Assembly: GCA_001662655.1 (NCBI GenBank)
Contig: KV460209.1
DNA: 64,000 nucleotides
From: Pseudogymnoascus verrucosus
Taxonomy: Eukaryota
Direction: 5' to 3' (one strand)
Shown in pieces: positions 1 through 64,000 of this stretch. The notes under the pieces are model-generated. The model did not search any database, was not told the DNA's origin, and saw only the letters and a list, made by a program, of their open reading frames with translations. The position numbers and the translations under genes are program-made. The stretch's first letter is position 1, and every line of letters begins with the position of its first letter.

Positions 1-487
1 TCATGCCTGGCTTGCGGGGAACACCGGCGGGGATCAGGACGATCTCGGCATCCTTAAGGGCGGCGGCGAGGCCGGATGGGGTGGGCTCGTAACCGGTGAC
101 GTTGGAGCCGGTGTTGATGTGGGAGATATCAGCGGCGACACCTTTGGAGTCGAGTCAGTACGTTTTTTTGTGGACTCAATTGGACATGTGATGATGATGG
201 GGGAGACGAACCTGGGCCTCCGCGGATGTCGTAGAGAGCGAGCTCAGTGACGCGGGGGTTGAGCTTGAGGAGGAGGGAGAGAGGCTGTCCAATGCCACCG
301 GCAGCACCGAGGACAGTGACCTTAGAGAGCTATTCAAGTTGTGTTAGCAATTGCTTCATTCATTTCGGTCCGGCAGTGGGCGGCCGAGGTCTGAGAAATT
401 TTGTCAACGGTGGCTTCTACTTACATCTCTGGCCGAGGCCGAGAAGGCGCGGCGCTGGGCGGCGCTGAAGGTGCGTGCTGCGAACAT
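1..487 (-). CDS. MDH1: Mitochondrial malate dehydrogenase, 5' part (runs off window start; 2 introns visible)
   Basis: Spliced translation [71 protein letters not shown]...[11 protein letters not shown]: presequence, GAAGGIG nucleotide-binding motif, MDH signature. Confidence 0.96.
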
Positions 488-1058
488 GATGGGTTTTGTG
501 AGGGTGGATTGGAGGAGAGGAATTGGGTATTTGTGGTTATGGATTGGAAAGAGAGAAAGGATGGCTCGGGAGAAATCGAAGGGAGAGCTGTTGGGAAATC
601 GGCACGGACCGCACTATGATTTTGCTGTTCGCAGCCTGATATGGTAGGCACATATCACGTGTTGCGCGGATATTTCGTCATTCAGCCTGATCATGAAGCG
701 TAATCGGAGGACCAAGCATTTTCATGGTATCCAATTGGCGTATAGTATGTGTTTGAAGCTCCCCTGCAGTTATAGCGATGGATTTCATATATTTCAAGAG
801 TAGCGATAGAAGTTGTCACGAATGTGTTAGCTAATGTCGTGCATGGCGATGCAAATCGCCTGGCAGATCGGAGCTAATGTCGTGGTTGGGAGAAGATGAA
901 ACAATCGATTGTCTCCTATGACTTCTTCATACTTTCTGACCAAAAGAAAACTTATAGATTATCACTCATTGACGAACGTTAAATCATCCAAAATTACCGC
1001 CATCGACCATCTCTCATTCCCAAGCCGGGAGGCCCTGAGCAATGGCAGCCCAAACATC

Positions 1059-2763
1059 CTAGGCCTCCACCTTCTCAACCCTCCTAGCATCTTCCTCGCT
1101 CTCCTTCGCGTTCACATCTCCATGACCACCCACCAAGGCATCCGCACCCACTGGGCGTCCTGTAACCTCGCGCAAGTCATCGTCGTGCTCGATGGCAAAC
1201 GATCTCTGCAGGTACTCCGGGCCGATGAAGGTAAGGACAATCACGTAAGCGTAAACGGCGCCCATGAAGATACAGATGACACGGCCGTACTATCAACCGT
1301 TAGCATGAACCACCTCCAAGGGTCTGTGGGACAACATACCTCATATCTCGACGCGTGAGTCTTGGGGTTGGGAGGCAGAGGGAACCTCTCGCCGATTGTC
1401 GACTCGATGGTCGAGCTAGCTGAGGAGACCAGGTTACCAAGTTGGTAACTGGTTCCGACAACAAAAGTGCGGAAAGCACCGGGGGAAAGTTCCATCAAGT
1501 GGATTGGGATAACTCCCCAGGCACCTTGGACGCAGAATTGCTCGAAGAACGCAGCTGCGTTGATGGCCGATGAAGATGTGAAGGTGTATGGGTATAGCAA
1601 GGCCCCGCCAATGATGCTGATGATGATAATGGAAAATCTGCGACCGAATATCTGCTTAGTGTTAGTGGAAATTATAGAATCATTAGAAGCGGGAGACATG
1701 CCTGCGAGCAGTAACCAATTGTGGTACCTCCTGTGATGGCTCCAAGATTTGCAACCACCTGAGTGACAGTTACGGCATTTGGAGAGTAGTTATACTGATT
1801 CGAAAGCATGGTGGGGTAAAGATCTTGAGATCCATGGCTCTAGAAATAAAGTTAGTCGCGTTATCATCAAGCCCAGCTTATCAGCGATCTTACCATGAAG
1901 TTGAATCCAGCCATGAGGAGAACCATGTAGGTCAACAAAAGCCAATGCTTCTTGAGCGCGACCTTGCCCTCCTTCATAAACGTGCCCGTAATACTACCCA
2001 TCGCAACACGTTCCTTCTGTCTTGCAATAAACGCATCGGTCTCTGGTAGCATCAGCCGGAAGGCGATGATCAACACTGGAGGGCAGGCCCCAAACCAGTA
2101 GAACGGACGCCAGCCGTGGGAAGTGGTATCAACCAGCGCGCGCGCAAAGACGACGGCAAGCAAGTAGCCAAAAGCGTACCCTTGCTGTAACATCCCACTG
2201 ATCAGGCCACGGGCAGCCTCCGGGCAGTCCTCGAGGGCCGTAGCGGCGGCGTTACCGTATAGTCCACCCATTGCAACACCAAACAAAGCACGGCAGGCAA
2301 GGAACTGGCCGTAGGTGTTGGAAAATCCCGTGCCGAGTTCGAGTACGATGAACAGAATGTTATTAATGACGAACGGCCACTTGCGACCGTATCTGTCTGC
2401 TGCAATACCGAAGAGGATGGAGCCGACAGAACGGAACATGAGAACAAGGGTGATACCCCAAGTGATATCCGTCTTAGTCTTATCGAATTGCTCTGCGAGC
2501 TGCTCGACCGTCAAGCTGACGGTAAAGAAATCGAAGGCATCCCACGACCACGCAATGAAGGCTACGGCGAAGAAGGCCCATTGTTTGCGGGTCAGCATCA
2601 TTAGCAGCTTGATAGGGTTGGGTGCCTGGTTCATAGGCGGCTTGAGCGTGGTGGCGCGAGTCGCAATGTACTCGCCAGCGCTCATTGAGACCTCGCGCCG
2701 GCTCTCAATAGTCGGCTGCTCTTCCAGCGAGCCATTTTTCTCGGCGTGCTGAGTGTCTGCCAT
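1059..2763 (-). CDS. JEN1: JEN1-family carboxylate/H+ symporter (MFS), 3 coding introns plus a probable 5'UTR intron
   Basis: WDAFDFF, ADRYGRKWP, SGMLQQGYAFGY, signature NFMSHGSQDLYPT, GAWGVIPIHLMELSP...SYQLGNL. Confidence 0.93.
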
Positions 2764-3682
2764 GATGACCTGCAAGGCGGGTTAGCAGCTGCTGCTTCCG
2801 AAAATACACTCATATGCGCCGGTTGGTCACATTTGCACGCTGGAGCGCACATATGAGTGAGCGCAAACGCGGCAGGTTCTAACTTACTGAACTTGATATC
2901 CCACGGTTCAGCGACAAGAAATCCAATGTCCCAAAAACCTTGACATGAAAAGTCTAAATAAAAGAGCTACTGAGGGGGTAGAAGTAGTAGGAGCGGGGAA
3001 ACGACTCACAGAAACAGGTGCTCCACACATGGTTGGGGAAAGAGCGATCATCCCCCACCCTGTTAGTCAAGACAGCCATGCTGATCGTCGCCCTCCACAC
3101 TCCTTCACGCTGATTACAGTGCATCCCCATCTCGCCAATGTGACCGGTCTGCCGCCAGTCGCGCCTGGAATCACTCCAATCACGATAATCGGTGTCACTG
3201 TCGGTTCATCTCTTACCCTGTACCCTGCTCATGACGCTGCCTGGCCGCCAAGTCGGAGATCTTGTTGCAATGCAGGCAAACTCTCGTGCTCACTGTGGAC
3301 ATGGTGATGGTGGGCCTCGGTAGGATTCCGTGGGCTAGTCCTATTAACGGCCTACTAGGGGCATTCGGGGTCCAGATAAATCCCCGATCACCAGAGGTAC
3401 TACTTAGTAACGCTCTCGATGGAGTAGAGCGGCGTGACAGAAATGAGACTGAACGTATCCCCGCATCTGCTTATCTGCGGGGTGGTAAGCGGTTAGTATT
3501 AGTTATGTGTACCACAACCTGCCGCGTATGGTGATGATGTGGAGAAAGTGGGAATTTCGACAGTAATACGATGTTTTACTGCGGTGTTCTCTCCGATGTT
3601 GTAGTACAGTACTGTACGTATAAAACTGTATTTTCCAAATACGGGGCCTTGTGTGGAGAAGATCCCTGGCGGGAGCTTGTTG

Positions 3683-3710
3683 GTGCCAATGTGTGCCAAT
3701 GTGTGCCAAT
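3683..3710 (+). repeat. 10-bp tandem repeat (GTGCCAATGT) x~3
   Basis: gtgccaatgtgtgccaatgtgtgccaat. Confidence 0.85.
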
Positions 3711-5362
3711 TAAATCAAGCCTTCGGCAAATCAAATCGGTAAACTTCTTACCTAGTGGAGGCTAGTGGAGGCGTTTTGTGGCAGACTTGGCGCTTACTTG
3801 CCGCATACGTGCCGTTCTTGACCGGCTTGGCTTCAGTGGCCAGTGATCGGTGAAGTCGGTGGCTGGTTGGTGCCTTGGTGTTACCCCACAAACGGTGCGA
3901 TTGCCGTGGATATAGTTACAATATCGAGCGTCACTTGCCTCCAGAGCCGGCAAAACAAAACTTGCACTGGTGGGAATGCGGAATGGATGCGGGGCCCCGT
4001 GATATTGCCCTTGCTTCCGTGTGGATTAGTGCAAGAGATGAGACGTCCGAGCAAACAACTACAACAAGGCTGTCAAGGAGGTCCATGTCAAGGTCTCGTG
4101 ATGTAGCACCTGTTGGCTGTGTGTTCCCTTGCATATAACTCGACCGTGTGCTATATGCACGGACAGTGCTGTTTCAATGCCAAGCAAGGAAACACAGGGA
4201 ATCAAGTCAAGTGGAAAACCCTGGGGGGCACGAAGAGAACTCAGCCCCTGATGGAGCGGGTGACGACATACTGCTTGTACGCATCTACAGCATCCGAGCC
4301 GAGACATGGCCTTCAATGACCATACAAACACGAGAAAACACGCGGCAATGACTGGAATATGAGGCCGGGAAATTCTCGTCATGCAGCGCATGGCGGCAAG
4401 CTGCTTGTTGCTATTCGACACTGGAGTTGGCGCTTGTTTATTCCCTCAAACTCGACGCGTCCTTTCCAACATTCTGAACCCGGGCATGAGCGGTGAAAGG
4501 AAAAGAGAATGAGGAAGGAATCTAGTGATTCAATGCATATCGGCAAGCTGCTTTTTGCTCTCCGGTGTTGGACTTGGTACCTGCTTGTTCTCGTTGGGCC
4601 TTATGGGCTCTTTGCAATGCCCTGAGCCTAATCCCTGCGAGAACAAGGAAACGATCTAGTGGTCGGATGCGTCTCGGCAAGTTATCTGCTTCCATATGTT
4701 GGACTTGGCGCTTGCTCGTTTATTTTGACTATACACGCGTACCAATGCTCTGATCCCAGATATAGAGGAGTGGGGAAAGAAATCAAGGGCGAGAATAGGA
4801 TCGAGAAATTCCGTGGATGTCTGAAAGCTGTTTGTTGCCATTTGTAATGTTGGGTTTGGGCCCGGTCCATTCTCTTCGTCCCATACGCCTTTTCCACCAC
4901 CCCTCTGTGCCCATCCATGGCAGGGGTTGACAACGTGACAAGACCAGAATCCCTTGCTTCAGTGAATGTTAGCAAACAGGTTCCCATTCAAAGTCTCTGA
5001 CTTGACAGCAGTTGTTTGGTAGGCTCGCTCAAACACTGCCAATCTGAAGTGCGGGGAAAACGGTAAGCAAAGCATGACTATACTCCCACAGAGCATGTCA
5101 TGTCAGCAAGCTGCCAGGTTGCAGTCTCGTGAGGCTGGCAACTCACAATACATAGTCACAATTCAAACAATGTCAGATTCCGTGATGCAACGCGTGCTAG
5201 CAAGCTGTTTGTCGGCCTCGAATTGGCAATCGCAGGAGGCAAGGCCTGGGTTACTCTGTTTGCTCTGCTCAATCTTGATCGTCTTGCTCATATCTGAAGA
5301 GATTATTTATAAAACCGGCAATACCTCCACAGCTAAATTTACTCTCCACACATTATATTCCC

Positions 5363-5382
5363 ATATATATATATATATATAT
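5363..5382. repeat. (AT)n microsatellite
   Basis: atatatatatatatatatat. Confidence 0.9.
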
Positions 5383-7025
5383 TTACAACATGAAACAATT
5401 ATCTTTTTTTCTCCTCCGCTCACCTATCGCCATTATTTTAATACTCTCACAACATGGGATGCGGAAGCAGTTGCGGCATGAATGGAGTTGCTGAGGTATT
5501 GTTCCACAAACTCTTCTTTGAAACTTGTCTAAAAATGAACAGGAGGAAAAGCGACTGCCATGCGCGCGGGCTTTGGGATTTGATGTCGAGTCATTTCAAT
5601 CCGTCACCCAAACCCTAACCCGGGGGGTGAGGGGGCTGGGAGGGCTCGCAATCGGCGCGGGCACAAGACTTCGGAAGTTCAGGGAGCAAGTCTGCTCCCG
5701 AAACTGTAGAAGGCTCAGAACCAATACACGGAATGGAGATTTCCAGTACCCAGTTCGAAACCGTATTCACACGCAAGGCAGGGCTTCTAATCATATGGAG
5801 ATGGCATGAAACTGGCGTTCTTTTCCTGGCAAGAATTCGTCTGGACCCACCTCCTAGTGATTTGAACAGACCGCCCGCCGTCACAGCTGAGTTTACCTAT
5901 GTCTTTCCTCATCGTCGACAAATTACGCCATCACCGACAGGGAGATAGTGGGCTTATCCCCACCATTTAATTGATGGCGGTTCCACTAGATCACGCTGGA
6001 TTTCAAAACGGCCCCAAAGTGGAGGTTGGACTGAGCCAGCTCTATCTTCAAGCGGCTTACACGACTTTCCGCACCCTGCGTCAGGTTGCAGTGCTTTCCC
6101 GGCAGTGGAAAAGCCGGCCGAAAGGCTGGTGTAATGAACCACATGGAGAGAGTAAGTCGAACTTAAATATTACCAAGCAATTACTCACAGTAAATAGCCA
6201 AATGGTCACAGTGGTGACCTTCACGAGCCTCAAACCGAAATACTTGCTAGTGTTAGCAGAAGAGCAGAATTATAGCTCTCCGCGCCCCTGGACATGGGAT
6301 TCTTCCCCGTCAAATTATGCAGGTGTAGCAGGAACTCTCGGTGCTATTGTGAACTATCGTGCTGCTAGCGAGGAGGGGTTCAAAAGATGCTTCTTAACGT
6401 GTTACCGTGGTACAATTGGACATGGAATGGAGCCATTAATACTGCTCTCACCATTCTCAGTGGTAGTATGTGATAAGAGCTAGGGACCCAACTGGGAAAG
6501 CAACAAACGACCTACGTGGCATTGGGGTCATTAATCTATGGCTTAAGGGCGACGAAGCCACTTTGTCTTCAAAGTTAGCCAGGAGACGTAAGCCAGTTCT
6601 CCAATTCGCCGCCTTCTTCCATTAACTGGCAAATAGTCGTTCCTTCTTGACCTAGGCTAACCTCCTTTTTCACCTTCGCAGTTCCGCGAATTTGGCTCTA
6701 GTTACGCAGCGGCTCGCTGCCTGTAGTTACCATCTCTAGATTCGGTCCTGGCATAAGATACGAACTTGAAATATACCAGCGTAGGACCAATCTCGGCATT
6801 ACCCTCGCTGAATAGACCCGATCTTAGGTCAAATATATCTAACGGGCGGCGTCTGTGGGCCTAGCATGATCGAGCCATAACCCCCATTACCCTCCTCATT
6901 AGCACCTTTGTCCTTGTCTCTCTCGGCCTTCCCATCATGCAAGCCTCCACCCTCGCAATCTACCTGATGCCTCTCGGGCAAAGAAATCAAACAGACGTGG
7001 TATTATCATGTCCACGAAAAAGCAC

Positions 7026-7343
7026 ATGCCTTTTAGATTCTTCGATCTCCCGTTGAGGTCAGAGAAATGATCTACGGTCTACGGATACATCGTTAAAAAT
7101 GACGAGCCAGTGTCAATTACGCTCGATTGGAAGGAAGTCAAGGAGGCTCTCACGTTCAACTCCGAAATACTCAACATTGGTGGACAGATGGAGACCGAAG
7201 CCAGAGCGGTTTTCCACCGCATTAACACTTTTATAGTGCACATTAGAGACGATTATCCTTCCTTTGTCCAAGGGGATCTTACCCGAGCCCCCCCGTCTCG
7301 GCTGGCGGCTACGGTTTCTCCGCCCTCCAACTCGTCTTCTTAA
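7026..7343 (+). pseudogene. Decayed F-box-like fungal protein gene
   Basis: Correcting a 1-nt deletion (~7051) and a 7-nt duplication (tctacgg x2, ~7071-7084) gives MPFRFFDLPVEVREMIYGYIV...EARAVFHRINTF; in-frame TGA at 7068. Confidence 0.55.
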
Positions 7344-8486
7344 CCATGACCGCCTGGGCCGGCATAATCAGCGCCCAACTCTGCGGCTACCTCTCTAACA
7401 ACCGCATCCCCCTCGCCGTTGCGTGCCGCAGCCGCGGAATCTGGCGCCCTGAGTACCGCCTGGCTAACACGTTGATTCCCGTTTCCTGCTCCCCATCCTC
7501 TCCAAGCACCTCATCGACCGCAAAATCCTCGAGGTTTATCGCGCAGAAGTCACGACTGTTTTCAGAAATGTTCTTCGCCATCACCTCCCCCAGGTACGAA
7601 TCCTCTCAGAAACCATCACTATCGCTCTTCTACTGTCAGGCTCTAACTATCAGCACAGGAGCCCGAGGTCTCTTTCGAGTCCTCTTTCCTAGCCACGAGT
7701 GCTAGCAGGACAAGGCAGACAAGCCCGCCAACACCTATCTATCATGGATTAGCCTCTATGGTATACTACAGCCACAGAGCCCACGGAATAGACTTTCTTT
7801 CGGCAAGAAGCTCTGCTACCAAGGGGAGCGAGACCAAAGTTAGGGCGTTGAAGTGTTTAGAGGTTCTGCCGAGGGTTTGGGAGAGGAGTGGTGCGATTAG
7901 GTTGAGTTGGGGGGGAAGGCTATCAACCGCAAAACCTAGATATCTATAACGGGGATTGCTAGTGTCCCGTGTATGGATGTAGGGAAGCGTTTACTGTAGT
8001 GACGATTCCCATGGTCGCTGTTACCCTGGGGATGCCGAGATTACACTCTGAGACGCATCATAGAACGGCTGTTATGAATGGCCGTCCTGTCGGAATACCC
8101 CGTGGTTCAGTATTCCACAACCCTCGCCTCTCGGCCGAAGAGGATTTTCGCCTCCCGACAGATCTAGCTGTTGTGTCTAGAAACATGAAAGGATAGGAGC
8201 TAGGCGTCCATCCGATCAAGCTTGCCGAATTCATGGGACGCTTCGGACCGGTGATTTCCAACCCCACCCCCAACTCTCAAATGAGGCAGCGGCACGCTCT
8301 TACCTATCCATCGCCGGGCAACACCAGGCCCAGAAGGGTGGCACTTTCAAGCCATGGAGTTTGCGGTATCACAACCTTGGGCCGAGAGGGATCGCAACCA
8401 GTGGCCATTCCAAGACAGATGGATAATCGGCATTCAATTGAAGAGCAGTATCGCAACGAAAGCTGGCGCCATTCGGCTTATTTGGT

Positions 8487-8939
8487 GTGTCCGCCAAACT
8501 TGGTAGATATTGGTGCTGCACCATAGCTGGTTGCCATGCTCAGTGGGGAGAATCTGGAAAATCCATCCTGGTCACGACCCGGCCGAGTTCGGGGGTTGAT
8601 GATGCTGGAGAACTTCATCGACAACGGGGCCAGGATTTCTCGGTGTCTCGAGCAATTTCGATCTACGAGGGAACGGGAATTGCAGAGGGTGTTGGCGATG
8701 CAATAGACACTGAGTTCTGTACTATCCCAGGACGAAAGAATGTCTCTGAGGTAGCACTAGTTAACGTCAAAACAAACAACCTTGTTGTCAACACTGTCTT
8801 CAATAAAAAACGCGGCATAACTGCATCTAGAGAAAGCGGCCACCAACGCCAGCAAAATATGTGGGGGGAAACAAGGTCAGGATCAAGTGCAAAAACGAAC
8901 ACAATTACACAAAACAAATATCAAAACTTTTACTCATAA
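8487..8939 (+). pseudogene. Fragment resembling a DEDDh 3'-5' exonuclease
   Basis: AIDTEFCTIPGRKNVSEVALVNVKTNNLVVNTVF resembles the ExoI DxE motif and following strands; no intact gene structure around it. Confidence 0.35.
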
Positions 8940-9070
8940 TGACCTCAATTCAAGTACAGTAGATGTCCCAAAATTGACCATGATAAACACCATTAAAATC
9001 CAATGAGACTGTATATCCCAGTCTTTTGTAAATATAGACCTAAAAATGCCCTTTTACCATTCCAAGATGC

Positions 9071-12000
9071 TCACGTGTAAATACTCTCCGTCCACTGGTT
9101 AACCGCCATACCGGCATTCTTCTCCGCTAGGTCCACGTCCTTCAAGAAGTCAAGCGGCATCCATACACTATTCATATGTTAGTGTTGTTCTATAAGCCCC
9201 CATAAGAAATGGGGAGAACTTACAGATGTCCCTTGACAGTATCCAGCTGCTCACGAATCTCCGTAGCCGCACGCTGCTTATCAAATATATGACCGGCACG
9301 ACGTCCCTTGGGCGGGAGGTAATTTTCGTACTCCTCGAACGTCTTGACGCAGTTATCCGGATCCGCCTAGATTGTTATGATTAGCCTCACATCTTTACAC
9401 CTTCTCCAATCACACAGACACTACTCACATGGAACAACTGCCTAAACACCCTCGTATTCTGCGTCGCCCTCTGCGTCCACATATTCCACAGATCATCACC
9501 CAACGGATCAGCCACGAACTCATAATGCTCACCCTCCTGCGCATCATTCTTGATCGGCGGCGGCTGCGCGTTCGGGTCATTACTCGCATCCAGCTCCTGC
9601 GGCGGCAGGAGACCAAGGTGCTCGCGCCACAAGTAGCGGCGGAGCGTAGCAGCATGGCGACGTGCCTCGTAGGGCTTGCCGTTCATGGTGCTTTGGAGGA
9701 CCTCGGTATCTTCCATCACGATAGCGATTTCGCTGTCGTGGTACCCGATTTGCGAGCGGTCGTTGATGTTGGAGCTGCCGCAGATGGCGATGCGGTCGTC
9801 GACGATGAGGAGTTTGCCGTGGACGTAGAGTTCTTCTTGGATCCAGAGGTTGGCTTCTTCTTGGTCGTCGCCGTCCCATGCTTCGGAGGCGAGGCTGGGT
9901 TGGCCGAGCATGGCGTTTTTGGCGACGCTGGGTGTGTTAGTGGTGAGATTTCAACTATGGGACGAGATAGTGGTGGGGGAGCGGGACGAACCTGTCTTTA
10001 CTCTCGGGTTGTCTGCCACCAGTCTCATCGCGGTGAGCTTCGAACTTGCGGATGGCATCCGTCTCCTTCTCTTGCTCTGCAGTGTTTGAGGGCTCACGGC
10101 CCGGTTCCTGGAGCCCAGAGACACCGCCGTCCTTACCCTGCCCACCAATTCCACTGCCCATAATCTTATGGGCTTCGGCCTTTTGGACTTCCTGGTACGA
10201 GACGCCTGACTCCTCTTCTTGCTTCTTGACCTTGGGGGTGACGTTAAGGCGATCGTAGGAGCGCAGATTAAAGAAATGGATGTACTGTTCCGGGTCAACG
10301 CCTGCGGCCTTGATGCGTCCGAAGATGGAGTGTTCGCCACGGCAGATGGACTTGTATTGGTAGTCCCTATGTTTGGTCAGCCAAGTGATCGGTATTTTTG
10401 AGCAGGAGAAGGAGACTCACATGATAGCACGTGTACCAGCTGCGGCATCATCTCTGAGGTCACCAGCGAATCCTGGGATCTATAGATTACCGCGTTAGCT
10501 ATAGTAAATAAAGGAATGGCTTGGATATAAGTACCGCTGGGATGACCAGGATTATCCTGAATTTGCGAGCCTCCTTTGCTGCTCTGAGAACGGCATCGAC
10601 AATAGCCTAGATTCTGTGTCAGTCTCTAGATGCCATAACATACACGCAGAATATGGGGCACTTACTGCTCCGATTTGGTTCTTGACTGGACCCTGTTGTT
10701 CGCCAGTAGCAGTCTACAACATATTAGCACCCTCCATAACACGGCGCTCCACGACCAGTAGCACTGACAATAAAGAACTGGTTCTCAACGTAAACATAAT
10801 GCTCCGCATTGCGAATCAGCTCACAGTATGCATTCTGAATACTGTGCTCAGTAAGTATACCGCTGCTCCAATCGTCGCTGCTCCGCACAATCTGGGCCTT
10901 GACGGTGCCCTGCTTTCCGAGCTTCTTGGTCGAAAGTGGAGTCAAGGGGTGCTTGATATATCCTCCCACTGGGTGCTTCGGCCTCTGGACGCCAATGATG
11001 TCCTCATTCTCATCTTCTCTACCCTCCATGATCATCCAGGGGTAGTTCTGGTCGCGCTTGTACTTGTCTCTCTTCACGAAGTTCCAACGGCTGGGGGAAA
11101 TTGTTAGAAGAGCCGTAATAAACGAGGTTGAGAAAGAGACTTACAGAACGAAGTGTTCTGCGATATCAATAACACAGTCTCCAATGACAGCCATGGCGGT
11201 GTCGTGCCATGGCATGCGTCCGTACTCGGCTTTGCTGATTTGGTTTTGTTCCCAGTCATCCACGTTGTGGAAATCCATAACACGGTTGTTATTAAAGTCC
11301 CTAGAGGATGTCAGTAATTTCTCTCGCAGAGTCGCCTTAATGGTGCGAAACTTACTGGCCAGGCCAAATCTGCATTCTCGTTAGCAACTGACCAAATGGT
11401 CTAATGATGGGGGAAGCTTACCTCCTCCGCAACACCAGCAGGGTGCACATCAGCAAGCGCGTGCTGGTGGCTATCCCAACGCCCAAAGCACAGATCCAAG
11501 CCACCAATAAAAGCGATAGCGTAATCAACCACAATGAACTTCTCGTGATGCGCCCAGTAGAACGTCATATCCGCAGCATTCTCAAACACGTTGTGATCCG
11601 GGTGGCGCATGAGGATGATATTTCCGTACCCAGGGCTTCCTTCCGGGCAAAGATCCCTCAGAGCTTTCTTCGTGTGCTCCGAGTTGCAAGTAAGGGCTGC
11701 TTCCACCTCGCGGTATACACTGCGCAGGGTTATTAGCGATGTTCGTAGCAGCCTTCCTAGGGTATAATCACATTATGTATATCTTGACTCCCTGCTCGGC
11801 CTTCCTCTTCAGGATCTGGTCTAGTCGCCATTCCTGGTTATAGTATGGAGGTCGTCGCAGGAACAGCTCGGGCGAGAGCCACCAGTCGGCAATGTAGATC
11901 GTCTCCTTCGCCTCCTCGAGGGCTACTGACACAGCCTTTGTATGGTCAGCTCAATGCGCGCGCAGGCTTCAGAGAGTGCTTACCCAGAAGTAATCCCGTC

Positions 12001-12454
12001 CATCCACGTACCACTTCACATCGTTGTCGAAGCGCTCCGGCGCAAACGACTTGAATCTGTGGGACTCTGAAATGTCGGTGCGCTTCTTGTCTGTCGCCTT
12101 TTCGTGCTCCTCGTCGTGACGGTGGTTGCTATTAAGCTACTCCCATTAGCTGCGATCGGGATTCTGGAATCGGTGAACCTACGAGGTTTCCGAATTTGCC
12201 CAGCTCGTGCCTAGTATTGTTAGTTGGGTGCGGGGTTGATGGCGGGGGGCGACTTGCTTCTTGTGCTATTGCCCGGTCAGTAGTTGGTCTAAATGGTCAT
12301 AAGTGTTGCGCAAACTTACAATCAGGGAGACCTTCACATCTTCCAAGCTTGTTTTCTCGAACTTCTCCTTCAGGCGCGAGAAGGGGTGCTTGAAGGCGCC
12401 CTTCACGTCGCGGGATTTCTCGACAGCTGGGTCCTCCGGAGCACCTGTAGACAT
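9071..12454 (-). CDS. Phospholipase D (two HKD motifs), many introns including micro-exons
   Basis: [67 protein letters not shown]...GSSNINDRS; ends [13 protein letters not shown]. Confidence 0.95.
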
Positions 12455-13438
12455 TCTGGCGATTGTCGGGCTGGCAGGTACTGGTTTTAGGAAGAATGCG
12501 AGTCTGCGCGAGACTGCACGTATATATATGTGTCGTAGTGAAGATCAGAGGCGATCAGAGCGAGATGCAAGGGGTATATAGGCAAGTTTGTATCTGTCAA
12601 TGTGCAAGAGCGAGACCCCTCACTACTGTCTAAATTGTAGCTAAACTAAATGCTAGCACGCGCTCACATGTGCCGCCAGCTCCGGTAGACGCTGAATGGC
12701 TAAGGAACTGTATTATTTGTTGGTGTGTTAGTAGACTTATCTCATTATTAGTGACGAGTCGTATTGTGCCAGTTATGTGCCAGTATGTGCCACATACTTA
12801 AGTAAAGCAAGGCTGGAGATCCACTCAAGCATCTTTCCGGTTGATGGCGGGAAGCGGCGATGACGTATCCAATGCAGAACTTGATTCCCATATAAATAGC
12901 TTCGCTTCTTGACCCTTGAGGGAATGGATAAAAATAGGGCATAAAAATAAGATAAGATAGACAGGACATATTTGCATTTGTTTACTTATTCATTTTCATA
13001 TATGCATTTATTTCTGTTTGCTGTCCTATACCTTCTCGTGGATACTGTAAGTAAATAAATAAATAAAAATATGGGCTTGTACCTGGATTATCCTGAGTTA
13101 CAGCGGCAGGTGCTCGCCAGGAACATCAATCTGATCATGAACCATTCAACAACAAACAGTGACTGTCCAACCAGCCAGCAAGCAGAGTCGGTCAGCCCGA
13201 TATTTAATATAACAAAAATTCCACTTTTAAAGGTCCTATAATGTGGCTGGTGTTCGTTCTCACGGGTCTAACGACGTGGCTGGCTCTGCTAACCATCTGT
13301 GACCCCTCAGACGGCGTCCCCACATCCCAAATCTCAGGCATCCATGCATCCCCAGACCTCCAACCCCACCATCTCACCGTCCACTCTCACGACCTCCACG
13401 ACTACCACAACCACCAACCTCCATCCACCACCGCCACA

Positions 13439-14206
13439 ATGCCCAACTTCCTCGACACAATCAAGCGCTCCTTCGTTGACGTTACTGTCAACAAGGACAA
13501 GGAGAATGCCATCAACACCTCCGAATTCCTCGAGGCCGCCGAGTCCCTCACCACCCTCTTTGGTACCCCGCTCCACCGTTCCCCCAATCCGTTTCAGTTG
13601 CTGATACCCCATTTCTAGATGTTCTAGGCTCCGTGGCCTTCCAGCCCGTTAAGAACGACATGCTGGGCAACATCAAGGTATGAATTATCCCTTATTCGCC
13701 CCCGGAAGACATTCAAGATACTTACCCCGCACCAGAAAATCCGCGACCGCCAGCTCGCCGCCCCTCTCGAGTCCGAGACCCTCCAAGAGCTCGTCGTCAA
13801 CGAGCTCAAGACCAAGAAGCACGTCGCCACTGAAGGCCTGATCTGGCTCGTCCGGTTTGTCACCCCTCCCCTGGCCCCAATCCTAGGAACCGCGTACTAA
13901 CACCCGACCAGCGGCCTCGACTTCACCTGTATCGCTCTTTCCCAAAACGTGCAACTCTCCACAGAGGAACTCTCCGTCTCCTTCCGCAACGCCTACGGCT
14001 CGACCCTCAAGCCCCACCACAGCTTCCTCGTCAAGCCCATCTTCAGCGCTGCCATGTCGGCGTGCCCGTACCGCAAGGACTTCTACGTGAAGCTTGGGGA
14101 CGACCAAGAGGCGGTGCACCAGGGGCTGACGGTGTGGTTGAAGGCGCTGGAGACCCAGGTGGCTATTCTGAAGGGATTCCTGGATAGGCCAGAGGCGAAG
14201 TGGTAG
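13439..14206 (+). CDS. het-c2: Glycolipid transfer protein, HET-C2 family; 3 introns
   Basis: FLEAAESLTTLF|DVLGSVAFQPVKNDMLGNIK|KIR...ATEGLIWLVR|GLDF...AYGSTLKPHHSFLVKPIFSAAMSACPYRKDFY. Confidence 0.93.
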
Positions 14207-14880
14207 ATTGTGGGAGGGTGAGGGTGACGCGGGGGTGGAAAATTTATACTGGGAAGTGCTGTGATTAGCGGTAACGGCCTTAGCATATATATGAAGCAAT
14301 GAAAAGCACTGGTAGCTTGCATTTTTCGTCAGGCATGACCCATGATATTTTATTTCCATACCATCTCGTGCTCCGAAATCTATCCTCGCTCCAGGCTAAT
14401 ATCTATACAGGGCCCGGCAATGCATTTTTATAAGTCAAGAGTTTGTATTGAGTGTAATTCTGATGCAGGGGTTTGACTGTATGTCAACTAATTCCTAGAA
14501 AACTGTCCTCATAACCATGAAGCCAAACTCCTAATGATGCCAATTCCCACCAACTCCAGGCTAAGATTCATACTAAGCAAAGCATGAACAAGTATCCGCA
14601 GGACAAACAAACCACTGCCGTCGAAACTCAGATTGAGTAGTTTCCCTAAACACCGCTCGCATAGCCATGAAGCCAACCTCCTGACAATGCCCGCTTCTAC
14701 CAACTCCAGCGGCGCTGTTCATACCAAGCAATGAGCAGATGATCTGTTACAACGGAAGAAAACCATGATCACCGCGACTATCATCCAGCAGTTCTTGTAA
14801 TTCAACAACAATCGAGATCCCTCCAATGCTGCGCCCGTTTTTGTTTTCTCGTGGTCATAGAAGGCCCCCCGAGGGCCATT

Positions 14881-16472
14881 CTATTTAGGTTGGTCGTCAC
14901 AACTAGGATGTTGGCCAACAAATAGACTTGGCACGAAGTATTTCTCATTTTCCGCGGCGTAATCAAAGGCTGATTTACCCCGGGTATCCAGGATATCCAA
15001 ACTAGCTCCGTGATCGATGAGCAGCTTCGCGCTAACCAAATCATCCCGTCTCCAAACTAGCTCACAGCGAATATGTCTTGATTCATCCTCTGGTATGAGT
15101 GATACTCCCTGGCCAATGAGGCGTAGATCCGCTGTGGCCAAACTCTTCCTTGCTACTACATCGTGTAATGCAGTAGACCCTTTGATATTCTGCATGTTGG
15201 CCAACGCGCCATGGTCAAGAAGGAGCTTCAAAATGGCTGGTTGGATATTGTCTACCACAAGATGCAGACAAGTTCGGCCGTTATCGTCTTGCTTGTTGAC
15301 TTCAGCACCATGCCTAATGAGCAATTCCACCGTGTCTAAAACACCAAAAGCTACAGCGTGATGTAATGGGCTCCTGAAGTCTTCTTCGCCGGGCTCCGCA
15401 CTGATTCGTGCACCATGATTGAGGAGAAGCTTGGCTATACTTGAATCTGAATGGTCTACAGCCCTGAACAAGGGAGTTATTCCCATGTTGTCTTGTATGT
15501 TAATCGATGCTCCGTGGTCGAGGAGGAGCTTTGCTATGTCCAGATCTGGCCGTTCTATTGGATCCGGAAATATTGCGCATGGATCTGGCTGCTCTACAGC
15601 CCTAAACAAAGGAGTTATCCCCAGTTCGTCTCGTATGTTGACTGGCGCGTCGTGGTCGAGAAGTAGCTTTACAATAGATAGACTGCATTCTGCGGCGGCA
15701 ATATGTAAAGGGGTTGCTGAATGGATATCCATCGCTTCAAGATCTGCACCACGCTCAAGTAAAAGTTGTATCATGGAAATGCCGGTTTCGTTGCTTCTCA
15801 AACAGGCAAAATGAAGAGGGGTTCCGAAATAATCGCATATTTCCCAGCTAGCGGTTATATCAGAAGAATCGATATCAGCCCTATAATCAAGTAGGAGCGT
15901 AGCCATGTCCAGATCGCAATCGATATCAGCCCCGTAATCAAGTAGGAGCGTAGCCATGTCCAGATCGCCTTGATCAACAGCAATATGCAATGCAGTTGCT
16001 ACACGGACATTTGAGTTGTCCACGTCCGCTCCATTCTCAACTAAGAACTTCGCTACTTCAATATCACCCCTCTCTGCTGCTGCATGCAGTGGTGTACCCC
16101 ACTGACTAGGTGAATGGTCCACGTCAGCTCCATCCTCAAGAAGTAGCTTAGCCATAGCCACGCTTTTGGCAAAATGTAAAGGTCCAACTGGGGTTTCTGG
16201 CAGCAATTTCGAATCGGTATCATAAACCCCATTAATCTCCCTCGCGTCTGCGCCAAACTCGAGTAATAGCCTCACACCTGTTTCATAATCATCGCCGACA
16301 CATGATATTAATGCCGACCCCGAGTAGAACTGGACGTATGCTCATATAGAAACGAGAAGAGAAGTTGGTAGTTTCGTGCACTGGTCCCCATAAGTGAAGA
16401 AATATCCTTCTCCGTCTCTAATTGTCTGGCGATCAAGAGAAGTATCTCAGGCGGCAGTGTCGAGAATGACAT
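14881..16472 (-). pseudogene. F-box-like plus ankyrin-repeat protein with one frameshift at ~16336 (pseudogene or sequencing error)
   Basis: N-terminus MSFSTLPPEILLLIARQLETEKDISSL; restoring one base (cat ac gtc to HNVQFYSGSAL) joins it to a 464-aa frame with about 10 TPLH/LLxxGA ankyrin repeats. Confidence 0.8.
15867..15968 (-). repeat. 51-bp near-perfect in-frame tandem duplication within the ankyrin gene
   Basis: DLDMATLLLDYGADID followed by DLDMATLLLDYRADID; nucleotide period 51. Confidence 0.9.
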
Positions 16473-17088
16473 CTTCGAGAGGTTGGCTGAGGAGAACGAT
16501 AAAGGGTTGGAAGGGGTTGGAAAGGGCAGCGTGTTGCGGAGAAAAAGTAAGGAGCTGTGATGGCGAGTTTCGAGTACAAGCTTTGGTGGGGTTTTTGGTC
16601 TTTTGGTGACTATAAATGGATTCTCGAGTTTTATATCGTCGGGTGTAGATATTGAAGTATGAAAGTCACTCTGGCTTTCGACAGTGAATGTTGGGGGTTG
16701 TATTGACAAACGGAGACAAAGATAAAACGATCAATCAACAAACAAATGACGGCTAACGCATTCCATATCATGCTGGATTATCTATGGGCTGTCACGTGGA
16801 ATTATTCCTTCTTCCCGAATGAGAGAGTAATTTGATCTAGAACTTGAAGTGAATTGGTGAATTGGTGGTTATAACAGGGAGGATGGGGGTATATTTAACT
16901 GGTTAGGCTGCAATTTATTGCCTTGTATATTAGGCCACAATGAAACGAGATATCACCGACATGCGGCGTTTGCTTTTACGAACACACCAACAATGGATCT
17001 GGACGAGTTCATAAATAGAAATACTTCAATTTTACCAGGTTGACGTATTGTTAATTGGCAGAACGTTATTTTACCTAGGTGACGAGCT

Positions 17089-18629
17089 ATGGATTCTGAT
17101 AAGAATATGTACAAAAAGGACGTCGACTTCACAGAGTTGGCGTCCCAAGATGCCGAATTCAAGAATATGTAAGTGTGTTTCGATTACTATCTGCCAGTTG
17201 CAATACTTCATTTCAAAGCGTTCCAATTATTTCAAGCATCTCCACTAAACCTCTCCCCCTCAGTCTAAAGCCAAATGGCCAAGTTGATTTCAGCGACCCC
17301 GAATCCGTCCAACAACTCACCAAGTCCCTCCTAAAACGAGACTTTGGCCTGAAGCTCGACCTCCCACCTGACAGACTATGTCCCGCAGTTAGTATCCTCC
17401 TCCCTTAACACATACGCCCCCATCATACTCACAAAGCCCAGGTCCCAAACCGCCTCAACTACCTCCTGTGGATCCAGGACCTCCTCGATACCAGCACTCC
17501 CACCCCCTCTCTCGACGACACCCACGACCCCACCCGCCCCGTCATCGGCCTCGACGTCGGCACTGGAGCAAGTGCCATCTACCCCCTCCTCGGCTGCTCG
17601 CACTATCCGACCTGGCGCTTCGCCTGCACTGGTATTCCTTCCCACTCAACCCAACCCAAATTCCCAATGTCACGAGGAACCTAACAAACGCAGACACCGA
17701 CCCCCACAGCTTCACCTTCGCCCGCAAAAATATCACCCAAAACAACCTCTCAAACCGCGTTCGGCTTCTCCAAACCGAACCGGATGGTCCTCTGCTCCCA
17801 CTCGATGATTTGGGACTTGACACGTGAACTCTTCTCCCCCGTACCTCGACCATGTAAAGCTGATATATCCCCCAGAATCGACTTCACCCTCACCAACCCC
17901 CCATTCTTTACATCCCCTGCTGACCTTATTGCCTCCGCCTCCTTGAAATCCCGTCCCCCATCCAGCGTCTGCACAGGCGCACCGTCAGAAATGGTTACTC
18001 CCGGCGGCGAAACTGCGTTCGTCGCACGCATGATCGCTGAGTCTATCCCGCTAGGCCAGCGCGTAAGATGGTTCACGGCGCAGCTGGGGAAGTTGGGGAG
18101 CGTATCTACTGTGATTAAGGAGTTGAAGGAGAAAGGGGTGAAGAATTGGGCTGTGGGAGAGTTGGTCCAGGGACGTACGAAGAGGTGGGTTGTGGGATGG
18201 AGTTGGGTAGGATGGAGACCCGCGGTGCGGGTTGCAAGGGGAGCGGTGGGTGTGGCGGGGGGGGATCTTCCGTTTCCCAGCGAGGCGGTAGCTGTCAAGG
18301 TTGTAGTGGAAGCGGAGAAGGTGGGGAGAAGGGTGGATGAAGCTGTTGCGGGGTTGGGGGGGAAGTGGAAGTGGGATGCGGATGGTGGGGTGGGAGTAGG
18401 GTTTGTGGCGAGGAATACGTGGTCGAGGGCTGCGAGGAGGAAGGGAGGGGGTATGGAGGAGGAGGGGGATGAGATGGCGTTTGGGTTTAGGATTTATGTG
18501 AGGGGGGTGCCTAAGGAGGAGAAGAAGCCAGCAGAGACGGAGGTTGTGGTGAGATGGCTGAAGGGGGATGATAGCGTCTTGTTTGAGAGCTTTTGCGGGA
18601 TGATAAAGAGAAAGGTGGAGGCGCAGTAG
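17089..18629 (+). CDS. METTL16/RlmF-like (DUF890) RNA N6-adenosine methyltransferase; 4 introns
   Basis: QLTKSLLKRDFGL, RLCPA|VPNRLNY, GLDVGTGASAIYPLLG, catalytic NPPF, TPGGETAFV, WFTAQLGK, QGRTKRWVVGWS. Confidence 0.92.
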
Positions 18630-21600
18630 CGTCCATGTCGGTTTGTTGCTGAGCATACCCGAAAGAAATATCAACCCCACACTTATTCAGGGGAATAACT
18701 AAAACTGGCAAAGTTTCTTCTCAGGAATCTGAATTGCTAGTTTGCAATAATAGAACTTCCAGCCATAATATATTATCATGATGATAGTTAAATGCAGTTT
18801 CCAAGGGGTGGTGAGGTTTATTGTTCTCGTTTATAACTTATACCTTCAGATTGATTATTTTTTACGAGAAAAACGAGAAAAACGAGAAAATAAAATTCAA
18901 TAAAGCCAACTTTTATTTTTAATTGTATCTCTTCTACTACAATAGATTACTTATATAGAAACAATAATATCTATAACAAAATAATAGCTCTATATCGTGT
19001 GTTGGCACACGTAAACCCTCCTTGACCAGAAAATCTGGCCTCAGGGGTAATCTCATACCACGATTCTTAACACTCGTGCCGCACCCAAAACCTCACAGAG
19101 AATGTGCCGAAGCACCAACCGGGCCCCCAAAATGTCCTCAGAACTTACAGTCTACGCGGATGCCCCAAAACGTTGCATCGCAACCCATAATAACCATCGT
19201 GGCCAGACAACTGATTCTTATAGGCCATCTATTCCTATCAAGCACCACTATATCAAGGTTCCACTGCACAATCACCACCTCAACCCGCATCCACCTCTCC
19301 GCCCCCAAACCAGCTCAAACAAACAAGCTTCCCGTCATCCTGACACCTCTCCACCAAGCAAAAATAAGAACAAACCTACAGCTGCGACCCAAACCAACGC
19401 GACTCCACATGACCGAGCACGCCGACCACCACAGCTCACCCCGCCCCATCACGACAACGTGCAACACCGCCACCGCATCTGCAACTTCAGCTATCACGAA
19501 GCCATGGTGTGCGATACGAGGGCGTTTACTGCCCGGAGACCCGGCGATGAGGGTAGGAGTAAATCGCCTGTTAATTTCTATAGAATTTTATCAAGTCCTC
19601 CCTGGTACTATCAAGCCCTATCTGGTAGTATAAAGTCCTATCCAGTATCGTCAAGTCCCACCAGTCCTAGCACGCTCTCAAGTCCCAGTAGCACTGCCGT
19701 GCCACCTCTCAGTCCCAAGCGGAAGGAACACACATTACCTCAGCACCTCAGCACCCTCACACAATCCCCTCCAGCCCTCCGGAAGAAGATCCGACCCTCA
19801 TCACCGGAACTCGCACAGCAGAACAGACAAACAGACAACAGGCGTACATTACAAACCATTCCTCGCACAACATCAACGCCCCGACAACGGCACTTTCTGC
19901 CGAGACCACCGGAGGAGGGGAGGGCAAGATAGGGTGTGATTCAGCGCTGCGAACACAACGGCGCGCGGAAAGTGTCTTTCCGGCCAGCCTGGTGTGTGAC
20001 GGGAGTAGCGTGTCGGGATTTGGACTTGGGGACGCCGGTGTGCTACGAGGGGAGCTGGGGGGAGGGGTTTCAAAGGACAGACGGGGGGTTCCTTTGTGTT
20101 GGAACCCTCGGTGTTGGAATTGTGCGACGAGATGGTTTTGTGGGTGGTATTTCCGAGGAGGGGGATCGGGTCGCGCGAAAGGGGGGGTAGGGAAAAAGGA
20201 AAAAGGAAAACCTTCCGCTCGGGAGGGGTAAGCTCAAGCCGAGCCAGCGGATCGGGCTCACAGCATGACACTTTCCGTCTGGGAAGTTGAGATATGACAG
20301 AGACGTCGTAGAGTAGTCCTCATTTCCTTCCATTCCATCGCAGTCTCTCCCAACGTTCGTCGCGCGCACGCCCCCGCCCACGGGGCATGCCTTGTCGAGA
20401 ACGAGGACGCAGATCGAATGCACCACGGCTACGCGACCGCCAGCAGCAGCACCAACCATCGCGTCCCAACCATCCACCCCACTGTAGTCTCACCGCACCA
20501 CAGAGCTCGCCGGTGAGACCACTCGCGCAATGTCTCGGTCGCGCACACGTTCCCCTGCCTCGGAAACGGTGTGACGACAGTGCTGCATGGGAACGTGATG
20601 TCACGCCAATGGCGAGGGAGGTTGGGAGGGCAAGATAGAGAAGGAGGGGAAGGGGGCGAGAGGTCGAGAAAGAGAGGGGAGATAGGAGATGAGAGTTTGT
20701 AGATGAGACATACTATACCTCCGGTCCTGTACTCCTCCTGTTGTCGCACAGTACGTGACGTGAGGGGTGGTGGAGGGATTAGCTCTATCCCCGCTGGCAC
20801 CCGAGCTGGGCATCTGGCTGGCTGGGCCTCTGGATGGGCGGGCTGGAAGGTCTCAACGTCGTGCGATGATGGGAGGTGCCGTCCCACGGCCGCTACTGTA
20901 GCCTTACTCGCGGGACTCAGTTCCACGGAAACCCAGATCGCGTCGACCTTAGATGCGGGAGCTGGTCTCAGAGCTTACTCCGCGCGCTGGTCCTGCTCTG
21001 TCTCTCTCCCGCGAGACTCCGCGTGCGGTGCTGTGCGTGGTGTGCGGGCGGCGGGCGTGTGTCTCGAGAGCTGTCTCTGCGCTGTCTCGCTCACCTGCTC
21101 GATCGCGATGGGAGGGGGGACGGGGGGTGGTGCTGGTGTGACGATTGTGTAGCTGTGGGTTTCCGAGGGCGGTGGTGGCGGGTCTGCGGTGCTACTCTTG
21201 TGTCTCGGTCATGGACCTGCTGGTGGTGGGCGGGGAGAGGTCTGGATTGGTATCTGAACCTGGAGAGATAGGTCTTCGTGCCTGGCAGGTGTGCGCGCCA
21301 TTGGCTCTCGCCGCTGTTGTTTTCTCATCACCTTTTCCGATATCACCATCCCATCACGCCCGAATCCCTTTCCCCCCTTCCTCCCGGCTCAACCTTCCCT
21401 TCTTCCCCCCTTTCCGAGCTACTCCGAGCTATCCCAAGCCACACCTCCAAGCTCCCGAGCTTGGCCTTACCTTCCCAAGGTAAACGCAAGCTGCGGTGCT
21501 CTGTCCTTGTCCTTCGACCCGCTCCAACATAACCTCTGAGACAACGCCCACCGGCGGCCCCACCCGTTCCGTGCCCCATCCCCGCGGCGAACGGACGGCG

Positions 21601-22822
21601 GGCGCCGTTAGATCCCATATCACCATCCGCGATCGCGCCCGCCGGAGATGAGACAGCGCTACGAGCCGCTAGTGGATTTCCCAGTCAGTTGGTTGGACGA
21701 CATTGTACTCTTTGTATCCATTGTGGTACCGGTGACTATTCGGGACAAGTATAATAGTGTTGTACCACCCGCCCAGGACAGGATCGAACAGGGGGGTTTT
21801 GCAGCAAAGTATTGCATCAAGTACTCCATCAAGTATTTTGCAATTTTGTACTCTACGGTATCCAGTACTAGCTATAGCTATACTCTATACTCGAGGTACT
21901 CGACACCGCAGTTCTGGTTAGCGTATCACCACTAGCGCCCGAAGCAAGCGCACGGACTCCGAAGCCAATTGACCGGAGGAGCGTGACAAATACCTCTAGC
22001 AGTACAGGGGGCGGCGAGGCTGTTTTGGGGATAGACCGCGTGTGGGCGGCTGAGAGGCGGCAGGACGAAGATGGTGGTCAGGCTGAACAAATTTTATGTG
22101 GTAGGAAAGGGAGAAAAAAGGGGAGCGAAGGGTGAAAATGTGGTCTTTTTGAGGGAAAGGGAGGGTGTGAAGGGGGGCAAGATTAAGGGGACGGGGAGGG
22201 TTTGTGACCTTCTCAGTTCACCGAGCCCGAACTGAACTGGGCGACTCAACTGAACTCTCAACTGAACTGAACTGAACTGGACCAAGCTCTCCCCTTCCCT
22301 CCCCCTTTTCCTCCCTGCCGAACTCAGGGGGAAAAAAAAAACAAAACCAGCGCGCCCTGAGCCTCGCGCCCCTAACCCCCTTCCTCCCGCATCATCAGTC
22401 AGAAAACGACACATCCCCCCTCCCATCCCCTTCCATTCCTCACCTCCTCGCCGCCCCCCTACCCCCTGCATCGCATCTCTTCCACTTCCACACCTCCAAA
22501 CCAAGTCACCTGTTCTACGCGGCGCCACCTCCGCCAAGCCCCATCACCCCCATCCCCATATCCCCATCCAGCCTCACGGCGCCCAATTCATCGCGCTCCC
22601 CCGCCTCAAAACCACTAGCCCAGCCGCCTCCTCGGGGATCAGCAGCGCCATCACCGGCGCCCCTCTCCACCGACCGATGGATGGACAGATGCACGCACAC
22701 ACGCACCGACAGCGTCGATCGAGCGGGAGGAAGCTATGGGCGGGTATATGAGACATGCAGCCGGTGGCGGGGCGGCGACGTCAGGAGTGCTGGGACCTGG
22801 ACTAGGAGTGAGGTACTGGGAG

Positions 22823-22880
22823 TATTAACACTATTAACACTATTAACACTATTGGGACTACTAACAGTACTAACAGTACT
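22823..22880 (+). repeat. 9-bp minisatellite (TATTAACAC then TACTAACAG variants)
   Basis: tattaacac x3 followed by diverged copies. Confidence 0.8.
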
Positions 22881-25800
22881 AGCTAACACTACCAACACTA
22901 CTGAAACTACACCCACACTACCCCAACGCTACCAAAACTATCGCCTCCCCCCATCCATCACCACCGGCACCATCCCCAATCGAGACTCTGACGCCTCGCG
23001 CCTTGTGCGCGCCAGGCACGGGATCTCTTCTTTGGGATTTCGCGACTTCTCTCCTCTACTCTGCCCTGTACAAAGCCCCGGGCTACATGAACATCGGAGG
23101 AGAGGTGGGGTGCATGATCTTGGCTCTCCCCTTGGCTCTGCCGAGGAGGGAAATTAGGGATGTTTGCCTTACTTGGTCTTTGCGCGGGTAAGCGTGCTTG
23201 TACCTTACCTCGATTTCGCCTTGCATGCCCTTGCGAGTTACTGTATGTACTGTACTGCACGGTACTGGGCTGTAGTGTGCGCTGCTGTAGCTTGTTTCCC
23301 TGGAGAGCTGGTGCCGGCGCGGATCGGTTTAGATCGCGGTCTGCAGTACACAGTGGCGGCGGCGCTGTTTCGCGACGGACTGGATGGCGAAGGTTATTAT
23401 TACGCGCGCTGGGCTATGCTGGTTCAATCCAAGGACACCATAATACTACCCCCATAACACTACTACGAAAAGTACGCGCACGCACACTCCGCAGCACCAA
23501 CGCGCGTCATACCCAGCTCCCCTCCCCAGCAATCCGGAGCTGCTCCGCCTTGCACTTCCTCCCTCCTCCAGCTAACTGCCCCCATCAAGCAAACCCAAAG
23601 AAAGCAAACCCCGAGCGAAGCCCACAGCATACACCAGCAAGCAAGTAGAGAGGAGCCCCCCCCAAAAATACAGGCCTCAGCCACCCACACAGCCGGAGCT
23701 GTACCAATGGTGGTCCCACTGGCGGTACCCCAGCGGCACCGGCAGCACGTTCCTCCCCCCCGAACGCCACCCCTGCACGGCGCGGCAGCGGATCAGCTGC
23801 GCAGGGGTGGGAGGACCAGCAGGGCGGCGCTACAGGATGGATGGATGGGATGGGTGGCGGCGATCATAGGATGTGCGAGTATTGCATCCGAGTGTGTCTA
23901 TCCCGCACCTACAGTATCCAGCATACGGCATACGGCATCCATCCTGGTATATTAACGAATCCTGGTCTATAGTTTTATCCCAGTTCGTCTATTCGTACAA
24001 TCCCAACCAGCAGCTTGGATTGGTGTATACAGCTGTAAAATACTGTGCAGCGCTGCCAAGTCTGATACGTACCTCTCTCTCCCTTCTTGGCTTCTGTTAA
24101 TACAAATGAACTTCTGCGAGCTGCTTGGTTGGTTGGCGGACAGTGGCACATCGGCACCCAGGGAGTTGCGTGACGCACTATCGAATTGCGCATCCACCTC
24201 CTCCCTCCCCTGCCTCCTCCGCCTACCGGGGAGCGGAGCGGAGCGCGGAGCGGATAAATTGGGGGATAGATGAGAGCCGGTCAGGGCGGAGGTGGTTACT
24301 TACTTACCTGTATTTGGCTGTTGTAGGGGGGTATTATATCGTGCAGAAGTAGTTATCGTGCAGCAGTAGTAGTAGAGTAATCATTAGTCCAATTCTCGCA
24401 AAGTGGTAAAAAGTGGTAAAAAACCCCCCTACTGTATGTGCGTGATCTTGTTAGCCTAGCCCCCAATTTCTCCAGTTCACGCTGCTTGTTGGAGACGGCG
24501 GCGCGATCTAAACCGATCAAGCAGTCCAGTCGGCGGGGATCGGCGCGGGGAGAGGGGATGGGGGTGGGATTTTATTAGGCTCTGTTGTTGCTGGGGAGGG
24601 GGAGTGGGTTGTCGTACGAGTCGAGGAGAGGGAGGAGAGGAAGGAGAAGGGGGGATTTGCCTCATCACCTTCCCTCCCGTATAGAGAATTTTGCCTCTCT
24701 CTCTCATCCACAGCGGGAGACCGATCGACGCGCTCACGACGCGGTGATGGCATACAGTGCACAGTGCGCACGCATAGGAGAGTGCAGTACAGTGCAGTGC
24801 TCCAGACCCTCGCGTTGCACGACAGGAACCTCGTTCCCAAAACAATTAACCCACCTATCCATCATCTATCCATCCATCTACCACCCGCTGCACGCGCACG
24901 CACACACACAGAGTTCAAGCTCCGGCGCGGTCGGTAGGGTATAACCACCCACCCCATCCCGCCCCGTTGGCATTCCCGTGCCACCCCCCATCAGCGTTGT
25001 CGGCACCCCTGTTGATTCCCCAAGTAAGTAGGTAAGCTACGTAAACGAGTAGTAAGCACGAGTAGTACAGCAGGAACATGGAGTTGAATCCAACCAAGCT
25101 GGTTGATGATCAGGTCGGGCATTCACACCACCCCGTCTATCTATCTCTTTACTACTGTCATCCTCTCCTCTCCTCTCCTCTCCTCTCCTCTCCTCTCATC
25201 TATCGTACAATTCGTCTAGTAGGGCGGACTACACACATCCATTCGCGTCCACCTTCCCTCCCCCCCAAGTAAGCAAGCCCTCTCCGTCCTGACAGCCCGC
25301 CGCGCGCCCCACACACACGGAGGTAGACAGAAGACAGGGGTATGACCGTTGCTAGCGCGGAGGGGTGATGGATGGGGTTAGACGGGTTAAGGGATCGGCG
25401 CGGGGCTAGGGCTGTTTAGGGGGGATGGGGGACAGGGGTAGGTGTTGTGTGTGGTTGTGTACCATCCTCCACCACCCAGCTTCTTAAAAGTACAAATTAA
25501 CAGCATGCACACAACACACACACAACCCCAATCCAGACACCACAATCCCAATCTAGATATCCCGCCCTCCTAGACTCGAGCTGGCCTGCGACCTTTGTTT
25601 TTTTGTTTATGCAACACACCACATCGTCCTCTTTTGCACCCTGCTACTTGCGATTGGGAACTGACTGCTGCGTGATGGGGATGTACTAGGGTACGGTACC
25701 TAGCACACACGGCATGTAGTAGCTGACCGGCCGACCGGCGTGAGAATTTGATCGGCGCAGACTATCGGTCTACCTCCCTGTCCTCACCCCCCGTCTAGCT

Positions 25801-25926
25801 CGCGGCGGCGATCGATCGGGCGCTGGTGGGATTTGCTGGGTGTGTGGGATTTGCTGGGTACGGGGGGGGAGAGCGGGATTCCGGATTCCCGGATTCCTTT
25901 CCCCCTTCTGCCTTTTCTTGTGAGGG

Positions 25927-25947
25927 TTAGGTTAGGTTAGGTTAGGG
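25927..25947 (+). repeat. (TTAGG)4 microsatellite
   Basis: ttaggttaggttaggttaggg. Confidence 0.8.
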
Positions 25948-27614
25948 ATGTTGGTTAGTGGTGTTGGTGGTGTTGGTAGGGTTAGTAGTGTTAGCAAGTG
26001 GGTGAGGTAAGGGGATGGTGGTGCTGGGATGGGGGAGGGAGAGTTTTGTGCTGGGATGAGACGGGGTTGGGGGAGATGAGGATGTTGGTGCTGGGAGTGG
26101 TAGTGACAGCGGTGGTGGTGCTGGTGACAGGACAGTGGTGGTGGTGGCTGCCGCTGATGGTTTTTGTTTTGCCTGTTAGAAGGTTAGAGTGTTGTGGTTG
26201 GATGGATGTGTGGATCTCGTCGTCGCTGAGTGAAGGAGATGGCTCCGAAGGCGGGCCGGCCGTTGAATGGATTTAGAGGTGAGTGAGGTGACTGGGTAGG
26301 CGGCGAATGACTGATTGATTGATTGATTGCTGCCAAGGAGAGTGATTTGAGTTCATCTTCACGCGTTGTGTGTGTCTTGTGTCTATCATGTCTATCCTGT
26401 CTGTGTGTGTGTCTGTCTGTATGCCTGTCTGTATGTCTATTTGTCTCTCTCTCTGTCTTGGATTTAGTAGTAGTTGTTAGCTTTAGCTTCAACATTATTT
26501 CACCTCATTCATTCTACCCTCCACCCTTCACCCTTCCCTCACTCACCCACCCTCCATCCCTTCCCTTCCCTCACCCCCCTCACCCCTGTGCTCACTCACC
26601 TCACACCCTCGCTCTCCCTTCACACACACCACCACATCATCCCTCCACACACACACACCACACCCTATCTGGCTACGTAACATCCCCATCTGGGTGTGTG
26701 GGATCCCGATTGGGGGGTGGGGGATCACGTTAGGAAGGGCTTGGGGTTCCGTATCGAGCATCAGCGGTAATAGTAGTACAGGTACTCCCTCTGTCTACCA
26801 CACAGATGATGGACTACCACAGAATTGTACACTTTTCTACCACTGTACGAATCGCACGATGACCACCTTACTTGGCCCTCTCACAGTACTGGATGTGCTC
26901 CATCGTATCAGACTGCATGTACTCTACTGCACGTTACGTTGTACATGCCGTATACATACTCTCTCTCTCACTCTCACTCTCTTTCCTCACTCTCCGAGCT
27001 GCAGTTACAGTACAGCTGCATTGCATAACAACGCTATCCCACTTTAAGCTGCGTCTCCCTCGCCGTTCTTTCCGTTTTGGGGACCCCTGCGATGGGATGC
27101 AGTTGATTGATGGGTGGTGTGTGGTGTGCGTGGTGTCTGGTGTCTGGGTGTGTCTGGATGTGTGTTGTGTTGTGTTGTGTTGTGCTAAGTTGTGGTCTTG
27201 TGTACAGAGTGAGGGATGTTGCTTCAGTGAGCCTTGTTGAGGGATGGACAGGTGGATGGGTGCATGTGTGTTGGGTGCATGTATATGTGTGTGTACGGTG
27301 GTGGGTGTGGTGATTGGATTGGATTAGATTGAATTGTACTAGAGTTATACGACTGTTACTGCCATTATACGATCTCTGCTGTTTACGATGTTACCGACTC
27401 CGTAGAACTTTTATTATTGTATTACACTCAATTCTACTCTACTCTACTCTACTCTATCCTCCTCTACTCACTCTACTACTCTATTCACATTCCACCACCA
27501 TAACCCATGTCCCCTCCAACACCCATCCCCCCCAACCGCCCATCCCTGCCCTTCCCGTACACTCCTGCGATGCACGGTACATCCCATCCCATCCATCCCA
27601 TTCCCCCATTCCCC

Positions 27615-27662
27615 CATCCCCGGCTCCATCCCCGGCTCCATCCCCGGCTCCATCCCCGGCTC
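27615..27662 (+). repeat. 12-bp tandem repeat (CATCCCCGGCTC) x4
   Basis: Four exact copies. Confidence 0.9.
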
Positions 27663-29799
27663 CTTCTCTCCCCGGTCCCATTCCCCCCTGGTCTATCCAA
27701 TCCACTACCCCCGTCGTCCGTTCAATCCACCCATCGACAACCGACCAACCCATCGTGCACATCCACACATCTACATCCATCCACATCCGCACATCCACAT
27801 CCGCGCCGCCCACATATCCCCATCGGTCATCGGTTCATCGCGCTCCCATGTACGTATTTTTTCCCATCTCACACACCCCTTGCTTCATCCCTGCACGTCA
27901 GTTTTTTACATACTCTACGCAAAATGGCTTACTTGACTAGTATTTTTCTGTTATGCTCGACGATACGATACGATGCGATGCGATACTTTGTGGTCTATGT
28001 ACCCCCCTGCGTACCTCTCTCCCGTGATTTCGCTGATCGCTACTGCCAACTCCAGCTACTAATATACAATTCCGATACTATTGGAATATTTGCCCATCTC
28101 CTTACTCTAGTTGTACTTGTTAACTCTTCTGTATTGGCACACTGTACCCACCACACTCCTGCTCTACTCCCACTCCCCTCTGTCTCCCCTTCCACCCCCC
28201 CTTCTACTCCCCTCCCACTCCCTAATCCTGCCTGTTTCTGACTTTCTTCCCTCTATTCCTCTCACTCTCACTATCCCACACACACACCACCACTATCATC
28301 AATTGGTATATCCACTACCTACACCACCACCTACACCACCCCCCAGATCCTTCCCCCCTCACCCCCCCTCCCCTCCCCTCACACCCCTCCCATCCCATTC
28401 TATCCTATTCTCACCCCCTGCTTCCTCCCCTTCCTCATCCATCTACCTCCACCTTAACTTCCTCCACCTCAACTTTCCCCCTCCCCTCCACCCCTCCCCT
28501 CCCCCCCCAAGAAACTCAACTCCACCTACCCACTTCTAGCGGTTACTCTTGCTTCTTGTGCCTTGCTACCTCCCTTTCTGTACCCGACATGGGTTTGTCC
28601 TCCGCCTCAACATGGGTTTATGCCTTTTACTATGTACTTCCCTTCCACCTCCACCCACCCACCCCGGTACCCAGCTACCTCCCACCGGTACTTGATCTAC
28701 TTTGGGTTACATGGATATCCACCCATCTCCCCACCATCGGCCTCCACCCCCCCCATGCCCCATGCACACCCATGCACCTTCTCTCCTCCTCTCAACCTCT
28801 TGTCTGCTTCTCACCAATCCCATAAAGATAAAGATGTCTAGCCGTTATGGTTCTTATTTACCTTTCCTCCGCCCTCTCCGTCAAACCAAATCCCAAAGCT
28901 CAACTCCATCTCAGACCTGAGGAAGAAGGAAAAACCCAAACCTTAATACAAAACACAACAACACACAACATATAACACCCAGACAGCCGTGCGCCTAACT
29001 CCTCGCTGCCGCCGCCGTCTTCTCACTTCCTCACTTCAGTCCTTCACTCACGTCTTCTAACTTCACAACCACCAACACCAACACCAACCACCCTGGCCGA
29101 AAACCAAAACCACACATAAGCAAGCTATTTTTACATCCCCCACGGGAAGACCAACGAACGCCTGCTCCCGCTTCGCACCGACATGTTCGTTCGTGCTTGC
29201 CCTACTCACACCTGCTCCTGCCGCGAACTGGTTCACGCCGCCAGGCTACCTGCAGCTTCATCTTCCCCGGTCCGCTTCTTCGGAGTGATCGCGTCGCGCC
29301 AGATCTAGATTTGTTATTACCCACGCTTATATCTGCCGTCTTCAGCGAGAGAGCCTACTTACCTTGGTACGTGCCCATCCGGAACAGTTCATTTATTTTT
29401 GGGATGGAGTCTGGGACTCGCGGAATATGAAACGCGCCGCGAGATGGGCCCTCCCAGTCTTTCCTCAATTTCTCAAGTCGATCGATGCCTCTCCCCAACC
29501 CCAGCCCCGCTGGTTCGCTCGATGCCGGCGAGGGCGACGGGATCTTGACACCCCCCGGCTAACCCATGAACCGCCTCTTAGATTAATATCCTCTCACACT
29601 CACTCACTCTTTATCCTCTCACAGTTCCCGAGACCGCGTTTCCTCCTAAGCTCGGAAACCCCGGCAAGCCTTACCGCTTCTCGTCGCCGCCGCCGTCGCT
29701 ACCGCCGCTGTTCAAAGGAATCCTGGATCAGGGCTGCATGAACCTGTCTCGGACTGTGTTCGCCGATATCTGCCGCTTCGCAAGACGAGTTTTTTTCCT

Positions 29800-29805
29800 T
29801 ATAAA
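29800..29805 (+). promoter_or_regulatory. Probable TATA box of medA
   Basis: TATAAA followed by a CT-rich, ATG-free leader of ~285 nt up to the candidate start. Confidence 0.5.
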
Positions 29806-30090
29806 GGAGAGCGTCTCTATCTCGTTTGCTACTTGGATTTAGATCTGCTGCTGTGTCTCCTTTTTCTTCGACGGCAATCTTACTCCTTTTTACTTACTTC
29901 GCACCGACTCATCTCGGGTGCGCGCTGTTGCGAAAGAAACTACTCCTACCGACATATTAATATCTTTGGGGATTTCTCTTGGGTCTCATAATATTTACTT
30001 ACGAGCTGCGATTGCGACTCTGAAAATCTAGCACTTATAATTTTTTCGAGCAACACTCGACTTCTCACCATTACCTCTTCAACCGCAAAA

Positions 30091-32704
30091 GTGGCATTCT
30101 CAACCTACACAACCGTTGAGGTGAGTCTAACTTCTCACTCTCATACACTGATTTGTCCTACGACGTCAATGCAGAAAAGGCTGCTTGTTTTGATAACATT
30201 TAACTAACCCCTGCATTTATAGCCCGGGTTTCATTCGGCGACCCCAGTCATCGTCGACGAAGCATACGAATCACCGGAGACGGTCACACTCAGATACGAA
30301 GAGGCTTGCGCGGGAGGTCCTATAGGCAGGTCGGACTCCCTCTCGGGATTCCTTCCCATGTCTGCCTTCGGGAAGCCCCCGCCTTCACACCTTCAAGGTA
30401 TGTTTGTACACCCTCCACGCACCCTCACTTTATAAGCAGCCACACCTCCACGGGTGCATGTGCCGATACTCGTTCACGTGAGGCTGGATCATCAAAAGTC
30501 TACAATGCTAACATATCTTCTAATCAAGGATTTGATGCATCTCGATCATTCTCCGATCCCGCCTACGCCTACCCTGCTGCGCCACAACATGCATCGCAAC
30601 CCCCCCCTCATGCATCGCCGTTCCAAAATGCACCCGAGATGGCGCAGGTGAGCTACGGCAGTCATGCGACGCGCGGTAGTTACGATGAGCAGCAGGCCGG
30701 CTCCTACGCGCCCTTCAACTCTAACCCGACCCCCGCGTCGATCCGCGTCACGTCGCGTCAACCCCCGCGAGGCCTGCCGGGCTCCAAACTCGACGTCTAC
30801 GTGGCGTCCGTCTACGAGCTCATGACGACAAGCCTCGAATCCATCTTCCTCATGTTCGGGCAGCAGAAGTGCCAGGCTTCGCTCATGCGATATGAGCAGC
30901 AGAGCAGGGACTACCAGTATATCGTCTCGACTGAGGTGCCGCAGATTGCGGTCGAGGCGTGGGAGTCGGCGGAGATGCCGCTGTTTCTGCTGATTGAGAA
31001 TGCAGAGGGCGAGCTCATGGAGAAGGTCGATGTTGGGCCGTTTACATATGAGAGGGGCAGGCTGGGAAGCGATGCCGAGTCGTTAAAGAGCACTGAGCGG
31101 TCGTCGTCGCTGGTGATGAAGCCACAAGAGGATTTCTCGACTTACTCATATCTGCCTTCGGATAACTACTCGCCGCAGGTCCAATATGGCGCGTATGAGG
31201 GGATTCACTCCCAGCAGTTTGGGCGTGGGAATTCCATGTATCAACCCTCGCCGCCTGGCAGAGGCATGTACCAATATTCGTCTGGATCGCCTTCCTCCGC
31301 CATCAAGGCAAGGTCTAATCAGATTCCGACGTGGGCTTCTTCGTACAGGAATGGAAGTTCTGACGGCCACCATAACCAGGGGATGCCCGGACGGACATCG
31401 CTCCCGTCGATCTCGCCGAGCCCACTGTTGGTGAGGACGTCGACGATTGATCAGAACAGAAATAACGCGGGTGTCCCGATGAACGCATCTGGGTCTTACT
31501 ACCACCAGGCGATGCACCCGCTCGCCGTCATTCTCAACCTCCACAACGACCTTGATTCCATGGGCCGCCTGAACACATGGTCGACGGAGGAGATCCAGTC
31601 GAGACGGCGAATCCTGCAATTCAAGCGCTCGCAGTCCGGCAACACGATCAACATCCGCGTCAAGCCCGTGATGCCCGAGGAGCGCCAACAGCACTCCATC
31701 TGCATCAGCTGCATCCTGTGGGAGGACAAGAACCAGTGCTTCGTGACGAGCGTGGACACGATCTACCTGCTCGAGTACATCATGGCGCAGAAGTTCCAGA
31801 CGGAGGAGAAGAACCGCATCCGTCGCAACCTGGAGCACTTCAAGCCGCTGACGGTCAAGAAGCCGATCCCGGATAAGTATGACGAGACAAACGCGTTCTT
31901 CACGGCGATCATGGGGTTCCCGCAGCCGAAACCGAGGAATATCGAGAAGGATATTAAGGTTTTTGCGTGGAAGAGCTTGTCGAACGCGTTGAGGAAGATT
32001 ACGTCAAAATACGTAAGTTCCATCACTCCACCATAATCACTGATTTCGCTAACACGTCACAGTCCGTCAAATCCGGCTCTTCCCAACCCCAAGCCTCGCT
32101 CCCACCCCCAACCCTCCTCACGCCAGCAAGCTCAACTGGCTACGGCGATAACTCCACAACAGCCTACGGCCAACCCACCGACCGCAACGGCATGTTCTCC
32201 CCCCGCTCCTCCACGCGCTCTATGTCCGGCGCCTCAACCCACCCACCCCCCTTCGCCGGCATCCCCGCCCGCCTCAACTCCCCGCCTTACAACCACCTCA
32301 ACCCCATCAAAGGCGACATCAACCACAACAACAGTGCGGCGCCGCCAAACCTCCCCTTATTCGCCGACAACACCACAACCAACCATTCCTCCCACGGCGC
32401 GGGTACAGGAGCGCAGTGGTCCGCACCAACACAACACCACATGCCCGCCCCCCTCCAGCAATACACCCCGCGCTCATCGTGGGATCTCACAGCTGCCGCG
32501 GCGGGGGGGTACGCGGATCCCGCGGCGCAGGCGCAGGGGAGTGCGGTGGGTGGGGCTGTTACTGCTGCGGGGGGGATGCCGAGTGTCTTGCAACGACCGC
32601 CGACGACGCAGATGCCGCTTTCGCCGCTGAGGAGTAGGGGGGGTCTCGAAGAAGTGGGGGCAAAGGAGGAGAGGAGGGGAAGTCTGCAGGCGCTTCGGTC
32701 GTAG
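30091..32704 (+). CDS. medA: Developmental regulator Medusa (MedA/ACON-3/ACR1/REN1 family); join(30091..30120,30223..30397,30529..32012,32063..32704); first ATG at 30358, candidate GTG start at 30091
   Basis: Conserved domain WSTEEIQSRRRILQF...ICISCILW...FVTSVDTIYLLE...EEKNRIRRNLE.FKPLTV...IMGFPQPKPRNIEKDIKVF.W; splice sites keep the frame. Confidence 0.9.
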
Positions 32705-35073
32705 GTGACTGACGTTCCGGGATTTGGATTTGATCGACCACCACTACGACAGCGTGCGGGACGATGCGGGTTCGATTCGCTATGGTACGACGATGAAGAT
32801 GTGAGAATTAAAGTCGACAAAACGGTGGTGGTGGGGCGTGTAGTCATGCGGCCCAGTCAGATCCCGTTGCTAGCCCACTAGCGTGGTGTGACCGACCAAT
32901 CAGAGGGAGTGTGGGTACACCACCCTTCTTGCTGGGGACGGGGGCACGCGCGCGAGCCCTGGATGCACCCTTGGGGATTATATGGGAGGTAGGGTGGTCT
33001 GGGGCGGTCGATGAGGGGTAGGAGGCTCGTATCGGGGGTGTGTGCCGGTGGAGATGCAGATGCCGGTTGGGGTATGTGGGTGGGCTTGGCGCTGGGGAGA
33101 GGCTTGAGAGGCTTGGGGTGAAGTGTGTGTGTGTGTTTAAATTCCTTATTAGAGGAATGGCGTATGTATGGATGGGCATATCAGTGGGATCGGGGATCGG
33201 ATGGGATAATAGGGGGGAGACAGGGAAAGGATAGGAAGGAATGGGAAGGCGTTTTGATTTCTCTTTGGCCTTGGCTTTTTGAGCCTGGCGGTGGGTTTTG
33301 GAATGGAATGGGATATACCGGTATTCGGATAACTGGGATGGGATGGAGGAGAGTCTGTACTATCATATTACATCACTGTGCATTTTGGCGTTTTTCTTGG
33401 GTGTGTTCTTTTTGTTTTCTGTGGGTGGGGGGGATGTGTGTGTTTTTATGAATTGGATCATGGGATGGGTATGGGGATGGGGTGGGCGGTTATATCACGG
33501 ATTGGACGGGATGGGGTGGGAAAGTGTCTGCGAGTTTATACGGGGTTGTTGTTACTGTACTGTGGATCTGGATGGGATGGACTGGGGGGGGTTTATAAAA
33601 AAATAATCGGCGGGGGGATGGGCGGGGGAGAGGGGAGAGACATACAGTATATGCTTACGTTACTTACTTAATACCTTTTGTGTTTGGATTTTGGTCTGCG
33701 GTTGTGGCTTGTAGGTGTTTTGTACTAAATAGTTTGTTTAAAATGTTTTTTTTATATAGTCTGCTGGGATGGATGGGATGGGATCTGGGATGTGAAGGGG
33801 ATGAGGGGGAAGAGAAGGGGGGTTCGGGGAAGGACGGAAGGGATTGGGAGGGATGGAGAAGGGATGGGAAACGGATGGGGGATGTTGTTTTAGATACCCC
33901 TCCAACCACCACCTTGCGTGAGGGTGTGTGTGTTTGATTAGAATATTAATTGTCTGTTTAACTATCCTCTACTGCTGTCTGGTATATTATCTATTTAATC
34001 TCTGTGGGTTGTGAAGGGGGTGTGAGGGGTTTATTTCTTTTCCACGCTGTCTCCCTGTCTGTAGATGCAGATGTAGGTGTAGATGTGTGTGGATGGAGAT
34101 GTGCAGATGTGTGTGGATGGGAATGTATGTGTATAATGATTTGGAAGGAGGTGTGTGTGGGGGTATTGTAGATGGGCTTGCATATGCGAGTGACAATGAC
34201 AGTGACAGTTACAGGGCCGACTAGTGTGCTGTGCTGTAAATGCAGAGGAGGGGCTGAAACGGGGGGGGAAGTGCTGAGTCAAGATGCATATCTGCAGTAC
34301 ATGTCTGCAGTCTCATCAAGGCCAGAAGGGTGGATGTCCAGGGCTGACGACAGAAGAAGTCCCGCAGTGGCAGTGGCGTTGATGGGGCTGAAATTCTCAA
34401 GGCGGGAGTGGAGAAGGGAAATCGGAGACTGAGACATGGCGCGGAGGGAGAGGCTGGAAGAATAGTGATCGCCGTGATGGACGGCGGTCAGTCGGCCATA
34501 AGGGGGGAGATGGATTGGATACTGGATACTGTAGTTGATTGATTGATAGATGGAAAGGAAGGAAGGCTACATACACCACGCCATACCACACCACACCACT
34601 ATCCACTCCTCCACCCCTCCACTCCTCCACCTCTTCCACTTCGCTCAACAAACCAACCCTGCACAGTCTAAGGTAGCTGCCTGCCAAACGCAAACGCACA
34701 CAGACCCCCAGCTTCAGCCCCTCACACTTGCCACCGACGAATGAGTAAAACTGGAAAGACGAACAAACGGATGGACGGCTCCTCTCCCATGCGTCAGCTT
34801 GTGACGTTACTGCACTGTACCAAGGTAGCGTTGGGGGCTGAAGACTGATGGTACTGTCGAAGCGGGTGCGTACAGGTAGTGTTGCATGGGTTTATGCGCG
34901 GCCGTTTGGTAGTAGTAGCGTGGGTTTGTAGTACTAGTAGCACCCCACAGTGACGATAAGGATGGTGAGAGTAGCAAAGGGGGGGGTGGGGTGGCGGTGT
35001 TGAGTAGTTGGGGAAGAGGTAGATGTTGAGTGAAGGAAGGAGGGAAAGGGATGGCGGCGATGAATGAAGCGGT

Positions 35074-37102
35074 TTATTTCCCAGCGTCTTCTTTGAGAGA
35101 GACGATGCGGTTGAGGATTGTGTGCTCGGGCGTGCTGTCGCTGTCCATGGCGAAGTATGCGACCTGTTTGTAGCGGTTAGCGCTGGTGTTTAGAGGGGGA
35201 TTCAACGAGGGACGATGGGAAATAAGGCTGTTAGGATAGTAGACCGGATATCAGACGAAACTGAGATGGCGGGGGATAGATAGACAACAAACAACAAAGA
35301 AAAAAAAAACATACCCTCATCCCCTGAAACCTCACCGTCTCCGGTCCCCCCTCACCCAACTTACTCTCCCCCGTCTCCTTCGCCTCCGGCCACGGCGCCC
35401 GCTTCCTCACCTCCTCAAACCCAGGCTCCACAAGCGCATCCGCATAAATCGTCTCGCTCTCCGGGTTAACATCCTTCATGAACCCTCCCTCCACATCATC
35501 CGGCTTCTCGCTCTTAAAGAGCTGGTTATACATCCTCACCTCCACCTTGCACGAGTCCTCCGGCACCCACTGGATATAAGTTTTCGGCTTCGCGCCGCTG
35601 CGGTCATATTCCGCCGAGACAGAGGCGACTGTCTTTCCGTCCTCTGCGAGCGTGAAGGATGTGCATTTGATAGGGAATGGGAGCTGGAGCAGGCCAACGG
35701 ACTTTCCAGGCGCGAGACGGAAGTATCCCTTGCTGTCCTCGGTGCGAAAGTCGGAGGCATCGATGAACACTGTCTTGGTGAGGTGGAGGGTGTGTGTGCC
35801 CATCGCGGCGTCCTTGGGGGAGAAGGGGATGACGAGGTCGGTGGGCTCGGCGTCGCTGATCTCGACGCGGAGGGGTGTCAGGACGAGCATTAGGCGCGGG
35901 ACGGAGCGCTCGAGGTAGCGGCGCACGGTCTGGTCGAAACGCGCGAGCTGGATGGTGGTTCCTGCTGTCGTGACGCCGAGTTCGTTGACGAATTCGAGGA
36001 TGGCTCCGGGGGGGACACCGCGCCTGCGGATGCCGATCAGGGTGTACAACCTCGGGTCGTTCCAGCCGCGGACGACGCCTTCGTTTACGAGGCGCGCAAT
36101 CTTGCGCTTCGAGAGGACGGTGCCGGAGATGCTGAGACGGCCGTACTCGCGCTGCATGGGCTCGTATACTTCGAGGGACTTGTTGAGCCATTCGTAGGAG
36201 ACGCGGGATTGGATGAACTCGGTCGTGCAGAGGGAGTGGGAGATGCCCTCGAAGGAATCGCACAGGCCGTGCGTGAAATCGTAGGTGGGATAGATCTTCC
36301 ATGAATCCCCCGTGCGGTGGTGCTCTGCGTCGAGCACGCGGTAGGCGGCCAGATCCCACATTTGTGGGTTCCCGTCCGTGATGTCCTGCTTCATGCGCAG
36401 GAAGGCGGTCTTGGGCGCGTACTTGCCGGCGCGCATCGCGCGGAACTCGGTGAGGTTGGTTTCAATATCACGCTCGGCGTGCTCGCAGCGGTAGCGTGGC
36501 CTCTTGCCCTCGTCGCCACGCTGGAGCTTGATCTCTGTGTCGGAGCAGTGGCACACGTAGGCTTTTTCGCGGCGGATAAGCTCTTCGGCGAGTTCGTATA
36601 GGCGCTCGAAGTTATCGCTCGAGTGAGTGATCTTTGCGGGTGTGAATCCGAGCCATGAAATTATCTCCTTGATCGCGGTGAAGTAGACCTCCTCCTCGGC
36701 CTCGGGGTTCGTATCATCGAAACGCAGGTTGCATTGACCTCCGTGGAAACGCGCAAATCCAAAGTTGATAGCGATAGCTTTTGCGTGTCCAATGTGGAGG
36801 TATCCGTTTGGCTCTGGTGGGAAACGGGTGTAGACATCCTTTACTGGGCGTTCCTTGTAGACACGATCGAGGAATCCTTCTTTGAAGATGGCGTTGATGT
36901 CGACTGGGACGTCCTCCTTCTTCTCGGCGGCAGGTTTCGGAGCCGCTGCCGCCTTTGTAGGAGCTTCACTCTTGGCCTTAGCCGTCGCTGCTTTCTTTGC
37001 CCGCTTTGCTAATCTCTTCTTCAGCTCGCCCTTCGAGACCATGTCCCCCGTCTCCTCATCGAGCTGGAGTTTCGCCGCTCCTTCTGTAATTGCGTCCGCC
37101 AT
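35074..37102 (-). CDS. GLN4: Glutaminyl-tRNA synthetase; 1 intron near the 3' end
   Basis: TRFPPEPNGYLHIGHAKA, RFDDTNP, YPTYDFTH, SHSLCTTEF, VLSKRK, WNDPRL; ends ILNRIVSLKEDAGK. Confidence 0.97.
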
Positions 37103-37480
37103 GACGTCAATAGCTCGGTATAATCGTTACGAAGTGTGTTGTTGTACCAAAAATGCGTGCTGACAACCCAGAATAGTTCTGCGACACCTGTTGTGAGATT
37201 TTTTGTTTGAGCGACGTTGACTTGCTTTATCGGTGGGACCCCTCGTTTGTTGACTCAGAAATGTTCTAACGATTTCATTGCCCCGCGCTTCAGCCTTATC
37301 GCTCGATACGCGAACGAGATAAGATTGCCGCGCCCTTACTTGCACGAGCACGGACCTAAATGGACTGTACCTTGGGGATTGTTATTGCCTAATTCGTCAG
37401 TTCATTATCGCTATTCTTTGTCGACCATTATTCTCTGTCTTATTCAACTTCGACTCAGAAAACTAATATTCCCCCCTTTG

Positions 37481-38459
37481 ATGTTAACATCGTATCTTTC
37501 CAAACGTTTATCCTCACTATCCTCAGCAGCCAAGATGGCCACCCAAGTCTCTGATATTCCAACTGTTGCGCAACTATATCAGCTCAAGAAGCTCTCACCC
37601 CCAGCGACCGAGACTGGCACTTCCGTAACGCCATCGGAGGCCCTCAACAATAAGGTTTCCATTTTTCGTGGCAATATCACGAAACTCCAGGTCGATGCTA
37701 TCGTCAATGCAGCCAACAAGTATCTGGCCGGAGGAGGCGGTGTCGACGGAGCAATTCACGCTGCAGCCGGCCCCGGCCTCTTGCAGGAATGCAGCACTCT
37801 AGGCGGATGTAAAACTGGCAGTGCTAAGATTACTGGTGCTTATGAGTTGCCTTGCAAGAAAGTTATTCACGCCGTTGGTCCAGTTTACTCCAGATCAGAG
37901 CGTGAAAAGAGTGCTCAGTTGCTAGCTAGCTGCTACACGACTAGCCTCCAGTTAGCAGTTGACAATGACTGCAAGAGTGTTGCATTTAGCGGTATCAGTA
38001 CTGGTGTTTACGGCTACCCAAGCCAAGATGCTGCGTCTGTTGCAACTAAAGCAGTGAGAGGGTTCCTGGAGGGTGCTTCCGGAGATATGATTGACAGGGT
38101 CATTTTCTGCACATTCGAGATGAAGGATGTCAATGCATACAACGATTGGGTTCCGTAAGTCGCTTTATTTAATGTTCAAGTGGGATTTACTGATATAAGA
38201 CAGCCGTGTTTTTCCACCAGCAGGGCAAGATTTGAAGGGAGGAGACCAGGCCAACGAGAGCAAAGAGACTGAAGACAGCGACAAAGCTGAGAAAGCGAAG
38301 GTTGTTGAATCCGGAGGTGCAGCTATCGGTGGTGCTTCTGGAAACGTTGCTGGTTCCCAGACAACCGTCGATGACCTTCCAGAGGTTCCAAAAGCAGAGC
38401 CATCGACGGGGGACGGGCCAGAACCAAAGAGGCAGAAGCAGGAACCATCAGACCCATAG
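37481..38459 (+). CDS. Macro-domain (MacroD/LRP16-like) ADP-ribose hydrolase; intron 38155-38203; alternative ATG at 37535
   Basis: GNITKLQVDAIVNAAN...GGGGVDGAIHAAAGP...VIHAVGP...AFSGISTGVYGYP. Confidence 0.93.
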
Positions 38460-39024
38460 GAAATTGCCGCGAAATGGATTCATTCTTGGAAATGACTAAA
38501 GCTAGTAGTTTCAGGATCCAATATGATCATTCTGGTGCGTTTGGAAAAGCGTAGGAGGAAGGGGGGGGGGGGGTAGAAAGCCTATTGTGGCCAGGGCAAT
38601 AGACGTGGACAATAGTTGCAGTTATCAACTAAAACATGCTTCATCGATAAAAGTGTGCCTATCTTCTTCAGTCCCCAAATTGACCCAAATGAATATTATG
38701 CTATGATATCCTACAATTCAAGCGACTGCATAGCCAGGCTTACCGTTTTGTTTTCCCGCCTTCGTTGTTTTCACGACCAAACCCGGACGGGCAGCCTGGT
38801 AAAAAGCATAGTTTTAGCAACCTGCATACCATTCATCCCGAAACTCCCTGCGGAATAAATTTAATAACCCACATGCATTTTCGTGATTATATCTCATAGT
38901 TATCAGCTTGAATCAGATAAATGGCGTGGATGGTAGGGGTCTTATGAGTCCCCAGACTCCCAACTGTGGGGAAATTGCGTGGGGCGGACCGTTGTGCGGG
39001 GTATTGGGGTGAGATCCAGCCGAG

Positions 39025-39066
39025 CCGAGGAGCCAAGGCCCGTCATATCGAAAGCTATTACCGAGG
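39025..39066. promoter_or_regulatory. Two CCGAGG (= CCTCGG) FarA/FarB-type sites upstream of the crotonase gene
   Basis: CCGAGG at 39025 and 39061, 120-160 nt before the ATG. Confidence 0.5.
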
Positions 39067-39186
39067 GAGGAGCTTCAAGACCAACCAGTATCGCCAATTC
39101 AGTGTCTTGAATTTTGAAATCGCTGTCTGCTTCAACTCTCACAGCTTCATATTCACCGATACAACAAGAATCTCCCTCAATTAACC

Positions 39187-40068
39187 ATGGCAACCTTACA
39201 ATCCCAACCCCCGACCTCTGAAGCGTACCTTGTGAGCTACCCAGCTCAACATGTTGTCCTCCTCACAATAAACCGCCCAAAGGTCATGAACTGCATACAT
39301 GCGCAGGGCCACTGGGATATGGATGCGTTCTTCCAATGGTTCGACCATGAGCCCAGTCTTCGCGTCGCAATTATTACCGGGGCGGGCCCGAAGGCCTTCT
39401 GCGCTGGTCAGGATCTCATCGAGCAGGGCCGGTTTAAGGTGAACCGACCACCAACGTCGTCCATGAAGCACCCACCGAGTGGGTTTGCGGGCGTGAGCAG
39501 GAGAATTGGGAAGAAGCCGATTATTGCTGCCGTTAATGGGTTCGCGCTGGGAGGAGGGTTCGAGATCACGCTTAACTGGTTAGAAACCTCATTCTGTATT
39601 TGAGACAAAAGCTAACGAGTGGGCAGTGACCTTGTTGTAGCTTCCCCAACTGCGTCGTTTGGACTACCAGAAGCGTCGGTCGGTCTGTACGCCGCTGCCG
39701 GTGGACTGCCCCGTGTCGTCCGCAACTGTGGCCTTCAAATTGCTTCAGAGATTGCAATGACAGGTCGCCGACTTACAGCTGAAGAAGCGCTGAAATACAG
39801 CCTTATCAACAGGGTAGCAAAGTCTCCCAGCACTGTCATGGAAGAAAGCTTGGAGCTCGCCGCCAAGATTTCGAACCTCTCACCCGACGCCATCATCGTT
39901 ACGAGAAGCGGACTGCGTGAGGCATGGGAGACAGGCAGTGTTGAGAGAGCCACACAGATTACGTCAGATAGATATGATTACCAGCTGGGCACTGCCCCGA
40001 ATATGAAAATTGGGCTGGATGCGTTCGCGCAGAAGAAGAAGCCGGAGTGGGTGCCAAGCAAGCTGTAA
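39187..40068 (+). CDS. Enoyl-CoA hydratase/isomerase (crotonase) with C-terminal PTS1 (SKL); 1 intron
   Basis: AFCAGQDL, KPIIAAVNGFALGGGFE, FGLPEASVGL; ends WVPSKL. Confidence 0.93.
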
Positions 40069-40230
40069 AACCGCGATTTTCGAGAGCGTTGTCGTTTAAT
40101 CGTAGGATTTGTATCAGATAGATAAACTATGGGCTATTTACTTTGTTCAATTTGGTACTAAAATATGTTGATAACATTCCATTGTTCTGGTTGTGTCTCC
40201 CTGAGGGTCCATGTGAAACTTCCCCGCGTT

Positions 40231-40236
40231 CCGAGG
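40231..40236. promoter_or_regulatory. CCGAGG FarA/FarB-type site upstream of the NMO-family gene
   Basis: CCGAGG ~220 nt before the ATG. Confidence 0.45.
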
Positions 40237-40452
40237 TTCACCCAATAAAGTCTATGGCAGCTTGGGTGGACTCAGTTAATCCTAGCAACGCGACCAACTC
40301 GGCAAGAGGATCGTTACCCCATAGTTAGATACCCGTCCGGGTAGCCATATATATACCCTCTACCTTGGGAGCTCCTCTCATAATGTCCAAATACAGAATT
40401 AAATACCTGTAACCACCGTAACTCTTATTATTATCTTTTAGCGTAAACCAAG

Positions 40453-41691
40453 ATGTCGCTCGTTACGCCCCTCACGAAGCTGCTGAATATTCAGCACCCC
40501 ATATTCCTGGCCGGTATGGGGAAGACCTCAGGAGCGCCGCTGGCAGCCGCGGTCTCCAATGCTGGTGGACTCGGCGTCATTGGCGGGGTTGGATATTCTC
40601 CAAACCAGTTGAGGGAGATGATCGATGAGCTCAAGGCTAGTTTAATTTGAATTGACGGTTCAGTTATCATTCTAATACTCATCTAGAGCCTCTTGGTAGA
40701 CAAGAACGCCCCATTCGGAGTCGACCTTCTTATACCTCAAGTCGGCGGAAACGCTCGGAAAACCAACGTAAATACGCCTAGGCCGACCTATCAAACTGAA
40801 CACCTTCTAACATAGTAACCAGGTCGATTACGCAAAGGGCAAGCTGAACGAGCTGATCGACGTCATCATCGAAGGTGGCGCCAAAGTCTTCGTCTGCGCC
40901 GTCGGCGTCCCCCCCAAAGCCGTCGTCGAGAAACTCCACAATGCCGGCGTCCTCTACGCCAACATGGTCGGCCACCCGAAACATGCTCACAAGGCCTGCC
41001 AGATCGGTGCCGATATCATTGTCGCCCAAGGTGGTGAGGCTGGTGGACACACCGGCGATATCCCATTTAGCGTGCTCATCCCCGCTGTCGCCGACGCAAT
41101 TAAGTCGTACAGGTCGCCGCTGACAGGCCAGCCTGTCTACCTCGCTGCCGGAGGCGGTGTCTTTGACGGACGCAGTTTGGCCGCGGCGCTAATGCTAGGT
41201 GCGAGCGCTGTGTGGGTGGGTACGCGGTTCGTGGCGTCGAAGGAGTCGGGTGCGTCAGAGCACAACAAGAGAACGCTTGTCCAGGCGGGCTTCGACCAGG
41301 TTATCAAGACGACGATCTTCACTGGACGCCCGGTGAGGCACTATGCCACGCCATATATTAAGAACTGGGAGGAGAATCGCCAGGGGGAGATTAAAGAGCT
41401 CCTTGGAAAGGGGATCGTGCCGCTCCAATGGGAGCTTGAGAAGTATGATAAGGAGGGGAAGTCGACGGAGGAGATCGAGGATCAGACTACCTTTATGTAT
41501 GTTGTCCCTGTCGCTGCACCATATTGCATAAGAATGCTTGCTGACCGAATATGTTTAGGCCTATGGGATATGTGGGTGGTCTCGTTACACAGTTGAACCA
41601 GCCTGCTGGAGACATTGTGCGGGAAATGGTCGATCAAGCATATGAGCTTCTTCGCAGCCCAAGTAAATTTGTAAATGACTCGAAATTGTAA
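40453..41691 (+). CDS. Nitronate monooxygenase/2-nitropropane dioxygenase (FabK-like FMN) family protein with PTS1 (SKL); 3 introns
   Basis: HPIFLAGMG, LAAAVSNAGGLGVIG, AQGGEAGGHTG, GASAVWVGTRF; last exon ends KFVNDSKL-stop. Confidence 0.92.
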
Positions 41692-41813
41692 GTAGAACAC
41701 AGGGGCAATGTGTTAGCTGGCGAGGATATATTAATTATATATTATTAAATTTCTTTGAAATGATGTAAAAATGTGATTTAATTCTCAATCTGTATTTTAG
41801 CTATCCGTATGGT

Positions 41814-43338
41814 CTACTTCTTCTTCAAGTACAGAGTCTGCACGTTACAGTATGCCTTGACTCCACCCAAGCCGTTCTCGTAGCCAATGCCACTTTCCTT
41901 GTGTCCACCGAATGGGAAGTTCGGAGTGACATCCATGTGGGAGTTAATCCACACGGAGCCGGCCTCAATTTGCTCTGCAATGCGACGTCCCTCAACTAAA
42001 TCAGTGGTCCACACAGACCCTCCAAGACCCATCCTGGTGTTGTTCGCGCGAGCAATGACATCGTCCTCATCGGACCACGATAAGATTGGGAGAATTGGGC
42101 CTGTACTAGTTAGTACTGTGCTACGTTACTACTCCAAGAGTGTAAAAGAATCCCTTACCAAATGGCTCCTCGACCACAATCCGCGAGTCCTCCTTAGGCC
42201 TATCAATGATAGTGGGGTTAATGAAGTAACCAGGGCTCTCATCAATCGTGCCGCCAACAGCCACCTTCCATCCCTCCTTCTCGATGTCGCTGAAAAATCC
42301 CTTGACGCGCTCATACTGCATTTCGTTCTGGACTGGCCCAATAGTCACAGTTGGGTCGTTCTCGCCCTCGCCAACGCCCTCGCCAAGCTTGAACGCCTTG
42401 ACAGCAGCTACCAAGGCATCACGGAACTCCTCGAAAATGCTTTCGTGGACATAGAGTCTCTTGATGGCAAGGCAAACTTGGGACGAATGGCTGAATATAA
42501 CGCCGGCGAGCGCGGGAGCAATCGTGGCAACGTCGATGTTCTTAGTGATGATGGCTGCGTCGTTTCCACCGAGCTCGAGCGTGACTCTCTTTAGGGTCTT
42601 GGAGGCCGACTGCATGACCTTCTTTCCGGTGGCGGTGGAGCCAGTGAAAGAGATTTTATCGACACCTGGGTGCTCGGTCAACAGTTGACCGAGGCTGTCG
42701 TCGCCACTAAGAACTTGGACGACTCCAGGAGGGAAGAATTTTTGGGCCATCTCGACAAGCTTGAGGCCAGAGTATGGTGTATATGGAGAGGGCTTGATGA
42801 TGATGCAGTTGCCAGCAATGACAGCAGCCGCTATCTTGGCCGCTGTACAGTGAAGAGGTAGGTTCCAGGGCACAATTCCAACTACAACACCGAGGGGCAA
42901 ATAGCGGACGATGACTTCACGTTCTGGGGTGTCCTCAACAACTTCGTCAATGGGATGAAGCTTCGCAGTCTCAGACAACCATCCAGCGCCCATGTGGATA
43001 AGGATTTCGGCAATTGAAACCGGTGCTCCCAGCTCGTAACCGTTGAGCTTGACAAATTCCTGTTGGTATTCGTAAATAGTTGCTGCCAGGCCGTTCAGCG
43101 CTTTAGCGCGTTCCTCGAAGCTGGTCTTCTTCCATTTAGGGAAGGCAGCACGCGCAGCTGCAACTGCGTCGTCAACATCCTTGGATGTAGAGAGAGGAAC
43201 TTCAGCCAGGGGCTTCTTGGTGTGGGGGCTGATGGCATGGCGGGTGGTTTCGGTGGTCTTCAACTCTCCGTTTATGACATTTTGGAATGTAGTGAAGTTG
43301 AACTCCTTCTTGGAGCTATCGTTAGTTACTGCAGCCAT
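41814..43338 (-). CDS. Aldehyde dehydrogenase; 1 intron
   Basis: IVPWN, KPSPYTP, FTGSTATGK, LELGGND, catalytic QVC, EEPFGP, PFGGHKESG. Confidence 0.95.
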
Positions 43339-43596
43339 TTTGTTAAGTATAGTATAGTAAGAGAAATACGAATTTTAGAAGGGGTCGGGGACAGTCTGGA
43401 CTATATAACCCCTTATTGTTTTGTGGTTGGTGATATGCCCCGCTACGGATCGATGGAAGTCTTTGAAGGCGGGGAAGGCTTATCTGACCTAAGCCTCACA
43501 AAAGGCTCGAATAACTCCAATCACTACTTAACTTGACCTTCCTAATCGACCCCCTTTTACCATTTCAAGCAAAGAAGGCTGAACTTGTGCTTACAA

Positions 43597-43602
43597 CCTC
43601 GG
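43597..43602. promoter_or_regulatory. CCTCGG FarA/FarB-type site upstream of ALDH
   Basis: CCTCGG ~260 nt before the ATG. Confidence 0.4.
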
Positions 43603-44523
43603 TGCTGACGTCGGCAAAGGCGTGTAATGATGGTGGGGTAGTTGGCGGGGTAGACCCGTGGTTGGCCGAATTCTGTCTACTGACGAGCCACCACTGACCT
43701 GCTCCCGCCAACAAGGCTGTAAACTTGCCTCAGAAACAGCATCAAGGCGCATGGGGGGGTAGAATGATTAGTTGGAGTATTATATAATCGATCCATTGCG
43801 GTATTTTTCAGAGGCCGTGGTGACAAAGCGATCGTTTTTCGTGGTCCTTGAAGTAAATGTCCAATACAAGGTTGGGATAAACAACAAGATATGAGATAAG
43901 ATCGTCGACTTTGAAGTCGGTAGGGGCTGTGGGACAACTCGTAGAACTCGATGACTGTTTTATGAGTCTATAGAAAGTGCGAACGAAAAATTAACCAATG
44001 GTTGCTAGCGGCTGTAAGTATGATAGTACGGGGACATTCTGATAAACCACATAGTCGGGAATTGAACAAGAAGAGTGAATCCATTGTGTAGAACTGCATG
44101 ACAGCCTCACCACAGACTTTTGTGGAGTCGTCCGTATCATTCTATGAAGTCGTCGGAATCACTGTTGCGAGTATCAGTTTCTAGAGTCTTTAGAGAATAG
44201 TAACTGCGTCTGAAAAAAGGAATCCCCGCCTACTATGACCTATGATTATCATATTGGATTTTTTTTTGTAAGCATGTTATATAGAAAGACAAGAGTAGAG
44301 TAATTGCTGGCAGTGTTTGGCGAGGGAGGATATATATCACGTGTCATTACCCCAGAAAAGCTAAATCGGGCGATTTTTGCTAGTCCGCATTTGACAATCA
44401 TGTGATTATAACCGTCGCGCTAAGGTTCCGCGACTTGATATTTTGGTGATAAGGCTGGATGAGGTCAACCACTCGACCCCTTCCACAACTCCATCCGCCT
44501 ATAATTCGACCGCCACCGCCACG

Positions 44524-46981
44524 ATGCCTGTCGTCAAGGGAGGAGTCTGGACGAACATAGAAGATGAGATCTTGAAAGCGTCGGTCGTAAGAAGCCTTCA
44601 GAATACCCTCCTTGGAGTGCCTCAGCTAATCATTCATAAATAGTCGAAGTACGGATTGCAGCAATGGGCGCGAGTCTCGTCGCTGCTGGCCAGGAAGACA
44701 CCGAAGCAATGTAAAGCGCGATGGAGCGAATGGCTGGATCCCGGCATCCGGAAAGTCGAATGGAGCAAGGAGGAAGACGAGAAGCTCTTACATCTAGCGA
44801 AGCTTATGCCGACACAATGGCGCACGCTCGCCCCTCTCGTCGGCAGAACCGCGAACCAATGTTTGGAACGATACCAGAAACTACTCGACGAAGCAGAACA
44901 GAGAGAGGCTGGAGATTTGGGACTCACTGGGGTTGGTGGTGAAGCGCAAGCGCCATCAGCAGACGATGTACGAAAGTTACGACCGGGCGAGGTGGACCCC
45001 GACCCAGAATCGAAACCTGCCAGGCCTGACACGATAGATCTCGATGAGGACGAAAAGGAGATGCTGAGCGAGGCGCGTGCTCGTTTGGCGAATACACAGG
45101 GAAAGAAGGCCAAGAGGAAGGCTCGAGAGCGCCAACTAGAGGAGTCTCGGAGACTAGCTGTGCTTCAAAAGCGTCGCGAACTCAAGAATGCCGGAATCAA
45201 CGTCAAGGTTGTTAGCCGAAAGAAGGGGCAGATGGACTACAACGCCGACATCCCATTCGAAAAGAAGGCTGCCCCTGGATTCTACGACACCGGAGAAGAG
45301 GCAGCCATCAACGAAAAGCAAAGGGAATCATTCGATCCTCGAAAACAACAACTTGCGAACAAGCGAAAAGGGGACGCGGATGAGGACCCGGATCGTAAGC
45401 GAAAGAAGACCGAAAAAGATGCGCCATCCGCATCATACCAAGCCGCCATTAAGGCTGGACAGATGCAGAAAATACGAGAGGCCGAGCAGAGCAGCAAGAG
45501 ACGTGCTCTCGTTCTACCCTCGCCACAGGTTGGGGAGGGTGAGCTGGAGGAGATTGTGAAGATGGGCATGATTGGAGAACGGGCAAACCAGATGGCGCGT
45601 GCCAGCGAGAACGACGCAACGAGAGGTCTTGTGGGATCATACAGTACGATTAACACAGGGGCGCCGATTCGGACACCTCGAGCCCCACCCCAGGAAGATC
45701 GTATCGCGAACGAGATCAAGAATATTCGAGCCTTGACCGAAACTAAATCGTCGCTGCTCGGTGGCGAGAATACGCCATTATACGAAGGCGCTGGCAGCAC
45801 TGGCTTTGAAAGCGTGGCTCCCCGCAAAAGTCAAATAGAAACGCCTAATCCTATGGCCACACCATTTCGCGGGGGCGCTGGTATTGGGGAAACCCCCATG
45901 CGCACGCCAGGTGTTGGGCAAACGCCGATGCGAGACAACTTCGCCATCAACACCGAGGGCGACATGGACCTCGTCAGCGCCACGCCGCGGGATATGAAAC
46001 TCCGGGAGATGGCACTGAAGCATCAACTTAAGCAAGGCCTAGCCTCTCTACCAAAGCCGAAAGACACGGAGTGGGAGCTCGAGCTCCCCGAGGAGCAACA
46101 AGAGGCCGCTCGCGTGGAGGTATCAGAGGAAGATGCGGAAATTAGAGACAGGAGGAACAAGCAGATTAGAGAAGCACAGGAGCTCCTCGAGCGTAAGCGC
46201 CAGACGCAAGTTCTCCAGAGAGGCCTCCCGCGTCCTGCCCTGGTAGACCTAGATGCGATTCTGAAGGAAGTGTCGGCGATTTCCGACCCCATCCAAGCAA
46301 GCATTGCAAAGGAGATGTCACTCCTCATCGGAAATGATGCCGCGAAGCACCCCGCTCCGGGCTTGAGACTCAAGGGCCAACCGAAGAAGCTTGATTTGTT
46401 CGAGGACGATGCACTCGCACAGGCAAGGCTTGCCATTGCTGTTGAGTCTTCTCGCGACGGCTCCGTCGTGGGCGCCGAGATATTCGACAAGACGTGGAAT
46501 GAGCTACACCGCTCAGTACTGGCGCCTGCACTTGTCGATTACGAAGATGAGGAGCCCACTGAGCGGGAGCTGCTGATGCAAGCATTCGACGTAAGTATCC
46601 TGACACTCTCCCTCCATTCGTCGAAACTAACATGCGTCCCAGGCCGTCCAGAGCGAAATCACCACCACTGCTGAGCGTGGTAACAAGCTCGAGAAGAAGC
46701 TTGCGCTGCACTTGGGAGGATACCAGAAGCGACAGAAGATGTTGCGGCAAAAGATATCTGAGGCGACAGAGGCACTATGCACCGCGACGAACTCGTTAGA
46801 TGCATTCCGCACCTTGCAAATTGGAGAGGAAGCCGCGATTTCGTCGCGTCTGGAGGGGCTGCGGGCCGAGGTTGGGTTTATTACCACGAGGGAGAGGGAA
46901 GCACAGGAACTGTATCGGGAGAGGAAAGAGGAACTGGACCGGATTGTAGCGGCCAGTGGAGGGACGAATGGGTATCATTAG
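44524..46981 (+). CDS. CEF1: Pre-mRNA splicing factor CEF1/CDC5 (Myb repeats); 2 introns
   Basis: [75 protein letters not shown]. Confidence 0.97.
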
Positions 46982-47388
46982 GTGTAAGGGATATTTGTAC
47001 TGTACTATAGGTAGCGACGGCTGGGACGGACAGAATCTCGGGAAAATCATAATTGTAGACTCATCTAGCTGTCTTTGTACTTTGGATCGCATATTTATAT
47101 CGTGCCTCATGGTTTTATTTGAGGAAGGTATGGCTGGCGACCCTCGCACCATCCTGCTATTTGTCTCTTCGTATGTTTTGGCAGGAAGGTGCGAGGGACG
47201 GCGGTTGGTCGTACCTTCCTCAGCCTCGCGTCCTTGTCAGGAACCAACGCGACCCACGACCTCGTGCCAGCCACCACACGGCTACAGCCTTGTGACGTCC
47301 AAGGTTACATTTCCGAGATCCGTAGGACGAACAACATCAGTACAACCCTCATGGTCCATCTCCAACATCATAATAACCCATCCTCGCG

Positions 47389-48381
47389 ATGTCTAACCCA
47401 TCAATAATGCCACCCGGCTTCTCAGAGAAGAAGGAGCACGCCAGCGAAAGCACCAGCGCTCCACTTGCCGATTCTAAACGAGACCAGCCTTTCAATTCCC
47501 CGCATCAAACAGACTCTAATTCTGCGCCGTCTTCGACGCAAACTTCCTCTTCACGGCTTCAAACAGCGAATAATATGGGTGTCCAGTCGCAGATACAGGC
47601 CCGTGGCGCGGGTTCCGCCAGGAACAGGCCGTTCGCGGTTGCCCTCACGGTTGCTGTGGTTTTGTATTTCGCGTTTACGATGACTACGAGGGTATTTGAC
47701 TTCAGAGGTTTCACGTCTACGGCATGCCATCACCAAACGAGCAGTGATGCAGCCCCAGCTGTGGTCGAGAAGGTGGGGAAGTTAGTCCCACTCGAAGCGC
47801 ACGTTATGAGCAAATGTCCAGACACAAGGGTATGTATTCCTATAAGTACCTCCAAGCGCGCAAGCTAACACATCTACCAGGCCTGCCTCCGCGAACTCGT
47901 CCTCCCTGCTATGGAGCGCGTCAGCTCCAAGGTCGACTTCACACTTACCTTCCTCGGGCGCCCGACCGAGAACGACGGCGTGGACTGCATGCACGGCCCG
48001 CCGGAGTGCATGGGCAACATCCTCGAGCTGTGCGCCGCCCACCTCTACCCCGAGCCGCGCATCTATCTCGGCTTCGTCATGTGCCTATCCAACGACTACA
48101 GGGAGATCCCCGATGAGGCCCTAGTTAAGGGCTGCGCGCTGGAGCACGCCGTCGACATCCAGAAGCTGAATGAGTGCGCGGGAAGCGCCGATGGAATGGG
48201 TATGGGGTTGCTGAGGGACAGCGTGCAGAGGAGTATCAATGTGGGCGTCAGGGCGAGCTGCACGGTGAGATTGAACAACGAGGTGTACTGCGTGCACGAC
48301 GGAGATTGGAAGAACTGCCCCAATGGTCCGGGGGTGAATGATCTGGTTATTGAGATAGAGAAACTGTACCGCGATTCTTGA
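47389..48381 (+). CDS. GILT-like thiol reductase with a membrane anchor; intron 47830-47880; start codon uncertain (47389/47407/47575)
   Basis: VPLEAHVMSKCPD, CMHGPPECMGNILELC, CALEH, SCTVRLN. Confidence 0.85.
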
Positions 48382-49400
48382 GCGGCTCGAAGACGTCGAT
48401 CCATAGCTCGCTAGACTCCCCAAGACCATATGTTAGGCTCACGCTGTCCAACCCAGCTTCCTCGCCGCCCGGCATTGTCTCTAGCTGTGAGATGAGGCTC
48501 TCGAATCCGATGGCCTTGCCCACTGCTTGCGTGGCGCCGGCTTCGAGAGCGACGTGTACGACGTGGATGTGGAAGTGATAGTACGTAGGCTGATAATGCA
48601 CATACAACTTCAACTGATCCTCTTCGAGTTTGGTATATGTCCCCACAGTGGCTTGTAAAATCTTGCGCCTCATGTCCTTCAGCCACAGAACATGCTTTTT
48701 CCGCAGGTCACGCAGACTCCAGATATCCCTACGCTCCACCAGCGCGAGCAAGTGCAGGCTCTCCATCGTCTTGCGGTCCCAGTTCAGGTCCGGTAGCAGC
48801 AGGAAGCCGCGCTCTGTATCTACCCCACGCACTGTGCGGAAGATCACATCCTCCACCTCCGTCTTGCCCTCAATGATATTATACACCCAGGTCAACCTTG
48901 CCCCCTCCCGTTGTCGCTGCATGTACGGCCTCACGGAATTTTTGTATGTCTCCGCCGTCTCAGTCACCATCCGCGTCCCCTGCCTGCTGTACTTCTTAAT
49001 ATGTTTCTCCGTACACGGATATATTAGGTTGATCTTCAGATCATCGTGTATCTCAGCCGCACCACCATCCGCTACATCCCCGCTACACGCCATAAACCAG
49101 AAGTAGACATCATTTGCACCGAGGTTTCGGCACGAGCGCAGCGCGCGCGGGAGTTCGGCGAGGTGTTCGGCGGAGGCGGAGAATGGAGCACGCTCGAGGA
49201 GGAGGAGGGCTGGAGTCGTGGAGATGGCGCCGAGGAGGACAATGCGACGTCCGGCTTGGTCTGGTGGTGGGGGGTGGTTAGCGGGGTCAAGGCGGGCGGG
49301 GGGGAAACGACGGACCTTGGTTTAGGACGCGTTCGAGTTTGAATTGGGGGATTAGAGATTCGGCCGCTGCGGTTGTTGTTATACCTGCACTGGTCTCCAT
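48347..49400 (-). CDS. DCS1: Scavenger mRNA decapping enzyme (m7GpppX diphosphatase, HIT family); 1 intron
   Basis: NDVYFWF, LIYPCTEKHIKKY, WVYNI, LLPDLNWD, SLRDL, HYQPTYYHFHIH. Confidence 0.95.
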
Positions 49401-50254
49401 GGCGCCTTCGATTGAGGGGTTGTACTGTGGAGGGGTGCTTGGTGGGAGGTGGGAGGTTGGAGGTTGTGGGGTGTCTTTTTTGGTTGAGCAAGAAAGTTGC
49501 GGTGAATGCAAGGTACGCGACAGGGGTATCCGCGCGACCCAAGATCCGAGGATGAGATCACACGGGTAGCAATCGGAACGAAAATTGAATCTGAACTACT
49601 TTTCCATTTGTGATTTATTATTGAAAATAATAATTATCTAAGTGCAGTATATTTCTTCTTGTCGATATTCCCCGAGCTATCAAACCCTGTTTATTGGCCA
49701 ACCAAGCATGCAACATATGGTTAGTTGCAAACTGATTGGTTGCTTGTCTGTCAGTATGGCACTCGTTACACTTCTGCCCGTTTCCGCAACAGCGACGAAA
49801 ATAGAGGGTTTCAAATCATACAATCAATTCAAGCGTTTAAAAAATCGAGAAGAACTGCCACAAGTGGATATATATTTTTGCCCCGTGACAGTGTTCACCG
49901 AGAATCGCGACGCACGCCAAATGGAGCATGCTATTTATCGAACGGCCTGATCCAGTTGAACATCACTCCGTTCGCTGGGAAAAGGCACACTATATAGATG
50001 CCGCAGTATTTGGAGCACCGCATCATCATTATTCACATATTTCATAGTAAATATCACAGGTTAATTCGGTTTCAATTCTCAAATCTGAAGGCTTTATCTG
50101 TCCATTTCCGCGAGACTTTCACGCCTTGAATACCAATTCCGTACGAGTCCTTGCGAAGTGCTTTGACTGTAATAATTAGCCAGATGCATCAAAGCACGGA
50201 TATTCGAACCTAACCGTATAACAAGAGACTGGCTAGCCATATTATGGGGTGACT

Positions 50255-50761
50255 CTATTTGTTATCCTTGGCCTAGGTGAAGTTAGTATCAGAGGATAAA
50301 AAATATAACTCAAACTTGCCATTGCAACAGCATTGTTTCCAACCTCTGTGAGCTGGGCGCAAAGAAACTGATGGAACTTCACAGTCTCAGGGTTATTTTT
50401 GTTCGCATTGAGGTCTTCGACTGCCCATGTAATGAACTCTTCAAAGAGGCGGTTGAAATCCTGAACATTGCGCTTGGAATCTTCCTCGGACATAGTCGGT
50501 GACCATTTTATCGCGTGTATCTTGTCAAGTATGTCTCCTGGCTTCGCCGGCCACATTCCCTTGTCCTTTAGCTCCTGGCGGGCTTTTCCAATGCCCTTCT
50601 CTTCTATCTCTTGGAGGCATTTGCGGTATTTTTCAGGAGAATACGCATCAGTGCTACTTTCGCCGATCTTGGGCTCCTTCTGAGACCGTTAGTCATAGTG
50701 AAAATTGGACCTGACAGTTGCATGTTACAGGGAAACCAACCTCATCTGTGTTGTTTCCCAT
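50255..50761 (-). CDS. Small hypothetical protein (~135 aa), 2 coding introns plus probable UTR introns
   Basis: MGNNTDE|KEPKIGESSTDAYSPEKYRKCLQE...NNAVAM|AKDNK-stop; branch points and acceptors keep the frame. Confidence 0.6.
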
Positions 50762-51140
50762 CTTCTATAACATATTAGCTAGATTTAAGACTTATAGTGG
50801 AACTGTAAATCTTACTGTGATGCAGTTGCGTAGATGAGATTGGGTTGTTTGGTGTGAGTTGTGGGTTGTATATTGGTGAATGTTGCAGATAATAACAATC
50901 GACTACACGTTAGAACTATGGGCACTCATCTTTTTGGCAAAGCTAATAAACAAGGCAAACAAATACAGCCCTCTTAATTCAGCCTTGTTAACTAAAGTTA
51001 TCTAATACTGCATCATGTCATGACCCTCTATAATAAATCCAAACGGCAGATAAACCTCTAAACAAGTCTATAAACGAGATGAAACTGTCATAAATAAAAA
51101 ATCCAACAGATAAGAGACAAACATCAAAGCCATAACAATT

Positions 51141-54100
51141 TCAAGCCTTCCACAAAGCTTCCAAATCCGTCTCAATACCCATCAACTCAGCCAGTCGCCC
51201 ATCTTTGTTCTCACCCATCATTGTCAAAACCGCGCTGAACAGTTCAGCGAATTTGTCAGCCTGGCTATCGTTCAAAGCCTTACTATCCCATTGCAGCTTA
51301 AACCGGTGGCCCTTTGCAGTCTTTTGGACCTCCACCATCAAGGCATAGTTGATAGTCATGAAGACCTTGCTCTGCGCCATGACGATCCACCTCATAGGAT
51401 CAGGCTTGGCCGTCGCAGGAGCAGGCTCAAATGGCTGAAAGCAATAGAGCAGTTTTGCGGAATGCACCTGCCTGTCTCTATTCAACGTCTTGTACATGTC
51501 ATTAAGACCAACTGCACCATGCTCAGTCGTGTCCCAGAACTGTGCTTGCGTGTCTTTGAGGAACTTGGCGATCGACTCCTTGCTGGACAGCTTCGATCGG
51601 AAAGGTAGAAAGTTTGCACACGCCCCGTTCAAGGTTTGCGGGTTCTCGACATCTGCGTTGCGGCCAGTGAGGAGGTTGTCGACCAGTACATCGTTGGCCC
51701 CAGTCAGCTTGCCAGCAACGATTGAATAGGCGGCTTGGAAGACGGTTGAGGCTGTGACGCCAAAAGCGGATGCAGTGCTATCCACGTCTGCATTTACCAC
51801 AGCAAACTTCAGTCGATCTGAAATAGGCTGTAATGGTAGGTTGTGTCTGGGAGTGTATGAGTGGAGCGAACGCTTCCAGTATCGCAGTGCTTCGCTTCGA
51901 TCGACACCATGTGCCCAGTCAATGAATTTTTTGAATGAATTGACAGGAGGGATATTTGTATCACCGCGAGCGATGGCCCTGAATTGGTCGTCGAAGATCC
52001 GGAGAAGGGTTCCATCATACGATCCATGATCTACCTTGATGCACAGTGTCCTCGCGCCGTCTGTCAGGGATTGGAGGAGCCTATACTTGATATTGGGCCT
52101 GCCAAAGGTAAAGAGCCCGTCCCGCAAGCTCTCCATGTGGCCCAGCTTCTCTGCGTCAGTGGCGTAGAAGATGTGCTCAAAGTCCATTACCGGCTCTCTG
52201 AGGATGATCTATAATACTGTTAGACGATGCTGTCAATTTTTCGTAGTTATCATGGACTTACCTGATACCAAGATGATTCGTCAATTTGATCGACTTGGAA
52301 GTACATTGTTCTCAAGATTTGATTTCTGGCCGTCAGCTCCCTCGTGGTATCTTTCCAGAGCTGGAGATCGAAGTGTGGGGGAAGTTCTCGACAAGCAGTG
52401 AGATTCCAGAACTGTTGCTTCTTGTGCCCTTGAGTCAAGAACTCAATCTGGCCAGCACCACAAGGATAAAAATCCTCAATATATTGATGAAAATCAATGC
52501 CAGCATTTCCCATGGCCGACAACAATGATTGCGGAGTCTCATACTTGACTTCTGCGACGACCTTCTTCTTTTGTGCTGCTTTGAGATTTTTCGCCTGCTC
52601 TCCGAGAGTTGGGTTGGAGAGAATATGGGATACGGAGATGTTATAGGAAAGCTTTCGACAGGCAGCAACAACATTGATGGCGGATATTGAGTCTCCTCCA
52701 AGACTGAGAAAGATGGAACTCGCACCGATCGATTCCTCAGGCTCGTCGAGAACCGACGCCCACGCCTGTCGCATCACCAGCTCTTCTTCAGTTGAGGCAG
52801 CCACGAATTCGTCCGAACCATTATCGCGAGGCAGATATGTTGTAATCTCGGAATTCGTCATCTGCTCTGCAACTGCTATGAGGGCCTTCCTGTTTGACTT
52901 TCCAGACGGGAGAGTTGGGAAGCTTCTGAAAGGCAGGAAGAGACTTGGCACCATATAATGCGAGAGTGTAGTGAGCCGGGATGAAAGGCTTAAAATCCTG
53001 TCCAAGTAGTCGTCCGCTGGCAGCATTGCCGTGTTATTCGGAAGATGGTCGCCTTTGAAGATGCAGAATGCAACAAGCTGGCGCTTTCCGTGTAATTCAG
53101 CAACGGATACGATAGCAGCGTCGACTTCCTCAGTTACGAGGATTGCGTTTTCAATCTCACCAAGCTCGATGCGGAAACCGTTAAGCTTGATCTGATAATC
53201 CTTTCGGCCGAGACATCTGTGACACAGTTGGTGATAGCTCCTTGATGTGATGGGCATACGTACTCAAGGCTCCCATCATCTGCCCATCGTGCCAGGTCTC
53301 CGGTTCTATAGAGAGGCTCTCCATCAGTGTCGCGGACAAAGGCTGCAGCCGTTTGTTCAGGGCGATTGAGGTATCCCTTTGCAAGTTGCGGCCCGCGGAC
53401 ACAGAGTTCTCCTACAGTACCACGTGGTACGGGCTCCAAGTTGCCAGCTTCAGGCGAGACGACGGTTGTGGTAACATGCTTTAATGGGTATCCGATACTG
53501 TTAAGACTGCCGTCTGGCTTTACATGCGAAACAGTCATGAGAATCGTGGCTTCAGTGGGACCATAACTAGAATCTGGTTAGCCCTGTTTGGGTACCTCGA
53601 TCTGCGGGAGACACTTACCCGTTATAAACATCTACACTCTGTGCCCAGTTCAGGATGTTCACATCAATTTTCTCGCCGCACACATTCAACACCTTCAGAC
53701 CGGGCACTTCTGCTGGGCCACCAGAAATGAGCTTGGTAATCGTCGGTGTGAGCATCACCTGCTCGATCTCCAATTTGTTGATATAGCTGGCGAGGTTTGA
53801 TAGTAGCTCATCCTGTGGTGCGAGGCATAAAGTCGCCCCAGCCGAGAAGATGGTGAAAACATCATAATAGGAAGCATCGAAAACATAGTTGAGGACCCAC
53901 AGAGCATTCCAATCGGAAGTCACGGCTGTGGCTTCAATCATACCCTCTGTCGAAGCTGTCACAGCTGAATGTTGTACAACGACACCTTTTGGCAATCCTG
54001 TCGAACCAGAAGTGTAGATTGCGTAGATCACGCTTTCTGGAGTGAGCTCTGGAATCACAGGGTTCTGTGAAGAGTCAGAAGGAAGCTCCATGTCCTCGGT

Positions 54101-57100
54101 GATAATCATTTCAACACCAAAAGATGCACAAGCGCTTCTGGTGTGTTCATCTGTGACAATTCGCTTCGCCTCGACATCTTTAACGATGAATGCGTTTCTA
54201 TCATGCGGATTGAGTGGATCGAGAGGCGTAAAGGAAGCGCCGGCTTTAATGATGCCGAGGATAGAGATCAAGGTTTCCGTCGATTTTTCCATGTAGAGAG
54301 GGATCATCTCGCCATGCTGGACACCTTCTGAAATGAGCCAGGCAGCAAAGCTATTGGCCTTTCCATTGAGCTCTGCATAAGACAACATTTCCCCTGAGGC
54401 CGTGCGAATAGCAGTCTTTGACGGAGTAGATGCTGCAAAAGACTCAAAAGCAGCATGTGCAAGTCCAAATTCTGGATATGACGTTGCAAGCCTTGGAATT
54501 TCTTCGGCCGAGTCTTCATAAACTGAGGAAACCTCATTAGACATCTGAGCTGCGACCCCCTCGGGATTTCCGATCATGCCGCCCACGATTTGAACAAATC
54601 TGCCTAGTAAAGTCTCGGCGGAAAGCAAATCTCCAGCGAAAGGCACTAGCATCTTGACTGATGTTGGGTCTGTTTCGCTGATCTCAATGGTGATGTATCT
54701 AATTGCGATGTTAGTTTGAACAATGATTGAAGTACTACAAAACGACAGGGGTCACTCACTGCGTGAAGTTGTCTCCGTGGGTAATAATCGGCACCAATGG
54801 GCCAGCGACGAGAGAGTCATCTTGCTTCACAAGTATATTAACCATGGTGTTAAAGGCACTTGGTTTCATGGATCCCTCGGTCAGGGCATTTCGCATCCCA
54901 GAGTGGGCGAATCTGGATAGAACCCAAAGATTGCTTTGCACTGCCTTTGCGAAGTCAACGGCATGTAGCCCTTCATCTACTTGAACCCGCATGGGCACAG
55001 TATTGAGAGTCGGGCCATCTAGTGACAAGATTCCGTCTAGGTCGGCATCTCGTCCTGAAAATGCTGCGACGAAAGTTACGTCTCGAGTATTGAGCATCGA
55101 AGCAAGAGTTAAAGCCCAGGCGGCATGGACGAAGGCACCCATGGTTACACCATAATTGTGGCTATATTCTGTCAAGCCATGGTCAATTGTGGATTTTAAG
55201 ACGAAAGGCTCAATAGCCTGTGCACTAATCCCGAGATCAACGACGGTTGGCGTAGCCGACTGAAGATAGCCTCTCCAGAACTCCTTAGCCTTCTCATCGT
55301 GTGTGTGTTGCTGAAAGGCGACGTATGAACTAAAAGGCAGGCGAGGAATCGTCGATTTCCCTTGCAAGACTGCAATAGTATCCTGGATAACGAATTGGCT
55401 AGACCAGAAGTCGAACAGGCTGTGGTGCATCTCGAGGAGAAGAATATCTTCGTCGATAACAGTAACCCTGATGAGAGGCTCATCGAGAGGCATTTCCTCT
55501 TTGCTTGATTCCTTCACGACACTGTCTAATGAAGCCCCTTTAATGACTGTCCAAGGGATTTCCGCGGTTTTCTTAACTGCCTGAACGAAACTCCGTTTGT
55601 GTGGGTAAAAGACCGTTCGTAGCATATTGCTGCGAGCTAAGACTTGATTCATTGCCGCCTGTACCTGAGAAGAGCTGACTCCCTGTAGCTGATACGTGCG
55701 CTGATAGACATAGTTGACAGTACCCAAGATGGAGTCTGCCAGGATGCCTTCCTGAAGCGGCGTGACGGGATAGGCGTCTTCAAGCCCGGCTAGATTAATC
55801 TTTGCTCCCTGTGGGAGTAAAGAGAAAGGCGCTGGAGGGGTTGCAATTTCCAAATTTGGCTCAGTTTGGCAATCAAGCATCTGCCTTATCGACTCAGACT
55901 GCAAGATATCCGAAACGGAAATGTGAATATCAATTTTTCTCAGGTTGGATGCTACAACAATGGCGTCCAGGGACGAGCCACCAAGCTCCTGGAATGAAAC
56001 ACTGAAATCAACCGTGTCTGGCGATATAGAGAGAGCAGAAGCAATTGTCTCAGCAATCTTAGCATCGGAACTAATTTCAAGTTTATCAGTGGCTTCTGCG
56101 AGTCGGAGTGATGCATGTGACGATTGTGGTGTAAGGATTGATGGTGTGATAGACAATTTGATCAGCTTGTTTGCATCCATCGCTTCAACCGCCTTTTGGA
56201 GGCTGGATATGTCAACTTTTCCGCTCGCTGTGAGAGGCAATTCTTCGCGCTGGACCCAGTATCGAGGGATGGCGTAATGAGGGAGCAGAGCTCCCAGCTC
56301 TAGGCGTATCTCTCTGATGAGAGACGACCACTCCTTCCCCTTCTCGGGCACAATAACACCAACCAGAGAATTCCTATTGAGAACAACGGCAGACACCACA
56401 ATGGATTGGACGACGCCAGGTTGGACCTGGATTATGAAGTTTGACTCGCTTGGCTCTACTCGTTGGCCGTCAATCTTTGTCTGCTGGTCGATTCTTCCAA
56501 TAAGCTCGATTGTTCCGTCGTCATTCTCGATGACCATGTCACCTGTCCGATAGAGGCGTCCAGCTCCGTAGGGATTGTTGATGAAGACTTCCCGAGTTTT
56601 CTCTGGAAGGTTAAGATACCCCTTGCCAAGTTGGTCTCCACCAAGGCATAGCTCGCCAGAGGTCATTGGTGGCACGCGATTGAGGGTATTCGGAGCAAGT
56701 ACGATATATGTTGTGCCTGTGTCACGGTTAGTTGCTTCATATCAAAATACTACTCCGCATGCAAGGGGCATCAGCCCCGAATGTTACGTACTATCTGAAG
56801 GCATTCCAATAGTTCGTGCCGAATGACCGGGCTTCAGGAGATGTCTCATATTTAACTACTATTCGTTAGTGTCCTGTCGTTTCTGCTCTGGGATTGGGGC
56901 GGCATACCTGAGTGCATTCGCTAAGACCATATGCACCGATCAGCTCGACCTTTCCTGCCCAAGTCTCAACAAGTTCCGGGCCGACGGCTTCGCCACCAAG
57001 TGTGATCCTTTTGATAGCCGAAGGTACATTTAATGGATCGATAAGCTTGAGCATGCTTGGTGTAATCTCAAGTGACGAGATGCCCATTTCCTCAATGGTG

Positions 57101-57936
57101 TCGCTTAGACACAGGGTGATATTCTCTTTGCTAGCAAGGCATAATGTGCCACCACGGCATAGAGCCCCGAGGATGGTGCGTTGTGCGGCGCTGAAGATGG
57201 GAGAATGGCAGAGCAGCTGTCTGAAGGGTTGTGATACATCCAAATCGGGAAGTGCAGATATCCCAGTATGGGCAGCAGAGTGAGGAAGAATAACACCTTT
57301 AGGGTGCCCAGTTGTGCCGGATGTGTAGATGACATAGGCGGTGTCTGATGGGTCTTGATAATTGTTGACATTGGTGAGATATTTTGGACTCATTGCCTGT
57401 GACACGGTGACAAGATCCTCGATAGATGCTTCTTGAGCAGGCGTGAAGCTTCCCTCAGTTGTGGAATCGGTGATGACGAATAATGCTTTGGTGTCGTTGA
57501 CGATAAACCGATTCCGCTCCGCAGGGGAGTCAGTTGAGAGGAGCACATAGGCTGCTCCGGCCTTCAAAACTGCCAGTAAGGCAACAATCAGGTTTATAGA
57601 CCTAGAGACGGCAATGGGCACAATGGTATTTCTGGCCCAAGACAGCTGGCGTGCCACACCATTGGCAGTTTCGTTGAGCTGCTGGTAGGTCAGCTCATCT
57701 TGGTTCTCGAACTGGACGGCGATTGCATTGGGAGTCTTCTTGGCCTGTCTCTCAAACAACGAGTGGACAAGGCCATCTGACCCAGCCGTCAAGGCTTCGA
57801 TATTGGATGCGGAAGAATTGAGGGCTTTGAAGATGCCCTCAAAGCCTGAGACTTGGTCAAGCTCCAACTCAAGGAAGAGCTTGTGGCCCCTGAGGAATAC
57901 CGTGGCAGGGGATCGCTGCACAACTTGAATAGCCAT
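51141..57936 (-). CDS. Bimodular NRPS A-T-C-A-T-C (SidE/ferrichrome-synthetase-like lineage); ~6 introns
   Basis: A1 YTSGTTGHPKG/YRTGD/SGKVD; T1 LGGSSL; C1 HHSLFD; A2 YTSGSTGLPKG/FDAS/YGPTE/YRTGD; T2 LGGDSI; terminal C DHGSYDG. Confidence 0.93.
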
Positions 57937-59215
57937 CTCGATTACTGGTTAAAGTAAAGGTAAAGAGAAGAAGTCAAAGGCAAAGAGGAGAGACGAAATG
58001 AGAAAAAAGTTGTGCTTGCTCGTGATTGATATTCTAGAACGGCGAAAGAGAGAGGAAATATCAACATTATATATTCCACGGTCTAGACAGTCTCTTCCTG
58101 ATAATCCACTCCGAAACGAACACCCCTACCTTTATCACCGACTGCTGCAATACTACAGCCCCATCTACAATACGCCTTGCAGTATTTGGCCCATGACTAG
58201 CAACATCCAGCCCAAAGGCGGTTCTAATGTGCTTGGGATGAGCTGCTAGGAGAATCTAAGAATACGACAAATCAGGCATTAGCCTCTTTCCAGGCGCGCG
58301 AAAGGGTACATGGAGATAGCCATGGTAACTGGCCCCGCGGCTATTTCCCCTTCTGAGTAGATGCTCCGCGTAAATCCGAGTCAGCCAGTGTAAGTATGAG
58401 GTGCGAGGGTATTACGAGACGCTGTAATCGATGGTGGCTGACCAGGCAGATTCAGCCCCTTGGGCTAAAAACGTGGTATGACTGCTTCAAGGTACCAAGA
58501 TTGTGGTCTTAGAAATCATAGCCATTACGAGGCTTATAGCCCCTTGCTGTTTCAGGATCCAGTCAGAGCTGAGGGTTACGAATTCAAACGGCAAAGAGGC
58601 AAGCAGATAGGATGAGACGCTGAGCCTTCACAAGGGGTGCCGTGATCCTGTAGAAGATTAGGCTAGAGCGCCAAGCTAGAGTGTAATACACGCAAGAAAC
58701 ATAATATGGGGGCTAAAATTCATGGCAATTAAGAGTTAGGCGCGGAATATACCAAGCTTCTCACCCCATCTTGTCCCGACCCAAAACCCGTATATATTCT
58801 GTTTGTGATGGCAGAGCGCCACACGGCGCTATAATCACACCGTAGCTGACATGAGAAGAGGTTACAGCAGTAATAAAAATTGAAACGCAAAGAGGAAAGA
58901 ACAAAGAACAACATTTAAGTCATTTGGCGGCATTTTCTTAATCAATGTAGTAGACGTGCACAGAAACCGTTTGTATTCCGTAAGCATATGTCCATAAAGT
59001 TGCTTTGTAATTTGTAATGTGATGGATTTTGCCGAGACCACAAACAAACAACCACGACTTCACTGTGCTGCCCACCACTAACCATACTTCAAATATTCTC
59101 GCCTTTGTTCCTCTTTCACTTTATCCCATCCTTTTTTACTGAATAATCTAAGATCTTACATTCAAATCACACGTTTTCCAGAAATCAATCAATCTCACAT
59201 TTATTCACATTCACC

Positions 59216-60271
59216 ATGGCCCAAGTTCTCACCATTGCAAGCGGCACCCAGGTGCCAGCCGTGAACTTCCACGCCCAAAAATATTCCGTTGATAAGCTCG
59301 AGGCAAACGAGGTCCTCATCAAGATGCTCGCAGCCCCAATCAACCCCCTCGACATCCTGGTGCTCGCAGGCGTCTACCCTGTTAAGCCATCCCACACACA
59401 CCTTGACGAGCCCATCCTAGGCTACGACGGCGTGGGCGAGGTTCTCAAGATCGGAAGAAGCGTGACCACCCTCTCGCCCGGTGACCTCGTTGTGCCGAGC
59501 AAGTTCGGGACAGGCACTTGGCGCACCCATGCTGTGCTCGACGCTGCGTCACTCCAGAGGGTTACATATCCTACGGACCTGGCTTTCGCATCCATCCTCC
59601 GCATTGGGATCGCCCCTGCATTCTGCCTCGTGGAAGACATGAGAGCCTTGAAACCTGGTGACTACATCATCCAGAATGCTGGAACCTCACTCCTGGCTCA
59701 GTTTGTCATCCAGTTCGCACGCCGTCGCGGGGTTAACGTCATCAACGTTGTCCGCGACCGCGAGGCTTACGAGCTAGAGAAAGTCGAAACGGCTCTCCGC
59801 AAGCTTGGGGCTGAAATTGTCGTTACGGAGAGTGCCCTCGCCGGGGATGCCCGCGTTAAAAATAAGCGCATCATGCTCGCTCTGGACTCGGTCTTCGGGA
59901 CCTCCGGACGCGGGCTAGTCAAGGCTCTTGCCGTGGGCGGGACGTACGTGCAGCTGGGATTCCTGAGTGGGGCGGCAGGGGGTCCCATCGCGATTGATCC
60001 CACGGATCTGTTTGCGCGACAGCTGACGATGAAGGGGTTCCGTGGGTCTGCGCAGGTGGGGCTGCGTTCTGCTGAGGAGCAGGTTGACTTGTTCAACTGG
60101 TTCGTGGAGCTGTTCAACAACGGAGAATTGCAGCTGCCCGCGCTTGGCTTGCAAAAGGTGAAGTGGTCTGTTGGTAATGCAGAAGGGAGCAAGGGGGCGC
60201 TTCTCGAGGCTGTGGAGCGCGCCAAGAGCGGTGCTCTGGGGCAGAGGAAGCAGATCATTCTCTTCGAGTAG
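59216..60271 (+). CDS. Etr1/MECR-type trans-2-enoyl thioester reductase (MDR family), intronless, no mitochondrial presequence
   Basis: LAAPINPLD...GVYP, GYDGVGEV, GTWRTH, GDYIIQNAG, VINVVRDR. Confidence 0.88.
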   Translation: MAQVLTIASGTQVPAVNFHAQKYSVDKLEANEVLIKMLAAPINPLDILVLAGVYPVKPSHTHLDEPILGYDGVGEVLKIGRSVTTLSPGDLVVPSKFGTGTWRTHAVLDAASLQRVTYPTDLAFASILRIGIAPAFCLVEDMRALKPGDYIIQNAGTSLLAQFVIQFARRRGVNVINVVRDREAYELEKVETALRKLGAEIVVTESALAGDARVKNKRIMLALDSVFGTSGRGLVKALAVGGTYVQLGFLSGAAGGPIAIDPTDLFARQLTMKGFRGSAQVGLRSAEEQVDLFNWFVELFNNGELQLPALGLQKVKWSVGNAEGSKGALLEAVERAKSGALGQRKQIILFE

Positions 60272-61548
60272 GGGTTTGGCGGGTGGTTGCGGGACACAGA
60301 GCGCGTGGCAACTGCAACCAAAGCAGGAGTAGTGGGCGAAGCATGGAGGCTGGGACTCGTCGATATTGAGACGGCAAGGGGCGGTGGATCGTTACACGCC
60401 CTCCTGTTTTTATACTCGAGTAGCCGGTAAAACAGAATTATGAGAGTGGTATTTTTGCTCGTTTATAGCCGCACCGTCAATGTGCCGCAAATGAATCAAC
60501 AGCCGCTCCTGGAGTGTTCTCCGTTCTAAAGATGGAAATCTAATTATCCCACTACTACTCACTACTGGTATACTTTCGACTGTTTCTACCTCTGACTATT
60601 ACAATTTCATACCTGTAAACGTTTCTCACTATGACCGTTTTGGTACTAATACCACTATTAGAGTGCTGCCTTAGGAATAAGCCGTATTATTGCAGTTGTA
60701 GTATCATATTGCGTTGACGCCATTGCGGCTGCTTTCATGATATCCAACTAACATGAAGTTGATTGTTAAGCTCTATTTTCTCACGTAATCATTTGCCGTT
60801 GTTGTCATTGACTTTGTATTGTCCGTAAGGATTTTGAGTATTCATTCCGTGGCTCACTGCATGAGGTCCTGTACTATCTTCTCCCGCTGTTTCTGGATTT
60901 CCCCGCGTGACACCCGGCATCCCCGGGCCATAACGAAAGCTATACGCTCGCCATGCGAGGCAGTTTCCGCGTCGAGGATACGGCGAGAACGGCTGATAAT
61001 CAGCCTGACATCAGAAACCCAACACAGCGCATTTCACCTCCTCTCCATTACCAAACTCCCCGTGTGTAACTGTACCTACAAAAGATCCTCGTGGCGCAGC
61101 TGTATTGGGTAAAGCGGAGAAACATCCGATGCAAGTCTGACAGATCCAAGGGGGTGGCAAAAAATGATAAATGCAAATACCCGTACGTACGTACGGGAAG
61201 TTGGATGTTTTCGATATACTGTGCAACGGAAAGATTTGTGTAACGGGATCATGATGCGACGTTGTGTTCTCGATGACATGGTGGATGGGCGTTAAAAAGG
61301 GGGTTTCACGAGATAAGGGCACGACATCAGTTAGGCGAAGAATATAGATTTTCTCACTTTGTGATTTTTGTGTCTCGTTACTGTTACAGTAGAACGGGTT
61401 GTGAGACTTTTATTGATCCCACACAGGAACTTCCCTTATTTGTCTCAGAAATATACAAATAGAAATAAATTCAATAAATCAATAAAATCCAAAAGTAGCT
61501 AAACATCATCAACGCACTACACTTGCGTTCATCACATCACACCCCGCT

Positions 61549-62255
61549 CTACTCCGTAACACTAGCCTTCAGCATATCCTCTAACCCCTCCGGCCTAATT
61601 GGCTGATCATCATCAATTCTCAACCCATTAATGATTCTAGCAAGCGTGGAATAAGTCCCCAAAATAATGAGCACCTCAACCAACTCCGCATGACCCAAGA
61701 TCTCCACTGCATCATTGATCGTGCCAGGGGTGTTAGTGTAGGTTGCGAGCTGCTCGTCTATCACGCGTAGGATTACACGCTGGCGGTCAGTCCATGGGCC
61801 TTCGCCTTGGCGCACACTGAAGGCAGTGCAGCCGATGGCGGCTATCTTTTCCTCGCCCAAGTTGAAAATTTCAGCGACGGGGAGGTTGACGTCGTATTCG
61901 TACTTTGCACCGAGGGTGGTGGCAGTGCGAAGGACGATGAGTTGCTGTTTGCGTTAACTTGTTCTCACCTCATTATAGTGATACTGTGCCTGTTGCAGAT
62001 GTGGTGTAGGAGGTGAGGACTTACCCAGTCTAGCAAGGGGATCTTGCGAACATCCTTGTTGAAGCAGCCCCCAATGAGGCCCATTATGTGTGGGAATAGG
62101 CCCGGGGAGTGCGCCAAAAGGAGAAATATATTGCGACGGAAGGGTAGGACGTTGATTTTCTCAGCGATATGGGGCGGTGCTGTGGCAGCTTCGACATAAG
62201 GGATGAGGCAGGTGTGTCGGAAGGGGTCAGCGTGTGGTTCAGTGGGGGCAGACAT
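61549..62255 (-). CDS. AhpD/carboxymuconolactone decarboxylase-like protein; 1 intron
   Basis: NIFLLLAHSP...W|QLIVLRTATTLGAKYEY...WTDRQRVILRVIDE...ELVEVLIILGTYSTLARIINGLRID matches the double AhpD-like helical pattern. Confidence 0.75.
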
Positions 62256-63206
62256 AATTGTTAGTTTTTCGGAGCTGGATATCGTAATAGAAAAACTGGA
62301 TGGGATGGGATGGGCTGAATTGAAACTTGATAAAAATCAGACTCTGATCTCTGAGGAATCATGCAAAGGTAAGAGGGAATAGCCAAATTTATCTGCTGAA
62401 CTCGTCTATGCCGAGTGAGATGTCGATTACAAAACGACAAACCACAACATTCCATGGTTCTCTGATCTTTTCCTGTTGCTTCACCGTCACGTAATTCGTA
62501 TACCTCGTATACCTTACCCAATTCTCCCTGTCCACCAACACATAAGCCGGATACCTCCATCCCCAGCCCATCCTCCTGACTCCTGTCAGCCTAACTCGCC
62601 GCTTACCGAGCAGTACAACTTTACACCGCATCTTGGATACATACGCGTCTAGAAAAGGTACGGAGATAATCATGCATTTGATAATACCTATTTCTAAGCT
62701 CGTCGGGCCCTCCCCTGCCTTTCGCTTACCTACGCTCGGAGGTGGGGCCGATATTGGCAAGACGGGAACTCACGAGCGGGAGGGTTCAGCTAAGGGAGTT
62801 TCCGTGTGTGGCGTTTCAGGGTTGGTGTGAGGAGTTGGAAGATTCTATTTGTGGGGGCCAGAGTGTGCAGCTGGGATTTTGCGTCGTAGGAGCCAGGGTG
62901 TGGAGCGAGGTTCGCCTTGGGTGGCTCAGCTGTGTGTTACGATCGATTCTCAGAGGTAAAGAATGCTAGTTTTGGGAAGAATGCATGTTTTATTTTACAG
63001 AGGGCTGATTTCTCTGTTTAACGATAGCTGAGAAGGATGAGGGCTAGTGCAGAGATGCGGCACATTGGATTTTGTTCAAGAATGGACGAGAGTCCGCGAT
63101 TTTGAAATTGAATCTTCAAGCTCACTGTCTTCTATCCTCAACAACATCTATCTTTTACCTCATTTCATATTCTCAAATCCTGAGCACACCAACAAAGCAC
63201 ACCAAC

Positions 63207-64000
63207 ATGGAAAACTCCACCCCCCCCGCCATCCCCTCCTTCCACTCCACCCTCCTCTCCCTCCCCTCCTCCCTCCACAACAGCTACTCCCACCGCCTCC
63301 CCGCCCTCACCTACCTCTCCCCCCTCCTCCGCCCCTACATCTACGTCCCCCTCCTCGTCACCGCCTACATCCTCTACTACCGCTACCTGACCGGGCTCTC
63401 CCACATCCCCGGGCCCTTCTCTGGCACCTTCAGCAACTTCTGGAAAATCAGCGCAGCATGGCACGAAGAGATGCCCAAACGAAACATCGCCGCGCACCGC
63501 AAGTACGGCCCACTTGTCCGCGTGGGTGCGAATATGATTAGCGTCGACGACCCGGCGGCGATGTCAACTATCTATGGGTTTAAGCCGATTTACTCGAAGA
63601 CGGCATTTTACCCTATTGTCGAGGCGTTGTATAAAGGCAAGCTTCTCGCGAATCTGTTTACCACGCGCTCGGAACAGTATCATGCACGCCTAAAGCGCGC
63701 GTCGGTGACGGCATACTCGATGACTGCACTCGCAGATCTCGAGCCGCACGTGCAGCCCGTGATCGACCTTTTCCTGAAACGCATCGATGAGGTTGGTGCT
63801 GGTGGAACCAAGGCCTTCGATATTGGGTCTTGGCTGCAGTTTTTCACCTTTGATGCGCTAGGAGAGATCAACTTCTCTGAGCAGCTTGGATTCCTGGAGA
63901 CGGGCACCGATGTGGGGAAGAGTATTGGCACGATTGATGGGCTATTGGCATATTTGTCGGTTGTGGGGCAGGCTCCATGGATGCATCGCTTTTTGCTGGG
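63207..64000 (+). CDS. Cytochrome P450 (pisatin demethylase-like), 5' part; runs off window end
   Basis: N-terminal TM segment, IPGPF, HRKYGPLVRVGANMISVDDP, IYG...KTAFY, WLQFFTFDALGEINFS...GFLETGTD. Confidence 0.9.
   Translation, partial: MENSTPPAIPSFHSTLLSLPSSLHNSYSHRLPALTYLSPLLRPYIYVPLLVTAYILYYRYLTGLSHIPGPFSGTFSNFWKISAAWHEEMPKRNIAAHRKYGPLVRVGANMISVDDPAAMSTIYGFKPIYSKTAFYPIVEALYKGKLLANLFTTRSEQYHARLKRASVTAYSMTALADLEPHVQPVIDLFLKRIDEVGAGGTKAFDIGSWLQFFTFDALGEINFSEQLGFLETGTDVGKSIGTIDGLLAYLSVVGQAPWMHRFLL

Follow-up and report, generated by a model that had tools for sequence, protein, structure and literature searches.

What does a non-ribosomal peptide synthetase (NRPS) load as its starter when its first adenylation domain (A1) has lost Asp235, the residue that binds the alpha-amino group of amino acids? 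The question is raised by a bimodular NRPS gene of Pseudogymnoascus verrucosus, which lies in the 64,000-nucleotide stretch of contig KV460209.1 that was analysed here (the window). An initial annotation had proposed a fumarate-type pocket for this domain, with perhaps a different dicarboxylate as the actual substrate. Substrates are reported for only two members of the family concerned, which counts hundreds. Our analysis suggests that the protein is probably a SidE/FtpA-family NRPS whose product is a tailored N-(dicarboxyacyl) amino acid, and that it stands at the core of a five-gene cluster (Table 1).

Table 1. Features of the NRPS locus, in window positions unless prefixed by L009.
Feature	Position	Strand	Basis or remark
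Bimodular NRPS gene, A-T-C-A-T-C, 2151 aa, 7 exons	51141..57936	-	One open frame; Pfam
NRPS exons	57936-56908, 56855-56792, 56716-54760, 54698-53619, 53566-53264, 53216-52262, 52208-51141	-	
A1 domain, ~residues 55-545	56175..57774	-	Code residues; HMMER alignment; AlphaFold fold match
A4 motif FSAAQR (Ser for Asp235; Arg at 239)	57178..57195	-	Ser249 codon 57192-57190
A5 motif AYGLSECTQ/LNMR	56844..56934	-	Intron 1 (56907-56856) inside
T1 domain, carrier Ser613	55872..56072	-	Pfam; GGSSL; codon 55973-55971
C1 domain	54765..55781	-	HHSLFD intact
A2 domain	52850..54466	-	Code DAYMNCGILK, Asp235 kept
T2 domain, Ser1654	52589..52771	-	GGDSI
Terminal C domain, DHGSYDG	51183..52477	-	Type as SidE (DHGLYDG) and FtpA (HHSSYDG)
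MDR-family 2-enoyl thioester reductase (MECR/Etr1-like)	59216..60271	+	PDB 2vcy, E 1.4e-42
AhpD/CMD-fold protein, 208 aa, intron 62024-61945	61549..62255	-	AhpD/CMD profile matches, best E 1.3e-10
Cytochrome P450, 5' part	63207..64000	+	Pfam p450; continues to L009:1996
MFS transporter	from L009:4185, past window end		After P450

The NRPS gene is intact. All six introns are of the GT..AG type, the spliced frame is open across 2151 codons, and Pfam profiles recover A, T and C domains, two of each. The model agrees with database protein P0237 at 2151/2151 residues; this entry probably annotates the same gene and is hence not independent support, while the next-nearest named relatives are Pseudogymnoascus proteins at 88-92%. 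Separate support for introns 1-3 comes from contigs of near relatives, where all 12 of the indels listed (of 28) fall inside these introns. FSAAQR is the same in all 108 relatives aligned, and the gene is open throughout, so the motif is a product of neither chance nor decay. The idea that A1 is decayed or misassembled, to which we give a negligible probability, is refuted by this family-wide conservation, and the catalytic Lys531 and the A3 loop are likewise intact.

HMMER alignment of A1 to GrsA (PDB: 1amu) sets 'ifsaaqr' on 'ISFDASVW', 'ssleitps' on 'TVITLPPT' and 'igayglsect' on 'INAYGPTETT', whereby Ser249 corresponds to Asp235, Arg253 to Trp239, Glu290 to Thr278 and Ala335 to Ala322. The flagged part of A4 and A5 lies in exon 1, with AYGLSECTQ ending at 56908 and Leu344 following after the GT..AG intron 1, so that Gln343 and Leu344 are joined by splicing. 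The code residues S249, A250, R253, E290, T312, G314, A335, Q343, L344 and K531 read SARETGAQLK. The initial annotation had thus read correctly that A4 is FSAAQR rather than FDxS, that A5 runs across the intron as AYGLSECTQ/L, and that the code is the one given here. Relative to canonical domains, A5 shows a Pro-to-Leu change at 325, together with Gln330, Leu331 and Arg334, and H244, S245, L338 and R347 are further marks around the pocket. The alignment-based AlphaFold model (pLDDT 80) has the fold of NRPS A domains, with 7ywk as the best match (TM 0.76); it is this model that confirms the fold, as prediction from the single sequence reached a pLDDT of only 39. 7ywk is an engineered TycA variant, which we take to load a hydroxy acid, and like A1 it is without the Asp and has the A5 Pro-to-Leu change. 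Leu at 325 (A5 YGLSE) is present in 240 of the 246 family members that have the S-A-R signature described below. A canonical alpha-amino-acid A domain was considered for A1 and rejected, with both Asp235 and YGPTE absent; A2 fits that description instead.

The initial annotation took the loss of Asp235 as the sign of a non-amino-acid starter, and this holds only in part. The accessible text of one study reports the Asp-to-Ser change for fungal fumarate-activating A domains, citing SidE and FtpA, and it also describes PlmJ A1 (code SIVIVTAGTK), which has Ser235 and activates methionine (PMC10549243). The loss alone is therefore no proof, and A-domain codes are described as predicting poorly in fungi in the portion available of another (PMC6737921); the case has to be made from the whole motif and the tree. 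The pattern S-A-R...Q-L-K, which the initial annotation had ascribed to SidE and FtpA, is indeed found in the database sequences, which read SARGTVSQLK in the SidE cluster and SARDVGSQLK in NRPS7/FtpA. When A1 is aligned to both, as the initial annotation had proposed, seven of ten code positions are shared with each, and eight carry a residue found in one or the other; only Glu278 and Ala322 occur in neither. Sequence comparison thus supports an A1 pocket of the known SidE/FtpA type.

Bimodular NRPSs like SidE and FtpA are named the SIDE group in the accessible text of PMC2823734. The sequence features of this group are all present in the window protein: 1) two modules in the order A-T-C-A-T-C; 2) Ser235, Arg239 and Gln330 in A1; 3) Asp235 in A2; and 4) a terminal HxxYDG. 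SidE (NRPS3, the fumarylalanine synthetase AFUA_3G03350, 2109 aa) shares with it the architecture, the lack of an N-terminal extension, a similar length, the motifs FSAAQR and YGLSEC and the terminal DHxxYDG. SidE differs in having Gly278, Val301 and Ser322, in lacking Arg334, in its position on another branch of the tree and in its A2 code (DVYFTGGVLK), and A1 identity is 36.6%. Cluster P0336, with the SidE-type proteins of A. fumigatus, also includes proteins from A. fischeri and A. lentulus that bear the name SidE. FtpA is closer, with A1 identity of 46.7%, 39% over the whole protein, an acid at 278 with Arg334, and a place on the same D/E branch. It has its own Asp278, Val299 and Ser322 and an A2 code of DGYNAGSICK, and is longer at the N-terminus by about 220 residues, which include a third C-like stretch. 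The second substrate of FtpA is Tyr/Phe. We infer that FtpA is NRPS7/PesH of Aspergillus fumigatus (P0171 cluster), as ftpR (AFUA_3G15290 in the accessible text of PMC13068945) lies near nrps7 (AFUA_3G15270 in that of PMC6737921). Orthology of the window NRPS with SidE was rejected, as its A1 and A2 codes and its clade are not those of SidE; orthology with FtpA/NRPS7 was rejected on the two codes and the N-terminal extension.

To place the pocket in the wider family, we collected 314 representatives from three protein searches, which were picked by likeness to the queries and do not amount to a census. S-A-R at 235/236/239 is present in 246 of the 314; the Asp235-to-Ser pocket is already known, widespread in fungi and ordinary for the SidE/FtpA family. 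Residue 278 varies among these 246: Gly is the commonest (113), followed by Asp (99) and Glu (33), and a single sequence has Asn. Arg334 accompanies Asp278 in 99/99 and Glu278 in 32/33 sequences (131/132 for the acids together), and Gly278 in 1/113; these counts are not independent of kinship and represent a pattern rather than a statistic. The simplest reading is that the acid at 278 and Arg334 look like a buried ion pair rather than a change of substrate. The suggestion that Glu278 signals another dicarboxylate is therefore not upheld, because the fumarate enzymes themselves differ at this position (Gly, Asp) and the acid travels with Arg334. Residue 231 is Ser in 30/33 Glu types and Asn in 99/99 Asp types, and this near-pocket change, peculiar to the clade of the window enzyme, may point to an acid differing from fumarate. 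Glu278 also arose separately in two other branches, represented by P0407 (SARETARQMK), which has a second Arg at 322, and P0191 (SAREAGSQLK).

A FastTree phylogeny was computed for 111 A1 domains, drawn from the 186 complete sequences among the 246 by retaining every Glu type and, for each code pair, no more than two of the other types, with four A2 domains as outgroup. Window A1 groups with the A1 domains of SidE and FtpA, apart from the A2 domains, which formed the sole outgroup. It belongs to a clade of 19 (support 1.0), nested in a D/E-278 branch (support 1.0) that has FtpA inside and SidE outside; the position of the clade inside this branch has a support of 0.24. P0191 and P0407, the other Glu278 sequences, fall outside the clade. 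Every one of the 19 sequences of the clade has the A2 code DAYMNCGILK, as has a metagenome contig (L012). In 17 of 18 members A1 begins within about 50 residues, so that these lack the extension found at the N-terminus of most Asp types, and the T1 carrier Ser is invariant in 18/18. The T1 motif at 55971-55982 (minus strand) is GGSS and not GGDS; GGSS or GGTS is usual for module 1 family-wide. Judged from the tree and the codes, the clade is a separate ortholog group, neither SidE nor FtpA, and its hosts include Pseudogymnoascus, Tricladium, Botryosphaeriales, Cercospora, Xylariales, lichen fungi and one Aspergillus.

Contig L012 carries the NRPS, reductase, AhpD/CMD-fold, P450 and MFS genes, arranged and oriented as in P. 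verrucosus (56-75% identity), and both its A1 and A2 codes are identical to those of the window. It is one of two close loci among the 75 of the metagenome scan, the other (L013) being too short to show neighbours. By this comparison the five genes form a conserved cluster. The flanking genes of the window have no match in L012, which runs on for only some 1.2 kb after the MFS gene, and a 148-aa frame, DcpS, GILT, CEF1, an aldehyde dehydrogenase and a GMC oxidoreductase were rejected as members because none of them matches L012. The 148-aa open frame (50242-50688, minus strand) lies just downstream of the NRPS, has no Pfam match and is absent from L012; the GMC oxidoreductase-like gene (L009:8955-10000, on G000:C4), identified by eye, lies 3 kb beyond the MFS gene, and L012 stops short of it. 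At 39616-43374, 8 kb from the NRPS, an enoyl-CoA hydratase, a nitronate monooxygenase-like gene and the aldehyde dehydrogenase adjoin one another; being separated from the NRPS by CEF1, GILT and DcpS, they are probably unrelated. Further away, an ankyrin-repeat-like frame at 14881-16341 (minus strand), read by eye, contains an internal near-duplicate (DLDMATLLLDY twice). A comparison, made without a control, of the intergenic 9-mers common to the window and L012 gave nothing notable.

The reductase gene lies upstream of the NRPS and is divergent from it, and its product, 62% identical to the L012 copy, is without a mitochondrial leader. The genome has in addition a housekeeping-type reductase (L088, on G000:C7), to which the cluster copy is 36% identical. 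The MECR/Etr1-type proteins that it matches act on 2-enoyl thioesters, by their PDB names. Compared with MECR/Etr1 features, the cluster copy keeps the Tyr, which we take to be the catalytic residue, and has a changed Gly-rich NADPH loop, reading NAGTSLLAQ versus NGANSGVGR in the housekeeping copy. The nucleotide-binding loop is altered in 5/5 cluster-type reductases seen, a similar bulky loop being present also in L012, P0444, P0567 and P0467. This suggests a cluster-specific subfamily with a changed cofactor binding or role, and the enzyme may not reduce at all. The AhpD/CMD-fold protein is 74% identical to its L012 counterpart, and no second match to its gene was found in the genome. An AhpD peroxidase was rejected as its identity, because the CxxC and His are absent and YEYDVN aligns with GCAFCVDMH of 2gmy. 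Asn stands where His is usual, and there are only 23 close 50%-identity representatives (E up to 1e-10). The P450 and MFS proteins are 69-75% identical to those of L012.

Outside the window, linkage of these tailoring genes was seen on one contig (L012) and as locus-tag adjacency in two genera; of the 10 top CMD homologs examined among 110, two had usable locus tags and eight gave no link either way. In Paracoccidioides, consecutive tags denote an NRPS with a SAR-D type A1 (PADG_02836, SARDTAAQIK), a single 544-aa reductase-CMD model (PADG_02837, 42% to the window reductase and 46% to the CMD-fold protein) and a P450 (PADG_02838, 51%). In Beauveria, a CMD-fold homolog occurs on the contig of a SidE-like NRPS of the SAR-D type (SARDVGSQLK), two tags or accession numbers from it in three records and 4-20 tags in five. 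The NRPSs of both genera have their own A2 codes and an N-terminal extension, unlike the window NRPS. Annotated reductase-CMD fusions exist with either domain first (P0444, P0467), the order in P0467 being opposite to that in PADG_02837; as gene models they may result from wrong joining, and the model P0563 merges the P450 too. The neighbours of FtpA are different: in the accessible text of PMC13068945 they are an MFS, two hypothetical proteins, a methyltransferase, an amine transporter and a PKS-like gene, with ftpR as regulator, and none of these six is annotated there as a reductase or P450. The cassette is hence not needed for fumarate use. We regard the conserved tailoring genes, which the initial annotation had missed, as a better lead than Glu278 for suspecting a modified acid.

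These observations are consistent with the following scheme. A1 would take a short unsaturated dicarboxylate and adenylate one of its carboxyls; as such a substrate has no amine, Ser would take the place of Asp235, Arg239 at the pocket floor would grip the far carboxylate, and Glu278 would pair with Arg334. Ser613 of T1 would then carry the acyl group as a 2-enoyl thioester. A2 would put a small alpha-amino acid on T2, since Tyr239 and Met278 close its floor, comparable to Tyr and Phe in the alanine pocket of SidE. C1 would form the amide, and the last C domain, likely a release domain from its SidE-like motif, would free the product. More speculatively, the tethered enoyl group may be a substrate of the reductase, tailoring of the acid or of the product may fall to the P450 and the CMD-fold protein, and export to the MFS pump; with such tailoring enzymes the end product would not be a plain fumaryl-amino acid. 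As for the substrate of A1, the pocket leaves roughly even chances for fumarate, an appreciable but lesser chance for another short (C4-C5) diacid, and a slim one for something else.

Several other readings bear on these choices. A1 could prefer a substituted or oxidised diacid, such as mesaconate, itaconate, citraconate, epoxysuccinate or malate, supplied before loading by the CMD-fold protein and/or the P450, with the reductase setting a stereocentre (e.g. in a methylsuccinyl group). We consider this possible, if on the unlikely side. A2 codes differ across the window, Paracoccidioides and Beauveria clusters while the reductase, CMD and P450 stay, so that the cassette, speculatively, more likely works on the acid half; reduction of fumaryl to succinyl gains little, and that of a branched enoyl group would gain; moreover, Gly301 and Ala322 give space and Ser231 is clade-specific. 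Yet FtpA, a reported fumarate enzyme, also has Gly301, and among the 10 PDB profile matches of the CMD-fold protein none is, by title, a characterised biosynthetic enzyme.

That the enzyme is simply SidE-like, with a fumaryl-amino acid as its end product and neighbours that serve resistance, redox or turnover, would suit its architecture, its terminal C motif and the Tyr239 and bulky 278 of its A2, all as in SidE. It is nevertheless rather improbable, given that a P450 and a second, dedicated enoyl reductase remain linked across distances of 51-74% identity and that annotated reductase-CMD fusions occur in either order. Still less credible, indeed very improbable, is an A1 that takes an amino acid despite Ser235, or a module 1 that is skipped as proposed for PlmJ (PMC10549243, accessible text). 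The precedent of methionine activation by a Ser235 domain favours it, but PlmJ A1 has only the Ser and the Lys in common with the window A1, which has the full motif with Arg239; C1 and T1 are intact, and A1 groups with FtpA.

The open-access literature, with subscription papers and picture tables outside its scope, yielded no product for the window clade or the cassette, and the code strings, including SARETGAQLK, were absent from it. No product is named for the Paracoccidioides and Beauveria clusters in the accessible portions of PMC9143124 and PMC3203195, and a Paracoccidioides supplement gave no match. The combination of CMD, enoyl, P450 and NRPS likewise led to no product, PMC4237347 and PMC5007530 being irrelevant as far as their accessible text goes, and the text of the penilumamide supplement, whose tables may be pictures, held no SidE or FtpA codes.

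The clade combines fixed A1 and A2 codes with a five-gene cluster compact enough for expression as a unit. Knowledge of its product would define the range of the S-A-R pocket outside fumarate, and might reveal what the Cys-free AhpD-fold protein and the atypical enoyl reductase do. We also entertain, as a doubtful proposal, that the clade loads or builds a non-fumarate diacid, the carrier-bound acyl group being rewritten by the reductase acting in trans with its Cys-free AhpD-fold partner and the P450. If true, acyl rewriting on the carrier would add a new module for the tailoring of starter acids in NRPSs, common to clusters in at least four ascomycete classes, including dimorphic and insect pathogens. 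Orphan succinyl, methylsuccinyl and maleimide amino-acid metabolites exist as compound classes in fungi, and such rewriting could account for some of these.
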